From Acidobacteriota bacterium (GTDB lineage: Bacteria > Acidobacteriota > UBA890 > WLXD01), in the NCBI GenBank assembly GCA_963666055.2, contig CAXWPH010000004.1:1-35969 (forward strand): 35,969 nt of DNA. The letters are read 5' to 3'. The translations under genes and the position numbers were made by a program. The notes under the pieces are model-generated. The model was not told where the DNA came from, ran no database searches, and was given only the letters and a program-made list of their open reading frames with translations. The stretch's first letter is position 1, and the number at the start of each line of letters is the position of its first letter. Shown here piece after piece: positions 1-35,969 of the stretch.

Positions 1-37
1 CGGGGCGACGCCGAGAGGCGCGTCCACGGAGACATCG

Positions 38-1249
38 ATGCGAGTCGAATACCGAGCTGGACGCGTTGCCGCACTGTTGAGCTTCATGGGCCTGATCATG
101 GCCCCGGCAGCAGCGCCGGCGCAGCAGTATGGCCGTCCCCGAATCCCAGTTCGCGTCGTGACGTCTTCGCACAGCTCGATCCCGGTGTATGTGGTGGATG
201 CTCCGGCGCAACTTTCGACCCGAGCCGGGGAGGATGGCGTCTTCATTGCCAACATGCCCGGATCGCCTCTGGTGACCAGCATTCCGGTGCGTCAAACCAC
301 AAGCGCCGTCCAGTCCCACGACGCTGACGCCGGCGCGTTCCCGGGCGGTGAGACGAGGTGGATGGACGAGGATGGTGTGGCATGGCTTCCGCAGCAAGAC
401 GGACAGTGGCTTGCTCCGTCCAAACAGACGATTGCGGCGCGCCCCCGGTCGACCGGTGTAGCTGAGCTGGCCGGCGTACGTGCGTACCTATCGGGTTCTG
501 CGGGCGACGCAGCTGATACCCCCGCGATCGTCGATCTACGACAGGTGTCGACCAGCCGGATTCGTCAGCTTCCGCGCTACGCGTCGATGAACGGATCCGC
601 CCAGCCTCAAGGTCAGGTAGTGCAAGGCCAGGAACAGATGCAGACAAGCGCGTGGGCGCCCTCACCGGCTCAGCCCTCTCTGAGCTCCTACCCAGCCTCA
701 GACCGGCTTGCTGGATTCGGCCCATCATTCGGTGAGCGGCAGCCGCTCCCTCGGTCGCTCGGTAGCGGCGACTACCGGCTCGGTCCCGGCGACCAGATCG
801 ATGTGTTCGTGTGGCGCAACGCGGAGCTCAGTGGCCGGGTACCGGTACCGCCCGATGGTTACATTTCGCTTCCGCTCGTGGGCGAGCTAGCTGCGGCCGG
901 CAAGACGGCGGCAGAGCTCAAGGCCGAGATCACCGAGTTGCTGCGCGACTTCGTTCAGGTGCCGACCGTGACGGTCACGGTCACCGATTTCAAGAGCCTG
1001 GTGGTTTATGTGCTCGGCCGCGTTGGCACGCCCGGCCCGGTGGCGTTGGATCGCAACATCAACGTGCTGCAGGCGATCTCCATGGCGGGTGGCCCGACGG
1101 AGTTCGCCGACCAGAACGGCGTCACGATCCTCCGCATTATCGAGAATCGGAGGGTGCGCATTCCGTATCGTTACGGCGACGTCATGAAGGGCCGCGCGGA
1201 TGCCGGGGAGCTTGTCTTGCAATCGGGAGACGTCATCTATGTGCCCTAG
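38..1249 (+). CDS. Polysaccharide biosynthesis/export (OPX/Wza-like) protein, short Poly_export + SLBB type, with a long low-complexity N-terminal extension
   Basis: The C-terminal ~160 aa have the OPX signatures DYRLGPGDQIDVFVW, VPPDGYISLPLVGEL, VYVLGRVGTPG and LQSGDVIYVP. There is an N-terminal signal-peptide-like segment (LLSFMGLIMAPAAAPA-Q) and GGAGA upstream of the ATG. No lipobox or C-terminal outer-membrane helix was seen. Confidence 0.9.
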   Translation: MRVEYRAGRVAALLSFMGLIMAPAAAPAQQYGRPRIPVRVVTSSHSSIPVYVVDAPAQLSTRAGEDGVFIANMPGSPLVTSIPVRQTTSAVQSHDADAGAFPGGETRWMDEDGVAWLPQQDGQWLAPSKQTIAARPRSTGVAELAGVRAYLSGSAGDAADTPAIVDLRQVSTSRIRQLPRYASMNGSAQPQGQVVQGQEQMQTSAWAPSPAQPSLSSYPASDRLAGFGPSFGERQPLPRSLGSGDYRLGPGDQIDVFVWRNAELSGRVPVPPDGYISLPLVGELAAAGKTAAELKAEITELLRDFVQVPTVTVTVTDFKSLVVYVLGRVGTPGPVALDRNINVLQAISMAGGPTEFADQNGVTILRIIENRRVRIPYRYGDVMKGRADAGELVLQSGDVIYVP

Positions 1250-2362
1250 CGGACCGCGGTCCTCGCGCCCCGTGAACAACCTACTCAGAACTCACAGCTA
1301 GTCGGCGATCCCCGCGAGTCGGGGTTCGTGGCGGTGAGCGCAGATCTGCCGTTCCAACTCCGCGGCCCGCGCTAGGGTGCCGACTTCAGCTATACGCCGG
1401 GTTATCAAAGCTACAGCGACAGTCAGGTAGCCGGTAGCTTCGAGCAGTCGGGCCGTGTTGGCATCATTGGCCAGCTGTCGCCGCGCACGCGGCTGCTGCT
1501 GAACGGTGATGCGTATGTTTCGAACGAGCTGCGTGGACTCGATGCTATCGAGATCGTCGTACCGCGATCGCGACAAGCGCGTGCCGATGTCGATGCTGAG
1601 CTGGTGCATCAGTTGACGCCCCGCGACAGTATTTCACTGACGGCTCGATATCGCCGCCTTCGCTTTCCCGATCAGACGGCCACCGAGCAGACGCTTACTG
1701 GCAGCGACGGCTACTCGTTGTCCGTCGGCTACGGCCACGGTGTGACCGAGCGCGTCTCGTTGTTCGCTGGCGTCAGCGCCAGCCTCGGTCGCTTCGACAG
1801 CGGGTCGAAGGCACGTACGGTATCCGCCAGCGGCGGACTCGACTATCAAGTGCGGCGGTGCACAAGGCTCCGCCTTCGAGGCGGTGTGTTGTGGTTGCAG
1901 GAGACGCAGGAAGCTGACGGAGTAGCGTTCGTCAATGCGCTCGGCTCGCCCGGCTACGTTGCCAGCGCGCGCCTGAGCCACACGCTTGATCGAATTTCCA
2001 TCGGATTGTTGGCCGAGCGCGATGTCGGGTTCACGACCGGACTCGGCCGCCCGACGATCCGTGATCGCGCCACCGCCAGCATCGGCACTCAGACACCCCG
2101 CTGGAACCCGATTGCGCACTTTGGCTTTGCGCGCAACCATCCGCTCAGCACCGCTGGTGCCTCGCCTGGATTCTCGTCCTCCGACGCCATTGACACTTGG
2201 ACGACCTGCGCGGGCGCCGGGGTGCGTGTGGCGAGCGGTGTGTCGGTGGTAGGCATGGCTCTCTACGCCCACCAGCTCAACGGTGTGGCGTCCCAAGCCT
2301 CGGGCGTGGATACGTATCGCGTGGCGCTGGGTATCCGCCTGCCCCACATGGCCTGCCGGTAA
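1250..2362 (+). pseudogene. Interrupted outer-membrane beta-barrel protein of the EPS-export-associated type
   Basis: ORF 1604..2362 has alternating beta-strand patterns (YSLSVGYGHGV, VSASGGLDYQV, YRVALGIRL). The same frame stays open upstream to 1376 (GADFSYTPGYQSY...) and, past a TAG at 1373-1375, back to the OPX stop at 1247-1249. No start codon with a signal peptide was found. Confidence 0.6.
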
Positions 2363-3848
2363 GCATCACGCGCACCGTTTCGAACATGATCATGACGTCG
2401 AAGGCGATCGAACTATGCTTGATGTAGTAGAGGTCGAATTCGAGCTTCCCCTCCGTTTCTTCCACGCTGGCACCGTATGGATACTTGACCTGCGCCCAGC
2501 CCGTGAGGCCAGGTCGAATCACGTGACGTTGGTCGTAGTAGGGGATTCGATTGCGCAGCATCCTTACAAAAGCCGGTTGCTCTGGACGCGGGCCAACGAA
2601 GCTCATGTGCCCCAGGAGGATGTTCCAGAGTTGCGGCAGCTCATCGAGCCGCGAGGTGCGCAGGAAGCGGCCGATCGAGGTGACGCGATCCTCGTTCTCG
2701 GTTGCCCAACGGGAGCCTGCGCTCTCGGCGTCGACCCGCATGGTGCGGAACTTGAAGATGGTGAAGGGGAGCCCGGCAAAACCGGTGCGCCCTTGCGGGC
2801 AGAGCACTGGTCCCCGCGAGGTAAGCGCCACGGCGATTGCAACGAGCAACTGCAAGGGTGCGCTGACCACCAGCAGCGTCGAAGCCACCGCCACGTCGAG
2901 GAATCGCTTCATAGCGCGGCTCATGCGGCCGGGCGCGAAGCCGTCGGAGAAGATGATCGTGCTGGGTCGCATCCGCGATACGAGCAGCCGTCCCGCAAGC
3001 CGCTCGTAGAACTCGATGGCGTCGAACACGGCTACACCGCGAAGCTTCGCCCGGATCAGCGTTGCCAGCGGCAGCTTGCCGCGACGGTCGTTCAGAGCCA
3101 CGACGATGGTGTGGACGTCGCGCTCGTCGAGAATCTTATCGAGGTCCTGGAGCCGCCCCAGCGACGGCGCGTCGATTCGCAAGGGGACCGGGAACGGCAG
3201 CACACCGGAGTCTGCGTCGAGTGCCAACACAGCGTTACCAACTACGCCGGCGCCGCGTGACTGCCGAGCGATGACGCTGGGCGATGCCCCCGCCTCGTAA
3301 GGCACAGCATCGTCCACCGGCACGTAGCCAATGAGGCGGAAGCCCCACGGGGCAGCGTTGCCGACGCGATCAGCAACCTGGTAGGCAAGCTCGCCGTCGC
3401 CGATCAAGAGGATGTTCTCGGCCAGCGTGTCCTCGCTCACGATGATGGGGGCGACGCTATGCCAGGCGACCATCATCAGGGCCATCAGCCCCAGCCCGGC
3501 TCCGGCCACCTCCCAGCCCAGTGCGACCGACGGCACGAAGTGGTACAGCAGGGCGAGTGTGGCCGCCGACAATGGCACCGCCTGAATAAGACGCGGCACG
3601 AACAGTGCCGTGCTCAGATGGTTGCGCCGCTCAAAGTATCCGGTGAGATAGAAGACGCTCACCAGCGTGGCCACGGTGGTCACGACACGGCCGAGGCGTA
3701 CACCCGGCAGCGACGGCAGGGTCGGATCGAGCTGCGTGTACCAGGCTGCCTGAACGACGAGCGTGAACGCGGTCAGGCAAAGCAAGCTCTGAACCAGGAA
3801 ATGAACGACGCTACTGTAGGGTACGTAGCGCTGGAAGAGCTGGACCAT
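2277..3848 (-). CDS. Polyprenyl-phosphate sugar phosphotransferase (priming glycosyltransferase, bacterial sugar transferase family; resembles the PEP-CTERM/exosortase-A-associated type)
   Basis: N-terminal transmembrane segments and a Rossmann-like ILLIGDG segment. Catalytic-domain motifs KFRTM, LDELPQLWNIL-GHMSFVGPRPE, RPGLTGWAQV and KLEFDLYYIKH. GAGGA RBS before the ATG at 3848. Confidence 0.92.
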   Translation of the reverse strand: MVQLFQRYVPYSSVVHFLVQSLLCLTAFTLVVQAAWYTQLDPTLPSLPGVRLGRVVTTVATLVSVFYLTGYFERRNHLSTALFVPRLIQAVPLSAATLALLYHFVPSVALGWEVAGAGLGLMALMMVAWHSVAPIIVSEDTLAENILLIGDGELAYQVADRVGNAAPWGFRLIGYVPVDDAVPYEAGASPSVIARQSRGAGVVGNAVLALDADSGVLPFPVPLRIDAPSLGRLQDLDKILDERDVHTIVVALNDRRGKLPLATLIRAKLRGVAVFDAIEFYERLAGRLLVSRMRPSTIIFSDGFAPGRMSRAMKRFLDVAVASTLLVVSAPLQLLVAIAVALTSRGPVLCPQGRTGFAGLPFTIFKFRTMRVDAESAGSRWATENEDRVTSIGRFLRTSRLDELPQLWNILLGHMSFVGPRPEQPAFVRMLRNRIPYYDQRHVIRPGLTGWAQVKYPYGASVEETEGKLEFDLYYIKHSSIAFDVMIMFETVRVMLTGRPCGAGGYPAPRDTYPRPRLGTPHR

Positions 3849-4032
3849 CGATCCTCGGGGGTGGCCGCCGTCAGGCCGGCAGCGAATACACAGCTACCCC
3901 GAATTGGAGCAAGGCGCGTGCCAGGGGTTGGTGGCAGCCCAGCACGCTGGCTGCTCGGATCAGCCCTCTGATGTCCCGGCCTGGCCGCGGTCGTTCCGTG
4001 CGAGGTGACGTGCCGTGGGTAAATCTTTTCCG

Positions 4033-4533
4033 CTACTGCGAAGCGCGGTTCCCTGTTGCCGCTCGCGCCCATGTGCCGCTGCGCCCACCGGTCTTCTCCT
4101 CCAGGCGAAGATCGACGATGCGCATGCCCTTCTCGATCGCCTTGCACATGTCGTACAGGGTCAGCAATGCGACGGCGGCGGCGGTCAGCGCTTCCATCTC
4201 CACCCCCGTGGCGGCGGTGGTGGCAGCAGTCGCAGTGACGCGCAATCCGTTGGCTTCGGGTTCGACCTCAACATCAACGTAGGACAGTGGCAGAGTGTGG
4301 CACAGGGGGATCAGCTCGGCGGTTCGTTTGGCTGCCTGGATTCCGGCGATGCGGGCAACCTCGACGACGTTTCCCTTGGGCACCTCGCCGGTGAGGACAA
4401 GATCCAGCGTGCTCGCTGACATGACCAGGCATCCGGAGGCCACGGCGCGTCGCTCACTCGCTGGCTTGTCGCCCACATCGACCATCCGAGCGCGGCCTTG
4501 CTCGTCCAGATGCGTGAGGCCATCGTTGCCCAT
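4033..4533 (-). CDS. moaC: Cyclic pyranopterin monophosphate synthase MoaC
   Basis: Motifs LTHLDEQGRARMVDV, AKRTAELIPLCH, TGVEMEALT, LYDMCKA and KTGGRSG. Confidence 0.97.
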   Translation of the reverse strand: MGNDGLTHLDEQGRARMVDVGDKPASERRAVASGCLVMSASTLDLVLTGEVPKGNVVEVARIAGIQAAKRTAELIPLCHTLPLSYVDVEVEPEANGLRVTATAATTAATGVEMEALTAAAVALLTLYDMCKAIEKGMRIVDLRLEEKTGGRSGTWARAATGNRASQ

Positions 4534-4543
4534 CTGCGCAATC

Positions 4544-4577
4544 CTAGCAGGCCGTGGTGGAAGTGTGGTGGGTCTGG
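4544..4577 (+). repeat. Dispersed CTAG-anchored repeat, copy 1 (CTAGCAGGCCGTGGTGGAAGTGTGGTGGGTCTGG)
   Basis: The first 25 nt are identical to 28230-28254. All 34 nt match the reverse complement of 27473-27506 with 2 mismatches. The first 16 nt match the reverse complement of 6993-7008. Confidence 0.9.
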
Positions 4578-4679
4578 CAAGTGGGACTTACGGGCGAGGG
4601 CAAGGATCGACACGAGGTGATGCTGGAGCCATCCTCGAGGAGGAAAGACGTCGCCATTCGCCCGTAAGTCCCACTTGCC
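4576..4679. repeat. Perfect 22-bp inverted repeat with a 60-nt spacer
   Basis: GGCAAGTGGGACTTACGGGCGA (4576-4597) is the exact reverse complement of TCGCCCGTAAGTCCCACTTGCC (4658-4679). Confidence 0.9.
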
Positions 4680-4732
4680 CACCGGCCACGACGCGGGAAG
4701 ATCGGTTCAGCCCACGCCGAGAGCGGCTCGGC

Positions 4733-4763
4733 CCGACACTGCGGTAGTCTCGGAGCGTATAAT
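4733..4763 (+). promoter_or_regulatory. Putative sigma70-type promoter of the first GWxTD gene
   Basis: Perfect TATAAT at 4758-4763 in a GC-rich background, 50 nt before the ATG at 4813. Only a weak -35-like CCGACA at 4733-4738. Confidence 0.4.
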
Positions 4764-4812
4764 TGCTAACTACTCGATTTCCACGCTATCGCTCAAACAA
4801 AACCGGCCTGTG

Positions 4813-6984
4813 ATGACCCGTAATCGCGCCTTACTCGCCCTCCTGCTAGTTGCTTCCATGATGGCTCCGCAACCGGCGTCCGCGCAGAACGTGGACCTCC
4901 GCAGTTTCCCGAAGTACGACCTTGACGATATCGACGAACGTTATCGCGAGTGGGTCGAGGAGGAGGTCGTATGGATCATCACCAAAGACGAGCGCGAGGT
5001 CTTCGTACGGCTCGATAGCAACGCGCGCCGCGACCGGTTCATCGAACAATTCTGGGCTCATCGGGATCCCAGTCCGGGGACGGGGGAGAACGAGTACTTC
5101 GCCCAGCATTACGAGCGCCTCGCGCACATCGCCAAGAACATCGGGCGTGATACGCCGCGGCCCGGATGGTCGACGGATCAGGGACGAATATGGATCCTGT
5201 TGGGCAAACCGCAGGGGATTACTCGACTGCCCAACACCGACGCTGCTGTACCCGCCGAGGTGTGGTTCTACAGCGTTGATCCTGGTCTCATCCCGTCGCC
5301 GTTCTTTTACATCGTTTTCTTCAAGGAGCGCGGCTACGGCGCCTATCGGCTGTGGAGCCCGGCCATGGATGGCCTTGTCAAGCTGCTGAACCCCGCGGTC
5401 CAAACGCAGGTTATGAGTGGCGACACGGATCGTTTCAGGGGTCGTGGCGGCTTTGCTTCGACCGAGGACAGCCTGGCGCTTCGGATGCTGCAGGGAGTAA
5501 ACGCGGAGCTGGCTAGTGCGGCGCGCAGCCTGGTGCCGGGGGAGGGTGCCGGAGGAGTGGTCTCGCCGTTGCGATCAGAGATGCTCCTGCAGCAGGTGTT
5601 CGAGATCCCCGACAAGCTGATGCCGCGGGCAACATGGGCCTACAACGTGCTTACCGGGGTAACCGAGTCCGACGTTCGCTTCGAAACTCTGCCGCTGCGC
5701 GCTATCGCTACCGTCATCATCGATCCCTCGGGCATACCATTTATTCATCACGCCTTCCGCACTGAGGGAAATCGACTGAACCTGAACAACTATGACGACA
5801 AGTACTACTTCACGTTCGAGATCGGCAGCACGGTTCGTGATGACCAATCCCGGTTTCTTCACAGTCGCGAACCGCGAGTCTTGCAGGCTGACCTCGACGC
5901 CGAGACGGCGCGCCGGTTGCGCAGTGGGCCGGTCGCCTACATGGAACGGATCCCGACCATCAGCGGCGACTACACGTTGGGGCTGATGGTGGAGAACAAT
6001 GTCACCCGTGAGTTCGGGCTTGCCGAGATCAGGCTCTTGTTTCCCGGGGTCGGCGGCGAGCGCCTGGACGCCGGCGAGCCGCTGCTCGTGCGCGAGGTCA
6101 CTACCGCGCCCGATGCCTACAATACCTTCAGCCAGCAATATGCGTTCCAGGTGGGCTCTCGCGGCATGATTCCGGCTATCGACAACGACTTTCCTGCCGA
6201 TGGCACGGTGACCATCTTCCGGCAGTTGTTCGTGCCGCCGGACCGAACCGAGCCTGTGGTGATACGAACGTCGGTGCGGGGCGCCGGCGGGAGAGCCCTC
6301 ATCGAGAAGGTGGATCGCGTCGATCCCGCCGGCCGCGATGAGCACGGGGTGGTCAACTACTTCGCTGAGATCAGCTTGCGGCAGTTGCCGCCAGGAGCCT
6401 ATTCGATTACGACCGAGGTCGAGGAGATCGAACGACGCTCGACGTTGGCGCTGCGAATCGTCGACGCGGGGTCGTTCAAGCGGCCGCATGTGCACTCAGT
6501 GCCTAACCCGCCCGCCATCGGCGCGCGTGTGCGGGTTGCGAGGGCTCGGCAGTTTCGCACCGTCGGCCGCACGGATGAGGCGATCTCCGAGCTCGCCCAC
6601 GCGTTGCGGCGGGAGCCCGACTTGGAATCGGCCCTGGAGCTACAGATCGAGCTGCTCCGGGACGCCGGACGCTACAGTGAGCTCAACGCACTGCTGGCGC
6701 CGCGCACTGTGAACGATCCGAACAACACCGAGCTGCTGATTCTGCTGGGTGAAGTCAACGCTCAGCTTGCCGAGCACTACGATGCGATCCGTTTCTACGA
6801 GCGCGCCCGGATCGCCGGCGCTGAGGAGACTCCCGCGTTGCTTAACGCGCTGGCGTCGGAATACTACGCCGACGGCCGCGTCGAGCGCACCCGCGAGCTG
6901 CTCTTACAGTCGCTCGAAATCGATCCCGACCAACCGCAAATGCAGCGCCTGCTCGAAGCGGTCACGTCCAGCGAGGAGCGCTAG
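4813..6984 (+). CDS. GWxTD domain protein with C-terminal TPR repeats (exported)
   Basis: Signal peptide from the ATG at 4813 (MTRNRALLALLLVASMMAPQPASA-Q). Motifs WVEEEVVWIIT, FIEQFWAHRDPSPGT-ENE and RPGWSTDQGRIWILLGKP. TPR-like helices at the C terminus. The ORF track start at 4675 is probably too early. Confidence 0.88.
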   Translation: MTRNRALLALLLVASMMAPQPASAQNVDLRSFPKYDLDDIDERYREWVEEEVVWIITKDEREVFVRLDSNARRDRFIEQFWAHRDPSPGTGENEYFAQHYERLAHIAKNIGRDTPRPGWSTDQGRIWILLGKPQGITRLPNTDAAVPAEVWFYSVDPGLIPSPFFYIVFFKERGYGAYRLWSPAMDGLVKLLNPAVQTQVMSGDTDRFRGRGGFASTEDSLALRMLQGVNAELASAARSLVPGEGAGGVVSPLRSEMLLQQVFEIPDKLMPRATWAYNVLTGVTESDVRFETLPLRAIATVIIDPSGIPFIHHAFRTEGNRLNLNNYDDKYYFTFEIGSTVRDDQSRFLHSREPRVLQADLDAETARRLRSGPVAYMERIPTISGDYTLGLMVENNVTREFGLAEIRLLFPGVGGERLDAGEPLLVREVTTAPDAYNTFSQQYAFQVGSRGMIPAIDNDFPADGTVTIFRQLFVPPDRTEPVVIRTSVRGAGGRALIEKVDRVDPAGRDEHGVVNYFAEISLRQLPPGAYSITTEVEEIERRSTLALRIVDAGSFKRPHVHSVPNPPAIGARVRVARARQFRTVGRTDEAISELAHALRREPDLESALELQIELLRDAGRYSELNALLAPRTVNDPNNTELLILLGEVNAQLAEHYDAIRFYERARIAGAEETPALLNALASEYYADGRVERTRELLLQSLEIDPDQPQMQRLLEAVTSSEER

Positions 6985-6992
6985 CCCGGACT

Positions 6993-7008
6993 CACCACGG
7001 CCTGCTAG
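6993..7008 (-). repeat. Dispersed CTAG-anchored repeat, copy 2 (truncated, 16 nt)
   Basis: CACCACGGCCTGCTAG is the reverse complement of CTAGCAGGCCGTGGTG. Its TAG is the stop codon of the CRTAC1-like gene. Confidence 0.75.
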
Positions 7009-8702
7009 CGCACGGCCGCGCGGCTCGCGATAACGCCGCGACCCTCCTGAATTACGTACGCACGCCCGGCAACGATACCGTCCAGTACCTCGGTTTCGCC
7101 CCCAGGCCAGCGCACTGACAGGGTCACACTGGTTGCTGCGCCGAGCCCGATGTGCATCGTCGACGGTCCAGAGCTGCAATACGAAGATCCGATGCGCAGC
7201 TCGCGTAGCAGGGGCCGCTCGGTTCCCTCGGAAACGACGACGCGCGCTCCAGCGCCGCTTCGATTGGCACGCCGGCCCACGAGGCGCAGCTGAACCCAAT
7301 TCCCAGCCTCGTTTCCACCATCGTTGCGCAGGTAGTCTGCCGTTTGATCGTTGTTGGTGACGATCAGGTCGAGATCCCCATCGTTGTCGAAGTCGGCAGT
7401 GACGGAACCGCGCGACACTTTGACGATCTCGAAGCCGCTGCCAGCGTCAGCGCTGCGCTCCGTGAACGCTCCGGCGCCGTCGTTCATGTACAGATGATTG
7501 CGTTGAGCGTAGGTAATGCTGTCGCGAAACTCGGCGATGTTGTCGATGATGTGGCCGTTGGCTACGAACAGGTCGAGATCGGCGTCGTTGTCGAAGTCGC
7601 CCCAGTTCGTCCCGAAGCCCACGTACCGCAGGCTGGGCTCCCCGAGGCCCTTGGCGAAGGTGACGTCGCTGAAGACCCCACTACCGAAGTTCTGGTACAG
7701 CGAGTTGGTCTCCAGATCGAGGTTGGTAACCACGACGTCCAGACGCTGATCACCATCGAAGTCCCCCCAGTCTGTGCCCATGCCTGCCTCTGCTTGCCCG
7801 TCGGCGCTGAACGCCACCCCGGCCAGTAGCCCATCCTCGACAAACACACCATCGCCGTTGTTGGTGTAGAGGAAGTTGCGCGTTGAATCGTTGGCTACAT
7901 AAATGTCGATGTCGCCGTCGTCATCGTGGTCGCCGAAGACGACACCCAGGCCCTTGCCGTCGACCGTATCGGCAACCCCGGCTTGCACGGCGATGTCAAC
8001 GAAGCTGCCGTCGCCTTGGTTGAGGTACAGGCGATCCGCGAGGGCACCGTAGACGTCGGGGTGGCAGTAGGCGCGCAGGTTGCGCCGCGGGTTGCCGCAG
8101 AACTTGTGATTGTCCCATGCGAAGTCGACGTAGTTGGTCACATACAGATCGAGGTGACCATCGTTGTTGATGTCACCCCACGCTGCTGAGGCTCCCCACT
8201 GCTGGTCATCGACCCCGACGGCGGCGCCTACCTCGCTGAAGCTGCCGTCGCCGTTGTTGCGGAAGAGCTGGTTGCGGTCGAGGTTCGTGACGTAGATATC
8301 GGTGTATCCATCGGCGTCGTAGTCAGCGGCAGCTACGCCCATCGACCAGGCGTCGCTTTCGACCCCAGTTGAGGGAGGCGTGGCGGTAAACCGGCCCGAC
8401 GGGTGGCCCCTCAGCAGCACGTTGCCGCCCACCGGCGGTGCTTCTCCGCCCGGAGTAGGCGCGCCCTGCGCAAGGTACACGTCGATCCAACCGTCGGCAT
8501 CAAGATCGGCCGCCGCCAGCCCCGAGCCTATGGTCTCGACCATATAGCGCTCACCGAAGGCACCGTTCTGGTGACGAAAGCGCAGCCCGACCTCCGTCGT
8601 CGCATCGGAGAACATCACCGGCATGGGCGATTGGACGCCAGATTCGCCGACCGGTGAGCGCAGCGCGATCAACGTCACAAGCATGCTCGACAAGAGCTTC
8701 AT
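7005..8702 (-). CDS. CRTAC1-family / FG-GAP(VCBS)-repeat protein with C-terminal ASPIC/UnbV domain
   Basis: Repeated Ca-binding-type motifs such as DxDxDGxxDxYV and NNGDGSF. C-terminal NRSGAGARV...GSSYCS...HIGLG...VRWPGG. Hydrophobic N terminus. Confidence 0.9.
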   Translation of the reverse strand: MKLLSSMLVTLIALRSPVGESGVQSPMPVMFSDATTEVGLRFRHQNGAFGERYMVETIGSGLAAADLDADGWIDVYLAQGAPTPGGEAPPVGGNVLLRGHPSGRFTATPPSTGVESDAWSMGVAAADYDADGYTDIYVTNLDRNQLFRNNGDGSFSEVGAAVGVDDQQWGASAAWGDINNDGHLDLYVTNYVDFAWDNHKFCGNPRRNLRAYCHPDVYGALADRLYLNQGDGSFVDIAVQAGVADTVDGKGLGVVFGDHDDDGDIDIYVANDSTRNFLYTNNGDGVFVEDGLLAGVAFSADGQAEAGMGTDWGDFDGDQRLDVVVTNLDLETNSLYQNFGSGVFSDVTFAKGLGEPSLRYVGFGTNWGDFDNDADLDLFVANGHIIDNIAEFRDSITYAQRNHLYMNDGAGAFTERSADAGSGFEIVKVSRGSVTADFDNDGDLDLIVTNNDQTADYLRNDGGNEAGNWVQLRLVGRRANRSGAGARVVVSEGTERPLLRELRIGSSYCSSGPSTMHIGLGAATSVTLSVRWPGGETEVLDGIVAGRAYVIQEGRGVIASRAAVR

Positions 8703-8841
8703 GGCTGATTCATGGCGTGAAGCAACGATGTTACCGAACCTTCGATCGTAGGACGCCGCACCCTATCCCGGCCCGAGAATTGCCATCCTCCAGGACCACA
8801 GGCGAGCGACTGCCGCCATCAACAGGTGCTGCAAGGAATCG

Positions 8842-8869
8842 CCGACAAGTCGAGGGCATGGACTATACT
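8842..8869 (+). promoter_or_regulatory. Putative promoter of the second GWxTD gene
   Basis: CCGACA (8842-8847), a 16-nt spacer and TATACT (8864-8869), 65 nt upstream of the ATG at 8935. Confidence 0.3.
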
Positions 8870-8934
8870 CGGGGCCTGCCGCGCGGAGGCGCGGCTCGGT
8901 GTGATCTTATCGCCCTCCCGAGGCCCCCGAGCCG

Positions 8935-10872
8935 ATGAGCAGGCCGCAGTATCTCTGGATCGCGCTTCTGGCAGTGCCGCTAATCGTCGCACACGCAGCC
9001 GCGCAGGAGCCGACCACGCCGGTTGAAGCCTACGATGAGCTCATCGGGGTGCTGATGTCGGAGTCCGAGTCGCTTGCCTGGGCTCGGCTTCGTACCGATG
9101 CCGAGCGGCAGGAGTTGGTAGATCGGTTCTGGGAGGCGCGCGACCCGACCCCCGGCACCGAAACCAACGAGGTGCGCCGTATCTTCGAGCGCCGCGCCGA
9201 GCGCGCAGCTCGTCTGTTCGCCGAGGGCGCCGTTCCGGGCTATAGCACCGACCGCGGTCGGGTCATGATCGTGTTCGGCTTACCGGATTCCCAGGAGATG
9301 CGCGCTCTGCCGACCGAGGGCGAGCCGGAGCTGGTGTGGTCGTACCTGCGGGCGCCGCTGAACGACAGCGTTCGGTTCGAGCGTCTCGACGACCGGTACG
9401 TGCTGTCTTCCGACGTCGATCTCGATCTCGATAATCGGATGTTCTTGGCCAGCCTTGAGTCGGAGCTGCGCATGCAGTTGGCGCGGTCCGCGGGAGGTCA
9501 TGAGGACGCGATTGCCGAGCCCGACGCGGAATCCGCTGAGGACGATGATCCACCAGACGATGCCGACGATGAGACGGATGATGAGTCGGCTGCCGCGATC
9601 GAGGGCGTCGCGGAAGGTGACGGTGATACGGAAGGCGACGGCGATACGGAGGACGGGAGCGACGCCGACGACGAAGACAACGGCCCTGCCCCGGTCAGAG
9701 TCTCGCCGGAGGTGCAAGTGTGGATGCAGCTCGTTTTTGGTGGCATCAGTCGTGACGAGCTCCAACTGCGGCATCGACTCGACTACTTTCCGGCTTCGGA
9801 TGCTACCTATACGGTGCTGTCGTTCAAGATCGGCAAGGAGTCAATGGCATTCGTCAGCGCAGAGGACGACGCCGACGACGCGGATGAGGAGACCGACGCC
9901 GACGACGCGGACGAGGAGACCGACGCGGATGACGCGGACGAGGAGGCCGACGCGGAAGAAGAGGATGGCAGCGACGACGAGACTCCGACCGACGAAGCGC
10001 TAGATTCAGAGACCGGCGACGATCTCCTGATCGACGCCGTAGCGGATGAGCTCGTTGAGGAAGTTGAGCCTGACGAATCGAGCCGCGAACAGGACGCCGA
10101 CGGTGAAGACGATGCCGATGATCGGGACGCTGACAATGAGGACGCCGATGAGACAGAAGAACCCAAAGCCCATCTGAAGCTGTTCGGCGCCGTGCTCCAA
10201 GGCGAGCCTGGGCACGAGGACACGATCCACCGATTCATCATCCCCTATCGTCTGGGCGAATCCGAGGGCGACGCTCAGGAGAGTCCGACACTGTCGCTGG
10301 GTGTGAGCCTCTATCCCGGCGAATACCGGCTGGCATGGGGAATTCTTGATGAGACCACCGGCAATGCCGTCACTCGCGACGAGAGCTTCGCAGTTCCTAG
10401 CTTCGACGTCGACGAGCTGACACTGACGCGTCCGTTGATGGCGCGGCCCCCGCACACCTCCGACGCGACGGCGATTGACCCCCGCACGATCTACGAAGGA
10501 GTGCGGTTGGGCCGCATGGTGGTGCAGGATGACCTGGACCGCACCTTCGGTCGCGACGATATCGTCGATGTGATTCTGCTGGCGAGTGGCTGGAGCTCCG
10601 ATCCGGCAGCGCCCGGGAAGCCGAGACTCGAGGTTCAGTATCGCCTTCTTGCTGGTCTCGAAGGAACCCGATCGCTGGCGGCAATCCCGCCTCAGGTGCT
10701 CGACTTCCACGTTCTCGGCCAGCAGATTCCACTCGCCCAAGTGAATCGCCTAGAGCCGGGTCGCGACTATCGAATCGAAGTGATCGTCAGGGACCTGGTG
10801 AGCGGTATCGAGCGGATCGTCCAGGCGCCGTTCCACCTCGAGGCGGCCAACGAAGACGGCGAATCGCAGTAG
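8935..10872 (+). CDS. GWxTD domain protein with two long Asp/Glu-rich insertions (exported)
   Basis: Signal peptide (LLAVPLIVAHAAA-Q). Motifs FWEARDPTPGTETNE and PGYSTDRGRVMIVFGLP (GYxTD variant). Acidic low-complexity tracts. Confidence 0.85.
   Translation: MSRPQYLWIALLAVPLIVAHAAAQEPTTPVEAYDELIGVLMSESESLAWARLRTDAERQELVDRFWEARDPTPGTETNEVRRIFERRAERAARLFAEGAVPGYSTDRGRVMIVFGLPDSQEMRALPTEGEPELVWSYLRAPLNDSVRFERLDDRYVLSSDVDLDLDNRMFLASLESELRMQLARSAGGHEDAIAEPDAESAEDDDPPDDADDETDDESAAAIEGVAEGDGDTEGDGDTEDGSDADDEDNGPAPVRVSPEVQVWMQLVFGGISRDELQLRHRLDYFPASDATYTVLSFKIGKESMAFVSAEDDADDADEETDADDADEETDADDADEEADAEEEDGSDDETPTDEALDSETGDDLLIDAVADELVEEVEPDESSREQDADGEDDADDRDADNEDADETEEPKAHLKLFGAVLQGEPGHEDTIHRFIIPYRLGESEGDAQESPTLSLGVSLYPGEYRLAWGILDETTGNAVTRDESFAVPSFDVDELTLTRPLMARPPHTSDATAIDPRTIYEGVRLGRMVVQDDLDRTFGRDDIVDVILLASGWSSDPAAPGKPRLEVQYRLLAGLEGTRSLAAIPPQVLDFHVLGQQIPLAQVNRLEPGRDYRIEVIVRDLVSGIERIVQAPFHLEAANEDGESQ
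9868..9954 (+). repeat. In-frame 27-bp tandem repeat (about 3.2 copies) encoding DADDADEE(T/A)
   Basis: GACGCCGACGACGCGGATGAGGAGACC / GACGCCGACGACGCGGACGAGGAGACC / GACGCGGATGACGCGGACGAGGAGGCC / GACGCG. Confidence 0.85.
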
Positions 10873-11035
10873 CCCCGTGATGCTGCCCTCGGGCTATGGG
10901 ATCGTGGCGGAGCTCTTCGTGGATCCGAGGTGCACCGGTTTTGGAGACCACCCGTCGCCGTGGCGCCGAATGGCCTCGGCACGGTACTCTCATCTCGTGA
11001 GTCGCCTTCGTGGCGCATCCTCGGAGAGTCTCTTG

Positions 11036-12187
11036 ATGCTCGACAGACGCATGGTCTCAGGGGTCGCCGGAGGACTGCTCACAGTGCCCCGCGCGACTCT
11101 CGCGGTTGGCGCAGCCGTGGCGATGCTGTTGCTGGCCGGCTGCGGCAACAGCAGACGCATCGCCTACGCTCCGCACGAGCTCGAGGCGGCGGTCGCAGCG
11201 CGCGTCAGCAGCGACCGGATGCGTGACATTCTCGTACCCTTCCAACCCACGCCGGAGATGGTCGCCCGAGCCATGAAGTACGTCGAGGGCACGACGAGCG
11301 ACTCGATGCGTGCCGACCTGCTGGTACGGGCGATCACCAATCGAGCCCAGTTCGGCCTGACCTACGAACGGGTGACCACGACGGTGGCGTCGGAGACCCT
11401 TGCCAACGGTCACGGCAACTGCCTTTCGATGACGTCCCTGTACGTGGGGCTGGCGCGCGCCGTCGGGCTCACGGCCTACTATGTTGACGCCTCCGGCCGC
11501 GTCAACGCCCTGCTGCGAGAAGACGAGCTGATCGTCGACACCGGACACATCGCCGCCACGGTGCACACTGATCGCGGCTGGTCCCTGGTCGATTTTACCG
11601 GTGAGATCTCGAACTACCGCACCTTCCGGGTCATCGACGATCTCGAAGCTCTGGCGCACTTCTACAACAACCGCGGCTACGAGACGATTAGCGTCGCCCA
11701 ATCGACCGACCAGGAGATTCCCTGGGAGCAGGCACTGCGCGATTTCGAGATGTCGACTCAAGTGATGCCGGGGTTCGCACGTGCCGAGAACAACCGCGGG
11801 GTTGCCTTGAGCCGACTCGGCGACGATCCGCAAGCCGAGGGCGCGTACAAGGCTGCGCTCGCGTCCGACGATACGATCGCGGCCGCAAGCCACAACCTGG
11901 GCAACCTGCACCTGCGGCGTGGTGAGTTCGAACTTGCGACGCAGTGGTACGAGCGTGCCATCAAGGTCCAACGCAACAACCCGTATGTGCACTATCACCT
12001 GGGCCTGGCGAGGTATCAGTCAGGCGACGTCGTGGGGTCTATCGTGTCGTTGGAGCGTGCCATTGCCCTCAAGCACGACTACGCCGAGCCGCGTTATCTC
12101 CTGGCGCGAGCCTATCGGGCACAGGGCCGCCTCGAGGACGCCGCGCACTTTAGCGCGACGGTTCAGCGAGAGAACGGCATCCGCTGA
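11036..12187 (+). CDS. Transglutaminase-like (Cys-His-Asp) domain + TPR lipoprotein
   Basis: Lipobox LLLAG-C. Catalytic-type Cys in GNCLSMTSLYVGLARAVGL, with His and Asp in GHIAATVHTDRGWSLVDF. TPR motifs (ENNRGVAL, HNLGNLH, YHLGLA). GGAGAG lies before the ATG at 11036; the exact start is uncertain (11036, 11051 or later). Confidence 0.8.
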   Translation: MLDRRMVSGVAGGLLTVPRATLAVGAAVAMLLLAGCGNSRRIAYAPHELEAAVAARVSSDRMRDILVPFQPTPEMVARAMKYVEGTTSDSMRADLLVRAITNRAQFGLTYERVTTTVASETLANGHGNCLSMTSLYVGLARAVGLTAYYVDASGRVNALLREDELIVDTGHIAATVHTDRGWSLVDFTGEISNYRTFRVIDDLEALAHFYNNRGYETISVAQSTDQEIPWEQALRDFEMSTQVMPGFARAENNRGVALSRLGDDPQAEGAYKAALASDDTIAAASHNLGNLHLRRGEFELATQWYERAIKVQRNNPYVHYHLGLARYQSGDVVGSIVSLERAIALKHDYAEPRYLLARAYRAQGRLEDAAHFSATVQRENGIR

Positions 12188-12247
12188 CAGTTACCGGCGC
12201 CACGTCGACCGCGGCGTCGTTCGTAGGGACGGGAGGCGAGTTCGATC

Positions 12248-13510
12248 TTGCGATACGCCGGTCCATTGAGATTCGCGTTGGCCTGCGGGGTCCTCGCGGT
12301 CAACGGGGGCGTGTTGGCGGCAGCGCCGAGCGCTCACCCCATTGGTGCCGCCGCGTCGGTGGGCGCGACGATCCAGGACGGGTCGCATGACCGCTCCGAG
12401 ATGCTATCTGACTTCGCCGTTCGCCTCACGGCTCCAGCGTCCGGCGAGCAGGTTCTGGGTCGGGTCGAGCTCCGCGCAGAAGTTGATGTCGATCGACCCG
12501 AGGCCGTGCTGTTCGTCGAGTTCGAGGTCGACGGCAAGTTGCTGTTCTCCGATGCCACCGCACCGTATGAGCTCGTTTGGCGGACGCGAGACCTGGCCTC
12601 ACATCGCATCGTGGCACGCGCCTACGGGTCGGCGGGAGAGATCGTCGAGGACGTCGTCGACACCGCGGCGCCACCTGACGTCGACCGGACGAGCGAGTTT
12701 ACCAGTCGGGTGGAGCGCGTCGAGATGTACGTGCACGTGGACAAGAAGCATCTGCCCGAGCATCCGCTGGGCTCGAGCGATTTTCTGATTGCTGAAGAAG
12801 GTGTTGACCAGCCGATACTCGAGGTCGAGCACAGCAGCAATCTACCGCTTTCGATCGGGCTGATGATCGACTGTAGCGGCAGCATGATTGAGCGCCTGGG
12901 ATACGCCCTCGAGACGGCCGGTGGTTTCATCGACGGGCTCATGAAGCAGCAGCACGACAAGGCGTTCGTGATGTCGTTTGCGGATGTGTTGTCGGTGCTG
13001 CAGGAATTTACCGACGATGTCGACCGACTGTCCGCGTCGCTTGATCTGATCACCTCCGGTCGCTACACGCGCCTTTACGATTCCATCGTCACGGCGTCGC
13101 ATGCGTTCGATGGACACACGGGAAGACGCGCCCTGGTGATACTGACCGACGGGCACGATGCGAACAGCACCGCCGACCTTGCCGACGCGATCCGCGCCGC
13201 ACAACGTGCCGAGGTTGCCATCTATCCGGTCGGAGTTGGCCTCACCGCGCGCTACTTCTTCGAGCGCTGGGTGCTCCAGAAGATGGCTGTCGCGACTGGC
13301 GGCCGTGTGTCGCACCTGAGCACTCTGGGCGATCCGCGCAAGGTTTACGACACCATCGCGGATGACCTGCGCCAGCAGTACCGCCTCACCTACGAACCGC
13401 AGTCTGCCGGTGGCTCCGGCGAATGGCGGAATGTTGAGGTTTTCCTCGCGGCGCGCGGGTCAGAGAAGACGAGACAGCTCAGGTCGCGCCCAGGGTACTT
13501 TGCCGAATAA
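12248..13510 (+). CDS. VWA domain protein (acidobacterial VWFA-related type) with N-terminal Ig-like domain
   Basis: Signal-like N terminus. Ig-like segment VEFEVDGKLLFSDATAPYELVW. MIDAS motif DCSGSM, then TRLYDSI, LVILTDGHD, TGGR, DLRQQYRLTY and RSRPGYFA. The start codon (TTG) is uncertain. Confidence 0.88.
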   Translation: MRYAGPLRFALACGVLAVNGGVLAAAPSAHPIGAAASVGATIQDGSHDRSEMLSDFAVRLTAPASGEQVLGRVELRAEVDVDRPEAVLFVEFEVDGKLLFSDATAPYELVWRTRDLASHRIVARAYGSAGEIVEDVVDTAAPPDVDRTSEFTSRVERVEMYVHVDKKHLPEHPLGSSDFLIAEEGVDQPILEVEHSSNLPLSIGLMIDCSGSMIERLGYALETAGGFIDGLMKQQHDKAFVMSFADVLSVLQEFTDDVDRLSASLDLITSGRYTRLYDSIVTASHAFDGHTGRRALVILTDGHDANSTADLADAIRAAQRAEVAIYPVGVGLTARYFFERWVLQKMAVATGGRVSHLSTLGDPRKVYDTIADDLRQQYRLTYEPQSAGGSGEWRNVEVFLAARGSEKTRQLRSRPGYFAE

Positions 13511-13645
13511 GGGCCGACCCGAGCGGTCGCTGCGGCCTCCAAGGAGGTCAGGCCAGGCTAATTGTGGTGGCCGTCGCTGGCTCGAAACCGGGTGTGAAAC
13601 CGGCGATTGTGCCTGGCCAGATCTCTCTGGGAGGAGGCTTCGTTG

Positions 13646-13675
13646 TTGACAGTGTTTTCAGCTACGTGCTAAAAG
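13646..13675 (+). promoter_or_regulatory. Putative sigma70 promoter of the exbB-exbD-exbD-tonB operon
   Basis: Perfect TTGACA (13646-13651), an 18-nt spacer and TG-C-TAAAAG (extended -10-like, 13667-13675). Confidence 0.4.
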
Positions 13676-13822
13676 CTCGGGCCAACCCTACGTAGACCGA
13701 GTGTTGGCCGTCGAGGAAGCGCCGAGGCGGCTCATGCGAGTCCTCGGGCGAATCGCCGCGGCATAGCTCGCCACGCGCTCTTGTCGCGGGCTGTCCAAGT
13801 ATCTCAACGGGAGGAAGCTGAC

Positions 13823-14461
13823 GTGAGTTTCACTGCAGGAAATCTGTTCCGCCTATACAACCAGGGCGGCCCGTTTATGCACGTGCTGCTCATGTTCTCG
13901 CTAGTTGGCTTGGTGTTCGTCATCGAGCGTTTCTACGCCTTGTGGAAGGCCCGCGTGAACACGCAGGAATTCATCGGCAGAATCCGTACCGCACTCCTGA
14001 AGCGACACAACGTGAAGGAAGCAATCACGGTGTGCGAGGAGTATCAGGGCCCGATCGCGAACATCATGAAGGCGGGCCTGATCAAGCACGGTCGTCCTCA
14101 GGAGGAGATCGAGCGCACTATCGAGTCGGCCTCGGCACACGAACTGCATCGGCTCGAGCGTGGCCTCGGCGTGCTGGCTACGGTGGCCAACACCGCACCG
14201 CTCGTTGGCTTCCTGGGTACGGTGTCGGGTATGATCAACTCGTTCGACGCGTTGGCGCGTGCCGGTCTGTCGAACCCGGGTCTGGTTGCCAAGGGTATTT
14301 CCGAGGCGTTGATCACGACCGCAGGTGGTCTCGTAGTTGCCGTGCCCGTGCTGATCGCGTTCAACTACTTCACGTCGCAGGTCGGCAACTTCGTGCTCGA
14401 TATGGAGACGGCAGCAAATGTCCTGCTCGAGACCTATGCCGAGATGGACGACACGCAGTAG
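13823..14461 (+). CDS. exbB: MotA/TolQ/ExbB proton channel family protein
   Basis: Motifs GGPFMHVL, LATVANTAPLVGFLGTVSGMINSF and GISEALITTAGGLVVAVP. GTG start at 13823 with a GGAGGA RBS. Followed by two exbD genes and tonB. Confidence 0.9.
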   Translation: MSFTAGNLFRLYNQGGPFMHVLLMFSLVGLVFVIERFYALWKARVNTQEFIGRIRTALLKRHNVKEAITVCEEYQGPIANIMKAGLIKHGRPQEEIERTIESASAHELHRLERGLGVLATVANTAPLVGFLGTVSGMINSFDALARAGLSNPGLVAKGISEALITTAGGLVVAVPVLIAFNYFTSQVGNFVLDMETAANVLLETYAEMDDTQ

Positions 14462-14514
14462 CTCCGACTCGTACATAGCGCGTCCCTTCAAGCGCGACGG
14501 AGCGAGGTAACCCT

Positions 14515-14934
14515 ATGCGATTAAAACAGCCGAAACGGTCGGAGTCCCTCATCCCGACCGCCTCGATGGCGGATATAGCTTTCTTGCTGATCGTGTTCTT
14601 CATGATCACCACCAGCATCACGGTCGATCGCACCGCCGTGGCCCTGCCGACGAGCCTCGAGAGAGTCGAGGTTCCGAAGGACGCGGCTGTGGTTGCGGTC
14701 GAGCGAGATGGCGTGGTGCACTTCTCAGACGGTACCGAGCAGAGCCACGTGATCAATATGAGCGACGTGCTGCCGGCGGCCGCTTTCGTGATCGAAAAAA
14801 ACTCGCTCATGTGGTTCATCATCAAGGCCGACGGCGACGCGGAGTACCAGTTTATCGACCAGGTGATGGAGCAGCTGCGGCAAGCATCCGTCCGCAACAT
14901 CGCCATGCTGACGCAGCAAGAGGGCGTCGAATAA
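14515..14934 (+). CDS. exbD: Biopolymer transporter ExbD/TolR family protein
   Basis: IPTASMADIAFLLIVFFMITT with the conserved Asp, and IKADGDAEY. GAGG RBS. Confidence 0.9.
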   Translation: MRLKQPKRSESLIPTASMADIAFLLIVFFMITTSITVDRTAVALPTSLERVEVPKDAAVVAVERDGVVHFSDGTEQSHVINMSDVLPAAAFVIEKNSLMWFIIKADGDAEYQFIDQVMEQLRQASVRNIAMLTQQEGVE

Positions 14935-14948
14935 AGGGGGGGAAGGTC

Positions 14949-15383
14949 ATGAAGCTCAAGAAAAAAGGAACCAATACCGAAATCCCGACCGCCTCGATGG
15001 CCGATATTGCCTTCTTGCTGATCGTGTTTTTCATGATCACGTCGGTTTTTTCGGTAACGCGCGGCCTGGAGTTCCAGCTGCCGAAGAACCAGGACACGCC
15101 CCCTGATTCGACTCAGGAGGAGGCGATCCACATTCACGTGATCCCGGCCGGCGCCGACTGCGTCTACGAAGTCGATCGGGAGCAGATGAGGTTGAGCGAT
15201 ATCCAGATCTATATCGAGCCCAAGCTGGCCAGGAATCCGAACAAGTTCGTCATCATTGATCCGGATCCTGAGGCTCCGTACAAGTGCATGGTGCATGCCT
15301 TCGACGAGCTCAAGCAGGCGCAAGTCAAGAACATCTCGATTCCCACCGCGGCCGAAAAAGCCTCGTGGGGCAACATTCTCTGA
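14949..15383 (+). CDS. exbD: Biopolymer transporter ExbD/TolR family protein (second copy)
   Basis: IPTASMADIAFLLIVFFMITS. ATG at 14949 follows a G-rich RBS, so the ORF track start at 14811 is too early. Confidence 0.9.
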   Translation: MKLKKKGTNTEIPTASMADIAFLLIVFFMITSVFSVTRGLEFQLPKNQDTPPDSTQEEAIHIHVIPAGADCVYEVDREQMRLSDIQIYIEPKLARNPNKFVIIDPDPEAPYKCMVHAFDELKQAQVKNISIPTAAEKASWGNIL

Positions 15384-15390
15384 GCGGGGG

Positions 15391-16131
15391 ATGAAGACGA
15401 TGGCCGACGAAGGCAAGACGGCGGAAGGAGCCAAGGTGCCCGCACCATCCCAGGGAAACCCGCTGCAGTCGCTGGCTCTTGAAGCATCGATCCAGAAGGA
15501 TTCGTCGCGGCCGATGAAGGTGGCTTGGATCGGTGCGTTCCTGGTTCATTTCCTGTTGTTCGTAGTGGTCTTCCCGGAGTTCGGCGGCAGCGAGGCGACT
15601 GAGCAGGCGCGGGAAGCGGTGGTGATCAAGCGCTACAAGCCGCCCGAGCCGCCCAAGCAGCAGCCCGAGAAGAAGATCGTCAAGAGGAAGACCTCGCGCG
15701 TGCCGATCCCCGACCCGACCCCCGATGATCCAGAGCCGATCGTCGAGGCCGAGGTCGAGTACATCGAGATGGAGGAAGAGCGCGTCGACACGGACTTCAT
15801 GGTGGGCGGGCCCGTCGGCGGCCCACCGGTAATCGACCAGGGACCGATGCGCGTTGGAGGCGACATCCAGGCCCCTGAGCGTATCAACTACATCGCGCCG
15901 GAATATCCTGAGCTCGCGCGTCGTGCTCGGCTGTCCGGCGTGGTCATCCTGGAAGCGACGATTGACCGCGAAGGGGCGGTAAGAAACGTGAACGTCCTGC
16001 GCGGACTCGGACTCGGACTCGACGAGTCCGCGGTAAGAGCGGTGTCGGAGTGGCAGTACACACCAACCTTCTACAATGGCCGTCCGGTAGAGATTCTGCT
16101 GACGGTTACGGTGCAGTTCCAGCTCCAGTAG
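15391..16131 (+). CDS. tonB: Energy transducer TonB family protein
   Basis: Transmembrane helix with His (AFLVHFLLF), a Pro-rich linker and a TonB_C domain (PEYPELARRARLSGVVILEATIDREG...WQYTP...VQFQLQ). Start at 15391 or 15400. Confidence 0.9.
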   Translation: MKTMADEGKTAEGAKVPAPSQGNPLQSLALEASIQKDSSRPMKVAWIGAFLVHFLLFVVVFPEFGGSEATEQAREAVVIKRYKPPEPPKQQPEKKIVKRKTSRVPIPDPTPDDPEPIVEAEVEYIEMEEERVDTDFMVGGPVGGPPVIDQGPMRVGGDIQAPERINYIAPEYPELARRARLSGVVILEATIDREGAVRNVNVLRGLGLGLDESAVRAVSEWQYTPTFYNGRPVEILLTVTVQFQLQ

Positions 16132-16150
16132 CCGTGCCGAGCGGCTTCGC

Positions 16151-16204
16151 TGGATAGGTACACGGGCTCCCCGCTACAATGAGACTCTGGTAGCGAGGAG
16201 CCCG
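16151..16204 (+). promoter_or_regulatory. Putative promoter overlapped by a 15-bp inverted repeat, upstream of the TPR gene
   Basis: TGGATA (16151-16156), an 18-nt spacer and TACAAT (16175-16180). CGGGCTCCCCGCTAC (16163-16177) pairs with GTAGCGAGGAGCCCG (16190-16204) with 1 mismatch. Confidence 0.45.
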
Positions 16205-16222
16205 ATCCGTAACAGGTGACCC

Positions 16223-17341
16223 ATGAACACTCGAAGAATTTCGCAAACTTTGTCTTTACTGATGATCATGGCTGCGCTGGCGTGGCCGTCTCCGGCGCTG
16301 GCGCAGGATCCGGATGCACTATGGCGGGCCGGGCAGCAGGCTTTTCAGAGCGACGATTTCCGAGGCTGCATCGACAACATGCAAAACGCTCTTCGCGCCG
16401 GCGGCGAAGCGTACGACCGCTGGGGTTGGTTGCATATGGTCCTCGGAGTCTGTCTCGGCCAGCGCGGCCAGCGCGACGAGGCGATCTCCGAGTTGCAGAC
16501 GGCGCTCGAACTGATCTCCGAAGACTCGGAGCGCTGGTCAGCCAACAACAGCCTGGCGCAGGTGTACGTTGCGCGCGGCAACTCCGGTGACTACGATCGC
16601 GCCATCGCGGCCGAGAACGAGGCTGGCAAGTACGCCACCAGCGCAGGCCAGCGAGGTGTTCACGCCAAGACGCTTGGTCAGGCCTACTATTTCAAAGAAG
16701 ACTGGCGCAACGCGGTCCGGCATCTGAGCGACGCAGCAGCAGCTCGTAACACCGACGCCGACGTTGCCGGCAAGCTCGGCCGTGCGCACATGGAAGCTGG
16801 CGATGTGGGCCAGGCGCGTGCGTGGTTCGAGAAGACGCTCACGCTGGACCGCAACAACGTCAGCGCCATCACCAACCTCGGGCGCCTCTATTTGAACGAG
16901 GCCAATTGGTCCCAGGCGGTGCGCTACCTCGAGCAGGCTGTGCAGAGCGATCCGCAGAACATGCAGATTCGCAACATGATGGGGCGTGCCTATCTCGGAG
17001 CGAGCCGCTATAGCGATGCCATTGCACAGTTGACTCAGGTTGTTCAGGCTCGTAGCTCGAACGGTAACGCGCACTACAACCTGGGGCAGGCTTACGGGGC
17101 CGCGGGTAACGATGCGCAGTCGATCTCCTCCTACAGCAATGCCCTCAGGTATCTGGCAGGTGGCAGTGCGATTCGTGCCGACTGTCTGTACGATCTCGGC
17201 TTCATGTACGAGAAGGTAGGTAGCTTCGAGGACGCGCTCTTGGCACTCGAGGACTCCGCTGAAATCTCGGTGCAGCCCAAGACGACGGAGGCAATCGATC
17301 GCGTCAAGGAGCGCATTCGTCGCCAGCAGGCCGGAAGCTGA
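16223..17341 (+). CDS. Exported tetratricopeptide-repeat protein
   Basis: Signal peptide ending PALA-Q. Serial TPR-like motifs (LGQAYY, LGRAHM, LGRLYL, MGRAYL, YNLGQAY, YDLGFMY). CAGGTG RBS. Confidence 0.88.
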   Translation: MNTRRISQTLSLLMIMAALAWPSPALAQDPDALWRAGQQAFQSDDFRGCIDNMQNALRAGGEAYDRWGWLHMVLGVCLGQRGQRDEAISELQTALELISEDSERWSANNSLAQVYVARGNSGDYDRAIAAENEAGKYATSAGQRGVHAKTLGQAYYFKEDWRNAVRHLSDAAAARNTDADVAGKLGRAHMEAGDVGQARAWFEKTLTLDRNNVSAITNLGRLYLNEANWSQAVRYLEQAVQSDPQNMQIRNMMGRAYLGASRYSDAIAQLTQVVQARSSNGNAHYNLGQAYGAAGNDAQSISSYSNALRYLAGGSAIRADCLYDLGFMYEKVGSFEDALLALEDSAEISVQPKTTEAIDRVKERIRRQQAGS

Positions 17342-17371
17342 CGGGCGAATCTGGCGCGACACCGTTGACTT

Positions 17372-17410
17372 TGCAGGGCGCAGCCCACGGGGACCGCGCC
17401 CTGTATTTTT
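17372..17410 (+). terminator. Rho-independent terminator after the TPR gene
   Basis: Stem TGCAGGGCGC/GCGCCCTGTA followed by TTTTT. Confidence 0.7.
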
Positions 17411-17441
17411 GTGCGCGCTGGCAGCATAGGCAGCTGCTGGG

Positions 17442-17864
17442 ATGGTGATGCCCGATCGCGCCTGGGCGCTGCTCTTCGTCAGGTTGCTGCTCGGTTTGAT
17501 CTTCTTCATGGCGGGTGTCTGGAAGGTCTTTGACCTCGGGCCTATCGAGCACGCCCGTCAGTTCTTCATAAGCGGGTACGCTGATTCGTTTCTGCCTAGC
17601 TGGTCGCTGTGGATCGCCGGCGTGACGATTCCCCTCGTCGAGCTTGTCGCTGGGGCGATGCTGCTCGTCGGTCTCCGCGTGCGACTGGCGCTGTTAGCGC
17701 TCGCGGGCGTGCTCGTGGTCGTGACCTTCGGCCACCTGCTGGCGGAGCCGCTCTACGCTTTCCATACCCACGTGCTGCCGCGGGCTCTGATGGTGCTCAT
17801 GTTGCTCTGGGCACCGCGTGCCGCCGACGTGGCCACGCTAGATCGATGGCTGGAGCGCCGCTGA
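17442..17864 (+). CDS. DoxX family membrane protein
   Basis: Motifs VRLLLGLIFFMAGVWKV and ELVAGAMLLVGLRVR, with about 4 hydrophobic segments. Confidence 0.82.
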   Translation: MVMPDRAWALLFVRLLLGLIFFMAGVWKVFDLGPIEHARQFFISGYADSFLPSWSLWIAGVTIPLVELVAGAMLLVGLRVRLALLALAGVLVVVTFGHLLAEPLYAFHTHVLPRALMVLMLLWAPRAADVATLDRWLERR

Positions 17865-17874
17865 TCTACGTGTC

Positions 17875-19047
17875 TCAACGCCCCAGCAGCTCTGTCAAGA
17901 AGCGGTCGTATTTCGCCGCGATTGCTTTCCAGGAGTAGTGGTCGCGGGCGTATTGTCCCCCGTGCCGGGCCAACGACGAGGCTAGCGCTGTATCGCGCAG
18001 CAGCAGATCGAGAGCTTCGCGAAACTCCCCAAAGTTGTGGTACCAGAGGCCACCGCCACCCCGCTGGCAATGCTCGACGTAGGCACCGCTGGTCGCATTT
18101 GCCAATACCGGAGTGCCGGCCGCGTTCGCCTCCAGGAGCACGATGCCGAAACTCTCGAGTGCCGACGGTGCGACCAGCACCGTTGCCTCCGCGAAGCGAC
18201 GACATTTCTCCTCGTGCGACACGAAGCCGAGAGCCTTGAGCCACGGCTCTTCCGGCAATTCCATAGCCACCTCGCCCATCAGCCACAACGTCGGTGACTG
18301 CCCGGTGTCGGAACGATACCGACGGATATACGCGATGAGCTCGCCTACCCCCTTGCCCTCTTCGATTCGTCCGGCATACAGCACCGTCGCGGCGCCCGGC
18401 GATGGCTCAACAGCCGTACGGGCGGCCTTGAGCAAATCCAGATCCTCGATCCCGACGCCGATAACGCGTGACGGTTGCCGAGCCTCTGGAAAGCGCCGCC
18501 TGACGAGCTCGACCTCGGCATCGGTGTTGAATACCAACCCCGCCGGGAGCCTGAACACCGCCTCATAGGTGTCGAGGTAGAAGGGCGCCTCGTCGTGTGC
18601 GGTGGGCACGAGAACACTACGCTCAGGGGCAACGTGGATGCCATGCACGGTTGGGTAGTAGAGGTAGGTGAAAAACAGCAGGACATCGGCGTCGCCGGTG
18701 CCGGCGTGTAGGTAGTCGACGAGCGTTGGTGCGAACGGCCCCTGCGCGTCGATCCAGGCGACCTCGTCGGCTGGGGTGGAGGGGCCGCAGAAGAGCTTGT
18801 CTGACAGGGTGTTGAAGTGCGGCATCTGGCGCTCGCGCTCGGTGCGGAAGCGGTGCACGCGCACGCCGTTGAGCATCTCCCTGCCGGCTGGATAGTGGTT
18901 GGCCCAGGTGCGGTAGGAATTAGCGCATGAGGTCAGTACCTGGACGTCGTGAAGCTCCGCGAGCCCCTCTGCCACCCCGCGACAGAGGCTCTCGGCGCCG
19001 CCGACCACATCGACGCCGTAGCGTTGCACGACCATGGTCAGCTTCAT
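17875..19047 (-). CDS. Glycosyltransferase family 4
   Basis: Motifs VVQRYG...GGAE, LVPTAHDE, LYAGRIEEGKG and PSALESFGIVLLEA (ExFGxxxxEA). The ATG at 19047 overlaps the upstream stop (ATGA). Confidence 0.9.
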   Translation of the reverse strand: MKLTMVVQRYGVDVVGGAESLCRGVAEGLAELHDVQVLTSCANSYRTWANHYPAGREMLNGVRVHRFRTERERQMPHFNTLSDKLFCGPSTPADEVAWIDAQGPFAPTLVDYLHAGTGDADVLLFFTYLYYPTVHGIHVAPERSVLVPTAHDEAPFYLDTYEAVFRLPAGLVFNTDAEVELVRRRFPEARQPSRVIGVGIEDLDLLKAARTAVEPSPGAATVLYAGRIEEGKGVGELIAYIRRYRSDTGQSPTLWLMGEVAMELPEEPWLKALGFVSHEEKCRRFAEATVLVAPSALESFGIVLLEANAAGTPVLANATSGAYVEHCQRGGGGLWYHNFGEFREALDLLLRDTALASSLARHGGQYARDHYSWKAIAAKYDRFLTELLGR

Positions 19048-20207
19048 GACGATCCCACCGGGGCAACAGGGGCGTCGTCGGCCGGTACGCCGGCGAGCTC
19101 GGCAAGCGCTGAGATCCATCGTGGGATCACGGCACCGGGCGTGAAACGCGCCATCCTTCGGCGCGCGTTGTGCCGGAGTCGCGCTCGTAGCGGCTGGTCA
19201 TGAGACAACACCCACAGTGCCTCGGCGACCCGCGGCGGGTCATCATCGGTGTAGGTCACCCCAGCGTCCCCGAGGGTCTCCGGTATCGCTGCTGCGTGGC
19301 GCGCCAGAATCGGCACCCCGAAGTGCATGGCCTCGATCAACGGCGCGCAGAAGCCCTCGTGGACACTGGTGCAAAGGTAAACGTCGGCGGCACGGTATAG
19401 GGTCACGAGCTCCCGATGGGACACGCGCCCGAGGAACACGACGCGCCGGCACCCACTACGTGGGCAACTGGTACATCGAGGGTTGATCAGGTCAAGTTCG
19501 TCGAACAGATGCATCAGTGCTGTCGTATAGGCTCCCAAACCCTTCCCGCCACCGACGATGTAGAAATGCGACGAGGGATGCACGTAGCGGTTGTAGTAGG
19601 CGGCGATCCGCAGGAAGTCCTCGAGACGCTTGTTGGGCGACAGTCGCCCGACGGTCATGAAGACCTGACCGGGCCATGCGAGCTGCTCGGCGAAGACCGG
19701 CTCCGACTCGACGTCATAGCGCTGCAGGTCGATCGGCAGGGGCAGCGTCGTCGTCCTCGAGAACCCCACTCTGCGGAGGTCTGCGGTGTTGTACTCGGAC
19801 ACGCCAATCGCCAGGTCGACGCCCTCGGACCGCGCTAGCTCGACAAGCTGATCGCGACCTGTCTTGGTCAGGCGCGCCACCTCCGGGCACAGCGGAAGCA
19901 GCATCTCCGGCGGCGTGAGGTTGTGGTAAACGATTACCCGCTTGCCGGCGCAATCAAGCAAGGTGTTGTCGAGCGGCGAGGCCAGTGCATAGTGAAGGAT
20001 GGTCACGTCGGCGCTTCCGGGTGGCTCGAACGCGCTCAGTGGTTTGACGCGTCCCGCCAGCTCGCGGTCGATGGTCAGCGCGTAAATCCCGGCCTCGAAC
20101 CCGGCACGCTCCAGGCCAGCGGCGAGGTGCAATGCGGAGTCGCCGGTCGCGTCGCGCACGTGCGCCGCCGGCAGCAACTGATCAACGCGGATACGTCGAG
20201 CGGTCAT
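19044..20207 (-). CDS. Glycosyltransferase family 4 (with a Cys-rich insertion)
   Basis: Motifs YHNLTPP, VSEYN, VGRLSPNKRLED and SVHEGFCAPLIEAMHFGVP. Confidence 0.9.
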   Translation of the reverse strand: MTARRIRVDQLLPAAHVRDATGDSALHLAAGLERAGFEAGIYALTIDRELAGRVKPLSAFEPPGSADVTILHYALASPLDNTLLDCAGKRVIVYHNLTPPEMLLPLCPEVARLTKTGRDQLVELARSEGVDLAIGVSEYNTADLRRVGFSRTTTLPLPIDLQRYDVESEPVFAEQLAWPGQVFMTVGRLSPNKRLEDFLRIAAYYNRYVHPSSHFYIVGGGKGLGAYTTALMHLFDELDLINPRCTSCPRSGCRRVVFLGRVSHRELVTLYRAADVYLCTSVHEGFCAPLIEAMHFGVPILARHAAAIPETLGDAGVTYTDDDPPRVAEALWVLSHDQPLRARLRHNARRRMARFTPGAVIPRWISALAELAGVPADDAPVAPVGSS

Positions 20208-21283
20208 ACGTCGACACCGATCCCGTTCAGGTGCGCGAAGAGAATCTCGAGGACGCGCTGTGGGTCCACCTGCTCGAGTAGCTGACGCTGCCGCGTCAGC
20301 AAGCGTCGGCGCAGATCAGCGTCGGACAGAACGCACGCCACGGTCTCGCTGACGATGGCGGGGTCCTTGTCTTCCAAGAGAAGAACGCCACCACCGGTGG
20401 AATAGGGGACCGCCGCAGCCGAGAACGCGATGACCGGTATGTCGCCATGAATGGCTTCAAACAGCGGCACGCAGAAGCCCTCGTGCTCGGAGAGGCACAC
20501 GAACACGTCGGCGATCCGATAGTAGGCGCGGAGCTCCTCCTCAGAGACGTGGCCCACGAAGCGGATACCGACGCTACCAAGGTCTCCCATGAGCTTTTGC
20601 AACGCGTGGTGGTAGCTGGCGAATGGCCCGTACTCGCCAACGATCAATAACTGTGCACGGTGGTCGATGTAGCGCTGGTAGTAGACGAACGCACGGATGA
20701 GGTCCTCGAAGCGCTTGTTGGGAACGACGCGACCGACGAACAGCCAGGTGGTTCGATCTTCCTCGTTCAGCTCAAGCACCATGCGATCAGCCTGGGCGTC
20801 GAGGTGATCGAGGTCGAGCAACAGCGGCAGCACGCCTGTGGGCTCGAAGCCCAGCTCCTCGAGCTCTTGACGGTTGTATTCGGAATCGCCCAACGCCAGC
20901 GCCGTTCGCTCCCGTAAACCGGCGAGCTGTAGCCGTCCGGCCGCGCACGCGTGCGCGATGCCCAACTGGTAGGGGATGAACCATTCGGCCGGAGTGATGT
21001 TGTGATAGATGAGCACCAGTCGATCGTCGATTTCTCGAGCCAGCTTCGAAACCGCTGATCCCATCGAATAATGCAGCAATACGACGTTGTCGGGGCTGGC
21101 GACCTCGCGGTACTCCAGGAAGGGCCGCACCTCGAAGCTCATACGTGGGTCGACCAGCTCCGCGAAGATCTCCGACTTGTGCCCGGCGTCGCGAAGGGCG
21201 TCACGGATTTGCATCGCCTCGTTGCCGATGGCGTCACCGTAGGCTGCAGAGATCGAGAGCTGGTGAATCGCTGCCGGCGTCAT
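20204..21283 (-). CDS. Glycosyltransferase family 4
   Basis: Motifs GDAIGNE, YHNITP, GDSEYN, VGRVVPNK and SEHEGFCVPLFEA. Start at 21283 (MTPAAIHQL) by alignment with its neighbour. Confidence 0.9.
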   Translation of the reverse strand: MTPAAIHQLSISAAYGDAIGNEAMQIRDALRDAGHKSEIFAELVDPRMSFEVRPFLEYREVASPDNVVLLHYSMGSAVSKLAREIDDRLVLIYHNITPAEWFIPYQLGIAHACAAGRLQLAGLRERTALALGDSEYNRQELEELGFEPTGVLPLLLDLDHLDAQADRMVLELNEEDRTTWLFVGRVVPNKRFEDLIRAFVYYQRYIDHRAQLLIVGEYGPFASYHHALQKLMGDLGSVGIRFVGHVSEEELRAYYRIADVFVCLSEHEGFCVPLFEAIHGDIPVIAFSAAAVPYSTGGGVLLLEDKDPAIVSETVACVLSDADLRRRLLTRQRQLLEQVDPQRVLEILFAHLNGIGVDV

Positions 21284-21311
21284 ACGGTCACCCGGCGGGA
21301 GCTCATCGCAG

Positions 21312-22391
21312 TCACACTTCGACGCCGATGTCGCGCAGCTGGCTGAACAGCAACTGTACGACACGGTCGGCCTCGAGCCCGTCCAGCACGCGTCGCTGTC
21401 GGGCCAGCAACCGCGTTCGCAGCGCCTCGTCCTCCAACACGCACGCTACGGTCTCGGCGACGAGCGCCGGCTCCTTGTCCTCCAGCATCAACACGCCGCC
21501 GCCAGTGGAGTAAGGGATAGCGGTCGCCGCCAAAGCGATCACTGGCAAGCCAGTTCGGATTGCCTCGAACAACGGCACGCAGAATCCCTCGTGCTCCGAT
21601 AGGCATACCAAGACATCCGCCACCCTGTAATAGGCATTTAGCTCGGAGTCCGAGACGTGCCCGACGAAGTGAACATCGGTTGCGGCGATCTCTGCAGCGA
21701 ACCTCTGCAACTCGCAGTAGTAGGGAAGGATGTGGCGGTGCTCCCCGACGATCAGTAGCCGAGCGCCATCGTCGACGTAGCGCTGGAAGTACGTGAATGC
21801 CCGCACCACGTCCTCGACACACTTGTTGGGTGCCACACGCCCAACGGCTAGCCAGGTGGTCCGGTCGTCGCTGTAACGATCGAGCACGAGTTGGCTCGCC
21901 GGCCCGTCGAGACCGTCCAGATCGAGCAGCAGCGGTACCACCGCCGTGCGTTCGAAGCCGAGCTCCTCGAGCTCCTGGCGGTTGTACTCGGAATCGCCCA
22001 GAGCGAGGGCGGTGCGGCCGCATAGCTTGGCGAGCTGCAGTCGACCGGCGGCGCAGGTATGAGCGATTCGTAGCGAGTATGGTGCGAACCACTCGGGCGG
22101 CGTGATGTTGTGGTAGATCAACACGAGGCGGTCGTCGAGCCCAGCCACCATCTTCGATATCGGAGAGGCCATCGAGTAGTGCAGCAGCAACACGTTGTCC
22201 GCGGATGCGATGTCCCGATACTCGAGGTAGGGATGCACGTCGTTACCCATGCTGGAGTCGAGGAACTCGACGAAGATCTCTGACTCGTGCCCGGCGGCTC
22301 GAAGCGCTGAGCGAATCTGGCGCATCTCGTTGCCGATGGCGTCGCCGCGCGCCCCGGAGATCGACAGCTGATGAATGCCGCGGGGCTTCAT
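21312..22391 (-). CDS. Glycosyltransferase family 4
   Basis: Same motifs as 20204..21283 (GDAIGNE, YHNITPP, GDSEYN, VGRVAPNK, SEHEGFCVPLFEA). A close paralog. Confidence 0.9.
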   Translation of the reverse strand: MKPRGIHQLSISGARGDAIGNEMRQIRSALRAAGHESEIFVEFLDSSMGNDVHPYLEYRDIASADNVLLLHYSMASPISKMVAGLDDRLVLIYHNITPPEWFAPYSLRIAHTCAAGRLQLAKLCGRTALALGDSEYNRQELEELGFERTAVVPLLLDLDGLDGPASQLVLDRYSDDRTTWLAVGRVAPNKCVEDVVRAFTYFQRYVDDGARLLIVGEHRHILPYYCELQRFAAEIAATDVHFVGHVSDSELNAYYRVADVLVCLSEHEGFCVPLFEAIRTGLPVIALAATAIPYSTGGGVLMLEDKEPALVAETVACVLEDEALRTRLLARQRRVLDGLEADRVVQLLFSQLRDIGVEV

Positions 22392-22427
22392 CCGATGTTG
22401 CTGGCTGTTCTGGATGATTCGCCCACG

Positions 22428-23702
22428 TCAGCTCGTACTTTGCCTCGGACCGCGCCGGGCCGAGTCATCCGCCTGCAGCCGGGTCAGCATGGTCTCGTAT
22501 TTGTCGTCGATCGTCGGCCAAGTGTAATTCGCCTGGTAGTAGGCGTGCCCGCGCTCTCCGAGGCTGACCCCGAGGCGCGGATCCTCGGCCAGCAAGCGCA
22601 CGCATTCCGCGAACTCGGCGCTATTCCGATACCACACTCCACCGTTGCTGCGTTGCGTCTGACCTCGGATCACGTCGCAGTGGGCGTTTACCACCACCGG
22701 ACGCGACAGCGCCCACGCTTCTAGCAGGACCATCGAGAGGCTCTCGTAGAACGACGGCATCACGAGCGCCGTCGACGCCGCCAGGGCATCGTACTTCTCT
22801 TGCTCGGAAACGCGTCCGAGGTGAACGATCGCCGGGTGCTTCGGTATCGGCATCATGGAGCTGCCGGCGAGCACGAGCCGCGGAGGACGCACACTTTCTT
22901 CCTGGAGGCGCTCGTAGGCTCGCAGGTAAAAGTCGAACAGCTGCGCGCAACCCTTGTTGTGGTCGATGCGGCCGATGTAGAGCAGAAACGGTCCGTCCAC
23001 CCCACGCGTGGCGCGGAAGCGAGCGGTGTCGACCGGTGGAGGCTCGACGATCCCGACCCCTACGACCACGTCGGGCACCGACTCGTTCCCAGAGTGGCGG
23101 CGGATCAAGGCGCGCTCCTCGTGCGAGTTGTACATGATCGCCCGCGCCGACCGGAACACGGCGCGGTACAGAGGCAGCTCGATGGCGGGGTCCGGTTCGG
23201 CGGTGGGGACAAGCACGCCTTTACCCTCGACCGCCTGCATTGCGCGCCAGGTAGTCCAATACCGATAGGAGAAACAGATGAAGTAGTCGAACGTGTCGCG
23301 ATGGTGCTCGATCCATCGAAGCATCCTGGGCGTGTACGGACCCTGGGCATCCATCCAGGCGCGCGCGGTGCGCTCATCGTACTGACGATGAAAGACCCTC
23401 TCCTGTAGCCGCCCGAAGCGCTGTGGGTCGCGGGGACGCCGCACTGGAAATCGGTAGACCGGGATGCCATCGACATTCGAGAGTCCGCGCGGATAGTGAT
23501 TGCGCCAGGTTACGTAGTCTGACGCGCAGGTGGTTACGACCACCAAGTCGTGTTTCCGGGCGAGCCGCTGGGCAATCAGCCGAGCGTGAAGCTCGGCGCC
23601 TCCAGAAATCTCCGCACCGTATCGCTGGACAACAATAGCGAGGCGCAATCGTTCAGCAAGACGTGCCGGTAGACACGTCGTTGCCGTGCTCCGCGAGCTC
23701 AT
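22428..23702 (-). CDS. Glycosyltransferase family 4
   Basis: Motifs VVQRYG...GGAE, LVPTAEPD, LYIGRIDHNKG and PSFYESLSMVLLEAW. Paralog of 17875..19047. The start is uncertain (overlaps the upstream ORF by 50 nt). Confidence 0.88.
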   Translation of the reverse strand: MSSRSTATTCLPARLAERLRLAIVVQRYGAEISGGAELHARLIAQRLARKHDLVVVTTCASDYVTWRNHYPRGLSNVDGIPVYRFPVRRPRDPQRFGRLQERVFHRQYDERTARAWMDAQGPYTPRMLRWIEHHRDTFDYFICFSYRYWTTWRAMQAVEGKGVLVPTAEPDPAIELPLYRAVFRSARAIMYNSHEERALIRRHSGNESVPDVVVGVGIVEPPPVDTARFRATRGVDGPFLLYIGRIDHNKGCAQLFDFYLRAYERLQEESVRPPRLVLAGSSMMPIPKHPAIVHLGRVSEQEKYDALAASTALVMPSFYESLSMVLLEAWALSRPVVVNAHCDVIRGQTQRSNGGVWYRNSAEFAECVRLLAEDPRLGVSLGERGHAYYQANYTWPTIDDKYETMLTRLQADDSARRGPRQSTS

Positions 23703-24147
23703 CGATGCGCTCTGAAAGCTCCTGCACCCGGCAGTGCAATGCGGCGTTCTCGAGCGTTAGCTCGTAAATGGCGTGCGCCATTCCGAGGTTGATCTTGAAC
23801 TGCTTGTGCAACGGCGCATCGAGGTTGACGAGCACCTTCACGAGAGGGCGAGCTAGCCGGCGGACGGTACTGATGAGTGTGCCGATCGGGCCGTCATGCG
23901 ACGCTCGCAGGTCGGCCGGAGCAATGTTCCAATCGCCCGCGAGTCGTAGTGTTCGCTGCAGCTCGTAAGGCTGCTCGTCGGCGAGGTCGAGGTTTTGCCG
24001 TAGCCGCTGCAGTAGATCGGGCGAGTCGACGGTCGGGAAGGTGGGCTCGTTCCCGGTTCGAGTTGCCGCGCGGGCTCGCACCTGTTCCATCAAGCGAGCA
24101 ACGTCGATGTGCTCGTAGTCGATCTCATAGTCGTGGTTGTCGGACAT
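23653..24147 (-). CDS. Hypothetical protein with amphipathic and coiled-coil-like segments, first gene of the GT4 run
   Basis: Co-oriented with and overlapping the first GT. Sequence includes IDVARLMEQVRARA, LISTVRRLARPLVKVLV and a C-terminal heptad-like LTLENAALHCRVQELSERIDEL. Confidence 0.7.
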   Translation of the reverse strand: MSDNHDYEIDYEHIDVARLMEQVRARAATRTGNEPTFPTVDSPDLLQRLRQNLDLADEQPYELQRTLRLAGDWNIAPADLRASHDGPIGTLISTVRRLARPLVKVLVNLDAPLHKQFKINLGMAHAIYELTLENAALHCRVQELSERIDELAEHGNDVSTGTSC

Positions 24148-24294
24148 GATGCTCGCAAGGAGGTTGCGGGCCGCGCCAAGGTTTCGGAACGCGGCGTAAT
24201 CTTAGCAGCGCACGCGGTACCGTCGCGGCCGTCTCAGCGTAGGCGGAGGATTGCGCAGCCCGCATGCCGATCAAGCGGCGTACCATGGCCGAAC

Positions 24295-24334
24295 AAAAGG
24301 CGAGCCGCCGCAGGATACATTTCTGCGGCGGCTC
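24295..24334 (-). terminator. Rho-independent terminator downstream of atpE
   Basis: Perfect 12-bp stem GAGCCGCCGCAG/CTGCGGCGGCTC (24302-24313 and 24323-24334). On the minus strand it is followed by GCCTTTTG. Confidence 0.7.
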
Positions 24335-24372
24335 CCGACCGGTGACGGCGGCCAACAGGTACCGCCGCCGTC

Positions 24373-24702
24373 CTACATCTCCGGCGCGAACTGGAAGATC
24401 AACAAGATCGCAATCAGCAGCGCGTAGATCGCCAGTGACTCGATGAGCACCAAACCGAAGATCATCGAAGCCCTGATGGGACCTGCAGCGCTCGGGTTTC
24501 TTGCGATGCCTTCGAGAGCGGCGGCGATGGCGCGGCTCTGGGCGAGACCGCAACCAGCCGCTGCGATTGCCATACCCAAGCCCGCTGCGAGCGCGACCGA
24601 GCTGCCGACGTTGTAGTTGTTGGCGGTTTCCTGCGCCAATGCGAGGTTGGGGGTGAGTAGCGCGAACGCGGTGGCCGCGAGGAAGGCGAGCCGCTTGGAC
24701 AT
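24373..24702 (-). CDS. atpE: ATP synthase F0 subunit c
   Basis: Loop GIARNP and ion-binding IESLAIY. AAAGGAG RBS before the ATG at 24702 (109 aa). The ORF track start at 24999 is too early. Confidence 0.96.
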   Translation of the reverse strand: MSKRLAFLAATAFALLTPNLALAQETANNYNVGSSVALAAGLGMAIAAAGCGLAQSRAIAAALEGIARNPSAAGPIRASMIFGLVLIESLAIYALLIAILLIFQFAPEM

Positions 24703-24749
24703 CGAAATGCTCCTTTCCAGAGGGGGCCGGGCCGGACCAGGCTTGCGGC

Positions 24750-25445
24750 CTAGTGCCCGTGCTCCAGCGAGCCGGCGATGTAGAGCATCGACAGCATCAC
24801 GAAGACGAACGTCTGCATGAACGACACGAATACGCCTAGCGGCGCGAAGATCACCGGCAGGCCAATTGGTAGCAGGAAGAAGAAAACACCGGCGAGGGTG
24901 TGCTCGGCGAACATGTTTCCGAAAAGCCGGATCGACAGAGAGATGGGTCGTGACAGATGGCTGAGGATCTCGATTGGGATCATCAAGGGTGATAGCCACA
25001 CCGGGTCGCCGATGAACTGCTGCAAGTAGCGTGTTCCCTGTGCGCGGATGCCGACGAAATTGTAGATCAGGAACGAGCAGACGCCGAGCGCCGCTGTAGT
25101 GTTCAAGTCCGCGGTAGGTGGTTGCAACCCGGGGACGAAGCCCACCAAGTTCGACAGCAGGATAAACAGCGCGATCGGTCCCATCACCTTGGCGTACTTA
25201 CGGCTATTCTCGCCGATGAAGGCGTCGCACATGGTGTTGATCGACGCCACGCCGATCTCGAGCATCTGCTGTGCGGGGCCCGGGTTGTAGATCGAGAAGC
25301 GCCGCGCCAGCAAGGGTAGGGTCACCAGCGACAACGCCACCACGAACCACGCCATGACGGCCTGATCGCTGATGAACCCAGGGCCGAAGACGGCGTCAAG
25401 GCCGCCGTGCAGCCAGTTATAGAGGGCAGAGACCTCGTGCTCCAT
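24750..25445 (-). CDS. atpB: ATP synthase F0 subunit a
   Basis: Motifs NLVGFVPG, PTADLNTT, RPISLSIRLFGNM (essential Arg) and QTFVFVMLSMLY. Confidence 0.96.
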   Translation of the reverse strand: MEHEVSALYNWLHGGLDAVFGPGFISDQAVMAWFVVALSLVTLPLLARRFSIYNPGPAQQMLEIGVASINTMCDAFIGENSRKYAKVMGPIALFILLSNLVGFVPGLQPPTADLNTTAALGVCSFLIYNFVGIRAQGTRYLQQFIGDPVWLSPLMIPIEILSHLSRPISLSIRLFGNMFAEHTLAGVFFFLLPIGLPVIFAPLGVFVSFMQTFVFVMLSMLYIAGSLEHGH

Positions 25446-25462
25446 GACCGTATTTGGGCGAG

Positions 25463-25864
25463 TTAGGAGCGGCGATCAGCGCCGATGGAGAGGTCGATCG
25501 CTTCCAGAAAGACCGCGATAACCAGAATCGAGAGCCCCAGGGCGACCGGAATCGGCCCCACGCCTGGCAGCAGGACGATAGCATAGAGTCCCATACCCAG
25601 CAACACATACCGGCCAAGCAGAAGCACCGCCTGGAGTGCTCCCGGCGCTTCCCGATCGGTCCCCAGGATGCCGTCCGCCGTTGCCACTAACCCCTTGAAA
25701 TTCAGTAACATGAGGATTCCAGACAGAAGCAGCCCAGCGACCTGAGCGAGCGACCATGTGGTGGCCCCGACGACGATCACCAGGGCGATAAGAGCGTTGA
25801 TCGAATTACGCCTCAGACGTCGAATCAGGGCGTCTGTTTTGTCCGTGGCGGGTGGTCTGCGCAT
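25463..25864 (-). CDS. atpI: ATP synthase subunit I (4-TM AtpI/UncI)
   Basis: About 4 hydrophobic segments (LMLLNFKGL, LLGRYVLL, ALGLSIL). Lies immediately upstream of atpB. Confidence 0.75.
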   Translation of the reverse strand: MRRPPATDKTDALIRRLRRNSINALIALVIVVGATTWSLAQVAGLLLSGILMLLNFKGLVATADGILGTDREAPGALQAVLLLGRYVLLGMGLYAIVLLPGVGPIPVALGLSILVIAVFLEAIDLSIGADRRS

Positions 25865-25885
25865 TGGCGTGTCAGCTATCCGTCG

Positions 25886-27367
25886 CTAGAAGCGCGACGC
25901 CACGATGTCGAGGAACTCGTCCTGCCGCCGTTGCGCCATCGCCGGAGACTCACCCAGGGTGATCACATCGAGCTTACCGACCGGCCGCAGGCAGCCCACG
26001 TTCAACACGATGCCCCATCCGTTACCCGTACGAGCGTCGAAAAGTACATCCGGGAGCTGTCGTACGAACTCGTCGACGCCAACGCCCTTGAGTCGATCGT
26101 CGTGCAGCACGCCGGCTACATAGGGCTGACGGCGATAGTCACCGAACAGGCGGTTCATCAAGCTCATGGGGGTGCTGGTCCCGCCCCACCGTCCATTACA
26201 CTCAGTGAACTTGATGGTGGCATTCGTGAAGTTCGAGCCGCACAGGATGGTGTCGAACGAGCAACGCCCGACGTAGTTGAGGAGTTGAAACAGCCGTCCC
26301 AGGAGCAGGCCCGCGGCGCCGATGCGTCGCTGCAAGGTGTGGGGCAGCTGGCTGGGCACGCTGCCTTGAAACACCTGTTCCTGTCCGGGGTAGAAACGTT
26401 GGTCGAAGATCCCCTCCAGCAGCGGCGGCCCGCCGTCGAGTGGGGGTATCCAAAGCTGGATGCTGGGCGATCCGACAACATCCGTTCTCCATGGCTCCAC
26501 CGAGACAGGTGGCGACTCAGCCTGCCAGCCGTGGCCGACGAGCCAGTCGGCGACGAACGCTTCGAGCGACTCTGGTGATCGACTCAGGACATCTGCCGCC
26601 TCGACGATCTCGGTACCCATGCCGGAGGCGCTATCGGCGAGCTTGATGGCCACGCGAGGCGCGGTCGCCGCCACCCTCGCCAGGTCTTCGATGATCACCC
26701 TGGTGCAGGTACCAGTGTATGACTCGAGCGTCCACGCCGGCCCCAGGGCCTGCTCGACGACCGATCCGAACCAAACCTTGTTGTTCGCCAGCTCGGTGAG
26801 GCGGGGCGGCGGCCCCAGCACGCGAACCCGCCGCCCAGTGCGCTCGGCGAGCCGCTTCCCGAGCTCCCAAGCTGCTTCCAGCCCCATGTACGGATGGATC
26901 CAGAAGTTGTCGTGTGCCTCTCGAGCTGCGCTAGCGATCCGCTGTCGCGCGACGTCGTCGCTGAGAAGTGCCTCGAACGCCGCGTAGTTTGGTGCACCAG
27001 GTGCTGGAGCCGCGCGTACGTACTGCGACTTACCCAACCCGAGGTAATGATCCAGGTAGTCGGCGTATCCGTCGATCGGCGAGAACGTTCCGGCGACGAG
27101 ATCACCGTCACATTGACGCACGAATGCTCTGCTCGGGTAGTAGTCGATGCCGCTGATATCGCGGACGTGGGCGATCAAGGAGAAGTCGTCCACATGCAGC
27201 GTGCGCGCGTTCCGATCGGGGAGCGCGTCGGGCATCTGATTCCGGTAGCGGTCGCGATCGGTCGCCAGCCGTTCGTCGCCACGCCCGAGCGCGTCGGCGA
27301 TACGCTGCAGCCGGCGATCGTCCGGCTCGTCGACCTCGATGAGCCGAACCGGGGTCAGAGCGATCAT
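25886..27367 (-). CDS. ATP-grasp-fold ligase with a preATP-grasp-like N terminus (resembles PGM1-related peptide ligases)
   Basis: Motifs LANNKVWF, IKLADSASGMGT, SPSIQLWI, YVGRCSFD and FTECNGRWGGTS (ExNxR of ATP-grasp enzymes). Probable ATG at 27367 after GAGG. Confidence 0.7.
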   Translation of the reverse strand: MIALTPVRLIEVDEPDDRRLQRIADALGRGDERLATDRDRYRNQMPDALPDRNARTLHVDDFSLIAHVRDISGIDYYPSRAFVRQCDGDLVAGTFSPIDGYADYLDHYLGLGKSQYVRAAPAPGAPNYAAFEALLSDDVARQRIASAAREAHDNFWIHPYMGLEAAWELGKRLAERTGRRVRVLGPPPRLTELANNKVWFGSVVEQALGPAWTLESYTGTCTRVIIEDLARVAATAPRVAIKLADSASGMGTEIVEAADVLSRSPESLEAFVADWLVGHGWQAESPPVSVEPWRTDVVGSPSIQLWIPPLDGGPPLLEGIFDQRFYPGQEQVFQGSVPSQLPHTLQRRIGAAGLLLGRLFQLLNYVGRCSFDTILCGSNFTNATIKFTECNGRWGGTSTPMSLMNRLFGDYRRQPYVAGVLHDDRLKGVGVDEFVRQLPDVLFDARTGNGWGIVLNVGCLRPVGKLDVITLGESPAMAQRRQDEFLDIVASRF

Positions 27368-27472
27368 GCAGCCTCTGGCTGTTGAAACGGTGCGTGCAGT
27401 GTCGTCGCAACGGTTATCGCATCGTTGACGACCAACGACAAAGCATAAGTGCGCAACCCCCGGTCGCCGCAA

Positions 27473-27506
27473 CCAGGCCCACAACACTTCCACCACGGCC
27501 TGCTAG
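27473..27506 (-). repeat. Dispersed CTAG-anchored repeat, copy 3, followed by a second CTAG (CTAGCTAG at 27503-27510)
   Basis: CCAGGCCCACAACACTTCCACCACGGCCTGCTAG is the reverse complement of 4544-4577 with 2 mismatches. Confidence 0.9.
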
Positions 27507-27552
27507 CTAGGCTGTGCCGCGTATCAAGCAGTGGAAACAATCAGGAGAGAAC

Positions 27553-28233
27553 ATGCGCACGAGAATCATCGTCATGATCATGTCAGCCACCCTACTGTGC
27601 GGCCTGGTCGCCGAGGCGAGCGCCACCCCGAGCCGGGCCGTGTATCGCTATCGCCTCACGCCTGCGGACGGGCAAACGGGTAGCGCCACCGTGGTCGTGC
27701 GCCGACGTGGATTGAAGGTGAAGATCCGCGGCGGTGCGCCGCACACCCTATATACGGTCTGGGTGGATCACCGCAGCCGAGCTACCGGAAACCTCGCTGC
27801 CGACTACCCGCTCGACGATGGCGCATTGGAGCGCGGTGTCGCACCGGCCTTCGCTACCGACGCGCCGGTGTATGAGGGCATGTTGCCCGATCTCAACGCC
27901 CTCATCACGGACGCCAACGGAAACGGCCTTCTCGATGTAGAGCTTGACTACGGCCTGCTGGAAGCCGGCTCGAGCCCGGTCGTCGGTGGTGACCTCGCGA
28001 CCCAGGGTGCCAATGTCGTCGGTGGCTACTGGCTGCGGCGATACGGAACCGACCCGGCGACAGCCGCCTCGGTGCAGCTAACCGACCCCAAGAGCGGGTC
28101 GCCGTTGCTGCAGCGCAGTACGCCACAGGGCATTACGATCGTGTCGCACCCGGATACGGTTACCCATGGCCACAGCCCGGGAGTGGGCGGTACCGATCAC
28201 TTCTCGGCCTTCAAGGGCGACTTCGACTGCTAG
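27553..28233 (+). CDS. Secreted hypothetical protein with a His-rich C terminus
   Basis: AGGAG RBS and ATG at 27553. Signal peptide ending AEASA-T. Beta-rich sequence with C-terminal ITIVSHPDTVTHGHSPG...DH. Confidence 0.75.
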   Translation: MRTRIIVMIMSATLLCGLVAEASATPSRAVYRYRLTPADGQTGSATVVVRRRGLKVKIRGGAPHTLYTVWVDHRSRATGNLAADYPLDDGALERGVAPAFATDAPVYEGMLPDLNALITDANGNGLLDVELDYGLLEAGSSPVVGGDLATQGANVVGGYWLRRYGTDPATAASVQLTDPKSGSPLLQRSTPQGITIVSHPDTVTHGHSPGVGGTDHFSAFKGDFDC

Positions 28234-28254
28234 CAGGCCGTGGTGGAAGTGTGG
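28230..28254 (+). repeat. Dispersed CTAG-anchored repeat, copy 4
   Basis: CTAGCAGGCCGTGGTGGAAGTGTGG is identical to 4544-4568. Its TAG is the stop of the secreted-protein gene. Confidence 0.9.
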
Positions 28255-28282
28255 CCGCGGCCAACGTACCGCCCGCCGCTGA

Positions 28283-28558
28283 TCAGGTGTCGTCCGACCT
28301 GTCGCTCGCATCGGTTCGCTCGCTCGCCTCGAGAGCGGCGCCCGAGCGCAGCAGATTGCGGATCGCGGCGACGACTCCGAAGCCGAAGCCCAGCAGCGCC
28401 AGCCACGGCGCCGTGCCGAGACGGCCGTCGAGCCAGTAGCCGCCCATGAACCCGAGGCCGATCGCCACCGGGAACATTGCCCCCACATGCCCCACCAAGG
28501 TGAGCTGTCGCGCCCAGCCACGCGCGTCGTCTCGCTGCGGGTGATGCGATGCGGCCAT
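28283..28558 (-). CDS. atpZ: AtpZ/AtpI family 2-TM protein (first gene of F0 operons)
   Basis: GFMGGYWLDGRLGTAPWLALLGFGFGVVAAIRNL matches the family pattern GYWLD...T.P.....G...G.... Confidence 0.85.
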   Translation of the reverse strand: MAASHHPQRDDARGWARQLTLVGHVGAMFPVAIGLGFMGGYWLDGRLGTAPWLALLGFGFGVVAAIRNLLRSGAALEASERTDASDRSDDT

Positions 28559-28578
28559 CTCGAATCAGGCCAGGAGGC

Positions 28579-30051
28579 TCAGAACTGAAGGGCGGCGTGC
28601 TGTACCCAGTCGACCAATGGCGTGGCCCAGATGATGCCCGCAACGGTGACCAAGGCACAGATACCGAGCGCGACCTGCAATGGAATCGACCCGACGAGCG
28701 TTGTCTCGGCGTCGGCCTCGCTCATGAGCATCGCCTTGGCGATGCGTAAATAGTAGAAAAGCGAGATGGCTGCGTTGACCGCACCCACGACGGCCAGCCA
28801 GCCATAGCCGGCGTCGATGGCGGCACCGAATACGTACCACTTGCCGAGAAAGCCGATGGTCGGCGGAATGCCTCCCAGCGACAGAAGAAAGATCAGCATC
28901 GCCGCAGTTGCTGCGCCCGAGCGGTGCACCAACCCGTTGAAGTCGTCAACGCTCTCGCCGGCGAGTCCGTTGCGGCGGAGCATGATCACCATCGACCAAG
29001 CCCCCACGTTCATGAACGTGTAGGCGAACAGGTAGTACATCGTGGCGGCGATGCCGTACGACGTGCCCGCCGCCACCCCGACCAGCGCGTATCCCGCGTG
29101 GGCGACGCTCGAGTAGGCAAACATTCGCTTGACGTTGCCCTGCGATAGCGCCGCGACGTTACCAAACGTCATCGTAACGGCGGCCAACAATGCCAGCAGC
29201 GATGTCCACGATGCCGTAATCGGCGAAAAGGCGACGAACAGGATACGGATCATCATGGCGAACGCCGCCGCTTTGGAGGCTACCGAGATGAACAGGGTGA
29301 CCGGGGTCGCGGCGCCGGTGTAAGCGTCTGGCGCCCACAGGTGGAAAGGAACAGCGGCGACCTTGAATCCCAGCGACACGATCAACAGGATCAGGCCCAG
29401 CAGCAGGATCGGATCGCCCGCCAGGTTGCTGTCGGCCAGCGAGGTGCCGATTTCCGCAAGGCTCGTCGTTCCGACGACAGCGTAGATCAGCGAGAGCGAG
29501 TAGATGAAAATGCCCGAGGACAAGCCGCCAAGGATGAAATACTTCAGGCCTGCCTCGTTCGAGCGCCTATCCTTCTTGAGGTAGCCGACCAGCACGTAGA
29601 CCGACAACGCCTGCAGCTCGAGCCCAACGAAGATGCTGATCAGGTCGGCGCCGCGGGCCATGATCATCATCCCGACGAGCGCCACCAGAATGAAGAAGTA
29701 GTACTCGGGGAGGTGCGCCTCCTGGTCTTCCAAGAAGCGGACCGAGGCGGCAACGGCGAGGGCGGCGGTGACCAGAAACAGCACCGCGAAGAAGCTCCCG
29801 AAGGCATCGACCGCGAGCTGGCCGGAGAAAGCCATGGTCACACCGCGCTCAATCTGCGGCGACAGCCCCAAGACCACGCCGGCGAGAGCGCCGAGCACCG
29901 TGAGCAGAGTCACCCAGGCGAACATCCGCCCGCTGGCCCGCGTTCGAGGCGCAAAGGCACCCCAAACCAAGACGACGAGCGATCCGATCGTAAGGGTTAT
30001 CTCGGCGTTCAGCGACACCAGGTCGGAGCTTGAAATCGGGAAGCTATCCAT
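28579..30051 (-). CDS. nuoN: NADH-quinone oxidoreductase subunit N
   Basis: Motifs GLELQAL, SNEAGLKYFILG, FKVAAVPFHLWAPDAY and KRMFAYSSVAHAGY. Confidence 0.96.
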   Translation of the reverse strand: MDSFPISSSDLVSLNAEITLTIGSLVVLVWGAFAPRTRASGRMFAWVTLLTVLGALAGVVLGLSPQIERGVTMAFSGQLAVDAFGSFFAVLFLVTAALAVAASVRFLEDQEAHLPEYYFFILVALVGMMIMARGADLISIFVGLELQALSVYVLVGYLKKDRRSNEAGLKYFILGGLSSGIFIYSLSLIYAVVGTTSLAEIGTSLADSNLAGDPILLLGLILLIVSLGFKVAAVPFHLWAPDAYTGAATPVTLFISVASKAAAFAMMIRILFVAFSPITASWTSLLALLAAVTMTFGNVAALSQGNVKRMFAYSSVAHAGYALVGVAAGTSYGIAATMYYLFAYTFMNVGAWSMVIMLRRNGLAGESVDDFNGLVHRSGAATAAMLIFLLSLGGIPPTIGFLGKWYVFGAAIDAGYGWLAVVGAVNAAISLFYYLRIAKAMLMSEADAETTLVGSIPLQVALGICALVTVAGIIWATPLVDWVQHAALQF

Positions 30052-30054
30052 ACC

Positions 30055-31665
30055 CTAGCCTTCCTCGGTCTCCGCCTGAGCAACGGGCTCCTCGATCAGT
30101 GGCGGGTCGATTCCATCGGCCATGCGTAGCGCCGCGAGGCTGGGCAAGGCTGGCGTCGGGATCCCGCTACCCTCGAAGTAGCCGGGTTTCACGCGCTCGA
30201 CGATCGCGTTGACCGGTGGCTCGAGCGTATCTAGCACCGGCGACGGGTACAGGCCCATCCACACCGCGAGGACGACTAGCGGCAGCAGCGTGGCTACCTC
30301 GCGCATGCTGAGGTCGCTGAGGCCGGCGATCTTGTCGTCTTTTACTTCGCCGAACATGACTCGTTGGAAGAGCCACAGCAGGTAGGCTGCGGCGAGCACG
30401 ATCCCCCAGACCGACCAATAGACATATACCGGGTTCCACTCGAATGCGCCGATCAGAATCAAGAACTCGCCGACGAAGCCGTTGAGCCCTGGAAGGCCCA
30501 TCGACGACAGCGCGATGATGGCGAACAACACCGTGAATACCGGCATGACCTTGGCCAGCCCCGAGTACGCGGCGATCTCTCGCGTGTGCGTGCGTTCGTA
30601 CATCAAGCCGACGATCAGGAACAGCCCGCCGGTGGAGACTCCGTGATTGAGCATCTGCAGAACACTGCCCTGCACGCCGATCGGGTTGAGAGCGAAGATC
30701 CCCAACGTGATGAAGCCCATGTGCGAGACCGATGAGTACGCCACCAGGCTCTTCCAGTCCTTTTGCATCAGTGCCACCAGGGCACCGTAGATGATCGCAA
30801 TGATCGACAGCACGGCGATCATCGGCGCGAACTGCACCGATGCCTGCGGCATGATCGGCAGCGACAGGCGTACGAATCCGTAGGCGCCCATCTTCAGCAG
30901 CACGGCCGCCAGGATCACCGAAGCGGCAGTGGGAGCCTGCACGTGGGCGTCCGGGAGCCAGGTGTGGAACGGCCACATGGGCACTTTGATCGCGAAGGCG
31001 AGGAAGAAGCCCAGGAATATCCACCACTGCATGTCAGCGGGTACCGACAGCTGGTAGTAGGCCAGGATGTTGGTGGTCCACTCACCGGTGACGGTGTGGT
31101 TGTAGAAGTACAGCGCCAGAATACCGACCAGCATCAGCACCGAGCCGGCCAGCGTGTACAGGAAGAACTTGATGGCCGCGTACAGGCGGTTCTTGTCGCC
31201 CCAGATACCGATGAGGAAATACATCGGCACCAGCATGACCTCCCAGAAGATGTAGAAGAGGAAGAAGTCGAAGGCGATGAACACGCCCAGCATGCCGCTC
31301 TGCAGGATCATCAAGTAGGCGTAATATTCCTTGTTCCGCGTCTCGATGTAATTCCACGACGACAGGCAAGCGATCGAGCCGAGCAGCGTGGTCAGCAGAA
31401 TGAGGCACAGGGAGATGCCATCGATGCCGGTGAAGTACTCCACACCAATCGATGGAATCCACTGCAACCGCGTCACGTGTTGCAACTCGGCGGTGCCGAA
31501 ATCGAAGCCCTGTAGTAGCAGCAACGAGAGCAGAAAATCGACGAACAGAACGATGTTCGCGGTCCACTTGATGGCGTTGTCGCGTTCCTTACCGAGCAGC
31601 AGCGCGATCGCGAGCGCGCCCACCGCCGGCAAGAAGACGACCAGGGTGAGGAGATTTCCGCTCAT
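30055..31665 (-). CDS. nuoM: NADH-quinone oxidoreductase subunit M
   Basis: Motifs FYIFWEVMLVPMY, AIKFFLYTL, KVPMWPFHTWLPDAHVQAPT and LPGLNGFVGEF. ATG at 31665 after GAGG; the ORF track start is too early. Confidence 0.96.
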   Translation of the reverse strand: MSGNLLTLVVFLPAVGALAIALLLGKERDNAIKWTANIVLFVDFLLSLLLLQGFDFGTAELQHVTRLQWIPSIGVEYFTGIDGISLCLILLTTLLGSIACLSSWNYIETRNKEYYAYLMILQSGMLGVFIAFDFFLFYIFWEVMLVPMYFLIGIWGDKNRLYAAIKFFLYTLAGSVLMLVGILALYFYNHTVTGEWTTNILAYYQLSVPADMQWWIFLGFFLAFAIKVPMWPFHTWLPDAHVQAPTAASVILAAVLLKMGAYGFVRLSLPIMPQASVQFAPMIAVLSIIAIIYGALVALMQKDWKSLVAYSSVSHMGFITLGIFALNPIGVQGSVLQMLNHGVSTGGLFLIVGLMYERTHTREIAAYSGLAKVMPVFTVLFAIIALSSMGLPGLNGFVGEFLILIGAFEWNPVYVYWSVWGIVLAAAYLLWLFQRVMFGEVKDDKIAGLSDLSMREVATLLPLVVLAVWMGLYPSPVLDTLEPPVNAIVERVKPGYFEGSGIPTPALPSLAALRMADGIDPPLIEEPVAQAETEEG

Positions 31666-31679
31666 GGGTGCCTCGTTCT

Positions 31680-33905
31680 CTACAAGAACATGTAGGCGCT
31701 GACCAGCATGAACAGCCCGAGGGCGATGACCAGCGCGTAGTTCTGTACATAACCGGTTTGCAGGGCGCGGAAGATCCACGAACCTGCCCAGAACGTGTTT
31801 CCGACTCCGTTGACTGTGCCGTCGACGACGCGATCGTCGAACTCGGTCGACGCGGTTGCAGCCTGTTTCGTAGACTCGGCGACCCCGTTGACGATGCCGT
31901 CGACAACTGCGTCGTCGAGCACCCAAAGGGCGGTCCCGAGGTCCTTCGTGCGGTTGACGAACAGCGCGTCATAGAGCTCGTCGACCCAGTACTTGTTCCA
32001 CAATGTTCGGTGGATCCCGGAGAAACGAGCCAACGGCTCCTCGCTCACACCGGCTCCATACATGCGGTACGCGATTCCCATGCCCGCCAGCGCCACCGTG
32101 ACCGAAGTCAGCATCAGGATCCACTCGAGTCTCGTGTGATCCTCCGCGTCCTGCGCAGCCACCAGGCGGGCCGATGCCTGGGTCGCTTCCGACAGCATCG
32201 CACTGGCGGCGACGATGCGGCCGTCGCCGTCGAGCGTTCCGAGTACCTGTGTTTCGGCAGTCACCGTCGGCGCCGCGCGATCGGCTACTTCGGCGGAGGC
32301 ACCGTGCTCGGCTTCGCTGAGGCCTCCGGTGATCGGCTCGAGCCAGCGGCCGATATCGATGCTGTCGTGCAATGCTCCGAGCGGGCCTATCTGTAAGTTG
32401 GCGGGGATTCCCACGTAGCCACCGATGACCGCTAGCAGCGCCAGGGCTACCAGCGGCACGGTGATCAGGCGCGAGCTTTCGTGGGCATGTGCCTCGACGT
32501 GCTCGTCCATGCGCGACTCCCCGTAAAACGTCACCAGCAGCATGCGCATCATGTAGAACGCGGTCATGCCGGCGACCAGCGTCCCCACGGCCCAGAGCCA
32601 GGGGGAGCCGTTGGGACCGGTCCAGGCGTACCACAACACCTCGTCCTTGGAGAAGAAGCCCGCCAGCCCCGGGATACCGGCGATGGCCAGAGTACCCACC
32701 AGGAACGTCTTGTGCGTCACCGGCATGTACTTGCGGACATTGCCCATCTTCCACATGTCGAGCTCGCCACCCAGGGCGTGCATTACCGAGCCCGCCGCGA
32801 GGAACAGCAGCGCCTTGAAGAAGGCGTGCGTCATCAGGTGGAACACACCGACCGCGTACGCCCCGACACCGCACGCCAGGAACATGTAGCCGAGCTGGCT
32901 GATCGTGGAGTAGGCGAGCACGCGTTTTATGTCGTTTTGGACCATTGCGATGGAGGCAGCAAATAATGCGGTGAGCGCGCCGATGACCGCCACGACGGTC
33001 ATGACTGTTGGCGACATCGAGAACAGCACGTTGGAGCGCACCACCATGTAGACGCCCGCGGTCACCATCGTAGCGGCGTGGATCAAAGCCGACACCGGTG
33101 TCGGCCCCTCCATGGCGTCGGGCAGCCAGGTAAACAGTGGAATTTGCGCGCTCTTGCCGGTGGCGCCGATGAACAGCATCAGGGTGATGAACGTGATCAC
33201 CCCGGCCCCGACCTCGTAGTTGGCGGCCGCGAGCTCGAAGACTTCGTCGTAGTCCAGCGTGCCGAAGGTGAAGAAGATGGTGAACATGCCGAGCAGGAAA
33301 GCGGCATCACCGATGCGGTTCACCACGAACGCCTTCTTGGCGGCGTCGCCGGCCGACTTCTTGGTGTAGTAGTAGCCGATCAGCAAATACGAGCACAGCC
33401 CGACGCCCTCCCAGCCAATAAACATCATGGCGTAGGAGTTGCCGAGCACGAGCACCAGCATGAAGGCGGCGAACAGGTTCAGGTAGGTGAAGAACCTGTA
33501 GAAGCCAGGGTCTGGCGGATCAAGCGCCATGTATCCGATGGCGTAGACGTGGATCAAGAACCCGACCCCGGTGATTATCAGCACCATGATGGCCGACAGG
33601 GGGTCGAACTGGAAACCGAAGGGCACCACGAACCGGGCAGCGTCGACCCCGGCTTCGTTGTCGTGCATGTGGCCCCACGACGCGTCTATCCAGTCGTACA
33701 GGACCACCTCCACGTGGCGGTCGGCGGGCTCCATACCGACGAGGCCGAGGAACGAGCCGGCGCCGATGATAAACGCCAGCAGCATGCACAAGCTGGCAAG
33801 GCCGCCGGTGATCAGCTCGGAGCGTATGAAACGCGACCCCAGCAGCCCGTTGATGAGCATGCCGGCAAGTGGCAGAAGCGGGATAAGCCAGAAGTACTCG
33901 ATCAC
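31680..33905 (-). CDS. nuoL: NADH-quinone oxidoreductase subunit L (lengthened lateral helix)
   Basis: Motifs GWEGVGLCSYLLIG, GKSAQIPLFTWLPDAMEGPTPVSALIHAATM, HAFFKALLFL and LQTGYVQNYA. Confidence 0.97.
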   Translation of the reverse strand: MIEYFWLIPLLPLAGMLINGLLGSRFIRSELITGGLASLCMLLAFIIGAGSFLGLVGMEPADRHVEVVLYDWIDASWGHMHDNEAGVDAARFVVPFGFQFDPLSAIMVLIITGVGFLIHVYAIGYMALDPPDPGFYRFFTYLNLFAAFMLVLVLGNSYAMMFIGWEGVGLCSYLLIGYYYTKKSAGDAAKKAFVVNRIGDAAFLLGMFTIFFTFGTLDYDEVFELAAANYEVGAGVITFITLMLFIGATGKSAQIPLFTWLPDAMEGPTPVSALIHAATMVTAGVYMVVRSNVLFSMSPTVMTVVAVIGALTALFAASIAMVQNDIKRVLAYSTISQLGYMFLACGVGAYAVGVFHLMTHAFFKALLFLAAGSVMHALGGELDMWKMGNVRKYMPVTHKTFLVGTLAIAGIPGLAGFFSKDEVLWYAWTGPNGSPWLWAVGTLVAGMTAFYMMRMLLVTFYGESRMDEHVEAHAHESSRLITVPLVALALLAVIGGYVGIPANLQIGPLGALHDSIDIGRWLEPITGGLSEAEHGASAEVADRAAPTVTAETQVLGTLDGDGRIVAASAMLSEATQASARLVAAQDAEDHTRLEWILMLTSVTVALAGMGIAYRMYGAGVSEEPLARFSGIHRTLWNKYWVDELYDALFVNRTKDLGTALWVLDDAVVDGIVNGVAESTKQAATASTEFDDRVVDGTVNGVGNTFWAGSWIFRALQTGYVQNYALVIALGLFMLVSAYMFL

Positions 33906-33912
33906 GACGCGG

Positions 33913-34221
33913 CTATCCCTCCAGCAGGTGCACGTCGTCGACGTTCACCGTCTGCGCGTTGCGGAACATCGCAATCACCAGCCCGAGCCCGATTGCCGCC
34001 TCGGCGGCGGCGACGGTGATCGTGAAGATCGTGAAGATCTGCCCGGCAAGATCCGGTCGAAAGCGGGCCACCGCCACCAAGTTGATGTTGGCGGCATTGA
34101 AGATCAGCTCGAGACACATCAACACCATGATGACGTTACGGCGTACGAGTACTCCGATCACGCCGATGCCGAACAGCACCGCCGACAGCAGCAAGTAGTG
34201 GCCGAGCCCCAGCGTACCCAC
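33913..34221 (-). CDS. nuoK: NADH-quinone oxidoreductase subunit K
   Basis: Motifs RRNVIMVLMCLELIFNA and AAAEAAIGL. Confidence 0.96.
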   Translation of the reverse strand: MGTLGLGHYLLLSAVLFGIGVIGVLVRRNVIMVLMCLELIFNAANINLVAVARFRPDLAGQIFTIFTITVAAAEAAIGLGLVIAMFRNAQTVNVDDVHLLEG

Positions 34222-34222
34222 G

Positions 34223-34738
34223 TCAGACTCGCTTCTGAGCCAAGTAGATCGCGCCGATCATCGCCACCAGCAGCAACATCGATGCGATCTCGAAGGGCAA
34301 CAGGAAGTCGGTGTAGAGCGACATCCCGATCGTCTCGGTGTTGCCCTGTTCGACGGCTCGCAGAACAGTCTCGGCTTGCTCGGGCGCTACCGCGAGCGCG
34401 CCGGCACCACCCCAGAGCAAGTAGCCGATCTCGGCTACCAAGACCAGCAGCATCGCTCCGGCCGGTAACCATTGCCGGTGCAGATACTCGCCCTCGTTGA
34501 CCTCGTTGAGGTTCACCAGCATGACCACGAACAAGAACAGCACCACGATGCCGCCAGCATAAACCAGGATCTGTACCGCGGCCACGAACTCCGCCTGCAA
34601 CAGAATGAACAGCGCGCCTACGCCTATGAACGACACCACCATGTAGACGATGGAGTGCACCAACTGGCGGCTCGTGACCATGAGCAGGGCGCTCACGATC
34701 ACGATCGAGGCGATGATATAGAAGGCGATGCTTTCCAT
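34223..34738 (-). CDS. nuoJ: NADH-quinone oxidoreductase subunit J
   Basis: Motifs AEFVAAVQILVYAGGIVVLFLFVVML and LPFEIASMLLLVAMIGAI. ATG at 34738. Confidence 0.95.
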   Translation of the reverse strand: MESIAFYIIASIVIVSALLMVTSRQLVHSIVYMVVSFIGVGALFILLQAEFVAAVQILVYAGGIVVLFLFVVMLVNLNEVNEGEYLHRQWLPAGAMLLVLVAEIGYLLWGGAGALAVAPEQAETVLRAVEQGNTETIGMSLYTDFLLPFEIASMLLLVAMIGAIYLAQKRV

Positions 34739-34746
34739 ACGGCAGG

Positions 34747-35202
34747 CTAACGCTCGTAGTGCACGATGTGGTGGCCGCTGTCGAGGATGCGAAGATCGTG
34801 GATCGAGTCCGCGCGGTTGTAGACCGCGGCCTCGAACTCGTTGCTGTGGTAGATCGAATCCACCGGGCAAACTTCTTCGCACAGGCCACAGAACAGACAG
34901 CGCGCGTGGTCGAGATAGAAGTAGGTGGCGTACTTGCCACCTTTGCCCCTGACGTAGCCGCGCTCACCGTCGAGCACGATGCAGTTGGCCGGGCAAATCT
35001 TCTCGCACAGGTAGCAGGCGATGCAGGTGGACTCGTCGACACGCAGGATGCCGCGGTAATTCGGATGGACCGACTCGCGCTCCAGCGGATACTGCACCGT
35101 GACCTTGGGGCGGAACGCGTACTTGAGCGTGAGCCACATTCCCTTGAGCAGTTCCACCAGCAGGAAGCTACTTAGGAGGCTCTTCTTGGGTGCCGAGGAC
35201 AT
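34747..35202 (-). CDS. nuoI: NADH-quinone oxidoreductase subunit I
   Basis: Two 4Fe-4S motifs, CIACYLCEKICP and CLFCGLCEEVCP, plus TVQYP. Probable ATG at 35202. Confidence 0.95.
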   Translation of the reverse strand: MSSAPKKSLLSSFLLVELLKGMWLTLKYAFRPKVTVQYPLERESVHPNYRGILRVDESTCIACYLCEKICPANCIVLDGERGYVRGKGGKYATYFYLDHARCLFCGLCEEVCPVDSIYHSNEFEAAVYNRADSIHDLRILDSGHHIVHYER

Positions 35203-35234
35203 GGTTGCCGCCTGTGACGACTGGTGAGCGGGCA

Positions 35235-35969
35235 TTAGGCTACCAGAAGCATGACGAGCCCGGTGACGAGCAGATTTGCGATTGCCAGCGGGATAAGGGA
35301 CTTCCAGTTCAGCCGCATCAGCTGATCGTAGCGGTAGCGTGGGAAGGTACCGCGGATCCAGATGTAGACGAACAGGAACGTGGCGACCTTGAGAATGAAC
35401 CAGGCACCGCTGGGGACCAGATCGAGGAATGCGAGCGCCTCGACGCTCGGGAACGGCCGCAGCCAGCCGCCCCAGAAGAGCGTCACGTTGGCCGCTGCCA
35501 TCACCAGCATCGCAGTGTACTCGCCAAGGAAGAAAAGCGCCCAGCGCATTCCGGAGTACTCGGTGAAGAACCCGGCGACGAGCTCCGAATCGGCCTCCGC
35601 CATGTCGAACGGGGGTCGGTTGGTCTCGGCCACCATGGCGATCGTGAAGATTCCCCAGGCTACCGGCTGCACGAACACGAACCAGACTCCCATGTCGCGC
35701 TGTGCTTCAACGATGCCTACCATCGACAGCGTACCGGCGACCATGAGCGCCGAGAGCACGGCAAAGGTCAGCGCTATCTCGTACGACACCATCTGCGCGG
35801 CGGCGCGTAGCGCTCCCAGCAGTGGATACTTCGAATTGCTCGACCAGCCGCCGAGGATAACGCCGTAGGTGCCCAGACCGCTGATCGCGAAAATTAGCAG
35901 GATGCCGACGTTCACGTCGGCGATCACGCCCGGGATGTGGTACCCGAAAAGCGTGATTCCTTCGCCGAA
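35235..35969 (-). CDS. nuoH: NADH-quinone oxidoreductase subunit H (partial, 5' end beyond the window)
   Basis: Motifs GWSSNSKYPLLGALR, AETNRPPFDMAEADSELVAG and PRYRYDQLM. The frame stays open to the window edge. Confidence 0.96.
   Translation of the reverse strand, partial: FGEGITLFGYHIPGVIADVNVGILLIFAISGLGTYGVILGGWSSNSKYPLLGALRAAAQMVSYEIALTFAVLSALMVAGTLSMVGIVEAQRDMGVWFVFVQPVAWGIFTIAMVAETNRPPFDMAEADSELVAGFFTEYSGMRWALFFLGEYTAMLVMAAANVTLFWGGWLRPFPSVEALAFLDLVPSGAWFILKVATFLFVYIWIRGTFPRYRYDQLMRLNWKSLIPLAIANLLVTGLVMLLVA

Follow-up and report, generated by a model that had tools for sequence, protein, structure and literature searches.

A tandem 26-residue duplication lengthens the lateral helix of NuoL in an acidobacterial complex I operon with a single nuoM

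The number of antiporter-like modules in complex I sets the protons moved per electron pair, and with it how much energy is gained, or what reverse electron flow costs. In the solved bacterial complexes of T. thermophilus (4HE8), E. coli (7Z7S and 3RKO), M. smegmatis (8E9G) and P. denitrificans (8QBY) these modules are arranged L-M-N, and the lateral helix (HL) of NuoL has one unit. The 2M complexes (Chadwick et al. 2018, ISME J 12:2668, as cited in excerpts of PMC9040806 and PMC6606698) have a lengthened NuoL. 2M complex I is also treated by Steiner and Sazanov 2020 (PMC7419157, in excerpt). According to the excerpted text of Mundinger et al. 2019, the Nitrospira clade-3 2M form is without nuoE and nuoF, and four-pump complexes have been proposed to link quinone to low-potential ferredoxin (PMC6606698). 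No solved structure of a 2M or long-helix complex was found in the literature searched.

Other departures from the textbook layout have been described. An 11-subunit complex I without the N-module is presented in the excerpted account of Moparthi and Hägerhäll 2011 (PMC3144371). In green complex I, two MrpD-like subunits replace NuoL (Yu et al. 2022, PMC9040806, in excerpt), which is another route to four pump modules. The same excerpts describe two clusters of 'Ca. Manganitrophaceae', Complex_I_1 and Complex_I_2, which have the HL insertion in NuoL and were not counted among the extra-pump clusters. Whether such clusters are able to accept a further pump or represent a transitional state was left open by Yu et al. 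2022 (mBio, PMC9040806, same excerpts).

Here we describe a long-helix NuoL encoded in the window, by which we mean the whole analysed stretch of 35,969 nucleotides (contig CAXWPH010000004.1 of an Acidobacteriota genome). The operon contains the following genes.

28579..30051, minus strand: nuoN, 490 aa; TIGR01770 415.5 bits (cut-off 332.6)
30055..31665, minus strand: nuoM, 536 aa, the sole M gene of the operon; start chosen in this analysis
31680..33905, minus strand: nuoL, 741 aa, with TM15, the lateral helix HL and TM16 toward the C-terminal end
33913..34221, minus strand: nuoK; Pfam PF00420, E = 2.8e-30
34223..34882, minus strand: nuoJ, given as the open reading frame; Pfam PF00499, residues 64-214
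34747..35235, minus strand: nuoI; Pfam 4Fe-4S domain matches
35235..35969, minus strand: nuoH, 5' end cut by the contig end; Pfam PF00146, profile positions 86-297 only

The gene order is H-I-J-K-L-M-N. Between nuoL and nuoN there is a single PF00361 gene, and both Pfam and NCBIfam name L, M and N consecutively, which bears out the L-M-N order with a single nuoM given in the preliminary description. The window gene is a true NuoL: it passes the curated cut-offs (NCBIfam NF005141, 700.8 bits against 556; TIGR01974, 692.7 bits against 407.5), matches both PF00361 and PF00662, carries the C-terminal extension and is placed between nuoK and nuoM. The product of nuoM scores 636.7 bits with TIGR01972 and 592.1 bits with NF004499 (cut-off 585). 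The start of nuoN overlaps the stop of nuoM by 4 bases, and the two genes are translationally coupled. Because the nuoJ open reading frame overlaps nuoI, the real nuoJ start is probably further downstream.

The operon type is that of the 11-subunit complex I, as far as the excerpts describe it, with nuoA-D and H-N and without nuoEFG. In this genome nuoA to nuoD sit at the end of contig C9, and the D|H junction falls in the contig break. A same-genus genome (G004) has the order B-C-D-H-I-J-K-L-M-N, and its operon lacks nuoEFG. PF01512 (NuoF) matches the window's genome just once, inside a different cluster on contig C3. The NADH module is absent from the operon in 47 of 48 informative loci, and there the long helix goes with the 11-subunit layout. 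The excerpted description of the 11-subunit enzyme (PMC3144371) makes no mention of HL length, whereas the window type has a long HL. The Manganitrophaceae clusters share with the window operon the HL insertion and one nuoM. They belong to Nitrospirota, unlike the acidobacterial window operon, and are called canonical in gene content and order in the excerpted source; the window operon is of the type without nuoEFG.

The C-terminal part of NuoL is laid out as follows.

32163..32321, minus strand: disordered Ala/Glu-rich insertion between TM14 and TM15, residues 529-581; outside the duplication
31752..31991, minus strand: lateral helix HL proper, residues 639-718 in the AF2 model
31839..31916, minus strand: HL repeat unit 1, residues 664-689, starts DDAVVDGIVNGVA
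31761..31838, minus strand: HL repeat unit 2, the extra unit relative to solved NuoLs, residues 690-715, starts DDRVVDGTVNGVG
31686..31748, minus strand: TM16, residues 720-740, an AF2 helix; anchor at the HL end

A 26-codon repeat had been reported at 31800-31916, and it is there: the codons from 31914-31916 to 31800-31802 match exactly. The repeat had been assigned to the NuoL C terminus. It does lie in the C-terminal part, but in the lateral helix before TM16 and not at the very end. In the translated sequence the repeat motif begins at residues 664 and 690, an offset of exactly 26. The 13-residue repeat cores are identical at 10/13 residues and 29/39 bases, while the full 26-residue units agree at only 10/26 residues. 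When the NuoL protein was shuffled 20 times, self-matches over 13 residues reached at best 6-7/13, so the repeat is not due to chance. The duplication is old, since it is conserved at the order level (19/19 family and order relatives have it) and its DNA copies have diverged.

Long and short HL states were scored by a motif-to-motif distance, which is 78 residues in the window NuoL and 52-55 in short-helix proteins. Unit 2 aligns to a gap of 26-27 columns in short-helix relatives. The insertion is 2M-like, matching that of L-M-M-N loci in length and position, and the term 2M-type extension first given to it is thus apt: bona fide L-M-M-N operons have the same. The window operon is unlike 2M complex I in having no second nuoM. 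Upstream of HL the K-Y-x-V-D-E-x-Y anchor motif is retained in long and short forms alike. Before TM16, in an alignment of 14 long and 7 short forms, the Q-x-G-x4-Y motif never varies at its Gly and Tyr and keeps its Gln in at least 90%. Since both flanking motifs are kept in long and short forms, both ends of HL may be argued to dock as in the solved enzymes.

The AF2 model of the window NuoL has a mean pLDDT of 81.6. Its C-terminal helices span residues 587-616, 639-718 and 720-740. DSSP reads HL in this model as one continuous 80-residue helix (639-718, pLDDT about 66-75), and a true 2M NuoL is likewise predicted with one continuous helix (residues 577-651); the runs used single chains, so that partner subunits were invisible to the model. 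VIA-align matches the window model to solved NuoL chains (Z about 49); on E. coli NuoL its core superposes at 1.8 Å as far as residue 655. In this fold comparison, which gives ranges only, no low-rmsd alignment to a solved NuoL reaches TM16. HMMER puts both window repeats on the same segment of 8e9g_L and of 6hum_F. The window NuoL thus shares its fold, anchor motif and TM16 motif with the solved bacterial NuoLs and is exactly one 26-residue unit longer in HL than all of them. Outside the duplication, residues 529-581 have pLDDT below 50, and the column entropy of the NuoL alignment peaks over the loop 505-590. The added HL length corresponds to about 39 Å, one antiporter-subunit width.

Both repeat copies are strongly conserved. 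In the 76 long-helix NuoLs compared, which are 52-94% identical to the window NuoL, D664, D669, G670 and V672 of unit 1 are invariant. In unit 2 of the same proteins D690, D695 and V698 are invariant and G696 is present in 99%. Comparison with same-genus genes gives a dN/dS of 0.07-0.16 in unit 1 and of 0.03-0.65 in unit 2, values that come from small counts. By these sequence measures, both HL repeat copies are under purifying selection.

We favour the reading that the extra HL length holds a fourth pump module between NuoL and NuoN, most likely a second copy of the single NuoM, and give it a probability of roughly 40%. Each step of 26-27 residues in HL would span one antiporter-like subunit. 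Provided that TM16, which is conserved, keeps its docking place on NuoN, a gap the size of one subunit would lie under HL and would have to be filled. A second copy of the single NuoM would fill it, giving L-M-M-N from one nuoM gene. In favour of this reading count the match of the insertion to that of true L-M-M-N operons, the conservation of both units and of the motifs at either end of HL, the unbroken modelled helix, and the lack of the NADH module in this operon type together with the proposed ferredoxin link of four-pump complexes. To our knowledge, there is no precedent for one antiporter-like gene product filling two positions in one complex. The translational coupling of nuoM and nuoN through their 4-base overlap gives no hint of a 2:1 dosage, which counts against two NuoM copies. 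A two-copy complex prediction (NuoM residues 1-495, 43-row alignment, run without controls) scored 0.00 and speaks neither for nor against binding. If four modules are indeed present, a large fraction of soil Acidobacteriota, together with several other phyla, would run a complex I with non-textbook stoichiometry, the lateral helix would be a ruler for assembly, and a single gene would supply two positions in one complex.

The long helix was found in 76 of 79 loci from public genomes. Plain L-M-N is encoded in 56 of the 76 long-helix loci, and these 56 come from about ten phyla; the 80 loci were chosen by likeness to a mostly long-helix query, and the proportions are not prevalences. The proposed survey of relatives for two nuoM genes returned mostly single ones. 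All 11 loci with two full-length nuoM genes carry an insertion of the same length and position, and a locus with broken M genes (L101) carries the same 26-residue insertion. A lone nuoM next to a long-helix nuoL is a common bacterial arrangement, and the window is one ordinary example of this widespread kind. The survey extends the single-nuoM long-helix pattern to Acidobacteriota and about nine further phyla. The preliminary description had named a duplication common in single-M lineages with standard subunit stoichiometry as grounds against its idea. The duplication is indeed common in single-M lineages, which covers the first half of these grounds.

That exactly L-M-N is encoded in 56 of 76 long-helix loci also suits a complex with three pumps in a 1:1:1 ratio, in which the extra unit is functional in some other way. 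HL could bulge or take another path, TM16 could reach past NuoN toward NuoK/J/A, or the unit could contact something else, for instance a second complex or an accessory protein that faces the lipid. The lateral helix would then have a second, undescribed role. We rate this alternative at under even odds, only slightly below the favoured reading. In 62 loci the 3.5 kb downstream of nuoN contain no conserved gene for a large membrane protein, and only small ATP synthase F0 genes recur there; this too is in line with three pumps. Further support comes from the NuoL trees. The core tree (104 rows) has at least 8 changes of HL length, at least 5 of them forced by well-supported branches. In a 61-row mixture-model tree the fewest changes are 7, with at least 3 forced. 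HL length has thus switched several times on the NuoL core tree with pump-gene content unchanged, which suggests that the extra unit may come and go at little cost, as a feature untied to the architecture would. Four observations weigh against three pumps. The unit is as long as the true-2M insertion and as the distance between the other HL anchor points. The same invariant residues in both copies mean that both probably see a like surface. The near-constant Q-x-G-x4-Y motif before TM16, shared by long and short forms, makes a new docking site less likely. HL shows neither a break nor a hairpin in the AF2 model.

The NuoM tree bears on the history of nuoM. In it, 59 of 62 single-M long-helix NuoMs group together with support 91, and this clade lies outside both Nitrospira clades, that of the proximal M and that of the distal M. 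At one locus (L059) the M genes form a sister pair (support 100), which points to a recent lineage-specific duplication. The M pairs of L070 and L094 derive from a duplication separate from this, and the Nitrospira pairs are separate again. These gene trees indicate that nuoM was duplicated at least twice independently on a long-helix background. Repeated duplication is easy to understand if M already fills two positions. In an extended form of the two-copy reading, held tentatively and at somewhat under even odds, HL would act as a molecular ruler, one nuoM would give L-M-M-N and about 5 H+, rather than 4, per 2 e- from 11 genes, and the 2M duplications would be later divergence.

The reverse history, raised in the preliminary description, is that an ancestor lost its second nuoM and left the long helix without function. 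2M operons with the same insertion do occur in several phyla, and HL length changes readily on the NuoL tree, as such a relic would allow. A functionless helix is nevertheless hard to reconcile with Asp, Gly and Val residues that stay invariant in both copies down to 52% identity across the 76 sequences, or with dN/dS well below 1. The position of the single-M clade outside both Nitrospira M clades and the recent origin of the L059 pair also run against a loss. We regard the relic as very improbable.

A paralog of nuoM or of an mrp gene encoded elsewhere had also been suggested as the source of the module. PF00361 matches 10 genes of the genome (95.7% complete), grouped as 3, 4 and 3 in three clusters. 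The 7 genes outside the window operon are all in a green-type complex I on contig C3 or in an Mrp antiporter on contig C15; among the 10 matches there is no orphan antiporter-like gene, nuoM included. A borrowed module would have to be the C3 NuoM or MrpD-like subunit, or the C15 MrpD. Spare genes of this kind are available here, and the near-complete same-genus genome G004 also has ten PF00361 genes in a 3+4+3 arrangement. All seven, however, sit in clusters that themselves encode NuoJ/K or MrpC; in the C3 cluster nuoA, C, D, EF, G and H are present as well. Other long-helix genomes have fewer spare pump genes, and the trait is conserved regardless. A long-helix chromosome of 8.8 Mb has 6 PF00361 matches, forming two L-M-N sets. 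A long-helix genome of 9.3 Mb has 5, namely L-M-N and two about 3 kb apart, which we read as an Mrp-like pair, judged from open-frame lengths only. Two sister-genus genomes have 5 matches each; the one extra gene checked is MrpA-like. Borrowing is therefore very improbable.

Among the genomes examined, none that is complete and has the long helix carries exactly three pump genes. One phylum-level genome with only three PF00361 matches (G027) was considered as such a case and has a short helix.

Contig C3 carries a cluster of the green complex I layout within the window's own genome; the window operon differs from it in its true NuoL and its three pump genes. The HL-bearing MrpD-like subunit of the C3 cluster precedes M and N, and its motif spacing is of the short type, at 52 residues compared with 78 in the window NuoL. 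Here HL length follows the number of downstream pump genes, which counts for a fourth module in the window complex.

The window is the whole of contig C4 (35,969 bases) of a 5.7 Mb genome, which is assembled in 15 contigs and is 95.7% complete. The names given to related proteins and records assign the genome to Acidobacteriota. It carries the following complex I genes and neighbors.

Cut by the contig end, minus strand: nuoH
Between nuoH and nuoL, minus strand: nuoI, nuoJ and nuoK
31680-33905, minus strand: nuoL, 741 aa
30055-31665, minus strand: nuoM, 536 aa
28579-30051, minus strand: nuoN, 490 aa
28283-28558, minus strand: atpZ (PF09527)
27514-28233, plus strand: ORF between atpZ and atpI, 239 aa, signal-like N terminus
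25886-27496, minus strand: ORF between atpZ and atpI, 536 aa
25463-25864, minus strand: atpI
24750-25445, minus strand: atpB
Within 24373-24999, minus strand: atpE

Neither ORF between atpZ and atpI has a Pfam match.

The lateral (strap) helix of NuoL contains a tandem repeat. The motif D-D-x-V-V-D-G-x-V-N-G-V begins at residue 664 and again at residue 690, a spacing of 26 codons (window 31916 to 31800). The preliminary description had reported this recurrence of D..VVDG.VNGV beside a lone nuoM; the NuoL translation matches its quotation, and nuoL, nuoM and nuoN are indeed the only pump genes in the window. The 13-residue cores of the two repeats share 10 of 13 residues, whereas the top self-match in 20 shuffles of NuoL reached 6-7 of 13, so the repeat is real. 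The DNA copies have diverged and share 29 of 39 bases. Most of the extra length of the protein comes from an insertion of about 80 residues between TM14 and TM15 (window 32163-32321, residues 529-581), alanine/glutamate-rich and predicted to be disordered, which we take to be a periplasmic loop. This insertion is found in family and order relatives and is weakly conserved.

In an alignment of the last 160 residues of 14 long-helix and 7 short-helix NuoLs from the same phylum, the lateral helices differ in length at a single place, a clean 26-27-column gap between the motif D-G and the next V-N. The window NuoL has a spacing of 78 residues between the K-Y-x-V-D-E-x-Y anchor and the Q-x-G-x4-Y motif before TM16, versus 53-55 in the short forms. 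At a helix rise of 1.5 Å per residue, 26 residues measure about 39 Å, close to the width of a single antiporter-like subunit. AlphaFold2 (76-row alignment, mean pLDDT 81.6) predicts a single continuous helix of 80 residues (639-718), after which TM16 occupies 720-740, and gives the same form to the NuoL of a bona fide L-M-M-N operon (locus L094; helix 577-651, TM16 658-678). The core to residue 655 superposes on residues 1-554 of E. coli NuoL at 1.8 Å (Z ~49), and no low-rmsd alignment in that comparison extends to TM16. A search of all PDB chains with the window NuoL matched five distinct NuoL-type sequences and found the extra unit in no solved structure; HMMER aligns both repeats to one and the same segment of 8e9g_L, and likewise of 6hum_F. 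Strap length is not strictly quantised, since the NuoLs of L089 (8378-10480) and L118 (8324-10525) have spacings of 87 and 89 residues, caused by additional 9-11-residue insertions that lie within the first helix segment or within unit 1 (residues 664-689 in the window NuoL).

Conservation was read from 76 full-length long-helix NuoLs, 52-94% identical to the window NuoL, picked from 121 proteins. D664, D669, G670 and V672 of unit 1 are invariant, and so are the corresponding residues 26 positions later, D690, D695 and V698 of unit 2 (residues 690-715); G696 is present in 99%. Compared with the three genes from the same genus, unit 1 has a dN/dS of 0.07-0.16 and unit 2 one of 0.03-0.65, on small counts. 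The extension is real, under selection and exactly one unit, and it has the same length and position as in four-pump operons. That the extra unit is a relic, an alternative named in the preliminary description, is most improbable.

The best NuoLs from 30 related genomes include 19 family and order loci (our own included), all with the long helix, and 11 phylum-level loci, 3 long and 8 short. A one-genome-per-species scan with the C-terminal alignment as query yielded 80 loci with 10-kb flanks. The NuoL C terminus is present in 79, with 76 long (78-89 residues) and 3 short, proportions that are not prevalences because the query favoured long-helix sequences. The preliminary description had asked whether such relatives carry a second nuoM: 56 of the 76 long-helix loci have nuoL, one full-length nuoM and then nuoN, versus 11 with two full-length nuoM (nuoN seen in 9, cut before it in 2). 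The others have broken M genes (L101), a split M (one), L and M in a single open frame (one) or L-M without N (three), or are cut too early to assign (three). The two-nuoM loci belong to Nitrospirota, Thermodesulfobacteriota, one "Deltaproteobacteria" record and Anaerolineae. Single-M long-helix loci occur in every Acidobacteriota class sampled and also in Tectomicrobia, Aquificota, Methylomirabilota, Verrucomicrobiota, Binatia, Myxococcota, Eisenbacteria and Limnocylindria records.

The operon is the 11-subunit form of complex I with three pump genes. In G004, a near-complete genome of the same genus, the order is B-C-D-H-I-J-K-L(741 aa)-M-N-atpZ, and nuoH comes directly after nuoD. In our genome nuoA-nuoD end contig C9, the window contig ends inside nuoH, and the only NuoF-type match lies in another cluster. 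D is followed by H without a match to E, F or G in 47 of the 48 single-M long-helix loci whose upstream sequence reaches far enough, the exception being L106. A passage of Moparthi and Hägerhäll (2011, PMC3144371) describes the 11-subunit form as widespread and without an assigned electron donor.

PF00361 has 10 matches in the genome, three in the window (nuoL, nuoM, nuoN), four on contig C3 and three in an Mrp antiporter cluster on contig C15. An orphan nuoM/mrp-like paralog, which the preliminary description had suggested as a fourth module encoded elsewhere, did not emerge from this search: all 10 matches sit in these three clusters, and none in the 95.7% complete genome is an orphan. A module borrowed from another gene cluster is very unlikely, since spare pump genes are fewer in other long-helix genomes. 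An 8.8-Mb chromosome has 6 matches that form two L-M-N sets; a 9.3-Mb genome has 5, an L-M-N set and two about 3 kb apart, which open-frame lengths suggest to be an Mrp-like pair; and two sister-genus genomes have 5 each, the one extra gene checked being MrpA-like. Across 62 related loci, the sequence after nuoN holds no large membrane-protein gene that is conserved.

Anchor points recur every 26-27 residues along the helix (D642, D669 and D695), and both ends of the strap, at the anchor and at TM16, retain their motifs whether the helix is long or short. On the simplest geometry the strap would consequently bridge three subunits beyond NuoL rather than two. The additional position would be filled by a second copy of NuoM, the likeliest filler because the operon has a single nuoM and several genomes offer no module to borrow. 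We tentatively give a probability of about 0.4 to a fourth position occupied by a second NuoM from the single nuoM.

It is also quite possible that a three-pump complex accommodates the extra unit in some other way, which the repeated switching between helix lengths in the NuoL tree favours. Without the helix columns, short-helix proteins are scattered among long-helix ones. Helix length changes 8 times in a 104-row tree (at least 5 forced by well-supported branches), 7 times in a 61-row mixture-model tree (at least 3 forced) and 9 times when those 61 rows are run without it; because the position of the root is uncertain, gains and losses are counted together.

A quick-search NuoM tree of 95 rows places 59 of the 62 NuoMs of single-M long-helix operons together in a single clade (support 91). 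The Anaerolineae locus has two M genes that group as sisters (support 100), the M1 and M2 genes of L070 and L094 group according to position, and the Nitrospira distal M is a long basal branch, which together indicate that nuoM duplicated more than once on a long-helix background.

The mismatch between helix and pump count is already in print, briefly and for one family. The relevant statement of Yu et al. (2022, PMC9040806) is that in "Ca. Manganitrophaceae" the NuoLs of both Complex_I_1 and Complex_I_2 have a 26-residue insertion in the lateral helix, as does the window NuoL; its authors do not decide between complexes able to accept an extra pump and complexes in transition. No structure of a two-nuoM or long-helix complex I emerged from the literature searched.

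The C3 cluster (C3:110800-125100, locus L011 and beyond, of our genome G000) is a second, complete complex I cluster of "green" layout and holds the only NuoF. Its order is nuoJ-K, MrpD-like (485 aa), MrpD-like with a short lateral helix (589 aa), nuoM, nuoN, nuoA, nuoC, nuoD, fused nuoE/F, nuoG and nuoH. The same-genus genomes G002, G003 and G004 have corresponding PF00361 matches. The Mrp-type cluster (C15:1949700-1957300, L012) has MrpE, MrpG, MbhD/E-like, MnhB, MrpC-like and three PF00361 subunits, one of 619 aa with a lateral helix. It directly adjoins atpF, atpF' and atpH and lies near parA/parB.

Blast clusters after nuoN in the 62 related loci, labelled by our own reading, are AtpB-like in 30, AtpE-like in 30, AtpZ-like in 23 and AtpI-like in 22, with median offsets of 49 nt for atpZ-like and 239 nt for atpI-like ORFs. 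Seven loci (L066, L072, L081, L086, L087, L117, L121), found in Terriglobia, Acidiferrales, Udaeobacter and Limnocylindria records, each have two sets of nuo pump genes arranged tail to tail, and a long-helix NuoL belongs to one of them. The second, convergent L-M-N set has a short-helix NuoL (spacing 54-55 residues) in six; L081 has the second M and N too, and the NuoL of that set lies beyond the locus end. Records from Acidobacteriota, Verrucomicrobiota and Chloroflexota contain near-identical sequences of this kind, which points to transfer or mis-binning. Three Acidobacteriota loci (L071:8402-17423, L079 and L118) have a long-helix nuoL-nuoM pair without nuoN or upstream nuo genes. Only the NuoM of L043 is closer to the window NuoM than those of L071 and L079, and an ATP synthase operon (a, b, delta, alpha and gamma subunits) comes immediately after the L071 pair.
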